Assembly (NCBI RefSeq): GCF_036588685.1
Contig: NC_086384.1
Span: 42,036,001-42,100,000 of the forward strand
Source: Mytilus trossulus
Taxonomy: Eukaryota
Length of the DNA stretch: 64,000 nt
Direction of reading: 5' to 3'
Shown: positions 1-64,000 of the stretch, piece after piece
Position numbering within the stretch: position 1 is the first letter of the stretch
How the letters are laid out: each line of letters opens with the position of its first letter
The notes under the pieces: model-generated
The model's input: the letters and a program-made list of their open reading frames with translations, nothing else
Database searches by the model: none
What the model was told of the DNA's origin: nothing
Made by a program: the position numbers and the translations under genes

Positions 1-28
1 ATGATCATCATAAATTCCGGGATTGAAA

Positions 29-170
29 NNNNNNNNNNNNNNNNNNNNNNNNNNNNNNNNNNNNNNNNNNNNNNNNNNNNNNNNNNNNNNNNNNNNNNNN
101 NNNNNNNNNNNNNNNNNNNNNNNNNNNNNNNNNNNNNNNNNNNNNNNNNNNNNNNNNNNNNNNNNNNNNN
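29..170. other. assembly gap (N run)
   Basis: Run of N. Confidence 1.
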
Positions 171-174
171 TTAC

Positions 175-286
175 TTGTAATAAGCAGCTGCTTCGGTAAC
201 ACTAGCACTGTATTTTCCTTTATATGTTTTTGCGAAATCATAAATTTGTTTTGCATGTGTTAAGAGTTTTGCAGAAAAGGCAGGAT
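175..286 (-). CDS. GH9 cellulase, coding exon 6 (gene continues past the gap/window edge)
   Basis: DPAFSAKLLTHAKQIYDFAKTYKGKYSASVTEAAAYY; AG acceptor at 287-288, GTAA donor just before the N gap; 112 nt. Confidence 0.9.
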
Positions 287-980
287 CTATAAAAATAAGG
301 GGAAAACAGTTTCTAAATATTGAGTGCAGAGCAGAAAAAAAATCATTTTCTTCTATTCCAAAACTATTGAATTTTTCAATACTTGTATAAAATGATGCAT
401 TTTTTTTATTTGATTGTACAGTTGTAAAAGAAATGAAATACAAATTATTCATTCTTGATCAAAATATGTCCATTCCTTCTGGGGTGCTGAGGAATTAGGT
501 TATTTGATAAATTGAGGTTTACGTTTATTTTATATCTTTTTTTCAAAACATTAGTAAAATGTGGTTTGATACTGGAGTTTAACTCTATATCTTATTTCTA
601 TTCTCTCCTATAAACAGATCTCTCAACACTTATCAATGCTGAAGTGACATTTTGTGTCGAAATACACGTCTGGTACAGAAAAAAAAATTGTAACTGTTGA
701 TTTTATTTAACAGTCGACGTCGTAAAACAATCACATTTTCTTTGTGGCATCGTCTTTTTTCATTTGTAACGTCAATATTTTATGGGAATCTGTGAGATGT
801 TCACTACTCTCAGAAAATGAGCGATGTGTGTATTCAATCTTCTTTAGACTAGAATTTTTCGTTGAAACCTCTCCTGAACATGATTGATCTTTTTAATATA
901 CATGTATACATTTTCAAACACCATAAACAGACTAGTATTGTTTCGTGCAGAAAACTAATATGAGGCAGGCATAACCTGTA

Positions 981-1443
981 AATGGGGACGAAGTCTGTAT
1001 GCATTATTTTTTGTAACTTTAATATTTGTTAAAAAAATAAAACGGAAATACCGTAACGTTTCCGATTTTGATTCTGTTGTTAGGGATTTTAGTTTTGACG
1101 TTATTTAAATTATGACGTCATATGCAATGTAAACAAAGAAACGCTTTCATCAGGTAACGTTTTTTCATATCAAAGAATTATTTAAAAAAATTAAAATTGG
1201 TATTGCGTTCCCTCCTTTTTATACTAGACTGATAAATATATATTTTACTCAAAGATTCAAAACGAGACCGGAAAAAGGAAGTATATTGTAGATTTCTGCG
1301 CCGGTCCGGGATTTCAAAACATGACATAAAAAAAAGTTAACGATTTTGAGTTCATTAGTACAATGAAAAATTCTGGAAATTTTCCCGATTTTTTTTTTTT
1401 TTTTTGATTTTTCTACCGTAATTGGGGACTCCGTCCCCATATT
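981..1443. mobile_element. MITE-like element in GH9 intron 5
   Basis: Imperfect terminal inverted repeats aatggggacgaagtc ... gactccgtccccatatt; non-coding interior; no clear TSD. Confidence 0.55.
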
Positions 1444-1467
1444 ACTGTTAATAATCCTTTGGTATTA

Positions 1468-1722
<255 letters not shown>

Positions 1723-2311
1723 CTAGCTAAAATGGTCTGTTATACAAGTGAGAGGTTAAGCTGGCTAAAAACCCAGATTTAACCAGTCAGGAATATGCCA
1801 GTTGCTTTCCAATCCTTTGATCTGTTTGAGCTTTTGATTTTGCAATTTGTTAAAGGACTTTCCGGTTTGAATTCCCTTACAATACGGTATTTTTGTTATT
1901 TTCATATTTTGACTATATTAATCATATGGATTTCCAAAAAAATCAAAGTAAATTGTTGAAAAGTATGCAAAATGATTTGAAATATTGTTTGATTGGTTAT
2001 ATAATTTCAACAATGGTACACGAACATGTGTTCATAAGCGTCTACAGCGTTTAAAATCAGAACCACACCTTTTATTACAAACTTACAGCATTGTTCAACT
2101 TATCTCAAATGCATGAAGGTATAATTTGAACTATATGATATTAGAATACATTTTTCTTCAGAATTTCGCTAGCTTATCTATCTATCTGTTTCACAATTTT
2201 AAAGGCATACAATTAATATTTAAAATATTGATAGAAGGATTGTTTTTCATTTTTTTTTGCTAGCTTATTCTAGCTATCTTTTTCACAATTTACAATTTGC
2301 AACTTACATAC

Positions 2312-2496
2312 CTGAACATAAAGTTCGTTCTTTCCTGTATGACATTTTATCAACCATTCTAGAGGCCATCTTATACAGTCGTACATAGCATCAAGCTGTC
2401 CACTGGCTTGGTAAGCATCTTTGTATTGCAGAAGACTCCATGAAAGCAAGGTGGTTGATGCCGCCATCGGGAATCCAAACTTAACATTATCTCCGG
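2312..2496 (-). CDS. GH9 cellulase, coding exon 4
   Basis: AGDNVKFGFPMAASTTLLSWSLLQYKDAYQASGQLDAMYDCIRWPLEWLIKCHTGKNELYVQ; completes the catalytic DAGD motif; AG/GT bounded; 185 nt, phase 1 to 0. Confidence 0.95.
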
Positions 2497-3035
2497 CTAA
2501 ATCAAGAATGAAAAGATTTCAGTGCGCATATGACAAGATCGTTTAATTCTAAAACCACTGGGTCGACCTTTCCACCTCAGGAATAGATTACCTTAGCTGT
2601 ATTTTGGCACAACTTTTAAGAATGGTTGGTCCTCATTGATTTTCAACTTTGTACTTCATAGGGATTTTTAACTTTTTTTGATTCGAGCTTCACTGATGAT
2701 TTTTTTTGTAGACGAAACAGAAGGTGCCGCAGACCAAGATCCTTACAAAAACTGCTCAACAGAATTATAAGGAAGAATGACTTGAAATTAAAAAAAAAGA
2801 TATCAGAGAAAAGTCCATATTGACAGATGAGATGGATTGCTAAATCATAAAAAAAAAAGAAAATGCACAACATCGACAAATCAATAGATCGGAAAAATTC
2901 ACTGAATGTACCAGACTTATGATTTGTAACGTCAGATTGACGTTTCCTCTTTATAAGAATCACCAGTGGTGGTCGAATGAAATGCCTCGAAGGGTAAGCA
3001 AATACAATTTGAATCATTAAAAGAAGCAATACCTA

Positions 3036-3338
<303 letters not shown>

Positions 3339-4595
3339 TTAATTTTGATTGTTTGTTATAAACGCAATGAATAATAACCAAAGTTATCAGGATTAAAATT
3401 TAGTAAGCCGACGTGCGTTTCGTCTACATAAGACTCATTAGTGACGCTCATATCAAAATAGTGATAAAGCTAAACAAGTAAACAGTTGATATTTTAATGA
3501 TTTACTGTTTTGAAAACTATTTATTACTTCTACCATCTATTAGCTGATAAATGAAATGATGTGTTACAACCATGGAAACACAATTAACAACAACTTGTCA
3601 TGACTTCTTTGCCGTTTTTAGCTTCCCAAAAACTGTGACATTTTCCTTTCTTTTTTAATACATGGCATTTTGTATGTTAAATATGTGGGTCAGTTGTTCT
3701 CATATGTTCCTCGGTCAAAATTAAATTATGAGGTCGAATTTGTCGACGGTTATGTTATTGGAATGTCATCTATCGAAAAAAACGATAATGTATAATTGCG
3801 ATCAACAGTATTGAGGCAATCATTGATATTAGAAATGTTTCATGTATGTAAGATAATCTGTATTTATTTAGGTGTCAATGACATATTTATCTTTATATCA
3901 ATCTAGAATTTTAAAGTATTTGGTCTTAAATATATTTAAATCAAATTTTTTCTCTTGATACGTTAACTTTTTTTATTATAAAATATCAAAACTTAGTTAA
4001 TGATGGAGGTAAACCAAAAATCGAAATTTCATTCATAATCTCTGTTTTGTAATGTAGCAAGAGAAAGTGTATGGTAATATAAACACAATTTTCTTTCTAG
4101 AACTATCGTCTTTATAAATTGTATTAAAAACTTTTATCATTTATTTGTATTTGGCAAAACTTTTAGGAATTTTCTGTCCTCAATGTTCTACAACGTTGTA
4201 CTTTATTTAGCCTTTTAATCATTTTTTATTCGAGCGTCACTAACGAGTCTTTTGTAGACGAACCGCGCGTGTCTGTTTAAACTCCGATTTACCCCAATAA
4301 AAACACTCTTTTTTGCATAATATTGAAAAAGGACTATAAACATATGGTATAATAAAAGTAGAATATATCTTTTCAACGGTATTGTATGTTAAAAGTGAAA
4401 CCACAAAAATACTAAACTCAAAAGAAAATTCAATCGGAATTCCCTGATCAAATGTCAAAATCAAATGACAAAACACATCAAAGGAATTGACATCAACTGT
4501 CATATTCCTGACTTGGTACAGGCATTTTCAAATGTAGAAAATGGAAGATTGAACCAAGTTTATAGCGCTGAACCTCTCACTTGTATGTGACTTAC

Positions 4596-4800
4596 TGTTG
4601 ATTATTGGTGGTACTGTAAACCCATCGATTCCCATATTCTTCAAAATGGCCGTTGCTGTAGGTGCACTACCACCTGCAGCAGTTCCTCGTACTGTTATAT
4701 CAAAAGTAGTTCCGGCATGTTGAATTCCGTCGTACTCTAGGTTTACAATATAATGGACTTTGTTGTCGGCGGAATGACGAATCTCTGTCCCCATCCATTG
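4596..4800 (-). CDS. GH9 cellulase, coding exon 2 (rest of CBM2-like module/linker)
   Basis: ttccttttAG acceptor; QWMGTEIRHSADNKVHYIVNLEYDGIQHAGTTFDITVRGTAAGGSAPTATAILKNMGIDGFTVPPIIN; GTAAG donor; 205 nt, phase 0 to 1, in frame with exons 1 and 3. Confidence 0.85.
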
Positions 4801-7276
4801 CTAAAAGGAAAATCAATCTGCAGATAAATGCTTAGAAATATGAGGAAAAAAAAATACAAACGAAGAAAATATCAACTCAAATTTATTATCATCATGATCA
4901 TTATCACCAAACAGAAGGAAAAACGTGTAATCAAGGCCAATTAAATATACCATAGACTTTTAAAGTATGAGTATAATATGAAACATTCAGCTAAAATGTT
5001 TTCACAATCATATAGTTTGAAAAGAGGAAACTTATATTTTTCATCAGACCATTGGTCCAAATGCGAATACTAATATAAACCTATAACTAAATAACCAATT
5101 GATACAGATTTGATATATCCCATATTTGATATCATCACGACTTGCTGCCGAGTTTTTTTCTTGCTTTGTCGCGCCAAAAGCATCTTGACGTTTCTTATAT
5201 GTGACGTTGCAAAACTTGTGTCTCTCTGTAGAACTGCGCTTTCCCGCCGTTCATAGTTTTTCCCGCGTCAATGTAGCCGTAATTATGTATAAGTAATTTT
5301 ACGGAAGTTATTGCTCTAAGATTGTCATAAACGATGCTTTTAATACAATATTATTTAAAAATACAACTTTTAACCTTTGAATATATATTTTTTTTTATCT
5401 TTCTTGTCTTAAAATGAAGTGAAAACAATATACCTATTGCTATACTAGCTTTGAAGGCGACTATGTTTTATCTTTGTCAAGTGAAATGTATAAATGATTC
5501 TTGACCACCTATAAAATACTAAAATATTTATTCTCGTTTTTTAATTAGGTAATTAGTAAATACTGTGAAAAAATTTCTCAAATCATTATACAAACGGCAA
5601 AACAACGGCACCCAATGAAAATAAAAATAAAAACAAAGCGTGTAAAAATTGATAAAAACAAATAAATATCCGAACAGCTGTTCTATGATTCTATGAACCA
5701 CTTCTTGTTGTAAAGTATCAAACGTGTCAGATTAAAATATAATGATTTCAATCCTTGTTTCGGTAGGCGAGGAAATATTTTTTAAACAAAAATTATTATC
5801 CATATTCATTTTGCTTATTTTTTAATCATTATTTTGTTAACCACTTATTGTTCAAAATTTTAGAGAATACGAATAAAAAAACATAGTAAAAACGAGGGAA
5901 GAAATCAGTTTCTAAAACTAATTTCTATTGTCTACAAGTGAACCTGAATCAATAATAATTCATTTTCATTTACTATGATAAAGTACACACTGTAATTGAC
6001 ATACACGAATTATCCGCTTTAAAATCTGTTAATTGATAAATTGTTCTCTTCTCAACGGTCAGTGGCAAATATTTCATGCAATATTGAGGACGTATGAAAT
6101 TCAATAAACAATAAATCTACTGTCCTACAAAGTAAAAGACCTGTCATGAATGCCAGAAAAAACAGTTTGCCACTAGGAAAGGATATCTATGATATATATG
6201 ATATGAATAGAAATCATTAAAATTTGTGTCTACTATATACACATGTATATTAACATCCCCATTTCGAATGAAAATAAATGTTTTTAAGTCAGTGCTTCCA
6301 TGATGACACAGTTCTCAAATATATTGAAATATCGTATGGCAATACAAGTACATCGGTTAACATGTGTGTACTTTTACAAAATAAAATACTGAGATTTCAA
6401 TGGTGGTATTTGAGACCTAAATAAATTATCCAGTTCTTTTGAATAAAGCGTGTATGGTGCAATGTGAATGAATATTATTATTTCGCGTAATCAAGTATAA
6501 CAGTAACCGTTTTTATTATCATTTACTAGGAATACGATTATTGATTTATATGAGATATTCTGATTGATAGATGTTCGAAAAAAACGTTAAACAAATTTCT
6601 CGATCGAATGCAATATTTTACATGAAAATGACGAACTAGGTAATTAGTAAACACGATAAATAAGTTGGTATTATAGTATTAAAAAGCTTATGATCCTGTT
6701 TCATTTCTTTTCATCATTTTAAGTATAATTTTAAAGCATTTTATTCAGTTTGCTTCATTCCCGCCAAAATCGCACTTTTGACGGCGTCTTTTGACGTTGT
6801 CGGTGCCCCTGAGTATTGTGACGTTCTACACAATCAACAAGATTTGTGTGTAGAAACCATAAATGTCCCTTTGGCAGCAAGAGGGTTAAGCAATTTAAAA
6901 CGACGCCGACTAGGGAAATATTTCCAATAATTACACCTTATGTATGAATGTCAGCTTTTGATTGGCTGATAGCCAGTGTATTTTTTGCATATTCTAACAT
7001 TTCTTTTTCATTTCAAACGAATCTGACTGTTTTTCACCACTGCCGGTGAATATGCCTCAAATACCATGGTATTTGCCATTTTGGATATTCCTTTTTTACC
7101 CTCGCGAGCATTTTCCCGCCAATTTTTTCGGATATGACGTTACACTAAGACAGCGCGAACACGTATAAGTACATGTATAGTTCCCGCGGTATATTTTATG
7201 ATAGTACTTGTCCTCAAATAAAAATTTCCTTTTCCTAGTACAGCGAGTTTAAATTAAAATTCATTCGGTGTAATTA

Positions 7277-7419
7277 AACAGATATATCATGTTACGGAGG
7301 GGTATTTGCAAAAAGGACAAGTCTTGGGACAAAATTTCCCTTGCCTAGAGGCTCGGGAAATTTAAGTCCCTCGACTTGTATTTTTCGCAAATACCCCTCC
7401 GTAACATGATATATCTGTT
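7277..7419. repeat. ~143-bp inverted repeat (hairpin) in GH9 intron 1, probably part of a non-autonomous DNA element
   Basis: aacagatatatcatgttacggaggggtatttgc pairs perfectly with gcaaatacccctccgtaacatgatatatctgtt; imperfect pairing continues inward. Confidence 0.85.
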
Positions 7420-7682
7420 CAATATAATCCTATAGCGACTATCGTCACAGGAGAGACATATAATGATACTTATGCACAGCCTAGTATTATCTTTTGCAAG
7501 GACAAGTCTTAGTTTTTTTTAATATATTATGTGATTCTAAATTTTTGCTTTAAATATCCTTCATAATGGATGTGAAAAAATATTTTGTTTTCGTTAAATT
7601 TCAGGGGGAAATGCTTACTCAACATAAAAAGATGAATGGTCTTTACCTAACCGAAAGATTTAGAATTAAACAAGATACTTAC

Positions 7683-7874
7683 AGATAGACCAGTGACTGG
7701 AGCAGAAAATGTTACAACGACTTCCCATCCAACGACTTCTTCCGTGAGGGCAAATGTTAAGTGACCTTCGAATTTTCCATTACCTTGGTCTCGAATTTGG
7801 GTCATAGGTACTGATATATCAGCAGCAATGGCAGCAGACGGCAAAATTATCAGCAAAGCAAGTAGCTCCAGCAT
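7683..7874 (-). CDS. GH9 endo-beta-1,4-glucanase, coding exon 1 (signal peptide + start of CBM2-like module)
   Basis: ATG at 7874; MLELLALLIILPSAAIAA signal peptide, then DISVPMTQIRDQGNGKFEGHLTFALTEEVVGWEVVVTFSAPVTGLS; GTAAGT donor; 192 nt, phase 0. Confidence 0.85.
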
Positions 7875-8597
7875 AGTGATATGTATTATGTCACAACGGC
7901 GAGCTTGAAAAGGTATGGTAAAGGTTGAGATATTAAAAATGTCAATATGGTAAATATTGTTGTTTAAATTAGAGATTTGTTTTGCAACTGTTATTATAGA
8001 GAAGTTCATTATGGCTATGGTTTGTTAAAGCTCACATATTTGGAACTTGTATTGTAAAAACTCGTACTAATATAAAATAGGTGTTTGTTGCCAGATATGG
8101 TCTATTGTTTTGTTCAAATGATTTTATAACTCCTGTTTTATCGTTTTTAACATGCATTTAAACATATTGTTTTCTGTAGTTTTTTTCTCCTTCTTCATGT
8201 TTCAAACGTCAACGAAATACACAAGTTAAAAACAAAACTAAATGAAAGAAATCCGAGTTTATTGGAAATACAAGTAAACATTTTACTTATTTTACAAAAC
8301 TTAAAACAGTATAGAATAACATAATTTTGAAAAATTATGCTTGTAAATATACATTTATTTACGTTTTCAAGTAATATTATTGAATAAAAATAAATGAAAA
8401 ATTATAATGGAATATGAATACCGACGAATATTAATGAATAGATAATTTAACATATGCTCTTACCTGACTTCACGTCTGAAAAATTCTGTTATCTATAACG
8501 TGTATCACTAGAGAGTCCTCAAAGACACAATAAATGACATTGTCCCAGAAACTTGGCGGGTCACGTTTAACATATATTATGAACCTAGGAATGTACA

Positions 8598-9023
8598 CAT
8601 CTTTTACATAAGCTTTGGATTTCAAATATTTTGGCCACGAGCATCACTGAAGAGACATGTATTGTCGAAATGCGCATCTGGTGCAAGAAAATTGGTACCG
8701 TTAATTTCATTACTACCACTGGGTCGATGCCTCTGCTGGTGGACTATTAATCCCCGAGGGTATCACCAGCCCAGTAGCCAGTACTTCGGTACTGGCATGA
8801 AAATACGGATTTTTTGGTGTTATTTAAATTTGCTGTTACAAAATATTAGAAATTATTATAAATTAAGGAATGTATCTCCCTCATGTAAAGCTCTGATTCC
8901 TTTCATGGATTTGGCTATACTTTTGGACCTTTTGGATTATAGCTCTTCATATTTTATATAAGCTTTGGATTTCAAATACTTTGGCCACGAGCATCACTGA
9001 AAAATTGATACCGTTAATTTTAT
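8598..9023 (+). mobile_element. Retrozyme-like element, family A: 350-nt monomer plus terminal direct repeat
   Basis: cat-tttta-ataagctttggatttcaaata-tttggccacgagcatcactgaa occurs at 8598 and 8948 (period 350). The first copy holds an intact hammerhead; in the second the core is deleted. Confidence 0.85.
8641..8684 (+). ncRNA. Type I hammerhead ribozyme (intact core)
   Basis: GCAUCA-CUGAAGA-GACA(UGUAU)UGUC-GAAA-U(GCGC)AUC/UGGUGC: 6-bp stem I, conserved CUGANGA and GAAA, 4-bp stem II, minimal stem III with palindromic UGCGCA; predicted cleavage after AUC (8678). Confidence 0.9.
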
Positions 9024-9197
9024 TTCGAAATTGTTGATTGACTTTTAGGAAATTATGCCACTCGTACATATTCTAGTTTAGTCAACAGAAGCACATACGT
9101 GTATATTTATAGGCTCTGGTTGAATGTAAGTTGATGGTGCTAACTACTTAATAGCCAGTGCTTTTGTACCAAGACATAAGAAACTGTGGTATGGGTG

Positions 9198-9373
9198 TGT
9201 AGATTATTGCGTTGTGTATTTGATCGTAAGTTATCTAAGGCGTTAAAGATATAACTATGTCTGCCATTATACGTTTCTATTCAATACAACATAAAGTATA
9301 ACAATTACGCGACGTCACAAAGATAGCGGCCGTACCGCAAAAAGGTACGTTAATATTAGCGCAATTCTTAACA
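9198..9373 (-). repeat. 3' LTR of BEL/Pao element
   Basis: 176 bp; 4 substitutions versus the other LTR by eye; preceded on the - strand by gcggccccagaa (putative PPT position). Confidence 0.95.
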
Positions 9374-9627
9374 TTCTGGGGCCGCAGAAAATGATATTTG
9401 ACTCAAATTTGAAATACAATATGAAAAATTCGTAAATTGTGACATAAAATGAAATAAAATCATAGTTAAAGTCTTTCAATAGGTTTTTAACTGTTCACGT
9501 CTGAATAATTTATCACTTTTACAAATCTATATAATAACCGGAGTTAATTGAACAGTCTATACATTCACTAATTTCTCCAGGGCAGAAAAGTTCTCCAGGG
9601 CAGAAAAGTACTCCAGGGCAGAAAAGT

Positions 9628-12600
9628 TCATTCACTGTCATGTGTACTGCGTATTTCCAACGGATAGAGCTTCACAATCGGACAGTTGGTGATTCCTGTG
9701 TCGGTCTTGATAACAGCTGATCGAATGAGTCCATCCTTTCCACGAACTAAATCTTGTACAACTGCTAATTTCCACATTATACGATTTGTGCCATTGTGTA
9801 CTTGTACAATGTCACCTATTTGTATTGTTTGTTCGTTTCTTCCAGATGTACGGTGGAATTCACGGAGTGACGTCAGATATTCGTGTTTCCATCTTGAGCG
9901 AAAATGGTTAATTAGTTCATTATTTCTCTGTAGATTTTTATTCAGTTTCACGTGCAAATCTTTGGAAGTAACACTGTCAATATTCTGATCCGATCGGTTG
10001 TCAAGTCGACGACCATATAAAAGGTGCGCTGGCGTCAGCGGTTCGGGATCTTTGATATCAGTAGAAATGTGAGTTATAGGACGATTGTTTAGAGTTCCCT
10101 CGATTTCGATTACAATTGTATTCAACATTTCCGTAGTTACACATGACTTTCCCAGTATTGCTTTAATTGACTTTTTCGTGAGTCCAATTAGGCGTTCCCA
10201 AAAGCCTCCAAAACCACGGTGCATGGTTTGGTATGAATTTCCACTCAGTTCCTTGATCGGCGAGTTTTTCTTGTATTCGGTTGTCTTTGCTTGATCTTGT
10301 AATCTTTCCGGCGGCTGCCTTGAATGTTGCTGCATTATCGGACAACATAATCCTTAGTGTAGATCTCCTAGCGACAAATCTTTTAAAAGCAAGCATGAAA
10401 GACTCCTCGGTTAAATCTGTGACTATCTCCAAGTGTACAGCTCGTGTATCGGCGCAAGTGAATAAACAAATATATGCTTTGCTTAATTTATTTGTGTTTT
10501 CCTTGTGTATACAAAGTTCCTGTGAAATCAACGCCGGTTACTGAAAAAGGATAATCGTAGTTGACTCGATCTTTAGGTAGCGGTGGCGGATCTGGTGCGC
10601 TGTAAGGCATTCCTAATATTTTAATGCATTGAACGCATTTACGAATTTGTGATTTTACGCACTGTCTTATTCTCGGTATTCAATATTTCTGTTGAATATA
10701 TGCGATTGTACTGTTAAGTCCGGCATGTAAAGTCTTTGTGTGTGCATCCATTACGATTAAGGACGTAAGACTGTGGTGTGTTGGCAATAACAACGGATAC
10801 TTAGTACTCTCCTTCACAGGTGCGTTTTGTATTCTCCCGGTACAACGTAGTAATCCATCTTTGCCTGTATATAGTTTAAGTTGTCCAACAAGTGGCACTT
10901 TTTTCTGTAAAGATGAATTCAAGCTTTCAATTTCATCCGTAAATGTTTCCTGTTGTACTGTAACTATTAGAACTTTAAATGCTTTACATCGCTCCTCAAC
11001 ACTGATAAATCCGATTGACCGTAAATTCTGTATAAAGCGCAAGACGTATGCTGTTACTCTAATTGCTTTTTTCTAAAGATCTGTATCGTTGTATATCTAT
11101 ACATGAACTTGTCTGTGTTGAAGTATTTATAATTTCATCGTCTGTATTGTCATCACTAACAGCTAACATCGTGCTGCAGTCTTCTATTGTCCTCGTCCAT
11201 CTCGGCCAATTTTCACGATTTAAAATCCATTGTGGACTGTTCCTCCATAGGCTGTTGTTATAAAGGTGTTTAGCGTTAATTCCGCGAGTTAAGTAATCAG
11301 CTGGATTGTCATCTGTTGGACAATAATTCCATTCAGCATTCTGTGTTAATTTTCTTATTTCTTTAAGTCGATTTGCTACGAACGGTTTTGAGTTTTTTGA
11401 CGATTTAATCCAACTCAAAACAATTTGACTATCGCTCCACATATACACATGTTCTGTTGTTATGACTTTGAGAAGATGCGTTGCTAATCTGGCGCCGATA
11501 AGCGCGCCCATAAGTTCTAAACGTGGTAATAAATTGGTTTAACGGGTACTACTCTGTTTTTAGCCATGACGAGGATAGATGAATTTGCTGTAACTAAGTA
11601 AGCAAAGCTCCGTATGCTAACTGACTGGCGTCTATGAAAATATGTAGTGACGTTTTCTCGTTTATAACTCCTTCCGTTAACATTCGTGGAAATACTATTT
11701 TGGTAGCCTCCTCGATATCTAAAGCTATTACCTGCCATTTACTTCTCAGTTTGTAGGACAAAAATTCATCCCAATCCAACTTTGCCTTCCATAAAGTCTG
11801 CATAAACAGCTTAGCTTTCACCGTAATTGGCGTGATTAATCAAAGGGGGTCGAAAATTCTAGAAAATTTGCTCAAAACCTCACGCTTTGTTATCATTTTG
11901 TCCTTTTCCATTAATTCAATCTGTTGAAATTTCAAATCGTCGGATTCCCTATCCCATCTCATGCCTAAAATTTTGACTATGTTGTCATTGTCGCCGATCA
12001 TGTCTAGTCCTGCGACGTTCTGTAATTCCGTACTATTAGAATTCCAAGACCGTAAGTTGAATCCTGCCTCTGACAATAATTTTCTTGACTCCGTGTAGAA
12101 TTTCAAAAGTGATTGTTTATCTGTAAAACTGGTCAGAACGTTATCCACGTATATATTTCTCTGTAATTCTGTTGATGTAGTTGACGGATTATCTCTAAAA
12201 TGTTTCATTAGCGTGGCGCGGAATTTACTCTAAACACTAGCTAGGTCTGGATCATTTCGTTCTTTATCGTCAATTCCCAACGATTCAAGCTTCCAAAATT
12301 TTTCAAGATCGCACTCTTCTTGTTTGTGACATACAAGTATATTCATCATTGAGAAAGATGCATTGCTGGTTCGTGTAGGGACATGACCGGAAAGTAAATA
12401 TCCAATTTTCGAGCTTACTGCGGTTGGGCCGTTTCCACGTACTATTTTGTCTTGAACTATGTCCCAGTAGAAATCACCTCCAATTAATAAGGATATTTCA
12501 AATTGCTCTCCTTCCTTGACTGGGTGTGCTAATTGTAGACCACGTAAATATGAAAACTTCTGAGTTATTCCTATGTTGTGAGTTTGAAGTGGTGAAGCAA

Positions 12601-14231
12601 TGGTTGGTACAATTAAAACTTTAATAGGGATTAAGTCTCCTTCGGTAGACTTAATATTATTTGTTGTTTTGTCAAGATTTCTCACCTTTTTTGTAGTACT
12701 TCCAAATTTAGCTATACTTAATGTTTCAGAACCCTCTTTTTTAATGTCCAATTAAGCTGCTAGTTCTTCTGTTATAAATGAGCGCTGAGCTCCCTCGTCA
12801 AAGAGTATTCTTGCATCTATACATGTATTCTTGTGAACGACTGGACTGAATGCGATTTTCAGTAAAACAGTGGACCTTTCTTCGCTAGCGGTATACAACA
12901 TAGAAGTTTCTGTGTCTACTTTATTTTGCGATTGTTCAGTTTCAATATGATGTTTATTTGAGTACGAGTTCTGTTTACATAATGAAGAGTGATGCTTCCG
13001 GTGGCAACACTTACACGTATTCTTGGATTTGCAATTGGCTATTTTATGCTTACCTAAACAATTAAAGCATAACCTCTTTTCTTTTATAATGGCTACTCTT
13101 TTATCGTGATCTATAACATCTTTACACTCGTTTGGCCAGTGGTTTCCGTCACAATATGTGCATTGTTTCTTCCGATTCGAGTTAAATGATTTGTCTGTTG
13201 TGTTTATCGGACGGGTTTTATCTGTAGTTACGCGTTTAACACCTGTTATGAAATTTGCGCTAGGAGTTGCGGTTAAATACGTCTGTGTATCTCCGTATCC
13301 GGACTCTTGAATAGAAATCTCTTTACCTATCGCGTTTCGAAGGGATTGAATATTCCAACTGTCGCTCCCGTTTTCTCGTGTTATATTTTTTCGTACTTCA
13401 TGCGGTATCTTCCCGAGAATCACTGGTATCAATAGCGATCCGTACATTTTCTGACATTGTCCGAGAGACTCTAGACCCCGTATGTAAGCTTCTGATTTGT
13501 CATGAAATGTTCTCAAACTTTCTAATGTATCATGTGGTGCGGGTATATCAAGTAGTGCTCTCATGTATGCACTAATGATTTTATGTGGTTGGCCATAACG
13601 GTTTCTCAATAATTCAATTGCTTTGTGATAGTTTGGATTTGTCATGGTCAATCCTGAAATTACGTTTGCAGCTTCAAATTGGAGTAATGAGTTCAAGTAC
13701 GAAAATTTCTGAATGTCAGTTAATGTGTGATTGTGATGAATCGTGGTTTCGTATGAATCCCAGAAATATTGCCATTGTAGAATGTCTCCATTAAAATTGG
13801 AAAGATATAGCTTTGGTAGACGATGGTTATTACTTGAGGTCGAACTTGACTGAGATTATGGCTGACTTGTGTGAGTAAATGGGTTTGTGTACGGAACAAA
13901 CTCTGGTGCGTTTGAATCTAGTATCGAAGATGTTGCGTTTGTTACGGGCTTTGAGAACTTCTTAAATTTTCGAATTTTACCCTCTAAATCTAAATAATAC
14001 TCATCTGTTTCAAGAATTTCATTTGTAATATCTTCTGAATCTACTGCATTTAACATTTGTTTGTCTATTGAGGCTAACGTCTTCTTTTTTTTTCTCAATT
14101 GCTTCGAGCAATGTTGATACTTCCTCCGTGTCTATTTGTGAATCTCCGATGGCTTCCTCCAGTTTTTTAAAAACTTTTTTTACCACTGCTTTGTTCCCCG
14201 TTCGCAAGGATTTTAATCGGCTGATGTCCAT
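9628..14231 (-). pseudogene. Disrupted gag-pol polyprotein of the BEL/Pao element
   Basis: Consecutive ORF fragments 14019-14231, 13856-14098, 12752-13696, 12230-12751, 11840-12208, 11594-11821, 11059-11511, 10680-11042, 10163-10531 and 9628-10335, separated by frameshifts or stops. Confidence 0.93.
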
Positions 14232-14244
14232 TCTCTCCGTTTGA

Positions 14245-14257
14245 AGTCACGGCACCA
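14245..14257 (-). promoter_or_regulatory. Primer-binding site, tRNA-His type
   Basis: TGGTGCCGTGACT, 1 nt inside the 5' LTR boundary; complementary to the eukaryotic tRNA-His 3' end (...AGUCACGGCACCA). Confidence 0.8.
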
Positions 14258-14258
14258 A

Positions 14259-14434
14259 TGTAGATTATTGCGTTGTGTATTTGATTCTAAGTTATCTAAG
14301 GCGTTAAAGATATAACTACGTCTGCCATTTTACGTTTCTATTCAATACAACATAAAGTATAACAATTACGCGACGTCACAAAGATAGCGGCCGTACCGCA
14401 AAAAGGTACGTTAATATTAGCGCAATTCTTAACA
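14259..14434 (-). repeat. 5' LTR of BEL/Pao element
   Basis: 176-bp direct repeat of 9198-9373, followed on the - strand by the PBS. Confidence 0.95.
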
Positions 14435-16142
14435 GGGTGCTTACAAGACAACTCTCCATCTCAGTCACAATATGTTAAGTAAACCATGATAGATCAAAGT
14501 GTGGTCTTACCACGAAACCTTGGCTCACACCGAATAAGAAGCTATAAATGACCCCAAATATAATAGCAAGTGTAAAACCATTCAAACGAGAAAACCAACG
14601 TTATATTTCAATATAAACAACGAGAAACGAGAAACACTTATGAACCACGTACATCAACAAACGGCAACTACTGAACATCAGATTTCCGATTAAGGACAGG
14701 CGCATGTATTATTTCAATGACATATTGAAAGGACAGAGATGTGGTTTAAATTTAAACCAAGGATGCTATATATTCCTTTAGGAAAGGTGAATAGACAATT
14801 TTGTCTGTTCTGTTTCTTGATTTGGTAAAAATTTTATTAAGTGTCAATCCTTTGGTATCGTATAAAAGATAACTAGTTATGTGAAAAAATATTACAGAAA
14901 TCACAAAAAAAAACAGAATGCAAAAACTCACCAAAAACAAAATGCAAAAACAACTGCTAACACCAAAATACAAAACAGTAAGTAGAGACAAAAACGACAT
15001 GGTCCAGGTCTTATGCCCTTATATAGACACCAAAGGGTAAAGCTATGTTCACAACCCTCTGCCATTCTAGAGTACATGTGAATGTGTTATTTAAAGTATG
15101 TGGAAGAGGCCAGTTTGTTTCCTGGTTGCCTGAAAATCAGCAGAGAAATGTAATACTGAGTCTTGTAATAATGGAAAACATTAAATGATTTTTAGAGTGG
15201 TGTCTCAAACTCTAAGTTACATAACTCAATGTGTACTTACTGTTATCGAATTATGCATATTTTCACACATTTAGTGCTTTTTTATACATTTCTTTTATTT
15301 ACTTATGAGGTGAGGTAACACTTATCCATACTAGGTACTTAGATTACAGTCATCAGTCATCAGTATATAGCATAAAATTATATATAGTATGCGAATAATG
15401 ATTACTGATAATTATAATAATATGATATGGCTTCTTTCTAATACAAGTTATAATGGTATTAGAATTGTTTCCCTTTATCCATTGGTATTTCAGACTGGAG
15501 CATTTATTTTTGAATATATTAACGAGAATACTTCCACGTGATCTCTTCAATAACAAGACTTGTTTTTGTAGAATCTGTTGCTTTCAGATAGTTTGCTTTG
15601 ACGTCTTTTGGACTTTTTGATGATTCGCTGAAGTCATGGAGCCACAAACTTAAATCATTCTAAGCCGTACGCAAGTTGTTAAATTTACATGTCATGCAAT
15701 GCAACAACAGGATCAACATCTTCCTTGCTTTACTTTGTTGTTTGGGTATTTGAATATTATATGATATTGTAGTGCTTGCTAGTATCCTTAGTCAGTGTTA
15801 AGAGGGTCTCCTAACATATCAGCATGAACTAGGATGTTATTAAATAAAGTATTCTTGCTCATATTTTCATGTACTTTTTTATGACAATGTGTGATCTTTA
15901 GTGGGTTTAAAGTCGATAAAATGAAGATAACACTTTTACGTAACTCCAATACACGCGTTTTCACCACGAGTTTGACCTACCAAATTAGACTATTTACCGG
16001 GTTTTTAATAACATGTGCATCACGACGGGTGCCATATGTGGAGCAAGATTTCCTTAACCTTCCGGAGCAACTGTTACATGTCAGTTTTGGTGGGGTTCGT
16101 GTTGCTTAGTCTTTAGTTTTCGATGTTGTGTCTTTTGTGCTA

Positions 16143-16407
16143 GGGTCCTCGGTGGCCAAGTGGGATAAGTAGTTACTACTGTAATCACTAGACAATCAAC
16201 ACTGAGGTTGTGAGCTCGAACACCGCTCTAGCGGGTGCACTCAACTCCAACCGTAATTGACTAGGATTGTCAGTTTTCCTATTAAAATCGGTTGTTTTCT
16301 CCGTGCATTCCGGCTTCCTCCACCAATAAAAAGTGGACGAAACGAAATAGCCTAAATGCGGTGCTTAAAAGTGGGGTTAAAACACCACAAATCAAAATTA
16401 ATCTATA
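16143..16407 (+). mobile_element. tRNA-derived SINE with V-domain-like core
   Basis: A-box-like TGGCCAAGTGG, B-box-like GAGCTCGAAC, core gttttctccgtgcattccggcttcctccacc, tail gtggggttaaaacaccacaaatcaaa; 12-bp TSD tcttttgt(g/a)cta at 16131-16142 and 16408-16419; interrupts a Penelope-type 3' repeat. Confidence 0.8.
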
Positions 16408-16749
16408 TCTTTTGTACTATTGTTTGTCGGTTTGTCGTTTTATATCTTAGCAATGGCGTTGTCGGTTTATTTTTGATTCGAGTACTATTCCTATGGTATG
16501 TTTCGTCCCTCTTTTACAACAGTTCAACGATAAGTACTGCAAAGAGGTAAAACAAATGGTAGTTCCAATAAAAGTTCTATACTAAAACAATGATTATCAC
16601 AGTAAAAGTCAGTACAGCTTGAACGCGTGTATCCAACTAATTATTTGCATTGAAACTATATAATATGAACAATGAATAAATTATCAAAGAATTCCCATAA
16701 TGTCGTTTATAAGTTTAGTGTTAACGTTGTTGCAACATAGGAGTTGTCC

Positions 16750-17320
16750 AATAATCGTTTTATAATAACTATGGATTCTTTTAAGGACTATGCTAGAAGG
16801 AGGGTATAACGAGAAGAAGTGGAACTGGGCACTCTGTAAGATGGGCCAAAACAAGCTGTATCAAATACAACGGCACATTCTTTAGTTGGAAAAGTCGGTT
16901 TTCAGATACACAGAGGCTGTGAAATGTACATAAGCACATTGTATTTTGTTGGATAAAGTTTCAAATGATAGTGTCTTTGTATGTAAATCGTACTACTACG
17001 AGTGTTTTGTAAAATAATGAGAATAATTGAATACTCAGATAATCCAACGTACAAACTCATATCATTTGACAAGGATGAAAATTTAGCGAATCAATAGTCC
17101 TTCAAAAAGGTAAAAAAAAATTGACCCGCACATTAAACTGCAACTCGTAAGACATTATACCTTGTTTGTATTTGATACTTAAAACCTTCATAAAATTCCG
17201 TACAAATAACGGTACTTTGCCGGCTCATCTGCATGTTTGACTAAATAATTGTTCATTAGATTGACAACGATTTTGTCCGCACTCGATCTCAGGGGTACTC
17301 AATGGGTATAATGTTCTGAA
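16750..17320 (+). pseudogene. Degenerate Penelope-like (PLE) RT fragment, N-terminal part
   Basis: Broken translation MDSFKDYARR...DKVSNDSVFVCKSYYYECF...NPTYKL...LHKIPYK*RYFAGSSAC resembles PLE RT motifs (DKAxNN; PKLHKxPYKxRxIAGS). Confidence 0.7.
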
Positions 17321-18779
17321 GTATGGATACATGCAATGGTTGACATCTGTGTTTTTTTGTCGATTGTTCTATAAATAGTTGTATCATAAGCAATCATATG
17401 TAACTTTAAGTTTTGTTTATTAATTTGCGTCTCCCTCTGTCATTTTCTTTCCAGTTACTATTCAACTGTTTCATACAAGTATGAACTGTAGCGTTTGTTT
17501 ATAGTGAATAGAAAAGTTGAATAAATCTTCAAACTGAAAATAAAGGAAACATATTAAAACAGTTTAGTGTCATTTGACACTGCAGCTGATAATGAAAACT
17601 CAGATTGGATAACACAAATTTTATTGAAACAATGATATATATTTGATTTATAAAGAAACTAAAATAAAAACAACACAAAAAAAGCTTATGAAAAAAAGGT
17701 TAAGCATAACAACACACACGTCGCATGTTGAGAGTTGCCGAAATATTATCCATAATGAACATTATTCATCTTTTTTTGATAAAAAGAAAATATTTGTTTG
17801 GAAAGTTTGGCCATACCTCATATTAAACAGAATATCAAATCCTTATAGTTACGGCCATGTTGTTTAAAGAGCCTGTGCATTTATATCCGACCCTTTTAAA
17901 GTCTCAGCTAACACTTATTTTGTGAGATTATCAAATTAACACAGCTGAGCAATCTTCAAATAGTATTTTTATCGCTTGTCTACAACAAAATTATACACAA
18001 CAAAATTTATATCAATACACAAGTTCAGTTATGAGTACTCATGATACCTCATGTCTATACTAAAATTGAAAATGAACATGAGTAATTTGTCAAAAAGACA
18101 ACAAACCGGCCAAAGAGTAGAAAACAGACATAGCGAACAAATATCTTTCCCGAAGGCGGGCTAAAGCAAAAGTGTGTTCTAGTTCAGTGGTAATAGATGT
18201 GATACTCCAGAACATATAAATGAACTAAAATAAAAACAAAACAAACATATGAGACCTACAAAGGATATTGGCTACTAACTGGGGACAGGTGCAAACCGCG
18301 GTGGGTCTTTGACATGTTATGTGATATTTCTACCCTTCGCTAGACCTCTAAGTTAATGTAGAATACACATAAACACAGAAATACGCACAGTTACATTCAG
18401 TTTAAAAGAAGTCCGAGTCCGATATCATAATAGGTAACATAAGAAATTAAGCAAAGTGACAATGATTTACAAATATACAAACGACTAATAACAGTCCCTG
18501 ACAGGCCAGCGCAAGGCATCAATTACACTGTTTGAAAGTTTATGTCTCTATTATATGAAAATCAAGCATAAACCCTCCCTTTAGGGTTTAGAATCATACT
18601 TTCATAAAATATACTCATTACATTAATATTTTTGCAATGCATATTGCTATATTTTTTCTCAGACTGTCTATGATGTCTTTACACTAAAGTTGCTGGATGT
18701 ATACTGATTGATGTTTAAACTGATTTAACTACAATGCAGATTTGATTTGTCTTCAGGAAATCAAACAACTGACTGTGTA

Positions 18780-19490
18780 AAAGAGGGACGAAAGATACCA
18801 AAGGGACAGTCAAACTCATAAATCTAAAACAAACTGACAACGCCATGGCTAAAAATGAAAAAGACAAACAGAAAAACAATAGTTCACATGACACAACATA
18901 GAAAACTAAAGAATAAACAACACGAACCCCACCAAAAACTAGGGGTGATCTCAGGTGCTCCGGAAGGGTAAGCAGATCCTGCTCCACATGCGGCACCCGT
19001 CGTGTTGCTTATGTGATTACAAATCCGGTAAAAAGTCTAATTCGGTAGGTCAAATTCATGAAAGGGAAGGTTATTGTAGTTACGACGTAAGGAACATATC
19101 CGATATCATTTGTGAAATGGTTATTCCATAACGGTCAACCAACTCGTGATGGCGTCCGTAAAATTTACGAAGGGATGATTTTAACTTCACCATTTGGAAC
19201 TCTTGATTTAATAGCTTCCTTGTGAGCAGTAACCCTCTATCAAGAAAATCATGATAGGAAATGCAAGCACGGGAATATCGTATCAATTGAGAGATATATA
19301 CCCCGTATGCAGGTGCTGCTGGAATGTTGCTACTTAGAAATGGAAAGTTCACAATTGGAAAGCTGAAATCATCTCTTTTGTCGTAAAGTTTTGTCTTCAA
19401 CCGACCCTCATTGTCAATTTCTAGATGTAAGTCAAGATATGAAGCTGACTTAACTGTATCTGTAGTATCCTTTATCTCCAATTCGATGAA
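18780..19490 (-). mobile_element. 5'-truncated Penelope-like element (RT C-terminus + 3' region)
   Basis: ORF 19080-19505 ELEIKDTTD...SYLDLHL...TKLYDKRDDFSFPIVNFPFLSSNIPAAPAYGVYISQLIRYSRAC. The non-coding 3' part recurs near 15960-16520, 41185-41330, 61577-61786 and 62200-62310. Confidence 0.85.
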
Positions 19491-19759
19491 AACGTTGTCA
19501 ACCAACGGAATGAATGGATAACAACTGTCATATTCCTGGATACAAGCATTTTCTGGAGAGAGAAAAAGATTGGCTCAACGTGGATTTTTAGCCTTCTAAA
19601 TCTTAATGTGTTAATGTGACAATAATTGTACAAAAGAACATATAAAACAGTTTAAATTGCACCATGTATATGCTTTAGAGAGTAAATGACCTCATCACAG
19701 ATACGAGAGAGAACGAAAAACAAGATTGACTTCTTTGTTGTCTTGTTGAATGCTAATGT

Positions 19760-20836
19760 TTATATACATATATGCCAACGATTCAATGTTGCCAAAACTC
19801 TGTTTCTAAATTGTCCACTTAGCCAACTGAATAATAGAAAATTGATTGGTATACTTAGAACAAGTAAAACTCGAGTGATGGAAGACATGGCGTCTAGGAT
19901 ATTGTGTACAATTTCATAATTAGGAAGATCCGTGTACAGAAGAATGGTTGCAGGGATACCAGGTAAGAGGAATATGAGAGAAATTACAGTTGTAGCCATT
20001 GTTACTTTTGCAAGTCTTGTATCTGCAATTTCCCTTTCGGTACTCGCTCTTTGAAGACGTTTTCGAATCTCAACTTGACTTTTTACAAGATGCCGAATAC
20101 CTACAAACAAGCAAATCATCAATATACCAGGTAAAACCTGTTGTACTATATCATTGATGATCGTAATAATAAATTCGTGATCTCTATTGCGCATGTGTAT
20201 ATTTGTGAAAATATGTGGATTGCGACATATTTCTTTTACTTTCTTTGTTGTCTTGTCAACTGTCATAACCTTTTCAAATCTAACATGTAGAAAATAATAA
20301 GTAACAGATATGGTACACGAAACAAGCACTGACAGTGTTACATACAAAACACTTGCTTTTGTATTAACGATGACTTTAAATGTCAGAGGTTTATAAAACA
20401 TCATGAACACCATTAATGCTTGACCAACTTTAAGCCATTGTGAAATTGTTCGCATAGCATTTGGAACGAATACACCTACCGCCTCATACACGTAGCACAA
20501 CTCATACTTAATGTAATAATCCTTTGACGAATAAACGACTATGAGGGCTATATTCTGAACCACTAACCCTGCTATGTCGAGACTAGTGTAAGCTGTCATT
20601 AGCGCAAATTTTGTTAAGTAACTCCCAATCCAAATAAGTCTTATTGACAATACCAACCAAATCACGAGCAAAACTATGAAAATCGGTTGGCAGTAAAGAT
20701 AATATGCTATGGTTGTATTTGTGGCTGACCTCTTTGGAGAGTAAAAGGCGGCTTCTTGTATTTGTTGAATAGTTTTAACATCAGGAAGACTTTTAAGCAC
20801 TGATGATAACCATGCTGTTATGTTTGATGGTGGCAT
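19760..20836 (-). CDS. Orphan class A (rhodopsin-like) GPCR, FMRFamide/srw-like putative chemoreceptor, copy 1
   Basis: 358-aa intact ORF with seven hydrophobic segments, TM2 SLD, TM3-top Cys (YELCY), YKPL in ICL2, ECL2 Cys, TM5 LPG, TM6 LPG, TM7 PINFLLF followed by SGQFR helix 8; tttcAG acceptor 14 nt upstream of the ATG. Confidence 0.88.
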   Translation of the reverse strand: MPPSNITAWLSSVLKSLPDVKTIQQIQEAAFYSPKRSATNTTIAYYLYCQPIFIVLLVIWLVLSIRLIWIGSYLTKFALMTAYTSLDIAGLVVQNIALIVVYSSKDYYIKYELCYVYEAVGVFVPNAMRTISQWLKVGQALMVFMMFYKPLTFKVIVNTKASVLYVTLSVLVSCTISVTYYFLHVRFEKVMTVDKTTKKVKEICRNPHIFTNIHMRNRDHEFIITIINDIVQQVLPGILMICLFVGIRHLVKSQVEIRKRLQRASTEREIADTRLAKVTMATTVISLIFLLPGIPATILLYTDLPNYEIVHNILDAMSSITRVLLVLSIPINFLLFSWLSGQFRNRVLATLNRWHICI

Positions 20837-21084
20837 ATTGATGCAAATACCTGAAACAAAAACGAAACATATACGTGAATTAAAATCGCACTGACAGTGT
20901 ATGAATATCCTACTTTCAAAATATTTGTATATATTATATACTCACAACGTATGCTAAACACAGAACATTTGAACGACAGTGTTGAATATTTATGTGTTTT
21001 GAAATGTTTGACTGACACAAACCTTAATTCTATTTGATCGTTTTGCTTGATTATTATAAAAAAAGAAACATATACATGTTCTAA

Positions 21085-21357
21085 GGTGGTACCCAACACC
21101 TGAACTAAAAATAATTTGGCTCGTTTAATTTTCCTAAAATTTTAACAAAGTATTAACTTTGATCTTTTGACAAAAATATAAAAATTTCAAATAATTTGAA
21201 CCAACCGTTTAATCAGAAAAATAACACTGGTTATATAGCAGTTTGACAAAATCTTATTTTGATCATTGAGAAGCTTAATAATCCCTTAACAACATAACGT
21301 CATTAAAACGTTCTGCTGATTTTACAGATTTATCTCCCTGTAGTGTTAGGTACCACC
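21085..21357. mobile_element. TTAA-targeting MITE (Kolobok-like)
   Basis: TIRs GGTGGTACCCAACAC / GTGTTAGGTACCACC; flanks CTAA and TTAA. Confidence 0.8.
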
Positions 21358-23021
21358 TTAAGTAACAAAATTATTGAAAATGTCAATTATTCAAAACATG
21401 TTTTATGTATGAATGCTATTTTGTAACCAATTGAATAAGAAACAGTAGTAAATAGTTATCATTTTTTAAAAAGAAATTCGATCTAAACACCATCTAAAAA
21501 GTCAGAACAACGAAAAATCCAATCCTTTTTTTCCTGTCTTTCAGTGAATTTCATATAAATATTTATTAAAGGTATTGGGTAAATGACGTAGGAACGGTGA
21601 AGTGATTGTTTACTTCATGTATAAACACGTGTGTGTGTGTTTATAAAAAGCACATGGTATGCGTGTTTATGTTCAATTTGATTGGACGGCATATACCAGA
21701 AATGCCGGTTTTACGGGTATATGTACTCATTAGATTCGTGAAAAGCATGATTAAGTATTATTAAGGGGTAAGTTTGAGAAAGTGAAGTTATTCGAAGTTT
21801 GCCTATAGTTAAAACGTAGCAGCAACTCGTTATTATGTTTATATACCCACCACCCTTTTATGAGATGGTTATCGCTAATGTGGGTATATATATATTATAT
21901 ATAACATTCTAACATGACGTACTTCAAACGCTTCGAGTACACACCCGTGGTAAAATATGAATATATTTCCTTGGCTGTTCCGATTATACTTCCACGTCAT
22001 ATGTTTTTTTTATGAATGAGTTTTCCGACGTCATAGAACGTTGAAGTAAGAAGATAAGCTTTTTACGGGAAAATACACGCTTCTGAAACCGAAAATCATT
22101 ACAACAGATTTTACCACGGGTTGTCCCTTTATGGCGATATTTTACCCCTCGCTATCGCTCAGGGTAAACTATTTGTCATTAAGGGCCAACTCGTGGTAAA
22201 ATCACGATATATTTAAGTCCTTATGAATTATTTCTTAATTATATTAATATGAATTTTTCCTCTTTTGTAGATAGTTTTTGATTGTGTTACTGTATATTAC
22301 TGTGCTATTATAAGATTGGTTTGGATGTGTGCCTGAATTTATAGTGAAGGACTTTAGTTTGAGAATAATATTGAATGTAATTTTATATTAAAGGCTGCTA
22401 CACCTGTAGGCACACTTATTCTATTTATGTGTTGTTTTATTTATTAAATAATTTATATTCGTTTGAACTGGCAAATTAGAATATAATACAGTTAATTTAT
22501 AAATGTTTTTAAACTTTGCTTATGGTCAATTCATAACTGTTCATAAGTTTTTCAGACAAATTCAGTACAATGTTGATGAGTAGTGGTAAATAATACCAAA
22601 TGATTGGTATAAATATAGTTAGTCCAGCCCTGGCCTCAGTGACTTATTTTCAATCTTTTAATTTTGTTGTTGTCACTGAGTCCAGCTCGCCCTCCATTAC
22701 CTTCAATGGTGCAAGCTCCCGGGTAAATTACCCGGGACGATAGAGACAATGCCAGAGTTCTCAAGTACGAAAAATGTATCACAAATGGTAAAAATTGATA
22801 AAATAAGCAATTTGCATACACGAAATGCTTGTACACTAAATGGAAACTCATCTTAACAGAAGGATATCCATTGCAGTCGGAGCTGTGGAGATCTTATTTA
22901 CATCAGTAACGCTATATTATGGAACGTGACGTTTCTACGCTAAATACTGAGATGGTCTAATATCTAACATGTCGTTTGCAGTGTACTGTGTTTAACGCTG
23001 CAAACAAGTCTAAACATTTAA

Positions 23022-23862
23022 GGTGGTAACAAAAAATTTGAACCAATCACTTTCACAGAAAAAAATGGATGGATATATACATGTAGCAGTTTGACAAGGA
23101 CTAAATTTGATCATTGAGAAGTTTAATATTTCTTTAACATTACAATGTGATTAAAACGTTAAGGTGATTTAAAGCTCAATGATGTTCAACTTTGTACTTG
23201 TTTCGGCTTTCAAGCTTTTGTATCTGGGCGTCACTAGTAAGTCTTGTGTGGACAAAATGCACTGCTGGCGTATTAAAATTTTAAACTTGTTGACTTTTGA
23301 TAGCTATTATTCGTGTGTTTCTTTGTCAATTGTGTCCCCCTATTTCTGTATATTGTAGTCCTGTAATGTTGTGTTGTCATTTTAATGTTATATTTCACAT
23401 GGCCATGAAAGAGGCATGCCACAAAACGATGTTCAACCAACCATTTTTTCCTTTAAAAATGATCTGTACCAAGTCAGGAATAAAGCCATTGTTATATTAT
23501 AGTTTGTTTCTGTTTGTGTTACATTTTAACGTTATGTTTACATTTAGTCGTTTTTCACTTATTTTTGAGTGTGAGTTCACATTACTATAAAACGTGTCAC
23601 GGTACTTATCTATCCCAAATTCATGTATGTGGTTTCTATTTGTATTTCTCATAGGATTTTGTTTAATGCTAAGTCCGTTTCTGTGTGTGCTAAATTTAAA
23701 TGTTACGTCGTTGTTCTCTTCTTATATTTAATGCGTTTCCCTCAGTTTTAGTTTGTTACCCCGATTTTGTTTTTTGTCTATGGATTTAAGAGTTTTGAAC
23801 AGCGGTATACCACTGTTGCCTTTATTTATCAGAGTTATCTTCCTGTAGTGTTTGGTACCACC
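23022..23862. mobile_element. Second copy of the same MITE family, with nested repeat insertions (about 23173-23827)
   Basis: ttaa|GGTGGTAAC ... tttGGTACCACC; interior similar to 21085-21357, interrupted by a degenerate hammerhead repeat and another dispersed repeat. Confidence 0.7.
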
Positions 23863-24124
23863 CTAATGAAAGACTGAACATGACTTATTATTGTTTTGTA
23901 CAGTTAACTTAGATCTGTTCAGAGATAAATCATCGTTTCAGATCAAAATTGATTTACTAGCAGAAAGTAATATTACAAATTGTTACACATATAAAAAAAA
24001 AAACTAATCGAGAATCAACACATCAAAATTATTGTCTGTTCCAAGCCATTCTTTATAAGTTTCCGTGAAAAACTTGCTTCACAAATATTGTTTGAATTAA
24101 ATATCTCGGAAAATTCTCATTTAA

Positions 24125-24652
24125 AGTCATATGAAACGAATGACTTGTGAACAATAATGTTTATTCAATTCTTGAAACAATGCATGTAATTATCACAAAC
24201 TTAGTCTTCTGTGCACGATTTTGTCATTTTTTTCGCAAACATATCGTATAATCGTCATTTTTTTTTCTCTGTCTGTTAGTATGTGAAAAGATGGTGGCTA
24301 ATTATTTGTCGTGATTTGAAGCCGAAGTGACGCATTGATATTGAGCACGTGTATAACATCTACAATCAGATAACATTTTTTTTTAAATGAGAGATTCATG
24401 CGTATTGCGATCATTTGATTTTTACTAGACGGGTCACGCTAAGGTCATTCTGCATACGGAAAAGATGTCGGTGAATTGCTTCCTTGAAGCAAGCAATTAA
24501 AAAAGTAAACTATATCTAAATACACACAAATCAAAAAGTTTTCTTCAGAAAAAAAGTATATGTACATAGGTTTTATAATGAAAACTATCCATTTTGTTAG
24601 AAAATAAATAAACATACTTATCTTTTTATTTTTTTTAAGGTTTCATATGTCT
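24125..24652. mobile_element. TTAA-targeting MITE (Kolobok-like)
   Basis: ttaa|AGTCATATGAAAC ... GTTTCATATGTCT|ttaa. Confidence 0.8.
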
Positions 24653-26760
24653 TTAACGGCTTTTTATTGATTGAAAAACTATGTGTTTTCACATGATTAA
24701 TTAAACCATAGAGAATACGTTTAAAAACTGTCTAGAATAATAATTATCACTTATTAATTATTGTCTAGAAAAATTGAAATTAAAACTTCGTTTTAAAGTT
24801 ATTTACCTATTTCTCGCGTTTGACTTTACCCATGTGATCAAACAGAAGACGAATCTTTATTTGTGAAAAAAAGTACACATAAAACTGTTTGAATGCACCA
24901 AGCTACATGTAAGACATTATTACGACAGGTGCTCATTTCGTCTACATAGGACATTTGGAATTTAAAAAAAAAACTTATACGAAAAAAGCTTTGAAACCAC
25001 ACATTCCGTTTGTACAAAAAATAAGAGTTTTTGTTCATAGGTAATTCTTCATAGGTACTATTTCTGTATCAAAACCCTGTAGTACTGAGACCCTACTTTT
25101 AATGTTCAGTACTATTTTCTTACTTTAAGAATATTGTAATATATATTTTTCAGTACTTGATTTAAACTTGAAATGTTAGCATTACAGAATTTTTGTTACA
25201 ATGTTATATTTTCAACATTTTTAAACTTTGTTTGTTTCAAATCTCTTCAATTTATGATTTTAAAACAAGAAATATTGTTTACAAATGAAGTACTGTAAGA
25301 TACCTAAATATTGCGATTATTTTAAAGAAAAGAAAATGTACTAAATATTAAAAGTAAATAACCAGTAATACAGATCCTTAGTACATAAATAGTACATATG
25401 CAAAAGTGGAGGTATAGGACTTTTGATCGTCAATTATCAGAAACACTATAAAACAATGATATGAACAATAACATGTTATTTTATAGCATTAAACACATTT
25501 TAAAACCAAGACTGTATAACCTGAGATAAATAGACATGGAATAGGCAAAATGATAACATTGTTAATAAAAAAACAAAAATGGCCTGATTAATAATCCCTA
25601 GCACATGAAATATGCATATAAAAGGATTTGAACTATAATTTTAAATCTGCATGTATCAGTGGGACGTCTAATCATTGGGTCTCGAATGAAAACAGACGGA
25701 AATTAATCTAAAACAGAAAACATAATTGAAACCATAAATTTCGTTATTTGGAAATTATGAGTAGTGATATATTTTCGAAATGGATATTATCAGTCAGACT
25801 ATATGGCAATGGAGTAAACAATTATAAAACCCATGGCACATAAAGCAAACAAAAAAGAATGCCTGGGGGTTAGTCACATTCATAACATTGTAAATGAAAA
25901 ACAACAACGACCTGAATTACACTGTATCACCATATAAAACAGTATGAAAGACAGTAACTAACGATACATACTTGGAAAGGGAAGCAATCAGTGAGATATT
26001 GCCTGTATTATTGGACATACTAAATTCTGACGAGACTGACCTCAAACATTTCCCTCTCAAAAAAGAGTAAGAGTATTCGCAATATGTTGTCAAGTCAAAA
26101 CCACGATCTCAACTAGCATGACTAGGATATACATAATTTTCCATAACCTTGTAGAAGATATATCATAGGAGTAATTTGTAATGTAATCGTTGATCACACT
26201 ATAGAAGTTTTCGTCATTTCCTAATGACATCACACATCTAGCAAATACTGAGAGCAAACGTCCCATAGATGTAATGGAAGCACAACATAAGTCATATGCT
26301 GGTACCTTGCACTGATAACCAAATTTTCTTTTCTTTACCCCACACCTATTACAAAAATCATATTGAACGAGCAAACCATCAAGTAACAAGCGAATAAATC
26401 GAAAGGCAATCAGGCATATGCCTATTTTTGATGATTTCAATATTTGTCTAATTCTAAGCCACACATGTAATTATTTAAGAGTTGTAAGGTTTTTACTAGT
26501 GCTGATAAAATCACTGGCATAGTTTTCTCGTGTGGATTCAAAATTTAGAAATGATCTCTAAATAATACCATTAAAAATGAAATATAATTACCCTCTAATC
26601 AGTGAACCGGAATTGTGAAACTTTATAGTTGCTATGTCGTTATTTATACAAATAATGTAGAACCATTTTGAATACTCCTTTCTCGTATTTCCTAAATACT
26701 TTTTTTTTAATGATTGTTTCAATTTACTTATCCTCACGTTAACTGTATTTATGTTTATCT

Positions 26761-27322
26761 ATCAAAGGTATCAGGCTTACAATTTAATTCGCTAGACGCG
26801 AGTTTCGTCTTTATATTTATAAGCCTCATCAGTTAAGCTAAGTTGAAAAAAAAAAACAAATTTGAAGAGCATTGAGGACCCGAAATTACAATAAGTTCTT
26901 CCAAATACGCCTAAGATAATCATTCATGAGAAAAGAAAAGCCTTTGTATATAGAAACAATTAAACTTATATAGACAGGAAATTGATAAAAAATAAAATAC
27001 CATACAATTGATATTTGTGTAAACACCGAAGTGCTGACTACTGGGCTTGTGATACCCTTGGGGACTAACCGTTCACCAACAGTATCATCGACAAAGTGGT
27101 GTTAATTAGTATCAAAGGTACCAAGCTTATACTGTAATTCGTCAGACGCGTGTCGTCACAATAAAACTCATCAGTGACGCTTAAGTATAATACAATCCTG
27201 GGATAAGGAAATTCTTAGTATTTCAAAAAATTCATACTTGTTTAGACAGGAATTTTATAAATTTTACTATATAATTGATAATCATGTCAACACCGAAGTG
27301 CAGACTGCTGGGCTTGTGATAT
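26761..27322 (-). mobile_element. Retrozyme-like element, family B, tandem partial dimer with degenerate hammerheads
   Basis: atcaaaggta.ca.gctta at 26761 and 27111 (period 350); hammerhead remnants near 26790-26840 and 27140-27180. Confidence 0.75.
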
Positions 27323-29814
27323 AATGGGGGGTCTACAATTAGCTAAATTTTACTTTTATTGAAAAGATTACACAAATGATCTTAATGAAGATACACAATG
27401 ATAACAAATGATATCAAATTAACATTTACCATTTTGTGTTGATTTAAATATGCGATTTAGGATTTGTATTTTTCAAGAACAAATTCACCTAAATGATGTT
27501 TAAAAAGAAATAATAAAGATTGTTAAAAATAAAAGTTCGATAAAATCACAAAATGTAATCAAATGTACTTAATAATGAAACGTTATGCAACATTATTGGC
27601 AGTCTAAGAACGCATCTGTTATTTTTCAATTGGCTTTAGATTTGAACAGAGATGAGAAACTTTCTGTCAATTTTTCAAAACAAGTTTCTTGATAGTTCTT
27701 AACTAAAACTCGTTTTTGTTTGTTAATTGAAACTGGTATGTTTCCCGTAAACGAAAGTCAGTTTTACACATTTATAAAACCTACTCAATTAGTTTGAACA
27801 TTTTAAATAAGCATGATCAAACTTTAATTCTCATACCCGACTGTTGTTTTTGCTGTGTAATTGTTGTTCGCGTTTCATAAACTTGTGTAATGCATTGTAT
27901 TGAATTGTTGGTAATTTAAAGATTCTACACTGCACAGAGGAATCAACTTTAAACAATACTATTTGATACTTGCATTTGTCATCGTCTTTTGTTCAATCTT
28001 TATTTAATGACTAAAAACAAGCATTTCTAAAATCATAAATTAAGGTTATCATGAAAACTCTGCTTTGATGTTAATTCATTTGTAATAGACAATTTTGTAC
28101 TAATTATATGTTCTATCATAATAAATTTTCCAAAACGATTTGATTACGTTTTACATAATAGGACAATAGTAACATAGGCAAATCACAGTGGCACAGGACG
28201 AAATTAATCATTATTAGTAATTAAATCTTCCAAACGTATGCCATATATCACTCTACACAAACTGCTGTTATACACGTTTTTTTTTTGCTGTGTATGAAAG
28301 GTAAAGTTATGGTAATTTGGTTCGACTCGTCCCTTTACAAATGTAACTTTACTGCACATATAATGAAAATCTAAACATTGGTGGAAAACAGATAAATGCA
28401 AACAGTTATGACACATGCAATTGTACAGTTTAACTATTCATGATCATTAATCATCGAACCTAAAATAGCCAAATTATTTCTATGGAGATTTTTAACTAAG
28501 GGAGTTGTTTATTTCTTTGCCTGTTTTTATTCTGTAGTTTGTCATTTGGTCCCTTTTTGTTGTGGATATTTATTTCCCAGAGGGTATCACCAGCCTAGTA
28601 GTCAGCATTTTTGTGTTGACTTGAGTTATCATTGATATAGTCATAATCATAAATTAACTGTTAACAAAATGTTGAATTTTTGAAATACTAAGGATTTTAT
28701 ACATCAGGATTATATAACCTTAGTAGTATTTGGCAAACCTTTAAGACATATTTGGTCCTCCATGCTCTTCAACTGCGTACGTTATTTGGCACTTTAACAG
28801 TTTTTGATTCCAGCGTCAGTGATGAATCTTTTGAAAATGAAACACGTGTCTGACGTAAATATAAAGTTTTAATCCTGGTATCTATGAGTTTATTTGTTAT
28901 ATTTTTGCCTAGGCATTTTCAACTCATGAGTTTGATTGTTTCTTTTCCCTAATGCAATGGCAAAATCAAAAGTTCAAACACTTCAAACGAACGAGTGACA
29001 CCTGTCATATTCTTGACTTGAGACAGGCATTTACATATGTAGAAAATGGTTGATTAAACGTCGTTTTATAGCTAGCTAAACTACTGTTATCATAATGTAT
29101 CTGAAATCTCTATGTAATATCTTCGTGTTAAAACATTAGAATCATTTTATCATGTTTATGCTGTACTTTTGAAATATTTTTCCTTTTCAGATGTTGCTGT
29201 TAACAACCTGTTTTGACTTATATTTCGTGCCAATCTGCTTTTAATCCATAGCGTCATGTACATTTACACCTTTTTACATGAAATTAACCTTAATCTTTTA
29301 ATCTGTAAGTTAAAAATTAATTTGCCTTTATATATAGCTATGATTATATTGTCATAAAAAAGTTTAATATAGTCAAACTCATCATTTGTATTTGCACCAG
29401 CCGCCTGTTTCGTCTTCACAAGACTCATCAGTGACGCTCGAATAAAAAAAGTAGAAAGGCCAAATAAAGTACGAAGTTGAATAACATTGAAGGCCATAAA
29501 TTCCTAAAAGTTCTGCAAAATTCAGGTAAGGTAATATATTTACTCACTTTTAGTGAATGACCTTCATAGAGAGTATACGAATTGAAAATATTTACTTTTC
29601 AATCAAACATCAACTCTTTTTTTACTTTTTAAATAAATCTTATATAAAAATCTTATTACAATGTTTAGTCAGAGGAATTAAAGTCCTGTCCAACCACCCT
29701 TATGCTGAATTCAGAAGGAAATTACCAAATCTAGAAATTCTCATATACAAATGCTATCTGACAAAAATGTCTGATCAGAAGAAGAAGATTGATACATGTA
29801 GGAACACAACTTAA

Positions 29815-30165
29815 AGTTACTGATGGATTTAGTCGAAGATTATGCTTAGAAGTGGGTTACGTGTGAAAAAGAAGACGTATATACACCGTTCGATTGAGTG
29901 AAGGTAGTCAGGTCGTATAAGTAATTAGAATAACAAAAAAACCAACAAGAAAACTGGTTCTTTGTTTACATATGCTACATCTATCTTTAAAGATCCGAAC
30001 CATTTATACTCCATTCTTAATGAGATGTCATGGATATTCATATAATTATCAGAACGAAGTTTTAGGTCGTATTCTGGCATCTATTCTACTTTGATTTCCA
30101 TGTGTTGTTGTTTACGCAGATAAAGCACCAAACATCGTCGTCGAGTGTAAATACAACTCCTCATA
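29815..30165 (+). pseudogene. Degenerate PLE ORF fragment
   Basis: LMDLVEDYA*KWVTCEKEDV...IFKDP...VVYADKAPNIVVECKY, similar to the relic at 16750-17320; a degenerate hammerhead repeat follows directly (about 30170-30475). Confidence 0.6.
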
Positions 30166-32652
30166 GATGCGAGGATCAAAAATTTATATTTGCGCCAGAC
30201 GCTCGTTTTGTCTCCAAATACTGATCAGTTCATTTGAATGAAAAAATGTTTAGAAGGCCAAATAAATTACGAAGTTGAAAAGCATCGAGGAACAATAATT
30301 TCTACAGGTTTTGCCAAATACAGCTAAAGTAACATATTCCTGAGGTAGAAAAGCCTCTAGGTTAGTTTTTTAAACAATCAAAGTTTTGTAAACAGTTAAT
30401 TTATTATTATGACCATATCAAGGATAATTCATGTCAACACAGAAGTGCTGACTACTGGGCTGGTGATACCCTTGACCAATCAAATCACATATACTACGGA
30501 ATAAAGGAGTAACGTACTGTGAATTTACTCACAACTCGAAATAAACCCCCTAAACACGGACACAGGGGGTAATCCCAAATATGTATACGTCTGTTCTTTT
30601 TACGTTTGAATTTTCATTTAAATGTGTATAGATTGCTTCACTTTCTTAATTTTTTAACATCTATATTATCAGCAATTAAAGAAGGGCTTCTAAATTTTTG
30701 CCAAACTATTTACACTAGGGGTGGTGTGAATCAGAAGCTGGAGACAATTACCCTTTGCATACGTATAACCCATCGCAAACTAAAACACGAATTGCGAGAA
30801 CCTGTCTTGCTTGGTCATGTTGTTTACTTGAAGTAGTCTTAACGTGTAAGATAAAACTTAAATCAGACGGATTATGACGTCTTTACACCAGATCAAGTGA
30901 ATGTGTGAGCTTATTAGAAGAAGTTTAATCTATAAGTGAACCAACATGACATTATTGTGAGTACTATGTCTTTGTCAGTATTGATTGTTTTTATGCTTCG
31001 TGTTCCAATCTGATATATCAACTATTTTTTTAAATTAACATGCAGAATAGTTAATATTGTCATAATAAGTTATGATACTTACGATACTAAGGCGACATTA
31101 ATAAATCGAAAGAAAAACAATTATATACAAAACATAAATTAGAAAATTTAATACTGATCCCAACATAAAACCTAGGTGTGCTTGAAGGCTGAGAAAATCA
31201 TGCTCCGCATATTGCACCCGACACATTGCGCAATCAAGAACAAACCCGGTTCTTTTTTAGGTCTAATACAATAAGTCACAAAATGGTTACATAACGTAGA
31301 AGTTTTCAAATATTTATGCTATTTTTTGTATCTCAGTAGTATATAACCTTGCTTGTGGCTTTATTTGATTAAACTTCTTGGAATTCTAGTTCCTTAATTC
31401 ATTACAACTTCAAAATCTAGTTGGTATTTCGAACCTTTTTGATTGGAGAGTTACTGATGAGTATTTTGCAGACGAAACGCGGGTCTTTGATACAAACCTT
31501 TTACCCTGGAAACCATGACCACTTTATGATAAGTCAATGGGTGTTTTTTTTCTTCTAATGTATATTTTCTCCAACATTGTTTGTGCAGGATAACCATTTT
31601 ATTCACACTTTATATTGTGCACACTGTTGGATTGAAGATCATAATTATATGTTTAACAACCTATATCATCTATAGTGAAATCGGCTGCTATTTTAAGCAG
31701 ATCATTCAACTGAATGGAATGATAATTTACTATGTTTCTGTAATGTTAGATGCACATTATATTTTGAATATCATTGAACAAATTTATGTTTATTAAGCCA
31801 TAATAAAAAAAAATTAGTGATTTAAAACAACACGAATAAAACTACAACTGTTACAGTAAAATATGTATTGTTGACTTTAGAATATTGGCGGTTCCATATA
31901 ATTGTTTCTTTTCCGAAAGATGGTTGTTGACTTTTATTTATCCCGGTTTTTATCGAGTGCAAATAAAACTCTGGCTTTATTTTTCTTAAGTTGTATTTTA
32001 TATTTTCTATACCCATCTTGAAAATATTGGAGAAAGAGCTCAATAAATGTAACATTTGTACCTCGTCAGCATTTATCTTTTTATAACGGTTTCCTACATT
32101 ATACATGTAATAGAAAGAAATTACAATTTACCCCTTTCTTTTTGACAACTTAATGATAGTAGTTTTTATGTTATTAGCTTGTTTTTAATAATTAAAATTT
32201 GACACATTTCTTTATTATAGCCAAAATAAATGCCACAATTGTTTCATTCTTTATAATATCTTATTGATGATTTTAAATTTTCCTTGATTACTAGTATGTA
32301 TAAGTCAAGCCAAATTTATTGATCATCTTTTTTTTTCTATGAAACTTCGATCAAGAGTCACACATTTCTATCAAGTTTATAACTAAAGATATATACTTTT
32401 TGCATTTTATAATTACAAAAAAATGGGTTATATTTGCAAATAAACATATTCCTATACTAGTCTTGACCTTTCAATTTTATTTTGGAACCTTTTGATCCAT
32501 TAACAGAGTACTTTCTGCTTGCTAGAAGTGTCTCAACTAATACAAAAATCAGATCACACAACGGACATCATTGTCGAATTCAGCAAAAGATATTACAATA
32601 GTTTTTTTATCTACTAGTTATTTAAAATAAATCCAGATGAAATATCATACAA

Positions 32653-35069
32653 GTCCTAGGCCTAATCTACACTTGCTACAATTCTCTTTCTATTATTTCT
32701 CTCTTACTAATTTATATGTTTACTGATAAGTGCCAGCCTACTGATTGCCCTTGGAGAATGCTACAATTCCCTTTCTATTATTTCTCTCTTACTAATTTAT
32801 ATGTTTACTGATAAGTGCCAGCTTACTGATTGCCCTTGTAGAATTCCTCCTGCATATGTCAGTATAATTGTAATCACCTAATTATAGCATTAAAATTATT
32901 AAAGGGGCAAAATTGAAAAAAAAAGAAAAACATAATTAGGAAGGGATATGTAGCAACTTTGTTCCTAATCCAATGTAAAAACTCTTTTTTAAATCCCATT
33001 TTTAATTGTAATTTCCTGAAAATGTATTGGATTAAATCAAAACCTTTTAAAAAGTCCAAATATAGCATTCCCTCATTTTCTATAAAATGTTCACCATAAA
33101 CAACTATATTTTGAATTTTTCGTTCAATCAAACGTATTATTTTCCACAACTATTTGAGGGTTGATGCTTAAGCAAGAATTTAAATCAATATTTAATAATA
33201 TATTTGATATTAATATTTTGATTTTGTGTCTCATTTTTTTTTAAAGAATTTCAAATAATGTCCGCCTATACTCGTCGATTTGTTCAGTTTAATTCAATCA
33301 CCGCAACTGTAGTTTCTCAAGGGATTCCTAGTCGTGATATTTTTGTTTTATCTCTTTCCTGGGTTTTGTTTTCTGTTTTGGTGTTTTTAATATACTCTTT
33401 TATCTACCTTAATGTATTTAGATTTGTCGATTTTAAAGCTTGTCAGTTTGTATTACTTCAGAATTTTATTGTAGTGAATTGTTATTTTTTTTTTAGCTTT
33501 ACTTTCAATGTTGTACAGTTCTACTGTTTTTGGTTTTTCGAAATTATATCTTCTATCCATTTTGCTCCTGCTCTTAATTGAGTTGGTTTAAAAGGTATAT
33601 TTGATGTAACAGATCAGATATATATTTTTTTATGCTCCACCTACGATAGTAGAGGGGCATTATGTTTTCTGGTATGTACGTCCGTTCGTCCGTTTGTCTG
33701 TCTCTTTGTTCGTTCGTCCGTTCGTCCCGCTTCAGGTTTAAATTTTTGGTCAAGGTTGTTTTTGATGAAGTTGAAGTGCAATCAACTTGGTACACATGTT
33801 CCTTTTGATATGATTTTGCTAATTTTAATGCCAGATAATAGTTTCTACCCCAATTTCACGGTCCTAGGCCTAATCTACACTTGCTACAATTCTCTTTCTA
33901 TTATTTCTCTCTTACTAATTTATATGTTTACTGATAAGTGCCAGCCTACTGATTGCCCTTGGAGAATGCTACAATTCCCTTTCTATTATTTCTCTCTTAC
34001 TAATTTATATGTTTACTGATAAGTGCCAGCTTACTGATTGCCCTTGTAGAATTCCTCCTGCATATGTCAGTATAATTGTAATCACCTAATTATAGCATTA
34101 AAATTATTAAAGGGGCAAAATTGAAAAAAAAAGAAAAACATAATTAGGAAGGGATATGTAGCAACTTTGTTCCTAATCCAATGTAAAAACTCTTTTTTAA
34201 ATCCCATTTTTAATTGTAATTTCCTGAAAATGTATTGGATTAAATCAAAACCTTTTAAAAAGTCCAAATATAGCATTCCCTCATTTTCTATAAAATGTTC
34301 ACCATAAACAACTATATTTTGAATTTTTCGTTCAATCAAACGTATTATTTTCCACAACTATTTGAGGGTTGATGCTTAAGCAAGAATTTAAATCAATATT
34401 TAATAATATATTTGATATTAATATTTTGATTTTGTGTCTCATTTTTTTTTTAAAGAATTTCAAATAATGTCCGCCTATACTCGTCGATTTGTTCCGTTTA
34501 ATTCAATCACCGCAACTGTAGTTTCTCAAGGGATTCCTAGTCGTGATATTTTTGTTTTATCTCTTTCCTGGGTTTTGTTTTCTGTTTTGGTGTTTTTAAT
34601 ATACTCTTTTATCTACCTTAATGTATTTAGATTTGTCGATTTTAAAGCTTGTCAGTTTGTATTACTTCAGAATTTTATTGTAGTGAATTGTTATTTTTTT
34701 TTTAGCTTTACTTTCAATGTTGTACAGTTCTACTGTTTTTGGTTTTTCGAAATTATATCTTCTATCCATTTTGCTCCTGCTCTTAATTGAGTTGGTTTAA
34801 AAGGTATATTTGATGTAACAGATCAGATATATATTTTTTTATGCTCCACCTACGATAGTAGAGGGGCATTATGTTTTCTGGTATGTACGTCCGTTCGTCC
34901 GTTTGTCTGTCTCTTTGTTCGTTCGTCCGTTCGTCCCGCTTCAGGTTTAAATTTTTGGTCAAGGTTGTTTTTGATGAAGTTGAAGTGCAATCAACTTGGT
35001 ACACATGTTTCTTTTGATATGATTTTGCTAATTTTAATGCCAGATAATAGTTTCTACCCCAATTTCACG
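32653..35069. repeat. Tandem duplication, 2 x ~1208 bp (32653-33860, 33861-35069)
   Basis: Near-identical copies (the ORF track shows duplicated spurious ORFs); only about 3 differences seen; each unit begins with a 2 x 85-bp sub-repeat. Confidence 0.95.
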
Positions 35070-35134
35070 GTCCACTGAACATAGAAAATAATAGTGCGAG
35101 TGGGGCATCCGTGTACTAGGCACACATTCTTGTT
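34836..35134. mobile_element. Helentron-associated (HINE-like) short element; truncated copy at about 33627-33864
   Basis: ttttt-atgctccacctacgatagtagaggggcat terminal hairpin, (cgtc/cgtt)n microsatellite, subterminal gtggggcat repeat, ends cttgtt. Confidence 0.65.
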
Positions 35135-36504
35135 TATAAATTATTCAGAAATATAACTGCGGTTTGCATTTTGTCTCGACTATTTTGTTATGTGTGTGTG
35201 CGTTTCTCTGTGATGAGTGGCCTTGTGTGTGCTTGTTCTGTTTCTGTCACGTAGATCTGTCATTTTCGCAATATTTTTTAACATTGTCATATGAGCGGGA
35301 AGTTTGGTTTTACAGAAAACGTGGTCCAACCCAACACATTCCTTTAAATGTCCTTTACCAAGTCAGGAATCCGGCAGTTGTTATCAAATAGTTCGTTTTA
35401 ACTTATGTTGGCGTTTGTTTTTCTCTTGTTGCACTTCATTAATCGTGTTGTTTCCCTATTTTAATTTCTTCTTGTTGTTGATGTGTTTCCCCCGGTTTTA
35501 GTTTTTAACCCGATTTTGTTTTTGTCTCAATCTATTGATGACGTTTGAACCTCGGTATACTGGGGGAATTACAATTGGGAATACATCATGTTCGATAAAC
35601 GTACAGAACAGACGTCTATAGAAGTAGGTAAAGATTTAAGACACCGAAAATTTGTGTCGGTCAACCAATTCAGGAAGTTGAGAGTTAAATTGCTGTAGTG
35701 TCTGTGTTAATCACATTTGCAGGTATCTGTTCCAGCACTTATCTACAAAGAACAAGCACTCTCCTGTTATTGAAGACCGTATGAGAGTAAACATGTGCGA
35801 AATTGACTTTAGGAAAAAATATGTAAGCGCTATTCGATGGCGCAAAAGGTATGTTACTGCTTAGAAATTAAACATTTGGAAAGTTGAATTCGTGATGTTC
35901 GTCATAAATTCTAGTCGTGCATCTGTTTCAATATCCAAAAACAGATAAAAATATAAAGCAGAACAAATAATTTTAGCCGTGCCAACAATCTCATGCTAAC
36001 CGAGATATATCAGTGATATTTTGATTTAATGTATGCATGATATATAATGGGATATTAGTTACTGACATATTTTGTTCTGATATTATATATATAAAAACTC
36101 TGCAGAATGAACCTGTACTCATCGAATAAAACTAAATTGCACCCATTTCTTTTGGTAGATTGATTTTCGTCGATGTGTTACATTACAGCAAATGTAGCAT
36201 GTAGAAATTAACTTTTTAAGGAGATGAATGGAGGCAGAACTCAAACATTTTTTTTTAATTGATATTGTCTATATAGTGTTATCTATATTTTTCCCAACTG
36301 TATTTGGTATTATTGTATTATAGCAGTAAATGTGTGTGTTTAATTTCATTTTTAATTAATGTTATGTATTTAGGATCAATAATAGCAATCAATATACTAG
36401 ACAATTGATCTGTCAAATAAATAACCACGACCACAATTTTTAAATAAAACATAACTATTTAATGATTTCCATGCAAATTTATATTAAAACTATCAAAATT
36501 GAAA

Positions 36505-36604
36505 AAAACGTCCGGTTAACCGGTTAGCATTTTTGGTATTCGGTATTCGGTCGTTCGACCGGTGAACCGGTTAACCGGTTAACCGATTAACCGTTGACAA
36601 CACT
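36505..36604. repeat. End of a hAT-like MITE with palindromic aaccggtt subterminal repeats
   Basis: Repeated aaccggtt units ending ...ccgttgacaacacta; the partner end was not found. Confidence 0.5.
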
Positions 36605-38562
36605 AATTATTACCTATATATTGTTTAATCGTTTTAATATTGTATGCTCCAGAATGATAGAAAACGTGTGTTTTCTTACCGACAGCTTTTGATTAATTGT
36701 ACGTTACTTTCACTTTGCTTTTACCGGAAGTCACGAGTATTATTATAGATATAGACAATCGAAATCATATAATTTGTAGACAGTCCTAGGCCTGAACCTG
36801 TTATAGCTATATTTTTGTATGTATTTTTTTTTCAAAATAGGGATAAAGGTTAGAGTGTTTTATGAAAAGTTTAGGTAGAAGGAAGTTTTATTTAGATTAT
36901 TGTAATAACTTCTTATGATCTATTTATGCACCAACGTTTCGCACCTTTTCACAGGGCTGTATTGACGTCATTTGATCAGACGTTAAGTGCAAAGATATGT
37001 ACCTTAGAAGGACGTTTCCTTATTAGGTCATTGATTTCACTCATATTTGGAATATTTTTCACGCGAAATATCAACACTAGCGTCAGATTTGTAATATGTT
37101 TACAGTTCCAGCTTGTCCCCACCGCCGGCTAGCAGCTTTATTTACGTGTCTCATAAATTTCAAGGTACAATTTTTCTAAAGCAGTAGTTTCTGTTTCTGA
37201 ATATTGCCTTATATATTATGCAATATATTTATTCATGCAGTTCATTAAAATGTTCCAGTTTCCAGTTTTTAACGGAGGCAGAAATTTAATAGTTTTTCTT
37301 GTTTTCTAAATATTATTAGTTTTGAGAATAAAATTTGAAAATGAACTTCAACTTTGAATAGATAGGAGAAAGGTGCGGAAAGTCGTCAATAGTGTCCGTT
37401 TGTTTCAAAAGTTTTGTTGTTGTTAATATATTTTATAATATAGAAAGAGGGTTACGAAACTTCTGACTTATTTATTTGTGTAGTATTTTTCATGTATTTA
37501 TATGGAGAGTTGCTGATAACATCAGTTTTTTTAAAGTTGATTTTGGGTGTACCCGTAGTCTCTGTTAGTGTAATCTATACGGAATATTGTTACTTGTTGA
37601 TTGCTGCTTTATTAGAGCTTTATGTCTGTTAATTCATGTTCCAGTTTTTATCAATATTATGTCTGTTGAATAAAACTTGTTATACATTTTAAACGACTTT
37701 GTGTTTACATTCAGAACATCAAACTAAAGACTGATCTGATACTTTATTACAATACACATAAAAATACAATCCGTTTTACACACACACATAAAAAGGAGAC
37801 TTTTCCGACCTAGAAACTATTTTTGTGTGATATGCAGTATGCAGTTGCGGCAGCAGTAGTAATTCTGAACATTCATATTTCCTGTTTAATTCTTTTGTTG
37901 TTGGTGTCTGTCTGGTCTGTTGGTTGGTTGGTTAGGTTAGAAAGGTTCTCACCGGTTTGCGAACACGTTACAATATTTTACATTGTTAGAAACTAATTAA
38001 TGGTTACTTAGGCCAGACAACTTAATTGAGGGTACTTTTTATTGGTTTGACAGTGAACATTTAGAAACAAATTACTTAATCATTTCTGTCGTCTGCATAC
38101 AATAAGATTTTAAAATAACTTGCTGGTATGGCTTTCTCTGCACCACACCAACCAAACTATCAGAGGTATAACAATGCAAAACAAGTATTAATTAACAAGT
38201 AGATCATATACTGATATTACATTGGACATTGCATAAATAAAAAAAGAAACAAGAAGCAGAATTGCGAAATTTTTATTTATTTAGGGTAAAAGAATGATCT
38301 AACACGAATTAAATGAATATATATCTATACATTAAGACATATGTATATACATTTGGATAACAAAATCATAAAAATACAATAATAAAATGAAAATATTATA
38401 ATACATAATAAGCGTCGACTGGAAATCGGTCAATTAAAGCAAAAGGAAAGATGCAAAAGAATAATTCTTTCCTACACCAAAAATGCCAAGTAATACACAA
38501 AAAATGCCAAGTAATTCGTTTTACTACATAACATTGTGCATGTTGTGTTTCAACCATGTTAA

Positions 38563-39153
38563 GGTGGTATGGGAGCCTAAAATAAAAATGATAGAATTTG
38601 TTCATACTTTGCCAAAACATAGTATCTATTGATATATGTTGAAAAATATAATAGAAATGATGGGTTACCGCGCATTTTATTAAGCTACAGGACGTGACAA
38701 AATGACATATTTTGTATGGATTATTGCAGGATAAAAACACCATTTTCTGATTAGAAAATAAAAAAAAATATAGAATTGTTAAATACTAAAGGAAAAGATA
38801 GCTTTCAGACCATGCTTTGAGAATATGAAAAGAAAAGATAGCGTCACCGTACGTTTTTTCCATCTAAAATACAAAATAGGAAAATTCCATGTAGAATCCT
38901 TCAGAAAATGCACTGTTTTAGAGTTACCTCCCCTTAAAATGTCAATTTGATTTATATAAAAAAAAAAAAAAAAAAAAAATTCAAAAATATTAATACTTAT
39001 AAGTTATTTTCTTATAAATTGGTTCTTTTAAATAAAAAAAATCACATTTAATATCTGCATTCCTGAATCACATTTTACTAACTTGATAGAAAATCTGGAC
39101 CTTTGGTTCTCTGTTTTTTACAATCCAAGTTGGAGGAAGACAACCATACCACC
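38563..39153. mobile_element. TTAA-targeting MITE (Kolobok-like)
   Basis: ttaa|GGTGGTATGG ... CCATACCACC|ttaa. Confidence 0.85.
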
Positions 39154-39602
39154 TTAAAGCGCGGTTAAAAATAATTTATGTGATAACAAACTATACAATT
39201 TGCTGTTATCTAGATGATCAAATAATATAACAAAATTAGTGAATGGTTTAACACTAGTCTTTTTGGGGCCTTTTATACCGTACTGTTCAGTAAAAGTTAA
39301 GGCTCCGTGTTGAAGACCGCACGTTTCATATAATGGTTTCATTTAAATTTACAAAATTGTGACTTTATTGGAGAGTTGACTCTTTGGTTCTTATAACACA
39401 TCTGCTCATATCGAAATGTATAGGTAAAAGAATATATTAAGCGTGTATTTTAAAAGAAATAATGAATTACCAAAGACGTTAAATTCGGAAATGATTGGTC
39501 TACCATTTCACTAGAAATGTCATTAAAATTGTCTATGATTTGTCTACCATTTTACCAATATAAACATGTAGTGTTATATAAAAATAAGGTGATATGTATG
39601 AT

Positions 39603-39829
39603 AACTATAATTAAAGACTCGGTAAACATTCAAGGATTAATATGAAACTAAAGTATAAGCTTATTTCAAAGATCATGAACTATAATTAAACACTTGGTAA
39701 ACATGCAATGGATAATATGACGCTAGAGTATAAGGTTATTTCAAAGATCATGAACTATAATTAAACACTTGGTAAAAATTCAAGGATAACAATGAAACTA
39801 GAGCATACGCTTATTTCAAAGATCATGAA
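39603..39829. repeat. Minisatellite, 3 x 75 bp
   Basis: aactataattaaa...cttatttcaaagatcatg at 39603, 39678 and 39753. Confidence 0.9.
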
Positions 39830-41805
39830 ATAGCATCTAGGTTTGTATTGTGTTAATGTTGTTGTTGGTTTTTTTTTTGTTTTTCTTTATATTTCTACAT
39901 AATTGTCTTTGTCTCTATTTATGTGACCTTCAACTCATGCAGCTTGTGTTACTTGCACTTCAATGGTCTTCAACTTCGTAGTTTATTTGGCCTTTTTAAC
40001 TTTTTTGAATTCGAGCGTCACTGATGAGTCTTTTGTGGACATAACGTGCGTCTGACGTATGTACTAAATTTAGTCCTGGTATCTATGATGAGTTTATTTA
40101 TTTTAAACCAACTTTTTTAGCGTATTCCTTATTTCGCGTTTAGCCCTTTCCAGTCCAACTCGCAGCGATTTAATTTCGCTATTCTCAAATTTACTTGATG
40201 TAGTTAAGTAAGAAATAATGAAAATTTTACATAAATTTGCGGCGATTTATATTCACGACATTTTTTCTACTCTCTAAAGTCGCAAAAACAAATTGCTCGC
40301 GAAAAAAAGTTTGTTTACAGTATGTGTATGTTGTATTCCTTATTTGCTTTAAGTAGGTGCATGATAACATATCAGACACAATTTACAAACTGAACTATAA
40401 TCTTCATGACATGCATCAGTTTCTGGTAATGCAAATAGGCCATATGACAATTCCTGTAATTGACCCTGTAGTTAGAGACTTTTTTAGCTGTCTCCCTTAT
40501 GAGGGACATTATTATTTATTGATAATGAAGAGCAAACAGAAAGAGCAAATTTACTTGTGCGTAATGGGAGTAATTTTTAAGTTTTGAAATCTTTAATTTC
40601 ATTAATGTGTTGTTTACCTTAATACTTAAAAATTAGTTAAACTGCCGATACATTTTTTCAATTCATCATAATTTGCATTGGCAAAAGCCAACATTGTCCG
40701 GTATAGAACCAGTCTACGATTGACAAAGGCAAATAATTTGTTTAAAAGTGTGTAATAACACAATCAATTCGGTAATTGGCAAATGGAATAGAAGCTCAAC
40801 TTGTGAAGTAGTTAAAACACAAAAATTACGCTATACTTTTGAATATAATACGGCAAGGTAAAACATCTATATCTTCTAATTCTTATTGGCGATAAGAGGG
40901 TAATAATGCCCTCTACCGTCAGGTGTCAACATATCCTTATTGGAATTTGTCAGAAGTGTCCAATAATTATCATTATCGTTTTTATTTTGTGAGAAATTTA
41001 AACATGATTCGTCAAAAAAGTCATTTTTTATCATTTTAATGATAGTGTACATTTTATCGTCATGCACCAAAAATTAACGTTATTTGGCAAAAAAAAAATT
41101 TGAACGTTATTCAACAAGCTACCCCCATTGCAACCATATAAAAAGTGTATCTCATATGCATCATAGATTTGTAACACTTATTTAACACGACGGGTGCCAC
41201 ATGTGGAGCAGGATCTGCTTACCCTTCCGGAGCACCTGAGATCACCCCTAGTTTTTGGTGGGGTTCGCGTTGTCAGTTTGTTTTAGATTGATGAGTTTGA
41301 CTGTCCCTTTGGTATCTTTCGTCCCTCTTTTATTTATTAGTCTTGAATATATCCAAAAACAAATGTTCATCATTGCTGTACTGAGAAGATAAGAAACATC
41401 TGGTTATCAATGAACTCCTGTGTCCGCGTTTACATTATTAACTTTCTGTTATGTCCTGTCCGTGAAAAGCTTCATATACAGCATTTACAAATTGATAACT
41501 CATTTGAAAATTTTACATTATTTGAACTATTTGATATGCTGAAGATTCAATACTTAACTAGTTTCACCAAAAGAAATAAAACACGCACATAAACACAAAT
41601 AAAGCTGAAGATTAACTGATACCTTCCTTGTTATTCATTTTATCATAGTCAAAAGAATTCCAACAAATTGATAAATTTTGTTTGCAAAATAAGTGATCTG
41701 TTACACAGTAGATTGGAAAAAAATATAATACATTGTGTAGAAACTTAGCACTTTGAGTGGATGGTATGAAAAAGGGGTGTGAAAAGATATATTTTGAAAC
41801 AAATT

Positions 41806-41974
41806 NNNNNNNNNNNNNNNNNNNNNNNNNNNNNNNNNNNNNNNNNNNNNNNNNNNNNNNNNNNNNNNNNNNNNNNNNNNNNNNNNNNNNNNNNNNNNNN
41901 NNNNNNNNNNNNNNNNNNNNNNNNNNNNNNNNNNNNNNNNNNNNNNNNNNNNNNNNNNNNNNNNNNNNNNNNNN
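41806..41974. other. assembly gap (N run)
   Basis: Run of N. Confidence 1.
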
Positions 41975-41994
41975 TCATGCTTTTTAAAAAGATT

Positions 41995-43083
41995 TTAACA
42001 CGATTTACATATATGCAAACGCTTCAAAATTTTAAAAACTCTACTTCTAAATTGTCCGTTAAGCCAACTGAATAAACAAAAATTGATTGGTATACTTAGA
42101 CCAAAAAAAAGTCTACTGATGGTACTAAGGATTTCTAAGAATATGTGTATAGATTCAGTCAATGGTAAATCTGTGTATACCATAATGGTTAATGAAATGT
42201 CAGGTATAACGAATATGACATAAAGTAATGTTGCAATTAATGTTACCTTTGAAAGTCTTATGTCTGATTTTTCTCTTTCTGTGCTCTCTACGTTCAGACT
42301 TTTTCGGGTCTTAATCTGCTGTTTTAATAGTCGATGAATGCATACAAACAAAATAGTCATAGATATTCCAGGTATCATGTGTTGTACTATATCATTAATA
42401 ATCGTAATGATAAATTTTGAAAATCTATATGTTTTAAATACGTTGTTATCAGTAAAAACAAAAGACTTGCGGCATACTTCATGCACTTCATATGTTGCCT
42501 TATCGAGTACTGTTGCTTTTTCAAATTTAACATTGACTAAATAGAATATAGTAGATATAGAACATCCTAAAAATACTGACAATGTTATAAACAATACACT
42601 TGCCTTTGTATTAACAATAATTTTAAATCTCAAAGGCTTGTAAAGCATAATAAAAACCGTTAATGTTTGACCAACTTTAAGCCATTGTGCAATCGTGTGC
42701 AAACACATTGGAAGAAAGGTAAATGCCGCTTCATAAACGTAACATAATTCATATTTAAGGTAATTGTCTGTTGTCGAGATAACCGTTATCAGGGCTATAT
42801 TCTGCACTACTAACGCTGCTAGGTCGAGACTAGTATATGCTGCCATTAGTCCAAAGTTTTTCTTGTGATTTCCTATCCAGACAAGGTTCAACATTAGTAT
42901 CATCCAAATCACCAGGAAAAATATGAAAACAGGTTGCCAGTAAAGATAATATGCTATGGTACTGTCCCCGAATGTCTTTTTTGGAGAGTAAAAAGCGTCT
43001 TCCTGCATCTGTAGAACAGTTTTTACATCAGGAACACTTTGAAACACAGACATTAACCATGCTGTAACGTTTAACGGTAGCAT
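41995..43083 (-). CDS. Orphan class A GPCR, copy 2 (paralog of 19760-20836)
   Basis: 362-aa intact ORF colinear with copy 1 (AFYSPK, TIAYYLY, AYTSLD, KYELCYVYEA, QWLKVGQ, YKPL.FK.IVNTKASVL, FIITIINDIVQ, LSIPINF.LFSWL.GQFR); tttcAG acceptor 13 nt upstream of the ATG. Confidence 0.88.
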   Translation of the reverse strand: MLPLNVTAWLMSVFQSVPDVKTVLQMQEDAFYSPKKTFGDSTIAYYLYWQPVFIFFLVIWMILMLNLVWIGNHKKNFGLMAAYTSLDLAALVVQNIALITVISTTDNYLKYELCYVYEAAFTFLPMCLHTIAQWLKVGQTLTVFIMLYKPLRFKIIVNTKASVLFITLSVFLGCSISTIFYLVNVKFEKATVLDKATYEVHEVCRKSFVFTDNNVFKTYRFSKFIITIINDIVQHMIPGISMTILFVCIHRLLKQQIKTRKSLNVESTEREKSDIRLSKVTLIATLLYVIFVIPDISLTIMVYTDLPLTESIHIFLEILSTISRLFFGLSIPINFCLFSWLNGQFRSRVFKILKRLHICKSC

Positions 43084-43569
43084 ATTTATGAAATACCTGA
43101 AACAATAAGAACATGTGCGTTAATTAAAAAAACACGTTCAAATAAAATTGAGAAAGGAAATGGGGAATATGACAAAGCGACAACAACCCGAACATAGAGC
43201 AGACAACAGCCAAAGGCCAAAAGCAGGTTAATCAGTACGGTATCACCAGGATCTCTCAAAACCTACACGTGAAAGGTAAAAATGAATAATCACATAGAAA
43301 CGTTAGGATCTATATGACCACAAAACGCAACGTGAATCATTTTGATTTACAGACTACCAACACGGAAATGTTAATGTAAAGCCTAACATAGCTTGACGAG
43401 TTGGGTTCAACGAGTTTAGTTCCATTTGATATTTAGCCAAACTTTTTCATACTTGTAAAATGAGAACTGCCACATAAGCAAACTAAAAGTTTTATATCAA
43501 AATTGAAATCAATGTATCGATGGTAATTTTTTTAACTATGGCAAAACATGGGAGAAACTTAAAAAAAAA

Positions 43570-44306
43570 AACCTAGAGGCTCTAAAGGACCTGTGTTGCT
43601 CACCTTGGTTATGTGCATATTAAGCAATGGACACAGATGGATTCATGACAAGATTGTGTTTTGGTGATGGTGATGTGTTTGTAGATCTTACTTTACTGAA
43701 CATTCTTGCTGCTTACAATTATATCTATCTATACTGAACTTGGCCCAGTAGTAACAGTGGAAAATATTTTTCAAAAGTTAACAAAAAATTTATAAAATTT
43801 ATGAAAAACTGTTAAAAATGGACTATAAAGGGCAATAACTCCTTAATACATCAATTGATCAAATTTATCATGTGACTGAATTGTTGATCTAACTTTGCTC
43901 TGCATGGCTGTTTACAGTTTATCTTTATCTATAATAACCAGGAGCTGCAATTTTTTTTATACTACCAATTCAGGTGCAGCAACCCAACAATGGGTTGCCT
44001 GATTGGTCTGAAAATTTCAGGACAAATACATTTGACCTGATGAACAATTTTATCTATGTCGGATTTGCTCTTAATGTTTTGGTTTCAGAGATATGATAAA
44101 AAAAAAACTGCATTTACCCTATGTACTATTTTAGCCATGTTTGCCATCTTGGTTCGCGGGCAGGGTCATCAGACACATATTTTGAACTACATACTCCATT
44201 GATGGTTGTGTTCAAGTTTCATTAAATTTGTCTCAGTAGTTTCAGAGGAGAAAATTTTTTGTAAAAGTTAATGACGACGGACCTTTGTGCCAGGTGAGCA
44301 AAAAAA
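43570..44306. mobile_element. HINE/Helentron-like non-autonomous element
   Basis: Starts aacctagaggc...gctcacct and ends gacgacggacctttgtgccaggtgagcaaaaa (subterminal inverted gctcacct/aggtgagc, microsatellite remnant, terminal hairpin). Confidence 0.6.
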
Positions 44307-44389
44307 GAAGACACAACACAAATCAGTTCATTAAACAACATGGATATCATCTTGTAAAAATCAGCCGAACGTTCGAATCACCTTCTATT

Positions 44390-44715
44390 CACTAGTAACC
44401 CGAATTTAACTTGATCGGACAAAAACGTGTTAACGCTATTTAAATGAGATTGATCGTTATTTGATAAAGATTGACAAAAATTAAAAATTATATTTAATTC
44501 ATTTCAATTCATATCAATTCATTTTAACGCCAGTCAAATAGATTTCTCTGCAGTCGATCAATTGAAATCAAGTTAGTGGTTAGTTGCGTCAAACTAATAG
44601 GCCACGCCCCTGTTAAGCTATTTCAAACATGCATTAATTCGTTTTAAACATGGATGAGACCCGGGCTTTTTACAGGTAAATCACTCAAGCAAAACGACCT
44701 CGATGTATCTATCGT
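44390..44715 (+). repeat. Left TIR (326 bp)
   Basis: cactagtaacccgaatttaac...gatgtatctatcgt; reverse complement of 59394-59719. Confidence 0.95.
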
Positions 44716-47700
44716 AAGTAACGTGTGGTCCTTTGCAACTATTTACGAAACTTTATGTATTCCTGTTTATTTACCGTTTCTCTTTTTTTCTGTTTACTAT
44801 ATTGTACTCGTATATCAAATGTAGACACGGAAAACTACACAGAAATTATTTATTGTGTACATAATTTAAATCGATGTGTCTTATATTTCCGGGAAGCAAC
44901 ATGATATATTCATTCTCTTGCTGTATATTGATATTTGGAAAAGATTGTAATGAAAAACAAGATATTGTTGAATAATAAAATTGACGAAGATAATTTTGAC
45001 GTTGAATATGATAAACAGAAAGGCATGCTCAAATTTCTAAATGAAGTAGCAGCCCACTGAACTTTTAAAACTGTGTTAAATTGTAATACCGGTCACTGGC
45101 CAAATCGGGCGTTAATTGTGGAAGAGAAACAATTAAATATCAAACAAAAATATTGTTCTTACGATTCTGTAAAAAGATTATTGTGCTGTCATGCACCCTG
45201 GCGTACTTGTAATAAATGAACATGTATTCTGTATATATGAGATAAATTTTAGTCTGCGATAAAGATGGGTAAGTTGATTTAAGTTTAACGACCTTGCATA
45301 TTGACAGGCTATTTGTCGGCATACTCTTACGTTTTTTAATGTTTTAAAGAAAACATACATTTACGTATTGGGCATTTAATATAAGTCTACTTACTAAATT
45401 GAAATGAACATAAACATTGTTAAAAAAAACAAAAAATTGAAAAGAAACAGTCTGCATTGTTGCTTTCATATAATTTCATTTCCTATATATTTGAGCGGAA
45501 ATTTCTAAGTTAAAACTGATTGTAGTATAGATAAAATATTTCATCTAGGTGCTCTCGTTGAAGTTCTCTCGTTACATATTAAAATGAATTCCATTGGTCG
45601 GAACGTTTGCAAACTTTCAATCCAGGTGTTCTCAACGAGGTCCGCGTTCATGTTTCAAATCAAAACACAATAAGAAGTCCAGTTCGGCAATAAGAAATAA
45701 AATTAAGACTCTACGAAATCCGATTAAACAAACAGAATTTAGAAAAATAACATTTTTACGATTCTTCCAATCACGACAAAAATATCTATCTTTTTCTCCG
45801 ATGAAAATCATTACTTTTTATATTAGAACAAGTCAAAAGTTGCCGGAGCTTGATTATGATGCATGCGAAACTTAAATAAATAATTATCCGGTTTGTATTT
45901 TTCAAAATAACTATTACATCCGATAAAAATCGAAAAATAAATTATCGGTAAAAAATACCGATTTTTCTATGAGACAAAAATTATCCTTATTGGAGTCAAA
46001 TTTGTAATAAAGGACAAACCATATCCTCGTGTTTTTTTTTATGCAGCACTAGTAAGCATAGTTCGTCTGTTCGCTTCAAACCAAGCCATCATAAATACAC
46101 CAGAGATTACTAAAATGAAAGTCTTAATTTCATTGAGATTTTTTTGTAGGTATTAAGCTTCAATTCGACCATTGAATTTTTCAGAATTACGAAAAATATG
46201 TTATAATCCTTGATCTTCCCGAAGCTTATACTTCGTTCAGTAGATTGTATGGATATTTTTTTTAAAGAAACACTGGTCTGTTACTGCAAAAAAAAACGAT
46301 TTTTGTTTGAAGTAACGAATGTCATTCTTACAAAAAAAGAAAGTTTTCGTGTTTTAGGTCGTCCTGATTCAAACGTAAAAGTTGAAATAAAAATTACACT
46401 CCTAGATTACACTAAAGTCATTTCGCTAGCACACATGGGACTATATTTATTAATCGTTCATTTGCAAGTCAAAAATAATAATTATGCAAAACAAATGATA
46501 AAACTTCCCAATTTAAAATTGAGAAAAATCCGACAGGAAACCAAAGTACAAAGGTACAGCATTTATTTAAAAACAATCTCCATCCAACTTCAAAATGTGA
46601 GGTAAATCGATTAGCTTACGCTAGCCAAGCAACCAACAGACAAAATAAATCTTGCCTCCTCGATGAAGACTATCTATAGACACGGAATAAAAAAATAAGG
46701 AAATAATAGCATGTTAGATTGGTTACAAACACATTTATGCAAACATGAAGCAGCGGTTTCTTTACTGAACTGGTCAGTGGTAATATAAAACCAGGGTTTC
46801 AAAAAGATGAAGAAAAAGAAAAAGACATTTAAACATGTTAAAATTTATTTAAAAGCAAATCAGAAATTGTGTTTAACTGAAATTGAAAAAAAAAAGGATC
46901 ATAATAGTCTCCATGCGTGATCCATGCATGTCTCTGAATTACTTGTCTTTTGTGCATTTACTTTCCTACAAAATGACTATAGTATAAGTGTTAATTTTCA
47001 TTTGTAAATGTCTGGTTACGCAATGTCCACCAATATACAGACATTGTGCGAAAAAATATAGTTTAGAAGATATGGTTCTATGCTGAATACAGAAAACATA
47101 TAGTCGTTTCTTCATGAAGAATTGAACTCTAACATTACAGAATACCAAACTGGCTCTCCTTTTTTAGTATTTCCATCTGGTGTCTTACATTTAAGGATAT
47201 AACTTGTATTAAGTCGTGTCGACTAACTGTCAAGACAGACGCCTTTATAGAAAATAAAGGAATATGGAGTAAAAGTACAAGGGACCTTTAATATCGAACA
47301 CAAAGTCAGAGCTTAACAAAAATACAAATTATCAATGGTCAGCGTTTTATTCCTGTTCATCTTTATAGTCGCTAGAGGGTCTTCAACAATGAAAGAATCA
47401 CTTGTTTACGGGAAGAACAAAACGACAATAGCAAGAAAGGATCTGATAATGAATAATTTGATTTTCTGTCTCAGGACCTGCGCATATATAAAATACTTGC
47501 CACTGAACATTGAACCAAGTAAAATCAATACACATCGTTTCATATATAAAAATCAATCTACAGATGATAAAGCATTTCTTTGTTGGTAGACTCCCTTTTT
47601 TGGGAGTTGAACACTGTGCGTGACAAATTTCTTCTCATGGGAAGATATATTTTTCCCATGGGAATATTAGTTTTTTCTTTTATTTTTTCAGAATTTGTAA

Positions 47701-48420
47701 AAGTGCTATGAAATATCGACATGGACTGACGATCACTAGTAACCAATGACTGGAACAATTTAACACGCATTTCAATAAATTAAAAGTATTTCTATCATAC
47801 TTTTACACTCAATAGTCATTTTTTTTTATCGTTGAATGATTGATAGAAATTCTACCGTTCAGCGGCTGATTTTACAATTTGAATCTTTCACCTTGGTTTT
47901 CGGTCAATATCATCGTGAATTTCATGTAATAGTGTTCGCTGAACTGCCAAGTATCAGAAACATGTCTTTTGAATTTCAGAATTTAATTTAAGAATCAAAA
48001 ATTATAATTCTGTTTTAATCTATATACATGGGGAATGACGAATCGTATTTTAGATTGTTTTCTAATTATAACCTTATAATTTCGTGAATTTACATCATAA
48101 TCATTATGAATGTACTTATTCTTTTTCGTCTACGTAACTCGATATGCGTGTTTTCGCCACTAGAAAGATGTGCACTTACATTTTTTTTGTTCAAATTTCT
48201 TATCATGCTTATGCAATGTTGTAACTCGTCTACACGAATATCTTTTATTTCAGTTCATTTTTGGCAAACACCTCGGAAGTCTTTTCTAGATCTCGGGTAA
48301 TTATCAAAGAAAATCCAGAGTTTTGCATTTACAAGGACGCGTACGGATGATATTTGTGATATATTCACTTGTACTTTACCCGTAGGCTGTCTTCGTGTAC
48401 TGTAATTTATGGTTTAACGG

Positions 48421-48810
48421 AATACAAATACTTTATTTCTCATAAAACTTCAATTGCTAGTTATCAAGAACATACATAAACATAACTATAAGGTAAAATT
48501 ATTACATGCATGTGTAAACGATACAATTAAATTAACTTGGAGAACTGACTTTCACATTTATAACTTTTACATAGTCTTTCTAATATTACAATATTTGATA
48601 AGTTTAACTGTTGAACAGCTTTAGAGATATAAGGGTTTGACTAACAGTAGTTTCTTAAACATTTCCTTCTTTTTCTATAGTTTAAATATTTTACAATTCA
48701 TAATGTAATGGTACTCGTCATCAATGTTGTTTGTGTCACAGAGACGGCATATTCTGTCTTCTCTGTGTAAATCCTGACACCTTCTAGACTCAATCGGCAA
48801 CTACCACATC
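48421..48810 (-). mobile_element. 3' relic of a non-LTR retrotransposon (LINE)
   Basis: LPIESRRCQDLHREDRICRLCDTNNIDDEYHYIMNC, a C-terminal CCHC-type motif typical of LINE ORF2; aataaagtatttgtatt tail. Confidence 0.75.
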
Positions 48811-50009
48811 TATATCTCGGCGTTTTGCATTTGCGCCGTAATATATGAATTTAGAAAGGTAAAAAGGAAAAGTAGTTTTCAAATTGATAATTCTTTTTGA
48901 AAATACGACATTATGTTTTATGCGATTCTGCAATAAAAGCAAAGAATTCTTCTTGAAACTGGTCTTTGGGTTTTTGTTTAATACATTTTGACACCCATTT
49001 ATCACAAACTGTGCACACTGAGGACGGATAACTAATATACGTCCTTGCTGTGCATTATAATTCAAAATAGTTGTAATTTGCAATTGTTTTAAATTTGTAT
49101 TTTTTCCTCACTAGATAGGTGAAAGTATGTATAAAATTTAATGTAAATTGCGAAAATGCATTACGAGCATTGATCTATACTTTTAAGTTAGAATTTAGAG
49201 TCTCAACTTTTTTCAAAATCTCTGTAATATTACCCATGTATAATTTATGTTTATGTCAAATGCGTTTGATTGGATAATAATTAAAGGTAGGCGTGGTTTT
49301 GGTAACTTTCCTCCAATCAACTGGCCTATTCGACAAACCTGTGTGCGCTGATGCGTGTAAACTGGGTATTGTAACGGTACGTGTCTTACATCAGAATCTA
49401 TCGTGCGTAACCAATGTTTATTGTATTATTTCTTGTCATGTGGTCAATTTATCTGAAAAAGTTCCAAAGGTTACAACTTTTTGAAAGTTTTTTTTGGCAG
49501 AAACCAACAGCACTATTTGACGAAGACGAAGACGAAATAAAGGATTAAATTTTAACGTCCAGTGACATATAATTACAATGATGTCGAAACAGAACTTGAA
49601 ATTGACAATATGTTTTCATAGAACCGTCGCTTTTCCAAAGATTTCACGCTTAGTTGCTATTTCACAACTTCAAGTTCGCATTATAGTTATACTGTAATAC
49701 ATGTACAAATAACTAATAATAAACAAATTCTGATGATTTCTGCCACTGTTCTAGGACTTTTTAGATGTAATATAAATCTGTGATTTTTCTATATTCGTAC
49801 TTTCGACGAAGCAAAGCAAGTTCGATCTAGATCTGGACATTTATGCATTAAACATTTACAATATTCAATAGTTGTACAAAAATTTTGTAGAACATGTAGA
49901 AAAATCTGCCTTTTCGGATAAAATCTTAATTTACGTACCATTATAATATTCAGAATGGAAATGGGGAATGTGTCAAAGAGACAACAACCCGACCAAAGAA
50001 AAAAAAACC

Positions 50010-50977
50010 GGCGTTTTGCATTTGCGCCGATCTGCATTTCATTTGCGCCGATTTTTTCTTTCATTTGCGCCGATTTTATTTTTCATTTGCGCCGATTTTT
50101 TTACAGGTAAATAACAGGTAAACTACAGGTGAAATGATATAGATGTGGTATGAGTGCCAATGAGACAAATCTCCATCCAAGTAATGTTAGTTTCATTTAT
50201 CATTAAAGACCTATTCCGTTAGCCAGTTGTACATATGTTATGAATTGTCATGCAATCATAACATGTATATAACTGTTGTCTCCTGCTTAAACTCAAGAAG
50301 TAAAAACCTAAGATAAAAGCACTTTGTTTATAATGACGAATTAAAAATATATGTACAATATTCAAATCCATAAAAACGGAATACATTCAAATTATAAATC
50401 TGTTCTTTCCGAGTATGTATAGGCAACACATCTTTCTTATGATTCCGTCTCTTCTATTTTTGGCGTAATTGTCGATAATGAAGGCCACCTTTTCTTTGTC
50501 TGACATACATGTACGTACTGGTGGGGCATTTCTAGAGAAAGCATTTTCTCACAAGGAAACTATTCAACCAAGAGTTCCAAATGGTGAAGTTAAATACATC
50601 CCTTCGTTAATTTTATGGACGCTATCTCGAATTGGTTGACCGTTATGCCGAATGTGTAATTGTACGTTGTCTAAGAATGTATGACATTTGTCATCAGAAG
50701 GAGCGGAGCGTCAGGCAATGTCAAACGTGAAGCAATCATCGATTTCATTTAGGGAAAGGAATAGTAACCCGAAACATTGGGATAGCCATTTACCAATTGC
50801 AATGTCACTTGATTTGTCTTTATACTCTCTGCTCAGCCAATGTAAAAGTATGAACTTACCTGTAACTTACCTGTAAATCCAATTAGGAAAAAATATAAAA
50901 TCGGCGCAAATGAAAAAATGAAATCGGCGCAAATGAAAGAATGAAAAATTTTAAAATCGGCGCAAATGTCATACGCC
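50010..50977. mobile_element. MULE-like MITE with internally repetitive TIRs, nested in a dispersed repeat
   Basis: GGCGTTTTGCATTTGCGCC ... GGCGCAAATGTCATACGCC; 4 left and 3 right copies of catttgcgccgat; 9-bp TSD aaaaaaacc / caaaaaacc; host repeat (aatggaaatggggaatgtgtcaaagagac...aggtcttcaatgta) resumes on both sides. Confidence 0.75.
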
Positions 50978-53900
50978 CAAAAAACCAACACTGAGCAGAA
51001 GGTCACCAACAGGTCTTCAATGTACCGTGACATTTCCGCACCCGGAGGCGTCCTTCCACTGGCCCCTAAAGAAATATATACTATATATATAGTCCAGTGA
51101 TAATAAACGCCATACTTATTTCCAAATTGTACACAAGAAACCAAAATTAAAATAATACAAGACTATATTGTTAATTCAAGTTTGACATCTAACATCTTAA
51201 TCCGTAATCCACATTTACCTGACGACCTTAAATTGTTTATTGTTTTTTCTCAATCGAATATCCTCACACAGGAGACTGAGACAAATAGGTTATTTGTAAA
51301 GGTTTTTATCAAAACTAAAATGAATGAAAATATCTTTGTAGAATATGAATTTGCCTATTAAGCGAATAATTATAATACATAGATTTCAACATATTCAAAA
51401 GAGAGATTACTGATAAGATGTCCAAAATATATGTACATGTATATTGCGATTAGTGCTATATTGTATGTCAATGATATTGAATGCCGCTGAGTGTAAAATA
51501 TTTGTCAGCTTAAAAAAATATGTTTGACACTGCTGGTTTTAATTTTCTGACTCAAGTATAAATTTTAAAAAAGTTTATAGTTTCTGAATATTTTTAGATT
51601 CAATATTTTATCATTATTATTATTTCAAAGTCTCACCGCATACAAACATAAAATGAGTCCCAGAACTAAACAATTATTTAAAAAGATAAATGAGAGCCGT
51701 ATAAGACACAATATATGAATTTAAACAAATTTTTAATCATTTACATTCAAAATTTACAGTGTCCGTATACTAAATGAAATGAAACATCTTTTTCTTTTAA
51801 GAACAAGTGAAATAAAATGTCGTTTCTTTTCAATAAAATATTGTTGATGTTTTTGGCACCTGTTGCAGCAACATTGTCGTTATTGAATAAATATATAAAT
51901 TGTTCGCTATTTGATATTTATAAATCAAAATGTTAAGCTTAATGTATCACGATATGTCTATAATGGGTATTTTAAAAGCCTTGAATATAAAAAAAGAAGA
52001 TGTGGCATGATTTCCAATTAGACAATAGTCCACAAGAGACCAAAATGACAGAGACATTAACAAATATAGGTCCCCGTACGGCCTTCAACAATGAGCAATG
52101 CCAAATCCGCATGGTCAGCTATAATAGGCCCCGACTTGACAATATAAAACAATTCAAACAAGAAAACTAACCGCCTTATTTATATAACAACAAAAAAATA
52201 TACGAAAAATAAATATGTAACACATAAACAAACGACAACTACTGAATTGCAGGCTCATGACTTGGGACAGGCACATACACAAATAATGTGGCGGGGTTAA
52301 AATTGTTAGCGGGCTCCCTATCCTCCCCCTAGTCTCGGTCAGTGGTATAAAAGTACATGTACAACATAAAAAAAACGAACTATAAGAATCAGTTTGAATA
52401 GGCTTAACTCATCAGATAGACAAAATCATGGAGGGGTAGAGTGTCATATTTGTAACTGGTCGTTATGCAACCATGAATCATTTAATCTATTCTTTATATT
52501 TCATCTCTTTATTCTGTAATTTAAAGTGTTTATCCCATTATCATCTTTATTTGTGTAAACTCCATTTATTTACTTTCATAGCCGCATATATGTACATGTA
52601 CATGGTATTTGTTACAGGAACAATTTTGACATAAAAAAAATTTACAACAAAGTTAGTGTCCATATTTTCAGGACGCGATAAATGAATTGAATTTAGCTAG
52701 AAGGTTTTTTTCTAAGAAAATCCAGTTTTTAACACACTTATGCTTAATACTAGTACTCACACTATCAGCCCACTTGTGAACTTTTGCATTTAACCGATTT
52801 GAGCTCATGTTATTTAATCTACACCACAAACGAATCATACCCAACTATATCAGTCCTATTCAGGACCGATAACTCTGTCGATAGATATTATAGGGTATAC
52901 AATATTGTTAAAACCAGATCAATCGTATCATACGTCTCTGCTGGAATGTATACAATAACTATTTTTTTGGCACAATTTAAACTTCATATCGATTCATTGC
53001 CTAGATTTAGCTTTAAATATTGAATTAAAAAATAAATAACAATAAAATCATATTCAATGATCGAAATTCATTTGGATTAAAATTTGAATCAGAATATTTC
53101 TTTGAAATAATTATAGAAACATATAAATATTTGAATGCCTTTTAAGCAAAAAAAAAATTTTTAAAGAAATTTTCATAATTTCATAATATTAATATTCTCC
53201 TAAAGTTTACTATGAACCATACTTCTGATTTGACACGGGAAGGAGAATATATTTATTTGTACATTTATGAAAACTTTTGTATATCACACAATTTAAACTC
53301 TGGCAATACATGTATACACACTGACAGGATAATGAATGTCACCTGGTTGCTTTTGGTTTGCACGTCTTCCTGACAATATATTATGATATAACATTTAACC
53401 AAAGTTAGATTTCACCTGTTCGGCCAAGGAATGTAAAGGTGTAGAATATTTATCTATTATAATTGGACCTCTTTTTTTATTCTCTTAGGATGAATATTTT
53501 TTTTGTTCTAAAAGAAATGTTTTATATATTTCTAAAGAAAAATTAAACATACAAAACTTAAAAAAACATTTTTAAAAAAAGAAGAGATTTTTTTTATTAT
53601 AGATATTGTTAACTATTTTCTGGTAAAAGTATCGCCTTGAAGAATATCTGTCAAAATAAATTATCCTGTGTCACACTTTAATATAAAAAAATAAATTATT
53701 AAGAAATTTTGAAATCAATGATATCGAAATGTCACTAAAGGAAAATAACAGAAACATCAGAGATTCTTTATGAAAAATTAGATATAATCTAGGAAAGTGT
53801 TACTATAGAAATCATTGATTTGATGCAACATTTCCATATGATACATGTACATCAGCCGCCATTTTGAAAAATCTCGGAAAATTTCCTTTTTTAAATCGAG

Positions 53901-55836
53901 GTTTGACCGAATTTGTCTTGAAATTAAACTGTTTTAAGTAGTATTTTTCGCCAGCTATATGTTTGAATATACTTGATCGATTTGCAAAGTTTGTGTTTTA
54001 TTTACAGAATTTCTATATTTGTTGTAAAAGTAGACATGGGTATCGGTAATTTAGCATTCAACGGAGAAATGACGAGGAAAAGTGCATGTTTTACGATGTC
54101 GATTTTTGGGAAAAATTTTGGTTGCTTATATAGGGAATCACTGAAGCGTGACTGGAACGGGCCCCCTCTTAGGTCAGTCAGTGGGCCCCCACTTATGAAA
54201 ATTCCTGGATCCGCCACTGAAAACACATTTACATGTTGATTGGAATAGTACGAATTTTTATTGGTTTATAATACAATACAGATTAAGATCGATTACCAGG
54301 TGAAACTTCTGATCTGTGTTTTTAAAGAATGGGTACAAATTATATGTTTAATGTCGATTATGTTAGTATACATCTATATTTATAGGTACTTAGTTTCTCT
54401 CCATTCCAAAATACAGTACTCACAATACCATTTTATTTAGAATTTATGTTTTTCTCTCTTCAAAACTGTCTTTTTGTGAATTTATTCAGCCACACATCAA
54501 ATCATTTGTTTTTGATACCATACACGTTTGTTTTTTAAATGGAATGTCCTATTTCTTTCCCTCTTATGTTCAAGGGAAATCGACGATTTGTCCCCCCCTT
54601 TTTTTCACCGGTCTAGGAAAAACATGATGAATTGACATTTTCTTATAAAAAAAATCATTAATAAAATGCTAAATTATTTTCATAAGATATATTTTGTAAC
54701 TGAATCTGGGACTTAATCATTGAATGCCCGAGCATACAGTTATATTTGTTTATTTTTCTTGTTTCAATTGCCATGTACATGTATGAGGCTAAAAAAAAGG
54801 TCACCATTTGTAAGGATATGAAGGTGTTTTACAGATATAAGAACAATGTACAAAAAAGTAAGTCTAGAGAGCAAGACCAAATAAATATAGAGGTCATGAA
54901 GAAAATATTGATTGATAATATGTTGTTTAACGTCCAGTGGCAAATATTTGATGCATGTTGAGGACAAATATAATAAAGATCAATTGGCAGGAAAAGAAAG
55001 TATAAAGTGAAATAGTAAAAACAAAGATCTAAAAATATAGAGATATAGAAACGATGATCTGAACCCCCACCCCCACCCCTTTAGAAAAAAAAGCAACAAC
55101 CAAAAAACAAAACACTCACACTCGCATATACCGTAAATACATATGTAAAACAATCTAAAATTTTGGTTTCATGGCGCCCCCAGACATCAAGGTTCTGGAT
55201 CCGCCCCTGGCTTAGTGCAGTTTCTTGAGCGTATTGCACCAATGCGGCCTAGGTGGTGTTTAGACGCTCCCCAATATACCGTCGTATATTACAAAAATTG
55301 TGAATGGAAATGGGGAATGTGTAAACGAGACAAAAACCCGACTATCTAGCAGACAAAAGAGGAAGGCATATATTACGGGTCTTCAATGTAGCGAGAAACT
55401 CGTGCGTATACATACATGCATTATTGTATGCACATGCTTGGACTTATAGATGCATATATATACTTGTACAAGTCCAATATTGTGTTATAAAGTATTTCGT
55501 ATAAAAATACAGGAACATTTTAATGCTAATCCAAACGCACAGGTGTCAATATCTGCAAATCTTCCGGTAAATACAAGTTGTCATTTAAAAAAATTGTGAA
55601 ATTATAGTGTATTTTAACCCAAACAAAATTATGGATGAATAGATAAATTTATTTTAAAGAATTCCAATCCCTTAAAAACGAGGCACCATCATATATACTT
55701 GTAAAACAGCTCAAATTCTAATCACTGAAGAGACATGTATTTTCGAAATGTCCATCTGGTGCAAGAAAATTGGTACCGTTAATTTTATTCTATATTAACC
55801 AGTGGCACGTGTCATAATTTTTAAGAAAAGGGATAG

Positions 55837-56622
55837 AACAAGAGGCTGTCACAACGACAGCAAACCGGATTTATTAGCATTTATTTGTGTCCTGGCAATA
55901 TCACAAGAACCATTACTGATGATTGAAAATTGTCAATATCAAATTTAACCTCTATTTTGTCATCAGTATCAACATATTAAAATTTGAAAAGCTTAGATTG
56001 AATGGTTTGTGAGTAAATGCAACAATGTGAATGGAAACACCATTTTACGATCTTTCAAGAACCATAACTCCTGAACGGTAAAAGTCAAAATCGTCATTAT
56101 TGAACTTGACCTCTATTTTGTCATCAGTAACTACACATTAAAATTTAAAAGCTTTGGTTGAACGGTTCATGCGTAAATGCACGGACACGACTGGAAACGC
56201 CATTTTTCAATCTTTCAAGAACCATAACTCCTGAACGGTAAAAGTCTAAATCGTCATTATTGAACTTGACCTCCATTTTGTCACCAGTAACAACATATTA
56301 AAATTTGGGAAGCTTTGGTAGAACAGTTCATGCGTAAATGCACGGACAAGACTGGAAACGCCATTTTTCAATCTTTCAAGAACCATAACTCCTGAACGGT
56401 AAAAGTCAAAATGGCCATTATTGAACTTGACCTTCATTTAATTGTCAGTAACAACATATTAAAATTTAAAAAGCTTTGGTTGAACGGTTCTTGAGTTAAT
56501 GCACGGACAACATTTGATTGCCGACCGCCCGACCGCCCGACCGACCGCCAGCCCTGCCGCCCGCCCGCCGAGCATCCCCAATTTAATAACCGACATTTTT
56601 GTCACAAAAATCCGATTAAAAA
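55837..56622. mobile_element. HINE/pearl-like element with an internal 160-bp tandem array
   Basis: aacaagag start; about 3.5-4 units of 160 bp (tgaacttgacct at 56101, 56261, 56421); (ccga/ccgc)n microsatellite; terminal palindrome and aaaaa end. Confidence 0.8.
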
Positions 56623-59393
56623 GTATGAAACAAAAATAACCGGTTTTTCAAAAACTATATTTTCAAAATGCACTGCATAATTTACACCGCTTTAAGGTGT
56701 TTCATTTTATAAATATTTTATGTTTAATTTTGTGCGTATACGAAAAAATGATAGCAAGTTAAACTTCCATGTTTATGACTTACATGTATTATATTTCTTG
56801 TAAAATTGATAGATGAGCGGTTTTCACAAATACCGAACATAAGAATATAGCGTAAACGTCAATTAATGGACAAGCAACCCAACGAGAAAAATATAATTTC
56901 AGAGGCATCTTCATGTACATGTATAACTAGTTTTGAGTTAGAGAAATCATTCAACATGTTCAATGCCATGCATACGATTCATTTCAGATTTGTGCGTTTT
57001 TTCGATATACGAATAAGTCAATAAGATACAAAAAAGTAATTGAAGCAAAAAAAAAGATACATGAAATAACGAATTAACATAAGTTTACAAATACATACCT
57101 AGGTGCATTTACTAAAACAACATTTATTTTTTTCATATTATTGTAATTTTATGTTTATGTACGTATACCCGATATGGAGTTCTTCTGAAATTAAAAATCA
57201 CTTGAATGGGTATTTCTGGTGTATATACATGTATAACACGTGACATCTACATGTACAATATACGGAAATGACACGGCTGGGTATTGTAAAGTTACTGAAG
57301 GTAGATTACTGGTAGGTGTATATCTCCGGGCGAAAAAAAATACAGATTTGTGAAAACGGTTAGATGTAATTTGTCATATTGTAAACGTTTATAAATAAAT
57401 TTGGTGTATTTACTGTCTTCTGTTATTAGTTTTATTTTCAATGTTGTCAATTTTGATGGCGACACGCCTACTCTGACGTTGTGTATTCATACGCCAAAAT
57501 GTGTGTACGTTGTTATTGTTAATATAAATAATATTAAAAGTTCTTTTTGCCTTATTTTTTATAGAAATTTATTTATAATGAATGGCAATAATTTATTTTG
57601 ATTTTATTAAACCATAAAACTAATTTTTGACTCTTCACATTGAATAATCCGCGATTAAGAAAAGAGCTCATCTCTTCTGTTTTATCATATTAATTGCGCC
57701 AATAAATGGAACTTGACACATTCCCCATTTCCATTCCCAATTTTATTAATTGTGTCATATTTACCTCGAAACTATTGCCCAAAGTATTAACATATTAACA
57801 CGTACATGTAACATTAGAATACTTACTTCAACTGTTAAATAACTTTATAATTACTAAAATTCGAAATTGTGTACTTCTCCTTCCGTATGCCATGTTTTTT
57901 GTGTCAATTCTATCATTAGGTCCATTGTGCACTTTTTTGGCAGTCTAAGTGCACTAAGGATGCCCTTTCAGTTTGCGAATTCTAAACCTACATGTAAATA
58001 CCGAAAAGGACCTCCTCAGTGAAGAAGAAGAAACATTTGAAAACAAGTCTATAATATTTGCACAATTGAATGATTGTTTTATTGGCGCAAATGAATGTTG
58101 CAGTTTTTATGATAAAGTGATACAAAAAAAAAAGAATTCGCGTAATTAACTTGTGGCGCAAATTAATTCTTTTTTAGCCAAACTGGATATCGGCCTTCAA
58201 AACATTGTGTATACACAAAGAAAGCAATATTTATCTTTTACGCAGTTTAGCCGGAGAATAAAAGTTTTTGCAATTTGTGTAGGATTTTAACTTTAAAATG
58301 CAATGAACAAATAAGAAGATCGTTAGAAACCTTAAGTGAATCGGAAAATGAGCTATGCACGATGAAAGGGAAAAGTTTGGTGCGTCGATAAAAATTTCAT
58401 GGATGCACTTGATAATTGTAAAATTTCAAGTCTTTAAATAACATCCATTTGTAGAACAAGATTATTTCGATCCTTCAAATATATGTAGAAAAATAATAAA
58501 AATATATATTATTGAGTCTCTTTCATATAAATACTGTAGATTTGTATTTGATCATCGATTGCAAACATAACGTTCAGTGAGAAATATTTCATGTATTCGT
58601 ACAGAGAACAAATCAACTTCTTTCAGAATACAATTGATTGGTTATTGAAGTAAATGATTTGCGACAGAATAAGTGAAACTTGGCCAGCAGCTTACCTCTA
58701 AAATAAAGAAATATAAAAAAAGGTAGAGTTAATTCTGTATTTTACTCATACTGCACCTTTTACAGTAAATACCGAAAATATGAAATACATCGATTTAAAT
58801 TATGTACACAATAAATAATTTCTGTGTAGTTTTCCGTGTCTACATTTACATACGAGTACAATATAGTAAACTGTATAATTTTTGTATGTATTTGATCCTA
58901 TCAAGGAGGTTATATTATAACATCCTTGATCCTATGAGCTGTATATTTTCTTACGGAATAAAGAATTATTATAGTAAAACAGAAAAAAGAGAAACGGTAA
59001 ATATACAGGAATACATAAAGTTTTGTAAATAGTTGCAAAGGACCACACGTAACTTACATGCCACGAGTTTTTATAGAACTTGGCAATTTTTGAAACGCAT
59101 GTATATTATATGCGATAAAGATCTATTGCATTTGGGCAAATTCAAATCATGTTATATATCTAACTATTTTATTTTCAACAGATTCACAAGTTTTGCATTT
59201 TTAAACCGCGTGTGCATATATATTTTAATGTTTTTATTTTAATTCCTTATATATGAACATTTCACGTGTATCATTCGGGCGCCCTATTATTCATTCGCTT
59301 GTTTAAATTGTGAAACATGTGACTTTACTAAGATTGTAAGCATTTAAAGTTTGAAACAAAAAACTGCAATTGGCGCAAATTGATTCTGCCCAA

Positions 59394-59719
59394 ACGATAG
59401 ATACATCGAGGTCGTTTTGCTTGAGTGATTTACCTGTAAAAAGCCCGGGTCTCATCCATGTTTAAAACGAATTAATGCATGTTTGAAAAAGCTTAACAGG
59501 GGCGTGGCCTATTAGTTTGACGCAACTAACCACTAACTTGATTTCAATTGATCGACTGCAGAGAAATCTATTTGACTGGCGTTAAAATGAATTGATATGA
59601 ATTGAAATGAATTAAATATAATTTTTAATTTTTGTCAATCTTTATCAAATAACGATCAATCTCATTTAAATAGCGTTAACACGTTTTTGTCCGATCAAGT
59701 TAAATTCGGGTTACTAGTG
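59394..59719 (-). repeat. Right TIR (326 bp)
   Basis: acgatagatacatc...gttaaattcgggttactagtg. Confidence 0.95.
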
Positions 59720-60342
59720 ATTGTTGAGCAAATATTTGGCTTCTTAATGATGAAAACTAATGTTAGTCGAACTGCTGTATACCCAACAAAATGTTTCCAA
59801 TAAAGGGGCTTTATTTATTTGTCAAAGGGTCAAATAAAACATTGTGTTAAATTTTAAGAACATTGTGAACGAACCAAAATAATTTTTAGTCAGGGTGCTT
59901 AATACATGTACATGTAATACGTTTTTCTGGTAAATTGAGAAAGTAGAAAGTATAACGAATAACTATCCAACTCCCTTGCAGTCCATCTTAAGTACATTTT
60001 GACAAATTCTGTTGAAGACTCCTTTGGCATATACGCCCAGTTCCTCAACTATTCATCTTTGATTTTAACTTCCTAATTACTGTCAATTAAACAAAAAAAC
60101 GCATTAAATGCACACATTTATTACAAACTATTATTTTCATGAACCCGAATATAATGTTAACAACTGAATCTTTCGATGTCATGAAACATAGCTTTGTTTA
60201 TCTCAATATTATTTTTTTATAACCAGGTTCAAACCATATTTTTCTTAAATGTCCTTACCAAGTCAGAAAAATGACAGTTGGTATCCTATAGTTTGTTTCA
60301 GTGTGTGTTGCATTGTCGTCTTTCGATTTTTGAGCCACTTAA

Positions 60343-60551
60343 GGGGGTAGACCTTGGTCCAGGGAGATAACTCTTCAATTCAGTGATGCGTTTGTAATAG
60401 TCAATTTTTATTAATGTGTTTTAAGCATTTACCTGAAACAGATTAAAAATAATCTATGTATTCTAGAAGCTTAGAACGTATTTATTAAAATGGTTGATAC
60501 AAACGTACTGATGATTTTAAGAGTTATTTCCCTTAAAGTAGGTCTACCACC
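60343..60551. mobile_element. TTAA-targeting MITE
   Basis: ttaa|GGGGGTAGACC ... GGTCTACCACC|ttaa. Confidence 0.8.
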
Positions 60552-60933
60552 TTAAGTGTTTGTGTTGTTGAGTTGTTTTCTTCTCTGATGAAGTTTTCCC
60601 CTAAGTTTTAGTTTGTAACCAGGATTTTATTTTCTCTCAATCGATTTGATTTTCGAACAGCGGTATACTACTGTTGCCTTTATTTGATATATATTTTTTT
60701 AATGTAATTTGAAACAAAATTAGGATATAAATAAGCAGCAAGGATTGCCAAGTTTCTATGTTGTTTGTTCATCATGTTGTTCAGAGGTGAAAAGTAAAAT
60801 GGACAGATTCAATTAAAAAAAAAATTATATGAAAACTTTAACAAAAGAAAGACCATCTTGTTAATTAACACTCTATTTCGAAAGTTCATTTGCACAATTT
60901 AAGACAATAATACGAAAAAATGTCCATTATAGT

Positions 60934-61268
60934 TATCAAAGGTACGAGGATTATAATTTATTACGTCAGACGCACGTTTCGTCTACATAAGACTCATCAG
61001 TGACGCTCATATCAAAATATTTATAAAGCCAAACAAGGACAAAGTTGTAGAGCATTAAGGATCCAAAATTCAAAAAAGTTGTGCCAAATACGGCTAAGGT
61101 AATCTATGCCTGGGATAAGAACATCCATCGTTTTTTCGAAAAATTCATAGTTTTTTTAACAGGAAATTTTTAAAAATTACCACATTCTTGATATTCATGT
61201 CAACACTTAATCGCTTAAGTGTTGAATTCTGGGCTGGTAATACCATCGGGGATTCCACCAGCGGCATA
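60934..61268 (-). mobile_element. Retrozyme-like monomer, family B
   Basis: Near full-length copy of the 350-nt unit at 26761-27110, containing an intact hammerhead. Confidence 0.8.
60963..61006 (-). ncRNA. Type I hammerhead ribozyme (intact core)
   Basis: GCGUCA-CUGAUGA-GUCU(UAUGU)AGAC-GAAA-C(GUGC)GUC/UGACGU: all core nucleotides present, 6-bp stem I, 4-bp stem II; predicted cleavage after GUC (between 60969 and 60968). Confidence 0.9.
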
Positions 61269-61269
61269 G

Positions 61270-61505
61270 CAAATTAACACGGGATGTATAAATATCAAGC
61301 TACGTCAAAAGAAGTTAAGATGATAAACAAAGTCAGTACCTAGAATATAAACTTCAAGACCATTGTGTATTATTTTTTAGGTGACGGAGTACTAATCAAA
61401 GAGGCCTTGGTATCTTCAGATTAACCTATCTTAGGAAAAGGGACGATATTCTCTTTGACATAACCCTGGTTCATCTGCTTTCAACTGAGACACTGGTCAC
61501 GGAAT
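61270..61505 (-). pseudogene. Degenerate PLE RT C-terminal relic
   Basis: RDQCLS*KQMNQGYVKE resembles ...LLTRKLLNQEF... of the 19080-19505 ORF. Confidence 0.5.
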
Positions 61506-61576
61506 TTCAGTTTCAAATATCCCTTGGAGTTAGTATCTTTGTAATTTTACTCTTTAGGTAGGAATTCACGCTTACA

Positions 61577-61786
61577 AAGGAGGGACGAAAGATACCAAAG
61601 GGACAGTCAAACTCATCAATCTAAAGCAAACTGACAACGCCATGGCTAAAAATGAAAAAGACAAACAGAAAAACAATAGTACACATGACACAACATCGAA
61701 AACTAAAGAATAAACAACACGAACCCCACCAAAAACTAGGGGTGATCTCAGGTGCTCCGGAAGGGTAAGCAGATCCTGCTCCACAT
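61577..61786 (-). repeat. PLE 3' non-coding fragment
   Basis: Near-identical to 18781-18989; accounts for ORFs 61572-61784 and 18715-18996. Confidence 0.85.
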
Positions 61787-64000
61787 ATACATATATGGCT
61801 TACACACATTTGTTATCATATATTAAAAATTAATTTAATAACCTTTTCTATTTCTTTTAAAAGAGAAATCTTTGTGAATGCTATGAAAATGATAAACGTA
61901 TAATTTAACAGGATATTAATAGTACATGTAGTAGAATACTAATGACCAGTGACTCATAAACCCTTAATTATTTTTAAAACTATCTATAAACAATTGTGAT
62001 TACTCTCATATTTCCACGTTTTGTCTTTATTGGGTTATTTTGATGCTATGTATTGACTTGATGAGTCAAGCTATTTTAACTTTTGTTTTGTACTGATATT
62101 GTGCTGGTACATAATTGTCCACGGGTAAAGTGATTGGGCGTAAACAAACATTTTCAACCTAACCTAGTTCTGTTCTGTCCAAAGTCTATAAATAATGGGC
62201 GAAAAATACACGAGAGATATTCAAACTCATAGATAAAAATTAAGCAGACAACGCTATGTCTAAAAAATTAAAAGACAAACAGAAAAAATATAATACACTT
62301 GATACAACATAGTATCGGAGATTTTTAACGTTTTCTATCCAATACTGATACATGTATTACTCACTGAATTGACGTAAAACGTAACATCAGATACTAAGAT
62401 ACAGTTGCTATATAGACGTCATTTTGTGTGGTGAAAAGTTCTCTCATTTGGGAATAAACTTTTGATCTAAACTCAATCAGAAAAGAACACAACATTAATT
62501 ATTTCTATTCAAATAGGACAAATACGGATCGCAGCATTTGGGTGAAGTCAAAAATTTGATATATAATTATAAATGTCAGCATATTACTGACTACTGAGCT
62601 GAAGATCAAACGCTTTGAGTACACACCCGTGTTAAAATATGAATTTATTGTTTAGCTGTTCCGATCATACCCCAAGTCATTTGTTTGTAATAAATAAGCT
62701 ACTCGACGTCCTTGAACACTAACGTAGGAATATAGGAATTTACGGGAAAAATGAACGATTATAAAACCGAAAAGGAGAAAACGTTTATAAAAGACGATAA
62801 ACTGCAATGTAATAAGCCTTAATTTCACATAAAAGTAAAATTGGCAAGTAAATTCATCCAAACTTACATTGAATCTAAATACTGTGTTGTAAATAGTTTT
62901 AGCATGTCACTAATTCATTTTGTGTCTGTCTTTTACGTCAATGTAATAGTGCGATTATTTACAGAAACAGCTAATTTATGCATTTCATTAGAGACCTCCC
63001 ATATCACAGAATTGCCGTATTTATAAGAATAGAAATAAATCAGAGGGGATTGGATTTTTATTGATTTTCAAACGAGCTTGCCTTTACGCAGATATTTCAC
63101 CCCTCAATATCGATCGTGATAAAAGATTAAGCATTAGGGTATAACCTGTGAGCCCCCGTGATATTTTTCTTAATATCACCATGTAGGTTTAAATATGTAC
63201 GCTAGATTATCGATTCTTCTACAAAAAAAAAATTCATCAGTGATACTTGAATAAAAGTGAAACGGCCAAATAACTTACAATGTTGATGATCTTTAAGAAC
63301 CAGCGAAAGTAAAATAATCCTAGGGTTGACAATCAATGATATTTCGAAATATCAAAAGTTTTATAAACAGTCAATTTGGAATTCTGACAATATCAATGTT
63401 ATTTCATGTCAACCCATTATTGGATTTTTTTTAAATTTAATATTGTCGTTATTGAATGAATGTCCGTGGAAGACGAAAATGATAGAAATGACTTCTTCTG
63501 AGGAGTCTATATTGGCAATTAATAATCATATTCTAGCATGCAAATATCAAATATAATAACTTACTTGAGAAGTGTTGTCAACTGGTGCAAAATTAGTATC
63601 TATCTTGTTATTTATACTGCAATCAGCTATTTTACTATACAGATAAAGCTATACGTATAAACGTAAGCTTTATACGTCAATGACCCCAACTGACCTATGA
63701 GCCCCGCCTTCTTATTGTATTTCATCAACAACGTCACGTCACGACCATGACAACGTAAAGTAACAATGGACAAACTTTCATGAATTTAAACTTTTATGTC
63801 TTCAAATTGGTTATTTATATACCATGGTTATCAAATGTTATCGATTAAGTTCATTTTCCCTTTCTAATTACTTAATATGTCAATGTTTTACCGCCTGGAC
63901 TACGCTCTTAGGGAAATACCCAAAAATGGTACCCCAAGAGGGAAATTCCAAACACTTTTTTAAACAATTTTTGTTACATAGTTTTTTCATTTTTAAATAA

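Follow-up and report, generated by a model that had tools for sequence, protein, structure and literature searches.

The 64,000-nucleotide stretch of the Mytilus trossulus genome analysed here (the window) carries a repeat with a hammerhead ribozyme next to a cellulase gene, and this locus raises the question of what the element is and how such non-coding repeats are copied and inserted. We found that the insertion occupies 8598..9024 on the plus strand. The original prediction had placed the element correctly but closed it at 9023; the real end, 9024, is the fixed end of the family. It had also described a 350-nt unit bounded by direct repeats. A repeat search returned a 54-nt pair (8598-8651 and 8948-9001, 94% identical, spacing 350) and a 24-nt pair (8688-8711 and 9001-9024, spacing 313). 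These pairs bear out a 350-nt monomer with a partial second copy, but the repeats reflect how 1.3 tandem units overlap and are not terminal repeats. As the second pair is spaced by 313 instead of 350, the second hammerhead is short of 37 nt, and what is left at 8948..9024 (plus strand) is the 5' strand of helix I and CUGAA, followed by the canonical terminal tail. The insertion holds one 350-nt unit and the first 114 nt of a second, minus the 37-nt deletion, and has no target-site duplication. Because it stops at the family's fixed point (9024 is unit position 114), it is a 5'-truncated insertion of 1.3 units. With 37 nt gone from the second hammerhead, this copy cannot release a monomer, just as had been predicted. 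The deletion junction has a single match in the 1.3-Gb genome, the locus itself, and a subfamily carrying the deleted form was therefore rejected.

The divergence of the window copy is ordinary, with 9-17 differences in 289 nt when compared with 17 arrays of the family. The flank of the insertion is single-copy in the genome and offers no paralogous empty site, and no empty allele was present among the joints listed for four DNA runs. Alignments of DNA contigs from two related organisms stop at about 8594-8600, which weakly hints at an empty site. All four DNA runs (three studies) cover the 5' junction, by 34, 30, 30, and 30 element-side letters, where the junction rule of 31 letters is reached by the first run only. 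The window also contains a broken LTR retrotransposon on the minus strand (9630-13900, with DUF5641 and DUF1759), which we take to be of the BEL/Pao type, and an 18-nt triple repeat at 9570-9629. The 8598-9024 element belongs to a very common mussel ribozyme repeat of known type; the copy itself is damaged, ordinary, and likely inert. Two features go beyond the original prediction: the fixed 3' end and a Naiad-type structure at 8712-8778.

The ribozyme at 8641..8684 (plus strand) is a complete type I hammerhead, as first described. It has the commonest sequence of the family, with 258 identical matches among the fetched, partly overlapping loci. Helix I pairs 8641-8646 with 8679-8684 over 6 bp, helix II pairs 8654-8657 with 8663-8666 over 4 bp and closes a 5-nt loop, and the core consists of CUGAAGA (8647-8653) and GAAA (8667-8670); UGCGCA (8671-8676) and then UC precede the predicted cut after C8678. 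The core CUGAnGA, GAAA, UH, helices I-III, and the type I topology are all present. A descriptor scan of both strands of the 64-kb window gave two matches, this hammerhead and one of a sister family at 61000 on the minus strand, and the exact core pattern has 5,088 matches in the genome vs none for the reversed pattern. The search with Rfam hammerhead models returned no match at the locus, neither at the gathering score nor at E up to 5; this result is a library miss, and the assignment rests on the descriptor and on covariation. Across 10 related hammerheads from three families, 97% of alignment cells are paired and 5 of 14 pairs show double changes, which fall in all three helices and in the palindrome. 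Covariation of stems I and II across genomic copies is thus present, and since the rows are related we treat it as support and not as a probability. The term "minimal" does not apply. Minimal hammerheads lack helix III and loop 3 and combine a long helix II with a short helix I (PMC4209133), whereas helices of 6, 4, and 2 bp with a palindromic loop represent the canonical metazoan layout of that paper.

The expectation that this copy should cleave once fared less well. In equilibrium folding of 24 transcript windows, the probability of helix I did not exceed 0.17 in 23 and was 0.47 in the other, and that of helix III was 0. Folding during transcription, before a downstream blocker is made, is not supported, as helix I is already low in short windows. 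The 8-nt loop III palindrome is predicted to form a duplex of -10.5 kcal/mol, for which a second ribozyme is required; it is kept through double changes in three families, which agrees with the proposed dimeric folding. A single self-cut by the 8598-9024 copy is therefore uncertain in these models, because helices I and III are poorly populated and the dimer partner in cis is deleted.

A genome search with the unit, covering the best 40 of 1,781 candidates, yielded 139 matches, most of them tandem and 95-97% identical. The arrays analysed come from these best 40, three being identical duplicates, and some exceed 27 units. Across 37 loci, 30 of 35 closed 3' ends fall at unit 110-119, 29-38 nt beyond the cut, and the 38 5' ends vary in position from unit 1 to unit 313. 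Loose ends at 8712 with unrelated flanks were found in at least 182, at least 141, and at least 98 contigs in three of the four DNA runs. In the window, the tail from the cut site to the fixed genomic 3' end covers 8679..8711 (plus strand, 33 nt) and would place the start of reverse transcription at 8711/8712 in unit phase. A short copy of the same family at 55721..55789 (plus strand), made up of hammerhead and tail only, stops at the same fixed point. In 28 insertions, the mean shared word was 5.1 vs 4.9 for mixed flanks, that is, no target-site duplication above chance, and no poly(A) tail was found. The family consists of tandem type I hammerhead units that are non-coding, low in GC, dispersed, and high in copy number, with one chance 149-aa stop-to-stop frame overlapping the 8598-9024 element. 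This supports the earlier assignment to an already known class, the mussel-type non-LTR retrozymes. The 350-nt family is about 70% identical to other mussel retrozyme families, and fragments of sister retrozymes, one with an intact hammerhead, lie at 60963-61006 (minus strand), 27025-27124, 28562-28605, 30428-30472, and 639-707.

Directly past the fixed point lies the predicted Naiad-type stem-loop (8712..8778, plus strand), with P1 at 8718-8724/8769-8775, P2 at 8726-8731/8759-8764, and a bulged inner stem. It is identical at 57 of 67 positions to the 5' start of Naiad-2, one of two Naiad families described below. Its alignment score is 94 for Naiad-2 and 49 for Naiad-1, vs 22.5-35 for 13 other GIY-YIG loci, which may miss the 5' start of some Penelope-like element (PLE) families, and at most 35 in 300 shuffles. 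The two stacked helices fold alike in the retrozyme families and in both Naiads. Fold z values are -3.2 for Naiad-2, -2.6 for the modal retrozyme, and -0.6 for the window copy, which was folded with extra flank and bears a private A at 8750 that breaks one pair of the tip hairpin. Within the whole 350-nt unit, the stem-loop helices have probabilities of 0.8-1.0, and P1 reaches at least 0.94 in 6 of 8 circles. In a nine-row alignment, 98.1% of cells are paired and 4 of 12 pairs show double changes, although the rows are related and the changes come from few events, mostly Naiad-1 vs the rest. The published 375-nt Mytilus retrozyme also holds the stem-loop (PMC4918200, Additional file 11). Moreover, 11 curated Naiad consensus sequences in the available part of the PMC8557442 supplement begin, or nearly begin, with words of the motif, and their outer stems change in pairs, as judged by eye. 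These sequences (CGi, Sglo, Olur, Tgra, Pmar, Mcor, Mgal, Bpla, Skow-1, Pfla-1, and Pfla-2) belong to a list of at least 38 rows. From their abbreviations, we take them to be from bivalves and hemichordates.

The Naiad partners were found by a GIY-YIG search and BLAST of the unit against 30 loci, which gave a short match upstream of an N-terminal endonuclease. Naiad-1 has a 1056-aa frame with an N-terminal GIY-YIG and a 4277-nt tandem period, and differs very little from the Naiad_Mgal sequence given in the PMC8557442 supplement as available. Naiad-2 has a 1000-aa frame with DKA that is 56% identical to Naiad-1 over 1009 residues and 44,983 first-look candidates in the genome; its Pfam scores are below cut-off, and its protein word was not found in the same portion of that supplement. 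The partners show the N-terminal GIY-YIG, CxC, DKA, C-terminal reverse transcriptase, and tandem structure of Naiads. A canonical hammerhead was not found in either: Naiad-1 has no core match, and Naiad-2 has two variant-core matches without evident helices. All 50 Naiad-1 ends lie at -1 to +6 of the start structure, comprising 20 of 20 long copies and 30 of 30 pLTR matches, the latter picked by the query ending at that spot and hence informative on read-through only. Two of the 50 (L192 and L154) abut a same-strand, 5'-truncated retrozyme with a canonical end, one from each of two retrozyme families, as expected from template switching or shared targeting. Of 15 Naiad-2 end matches, 9 stop at the structure and 6 run into it as tandem junctions; in tandem copies, the segment directly past the 3' end is 57/67 identical to window 8712-8778, and exact junctions between Naiad-2 and the structure number 98. 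The retrozyme therefore shares both its end point and the adjoining stem-loop with intact Naiads, and Naiad-2 is likely its autonomous partner family.

The window itself contains a 5'-truncated Naiad-2 copy (18779..19510, minus strand) that ends just before the expected place of the start structure. About 165 nt past the end of this fragment, outside the Naiad and downstream of the open reading frame at 19760-20941, lies an Rfam SECIS_1 match (18552-18613, minus strand, 37 bits, above the gathering score), which may be due to chance or be part of another transcript. That frame and the one at 41995-43119, both on the minus strand, are two similar single-exon membrane-protein frames of 393 and 374 aa that look GPCR-like by eye; the former has no Pfam match. 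A GGTAY word 18-24 nt before the fixed end was also seen by eye in all five families, at window 8693-8711 and at the ends of both Naiads and of sister retrozyme families.

We propose, with a probability of roughly 0.78, that this mussel-type non-LTR retrozyme depends for its copying and insertion on a hammerhead-less Naiad whose reverse transcriptase recognises the shared 67-nt stem-loop. Sequence comparison points to the Naiad enzyme as the likely mobiliser. In the 350-nt family, intact tandem arrays would be transcribed, and the transcripts would cut themselves, probably while dimerised by the loop III palindrome, and circularise; sister Mytilus families are expressed as circles, according to passages of PMC7229834. 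A Naiad protein would bind the stem-loop and nick AT-rich DNA, and the fixed ends suggest that cDNA would start just 5' of the stem-loop, 33 nt past the ribozyme cut. PLE reverse transcription is described in part of PMC11167929 as starting at fixed internal sites that equal the genomic 3' ends. The cDNA would run round the circle for a variable distance and so leave fixed 3' ends, scattered 5' ends, and arrays sharing private changes. Because a linear monomer cut at unit 81 would yield no more than 33 nt, any longer copy requires either a circle or a multimer that was not cleaved. At position 8598, 464 nt would have been inserted beside the first exon of the cellulase, with 37 nt of the second ribozyme lost. 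We lean, less firmly, towards a fuller version of this proposal: the retrozymes would be chimeric RNA circles in which a hammerhead module is combined with an initiation element hijacked from Naiads and conserved among Naiads from bivalves to hemichordates. Lying 3' of the priming site, this element would be bound by a telomerase-related reverse transcriptase and would fix where the enzyme starts. Naiads and their parasites alike would then have to use circular or tandem RNA as the template, in a rolling form of target-primed reverse transcription.

The arrays bear on the nature of the template. Each of 16 arrays carries 2-7 array-fixed changes, and distances within arrays are 0.4-12.5 vs 14.6 between arrays. 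Fixed 3' ends, scattered 5' ends, and array-private changes are observed, and copying from circles would account for them, but local homogenisation gives a similar array pattern. The same Naiad helper could instead have used an uncleaved multimeric transcript as its template, with the hammerhead as a passenger. Singleton variants outnumber shared variants in 14 of 16 arrays; the reverse holds in 2 of 16, which fits later unequal exchange or multimer templates, and some arrays contain shared, higher-order variants. Array L033 also shows a recurrent unit without positions 49-210, mixed with full units. An uncleaved template is further favoured by the sparse population of helix I at equilibrium, by the partial tandems that Naiads form without any hammerhead, and by the in vitro insertion of a PLE from unprocessed RNA, where passages of PMC11167929 report that ribozyme cleavage is not needed by PAc, the one PLE tested. 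Against a passenger hammerhead, the core is intact in 132 of 143 array units, and helices I, II, and III and the palindrome covary. In young arrays, moreover, the units are nearly identical and carry changes private to the array (the 10 units of L043 have a mean distance of 0.4), and circles dominate in mussel tissue for the sister families in the available text of PMC7229834. We therefore consider an uncleaved template possible but unlikely, and prefer copying from circles.

Greater doubt attaches to the idea that a canonical PLE with a C-terminal endonuclease and its own hammerhead, or a LINE, mobilises the family and that the Naiad-like segment is a relic, a promoter, or an RNA-stability element. 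Frog retrozymes match PLE pLTRs, as stated in parts of the preprint 10.64898/2026.07.22.740005, and PLEs with their own hammerheads are present in the mussel genome. C-terminal-endonuclease PLEs with hammerheads, including a U3-A8 core variant, were seen at L064, L087, and L089 and at L082 and L110. However, their hammerheads differ from that of the retrozyme, none of the 13 other GIY-YIG loci scores above 35 with the stem-loop, and the family lacks the poly(A) tail or target-site duplication. Nor would a relic or promoter role account for the end that the two elements share, to the base, in front of the structure. A helper of this kind is thus improbable. The closest relative of the hammerhead was considered as a PLE pLTR and rejected, as it is a 570-nt tandem family (L205-L224, e.g. 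G000:C8:63792619-63797182) that has a near-identical hammerhead but no Naiad structure (scores 18-20). Since this family is without the stem-loop, the ribozyme and the start signal are separate modules, and the Naiad link does not extend to every repeat of this type.

The position of the insertion could suggest a role at the cellulase. The first coding exon of this gene lies at 7683..7903 on the minus strand (ATG at 7874), and a downstream exon identifies it as a GH9 cellulase by Pfam PF00759. The element had been placed about 0.75 kb upstream, which holds for the ATG, 724 nt away. A related organism's RNA contig, however, is spliced from 7903 to 8464 and reveals a non-coding first exon (8464..8505, minus strand) whose 5' limit is at least 8505; since the contig reaches 8505, the insertion begins about 90 nt from exon 1. 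Divergent transcription from the promoter would read the ribozyme in sense, and the coverage of the 5' junction in 4 of 4 DNA runs from three studies would also agree with a copy co-opted to regulate the promoter, for example by cutting divergent transcripts. The copy nevertheless carries lesions and ordinary divergence, and with thousands of family copies its closeness to exon 1 is unremarkable, which makes co-option very improbable. Still less credible is spread at the DNA level as a satellite, by unequal crossover or rolling-circle DNA with the ribozyme incidental: arrays of over 27 units and the internal-deletion variant of one array would fit, but the strand-specific fixed end, the variable other end, the dozens of dispersed loci, and the RNA-level covariation in hammerhead and stem-loop largely refute it for dispersal, although it may still act on old arrays.

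The class of the element is known, and what this analysis adds, a Naiad helper and a start signal, is well supported by sequence but stands as a proposal. Dependence on PLEs was proposed in 2020 (PMC7229834) and argued for frogs in the 2026 preprint (10.64898/2026.07.22.740005), as far as the available parts of both go; the question of which helper and which cis signal animal retrozymes use dates from 2020, when PLEs were put forward as candidates only. Our literature search, supplementary files aside, found no paper on a link between mussel retrozymes and Naiads or on the stem-loop. The available text of the preprint has no match for Mytilus, mussel, tail, or bivalve, and PMC7761336 and PMC11722881 have none for Naiad. 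With an intact partner identified, a 67-nt structure that shows natural compensatory changes, and a start site defined to the base, the proposal lends itself to a direct test using a single purified protein and a short RNA. If true, Naiads, which dominate bivalve genomes, would gain their first defined RNA recognition element, and the insertion of DNA copied from a circle would have a natural example.

Among known systems, the non-LTR retrozymes of Mytilus galloprovincialis are closest. In passages of PMC7229834, they resemble the 350-nt family in their type I hammerhead and number about 5,000 copies, and mussel retrozymes are described as repeats of 350-390 nt, which share with this family its tandem units, its low GC, and the absence of an ORF, LTR, PBS, or PPT. 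The same passages name PLEs only as candidates and describe neither a fixed end nor a Naiad signal; a long target-site duplication is listed there as an optional feature, whereas none was found in the 350-nt family. The published 375-nt Mytilus retrozyme (PMC4918200) is a sister of this family, and both have the stem-loop. Naiads, as presented in part of PMC8557442, share with the retrozyme the 67-nt start structure, the end point, 5' truncation, partial tandems, and the lack of a clear target-site duplication. They differ in that they encode an endonuclease-reverse transcriptase and have no canonical hammerhead, while the retrozyme has a hammerhead and no ORF; the passages at hand do not describe the stem-loop. 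Poseidon PAc, in the portion of PMC11167929 available, likewise has a fixed internal start downstream of the hammerhead cut that is mirrored in genomic 3' ends, but it is a canonical PLE with a C-terminal endonuclease, starts in an AC-rich stem-loop inside its ORF, and has no non-autonomous circle. Vertebrate retrozymes, described for Xenopus in parts of the bioRxiv preprint 10.64898/2026.07.22.740005, resemble the mussel ones in their non-autonomous dependence on PLEs. Their homology extends over pLTRs, whereas the mussel match is limited to the 67-nt signal of a hammerhead-less PLE, and the mussel element therefore looks like a chimera of two modules.

What the first reader, a model, noticed from the sequence alone, without database searches (positions are those of the whole stretch)
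44390..59719. 15.3-kb CACTA-type element: young 326-bp TIRs around an old, decayed, cargo-filled interior
Seen: CACTA/TAGTG termini, an exact ATT TSD and 326-bp TIRs with a single mismatch. The 326-bp unit has no TIRs of its own, so this is one element rather than two MITEs. The 14.7-kb interior has no intact long ORF; it holds eroded coding-like stretches and nested elements (LINE relic, MULE-like MITE, HINE, hammerhead fragment). Known: CACTA/CMC elements have CACT(A/G) ends and 2-4-bp TSDs, usually with short TIRs. Inference: a giant non-autonomous carrier moved recently in trans (or with homogenised TIRs), shuttling about 15 kb of passengers. It sits 1.3 kb upstream of GPCR copy 2.
Basis: partly seen in the sequence, partly recalled or inferred. 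Interest (0 to 1): 0.85.

Follow-up and report, generated by a model that had tools for sequence, protein, structure and literature searches.

The report
Gene-less 15-kb CACTA-type mussel transposon
This 15.3-kb block is one young copy of a family of about 150 large, gene-less cut-and-paste transposons in the mussel Mytilus trossulus: a real but fairly ordinary CACTA-type element whose interior is the family's own shared body, not old decayed cargo.

Summary
Window 44390-59719 has CACTAG...CTAGTG ends, 326-bp inverted arms with one mismatch, and an ATT duplication on both sides.

It is one mobile unit:
- The terminal 29-mer occurs 315 times in the genome (reversed control 0), mostly as inverted pairs 3.5-43 kb apart (median about 15 kb).
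- 13 of 15 pairs checked have perfect, mutually different 3-bp duplications.
- A 95%-identical paralogous site 61 kb downstream lacks the whole element and has a single ATT.

The "young TIRs, old interior" reading is wrong. The interior is collinear and 97-98.7% identical between copies. This copy's interior has only 0.62% private changes. Only one 0.97-kb MITE is private to it.

Passengers are real at the subfamily level. One example is a dispersed element bearing 161-bp tandem repeats.

No reading frame of 55 aa or more has a Pfam match, and I found no transposase remnant, so the element is non-autonomous. The genome holds many intact CMC (Transposase_21) genes, but I could not link any to these ends.

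Both arms share all 10 subfamily-diagnostic changes, so they evolve in concert.

The scan has noted similar gene-less CACTA-ended elements elsewhere in this genome.

Verdict: a new member of a known kind, of modest interest.

The parts
44387..44389 (.). Left copy of the 3-bp target-site duplication (ATT)
   Evidence: The paralogous empty site has a single ATT.
44390..59719 (.). The whole element: 15,330 bp, gene-less, a non-autonomous CACTA-type transposon copy
44390..44715 (+). Left terminal inverted repeat, 326 bp, starting CACTAGTAACCC. It holds a 10-bp x3.4 tandem (44492-44524) and two TTGATCG motifs.
   Evidence: It is 100% identical to the left arm of a copy on C13.
44716..44892 (+). Inner, imperfect continuation of the left inverted arm (92-95% to 58772-59057)
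   Evidence: I2, I3.
48690..48800 (-). Weak relic of a LINE reverse-transcriptase C-terminus, shared with other copies
   Evidence: tblastn with the RT ORF nested in copy C5: 46% identity over 37 aa, E 3e-5.
50006..50979 (.). About 0.97-kb MITE nested in this copy only. It has its own inverted ends, CATTTGCGCCGAT subterminal repeats and an 8-9-bp A-rich TSD.
   Evidence: It is absent at the same point in all other copies.
51985..52300 (.). Embedded piece of a very abundant dispersed repeat, part of the family body
   Evidence: A 30-mer at 52225 has 8,322 genomic hits at <=3 mismatches. The same piece occurs in unrelated loci.
52840..55210 (.). 2.4-kb segment present in the window's subfamily and missing or replaced in the more diverged subfamilies
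   Evidence: C13_31.65M, C12_27.1M, C9, C1.
55843..56617 (.). Passenger: a dispersed element carrying a 161-bp x3.6 tandem array (55926-56510). It was inserted into the subfamily master with a 6-bp TSD (AAAAAG).
   Evidence: 1,860 candidate loci, mostly outside this family; empty state in two other subfamilies.
58772..59057 (-). Inner, imperfect continuation of the right inverted arm
59058..59393 (-). 336-bp segment of the ancestral long arm, kept on the right and deleted from the left arm in this subfamily
   Evidence: C12_27.1M, C9 and C1 carry it on both arms. Loose ends at 44714/44715 in reads.
59394..59719 (-). Right terminal inverted repeat, 326 bp, ending GGGTTACTAGTG
59720..59722 (.). 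Right copy of the target-site duplication (ATT)

Best explanation
Window 44390-59719 is one recently inserted copy of a multi-copy family (about 150 elements) of large, gene-less, non-autonomous cut-and-paste DNA transposons in Mytilus trossulus. Its ends (5'-CACTAG...CTAGTG-3') and its 3-bp target duplications are those of the CMC (CACTA/EnSpm-Mirage-Chapaev) superfamily. Shown: the element moves as a single unit bounded by the 326-bp arms and duplicates 3 bp of target. Its roughly 14-kb interior is the family's own conserved body, which has picked up other repeats over time and carries them along when it moves. It encodes nothing recognisable. Its two arms evolve in concert. Inferred: a CMC DDE transposase supplied in trans by another element binds the conserved arms, cuts the element out and re-inserts it. 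The genome holds many intact CMC transposase genes, but none was linked to these ends.
For: Termini, TIRs and TSD. Terminal 29-mer: 152 forward and 163 reverse hits against 0 for the control, with 38 clean +/- pairs among the first 100 hits, 3.5-43 kb apart and median about 15 kb. 13 of 15 independent pairs have perfect, different 3-bp TSDs: ATT, AAG, CTA, TAA, ATG, TTT, CCT, AAA, TAT, TTG. Two 11.8-kb copies on C12 have different TSDs, so deletion derivatives also move. Paralogous empty site: the left flank (95% identity) ends at G000:C12:42157088 and the right flank starts at 42157086, leaving a single ATT and no element. Interiors are collinear at 96-98% in 5 copies, 92-95% in 2 and 86-91% in 2. 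This copy's private substitutions are 78 of 12,569 interior sites (0.62%) and 0 of 651 TIR sites. No Pfam match at E <= 0.001 in 66 open frames of >=55 aa; one frame touches DUF7325 at E 0.0092, taken as chance. No tblastn or blastx hit to 11 CMC transposase ORFs of the same genome. No PF02992 hit lies inside the element. The genome has 46 PF02992 matches, many with open frames of 600-1015 aa, including an 861-aa frame at 11 places. Hallmarks of the superfamily are given in PMC4079192. Contigs >=95% identical to the interior occur in DNA runs of three organisms.
Against: No autonomous element with these ends was found, so assignment to CMC rests on the termini and TSD length alone. CACTAG ends also occur in some piggyBac elements (Kenshin, PMC4298943), although those use TTAA targets. 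No array of subterminal repeats like that of plant CACTA elements was seen. Two of 15 pairs have imperfect TSDs. A transposase split into many exons shorter than 55 aa is unlikely but not formally excluded. The scan's other notes report intron-rich CACTA transposases in this genome.
Confidence: 0.78

Rival explanations
1. Two independent insertions of a short 326-bp (or about 1-kb) element in opposite orientation happen to bracket unrelated host DNA, like a composite transposon or a chance pair of MITEs.
For: The arms are far better conserved than the interior across subfamilies: 96-100% against 86-98%. Read depth over the arm is about 7 times that of the interior.
Against: All 30 arms examined continue into the same family interior. 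TSDs match across each pair, not around each arm. The paralogous empty site lacks the whole 15.3 kb. The depth excess is explained by two arms per element plus subfamilies whose interiors fall below the 95% read filter.
Confidence: 0.02
2. The element is autonomous: it encodes its own transposase as a gene of many short exons that ORF and Pfam scans miss.
For: Other notes of this scan describe 13-exon and intron-rich CACTA transposases in this genome (untested here). The body is kept at about 14 kb in many copies.
Against: The exon-by-exon six-frame search with PF02992 found nothing in C12:42080390-42095719. blastx and tblastn against 11 CMC ORFs of this genome found nothing, even at E<=5. No open frame of >=55 aa has a Pfam match at E <= 0.001. 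RNA depth is 0-3 on both strands, and no splice joint inside the element appears among the joints the tool listed (38 more were not shown). Copies differ by many indels.
Confidence: 0.04
3. It is a non-autonomous element of another superfamily that makes 3-bp duplications (PIF/Harbinger, Zator, Academ), or of an undescribed one, rather than CMC.
For: No transposase was linked to the ends. None of the PF02992 loci I held shares the terminal sequence. No PF02992 hit lies inside any known pair.
Against: CAC...GTG / CACTA ends with 3-bp TSDs are the stated hallmarks of CMC (PMC4079192). The TSDs are not TWA, since only 1 of 15 is TAA, which argues against PIF/Harbinger and Chapaev3. The genome is rich in intact CMC transposases.
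Confidence: 0.14
4. It is an assembly or inversion artefact that created a false inverted duplication.
For: Long near-identical inverted repeats are a classic source of misassembly.
Against: About 150 copies lie on all chromosomes with the same architecture. The junctions have matching TSDs. There is a paralogous empty site. Independent short-read assemblies of three organisms hold the family.
Confidence: 0.02

Closest known systems
Non-autonomous CACTA/EnSpm elements of plants (dSpm/I, Tpn1, Caspar-like giants)
   Same: CACTA ends and 3-bp TSDs. They are large (10-30 kb), lack a working transposase, are moved in trans, and carry foreign DNA inside.
   Different: The host is an animal. The perfect TIR is 326 bp (ancestrally about 0.8-0.9 kb) rather than 13-30 bp. 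No array of short subterminal repeats was seen. No captured host gene fragment was detected.
Animal CMC elements (Chapaev, Mirage, EnSpm-type families of Hydra, oysters, fish)
   Same: CAC...GTG termini and 3-bp TSDs (PMC4079192). CMC-EnSpm insertions are reported as active in bivalves (bioRxiv 10.64898/2026.02.10.705023).
   Different: Described animal families are mostly a few kb, and their non-autonomous forms are MITE-sized. Chapaev3 uses TWA targets, which this family does not.
Giant gene-less long-TIR transposon family noted by this scan in the same genome (s1-818518)
   Same: Many kb of apparently gene-less DNA moved repeatedly between long inverted ends in M. trossulus.
   Different: That family is 35 kb with 2-kb arms, 4-bp TSDs and about 25 copies. 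This one is about 15 kb with 0.33-kb arms, CACTAG ends, 3-bp TSDs and about 150 copies. I did not test that note.
Long-TIR / foldback-type elements (Galileo, Foldback)
   Same: Long arms that stay identical to each other while subfamilies diverge, which is concerted evolution of the arms.
   Different: Those elements make 7-9-bp TSDs, belong to the P or MULE lineages, and their arms make up most of the element.

Membership tests
CMC (CACTA/EnSpm-Mirage-Chapaev) superfamily | Termini 5'-CAC(TA/TG)...GTG-3' | tested here: met
   CACTAGTAACCC...GGGTTACTAGTG in the window and in all 30 arms examined.
CMC (CACTA/EnSpm-Mirage-Chapaev) superfamily | Target-site duplication of 2-4 bp (3 bp for CACTA and Chapaev) | tested here: met
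   13 of 15 pairs have perfect 3-bp TSDs of different sequence. A single ATT is present at the paralogous empty site.
CMC (CACTA/EnSpm-Mirage-Chapaev) superfamily | Mobilised by a CMC-type DDE transposase (Pfam Transposase_21) carried by an autonomous relative with the same ends | tested here: inconclusive
   The genome has 46 PF02992 matches, many of them intact. None lies inside a known pair. None of the 11 loci I held shows these ends. Further fetching was blocked.
CMC (CACTA/EnSpm-Mirage-Chapaev) superfamily | Arrays of short subterminal repeats (the plant CACTA hallmark) | tested here: not met
   Only a 10-bp x3.4 tandem and two TTGATCG motifs lie in the arm, with no subterminal array. 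This feature is not required for animal CMC members.
Non-autonomous DNA transposon | No transposase coding capacity, while copies show transposition hallmarks | tested here: met
   (no coding signal). (mobility).
piggyBac (some have CACTAG ends, e.g. Kenshin) | TTAA target duplication | tested here: not met
   The TSDs are 3 bp and none is TTAA. The Kenshin TIR is described in PMC4298943.
PIF/Harbinger | 3-bp TWA target | tested here: not met
   Only 1 of 15 TSDs is TAA. The others include AAG, ATG, CCT and TTG.

The most novel reading that the evidence does not exclude
Gene-less 14-kb carriers with long arms that evolve in concert may form a distinct, stable lifestyle in mussel genomes. On this reading, the conserved body is kept for a non-coding function that aids mobilisation or evades silencing. 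The family would also act as a vehicle that spreads other repeats, including tandem-repeat seeds of satellites. It might be driven by a transposase lineage not yet recognised, since no known CMC gene could be tied to its ends.
Probability: 0.12. Interest if true: 0.55.

Novelty: new member of a known kind. Interest (0 to 1): 0.3.

Why it matters
The finding shows that cut-and-paste machinery in a mussel routinely moves 12-20 kb of non-coding DNA. One copy was 43 kb with a matching TSD. Such elements grow by picking up other repeats, which then travel with them. This is one concrete route to the large structural and presence/absence variation known in Mytilus genomes. It also gives a clean case of concerted evolution of long inverted arms: all 10 subfamily-diagnostic changes are mirrored on both arms. 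For annotation, about 2 Mb of this genome can now be assigned to one family, and arm identity should not be used to date such elements.

Tried and rejected
1. Transposase inside the element. I tried ORF lists, a Pfam scan of 66 open frames, tblastn/blastx with 11 CMC ORFs of the same genome down to E 5, and PF02992 exon-by-exon over the genome. Nothing was found in any of 11 copies. The only long ORF was a LINE RT nested in copy C5.

2. Autonomous partner.
- I compared the arm and its first 60 bp with 11 CMC transposase loci and looked for family boundaries among those loci. The only shared piece is a ubiquitous dispersed repeat.
- I did not use N-padded pattern searches to read further genome letters.

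3. Empty allele in other individuals. Reads and contigs were laid on 42890-48889, but no bridging or clipped record at 44389/44390 was among the rows shown, so polymorphism remains untested.

4. Hammerhead inside the element. There is no Rfam match at E<=0.1. The only hit is outside, at 60963-61006.

5. The scan's index gave nothing by sequence for the arm.

6. Rejected readings: two MITEs, assembly artefact, piggyBac, PIF/Harbinger (see rivals and membership test).
Full report
**Observation**

The window carries inverted arms at 44389-44715 and 59394-59720 (327 nt, about 100% complementary).
- The two arms are 99.7% identical, which is one mismatch.
- The ends read CACTAGTAACCC...GGGTTACTAGTG, and ATT lies directly outside both ends.
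- The arm has no terminal inverted repeat of its own.
- Nothing inside is an ORF longer than 132 aa.

The inverted similarity does not stop at 326 bp. 44714-44801 pairs with 58970-59057 (92%), and 44817-44892 pairs with 58772-58847 (95%). Between these blocks the right side keeps a 336-bp segment (59058-59393) that the left side lacks. Other subfamilies (C12_27.1M, C9, C1) carry that segment on both arms. The ancestral arms were therefore about 0.75-0.95 kb, and the 326-bp 'TIR' is what remains perfect after a deletion in the left arm of this subfamily.

**Genome and species**

The window is G000:C12:42036001-42100000 of a 1.30-Gb, 541-contig assembly. An 861-aa frame from the same genome is 100% identical to NCBI 'LOC134712602 [Mytilus trossulus]', so the host is the bay mussel.

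**It is a family, and it moves as one unit**

- The 326-bp arm has at least 40 near-identical hits among 371 candidates.
- The terminal 29-mer has 152 forward and 163 reverse matches at <=3 mismatches, against 0 for the reversed control. That is about 150-160 elements.
- Among the first 100 termini listed there are 38 clean plus/minus pairs. They are 3.5 to 43.2 kb apart, with most at 14-15.5 kb.
- I fetched ten further copies. All have the same ends. 13 of the 15 independent pairs for which I held both flanks have perfect 3-bp duplications that differ from copy to copy: ATT, AAG (twice), CTA (twice), TAA, ATG, TTT, CCT, AAA, TAT, TTG. Two pairs have one mismatch. The per-pair chance of such a match in this AT-rich DNA is about 2% (my arithmetic).
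- Two 11.8-kb copies on C12 have different TSDs, so a deletion derivative has itself transposed. A 43-kb pair on C7 also has a matching AAG. The positions of the three interior 30-mer markers show it is an ordinary copy with about 29 kb inserted into it.
- All arms examined run straight on into the family interior. None is a solo unit.

**Paralogous empty site**

The 400 bp left of the element match G000:C12:42156692-42157088 at 95%, ending exactly at the ATT. The sequence from the right-hand ATT onward matches 42157086-42157171 at 95%. The two matches overlap by exactly the three bases 42157086-42157088.

A diverged duplicate of this region, 61 kb downstream, therefore reads left flank - ATT - right flank with no element. 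This shows that the whole 15,330 bp went in as one piece, that 3 bp were duplicated, and that the insertion is younger than the 5%-diverged duplication.

**The interior is not old cargo**

- The interior is collinear with five copies at 96-98%, with two at 92-95% and with two at 86-91%.
- In a six-copy alignment (13,220 ungapped columns), pairwise identity is 97.1-98.7%. This copy has 78 private substitutions in 12,569 interior columns (0.62%) and none in 651 arm columns. Summed over the six copies, arms carry 0.54% private changes and interiors 0.91%.
- The interior is therefore about as young as the arms.
- The near-identity of the two arms says nothing about age, because the arms of a cut-and-paste element are not copied from one another at insertion. 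Both arms of this copy simply equal the family consensus. The left arm is 100% identical to the left arm of a copy on C13.

**Passengers are nevertheless real**

- Private to this copy is a 0.97-kb MITE at 50006-50979. It has inverted ends, CATTTGCGCCGAT subterminal repeats and an 8-9-bp A-rich TSD. The empty state is seen in the other copies.
- Shared by the window's subfamily but absent from three others is a 775-bp element at 55843-56617 with a 161-bp x3.6 tandem array. It sits between copies of AAAAAG, and the empty state is seen in C12_27.1M and C13_31.65M. The same tandem-repeat unit occurs at 1,860 candidate loci, mostly outside this family. It is therefore an independent dispersed element that entered the subfamily master and was then carried along.
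- The segment 52840-55210 is likewise subfamily-specific.
- A 30-mer at 52225 has 8,322 genomic hits, which marks an embedded high-copy repeat.
- A 37-aa match (E 3e-5) to a LINE RT lies at about 48690-48800.
- No hammerhead is detectable inside the element.

**Subfamilies**

Two interior 30-mers that are exact in eight of the nine other full-length copies compared have only 48 and 47 genomic hits, against 315 termini. Some pairs carry them with 2-3 mismatches. The window's subfamily is therefore roughly 30-45 copies, and the rest have interiors too diverged to match.

This also explains why read depth over the arm is about 7 times that of the interior at the 95% filter.

Arms are conserved far better than bodies: 96-100% against 86-98%. 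All 10 substitutions that separate the C9/C1 subfamily arm from the others are present on both the left and right arms of both copies.

**Coding capacity**

- None of 66 stop-to-stop frames of >=55 aa has a Pfam match at E <= 0.001. One frame touches DUF7325 at E 0.0092, which I take as chance.
- No copy has an ORF of >=100 aa with a recognisable product, except a LINE RT nested in copy C5.
- tblastn and blastx with 11 CMC transposase ORFs from this genome give nothing.
- PF02992 searched exon by exon does not hit the element.
- In one RNA run, depth over the element is 0-3 on both strands, and no splice joint inside the element appears among the joints the tool listed (38 more were not shown).

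The element is non-autonomous.

**Who moves it**

CAC...GTG ends with 3-4-bp TSDs are the stated hallmarks of Chapaev within the CMC group (PMC4079192). CACTA ends with 3-bp TSDs are the hallmark of CACTA/EnSpm (established knowledge, Yuan and Wessler 2011).

The genome has 46 PF02992 matches, many with open frames of 600-1015 aa. They include an 861-aa frame at 11 places (Pfam confirmed). Active CMC transposases are therefore plausible drivers.

I could not tie any of them to these ends:
- None lies within a known pair.
- The 11 loci I held do not contain the terminal sequence.

The superfamily assignment therefore rests on ends and TSD only. The alternatives fit worse. piggyBac elements with CACTAG ends exist (Kenshin, PMC4298943) but need TTAA targets. 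PIF/Harbinger and Chapaev3 need TWA targets.

**Distribution**

Contigs >=95% identical to the interior occur in DNA runs labelled as three different organisms, so the family is shared within the mussel species group. Whether this particular insertion is polymorphic could not be read from the rows shown.

**Comparison and verdict**

This works like the large non-autonomous CACTA elements of plants and belongs, by its ends and TSD, with animal CMC elements. It differs in its very long arms and in being a 14-kb gene-less body kept across about 150 copies.

CMC-EnSpm activity in bivalves is already reported (bioRxiv 10.64898/2026.02.10.705023). The scan has noted similar gene-less CACTA-ended elements of 13-17 kb on other pieces of this genome (s1-827111, s1-826856, s1-827107). 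These are probably the same family, but I did not test that.

It is a new member of a known kind. The useful extras are the paralogous empty site, the documented pick-up and carriage of passengers, and the concerted evolution of the arms.

The N runs at 29-170 and 41806-41974 were left untouched.

Noticed in passing
window 43490-44289: The left flank is a very abundant dispersed repeat with 5,659 candidate loci. It is strongly expressed on one strand in the RNA run (depth about 110-123 against 3-9 on the other strand). Recurrent joints run from 43699-43707 to 43907, and there are many loose ends at 43907 and 43937. This suggests a processed or circular RNA-producing repeat, perhaps a retrozyme or SINE.
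   Followed up: no
G000:C12:42156692-42157881 (outside the window): A 92-95% identical duplicate of the insertion region lies 61 kb downstream. Besides lacking the element, it has about 0.4 kb extra between the points matching window 59805 and 59797, with a 9-base overlap of the matches. This suggests another small insertion with a 9-bp TSD.
   Followed up: partly
window 60963-61006 (-): Type I hammerhead ribozyme match of 31.1 bits (E 3e-4), just under Rfam's gathering score of 34. It lies 1.2 kb right of the element and not inside it.
   Followed up: no
   Followed up: partly
G000, e.g. C2:90048934, C3:54403648, C5:11700733 (17 places): A 30-mer related to window 48755-48784 occurs as one identical 3-mismatch variant at 17 places that lie outside the known TIR pairs. 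This points to a second, recently amplified repeat that shares this segment with the family.
   Followed up: no
L061 3921-6503 (G000:C12:27638921-27641503): An intact 861-aa CMC transposase frame (Transposase_21 plus DUF1258) is present at 11 places in the genome. Ten of these give an identical PF02992 domain score and the eleventh is near-identical, and the frame is 100% identical to M. trossulus LOC134712602. No TIRs were found within 3.9 kb on either side, so its element is longer than 10 kb.
   Followed up: partly
G000:C7:71058155-71101349: A 43.2-kb copy of the family with a matching AAG TSD. Marker positions show that about 29 kb of foreign DNA lies between the points matching window 52225 and 56855.
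   Followed up: partly
window 44554-44557 and 44577-44578 (arm positions 164-168 and 187-188): Five of the ten subfamily-diagnostic arm substitutions cluster around the GTCGATCAATTGA palindrome-like motif. This could be a transposase-binding site that differs between subfamilies.
   Followed up: no
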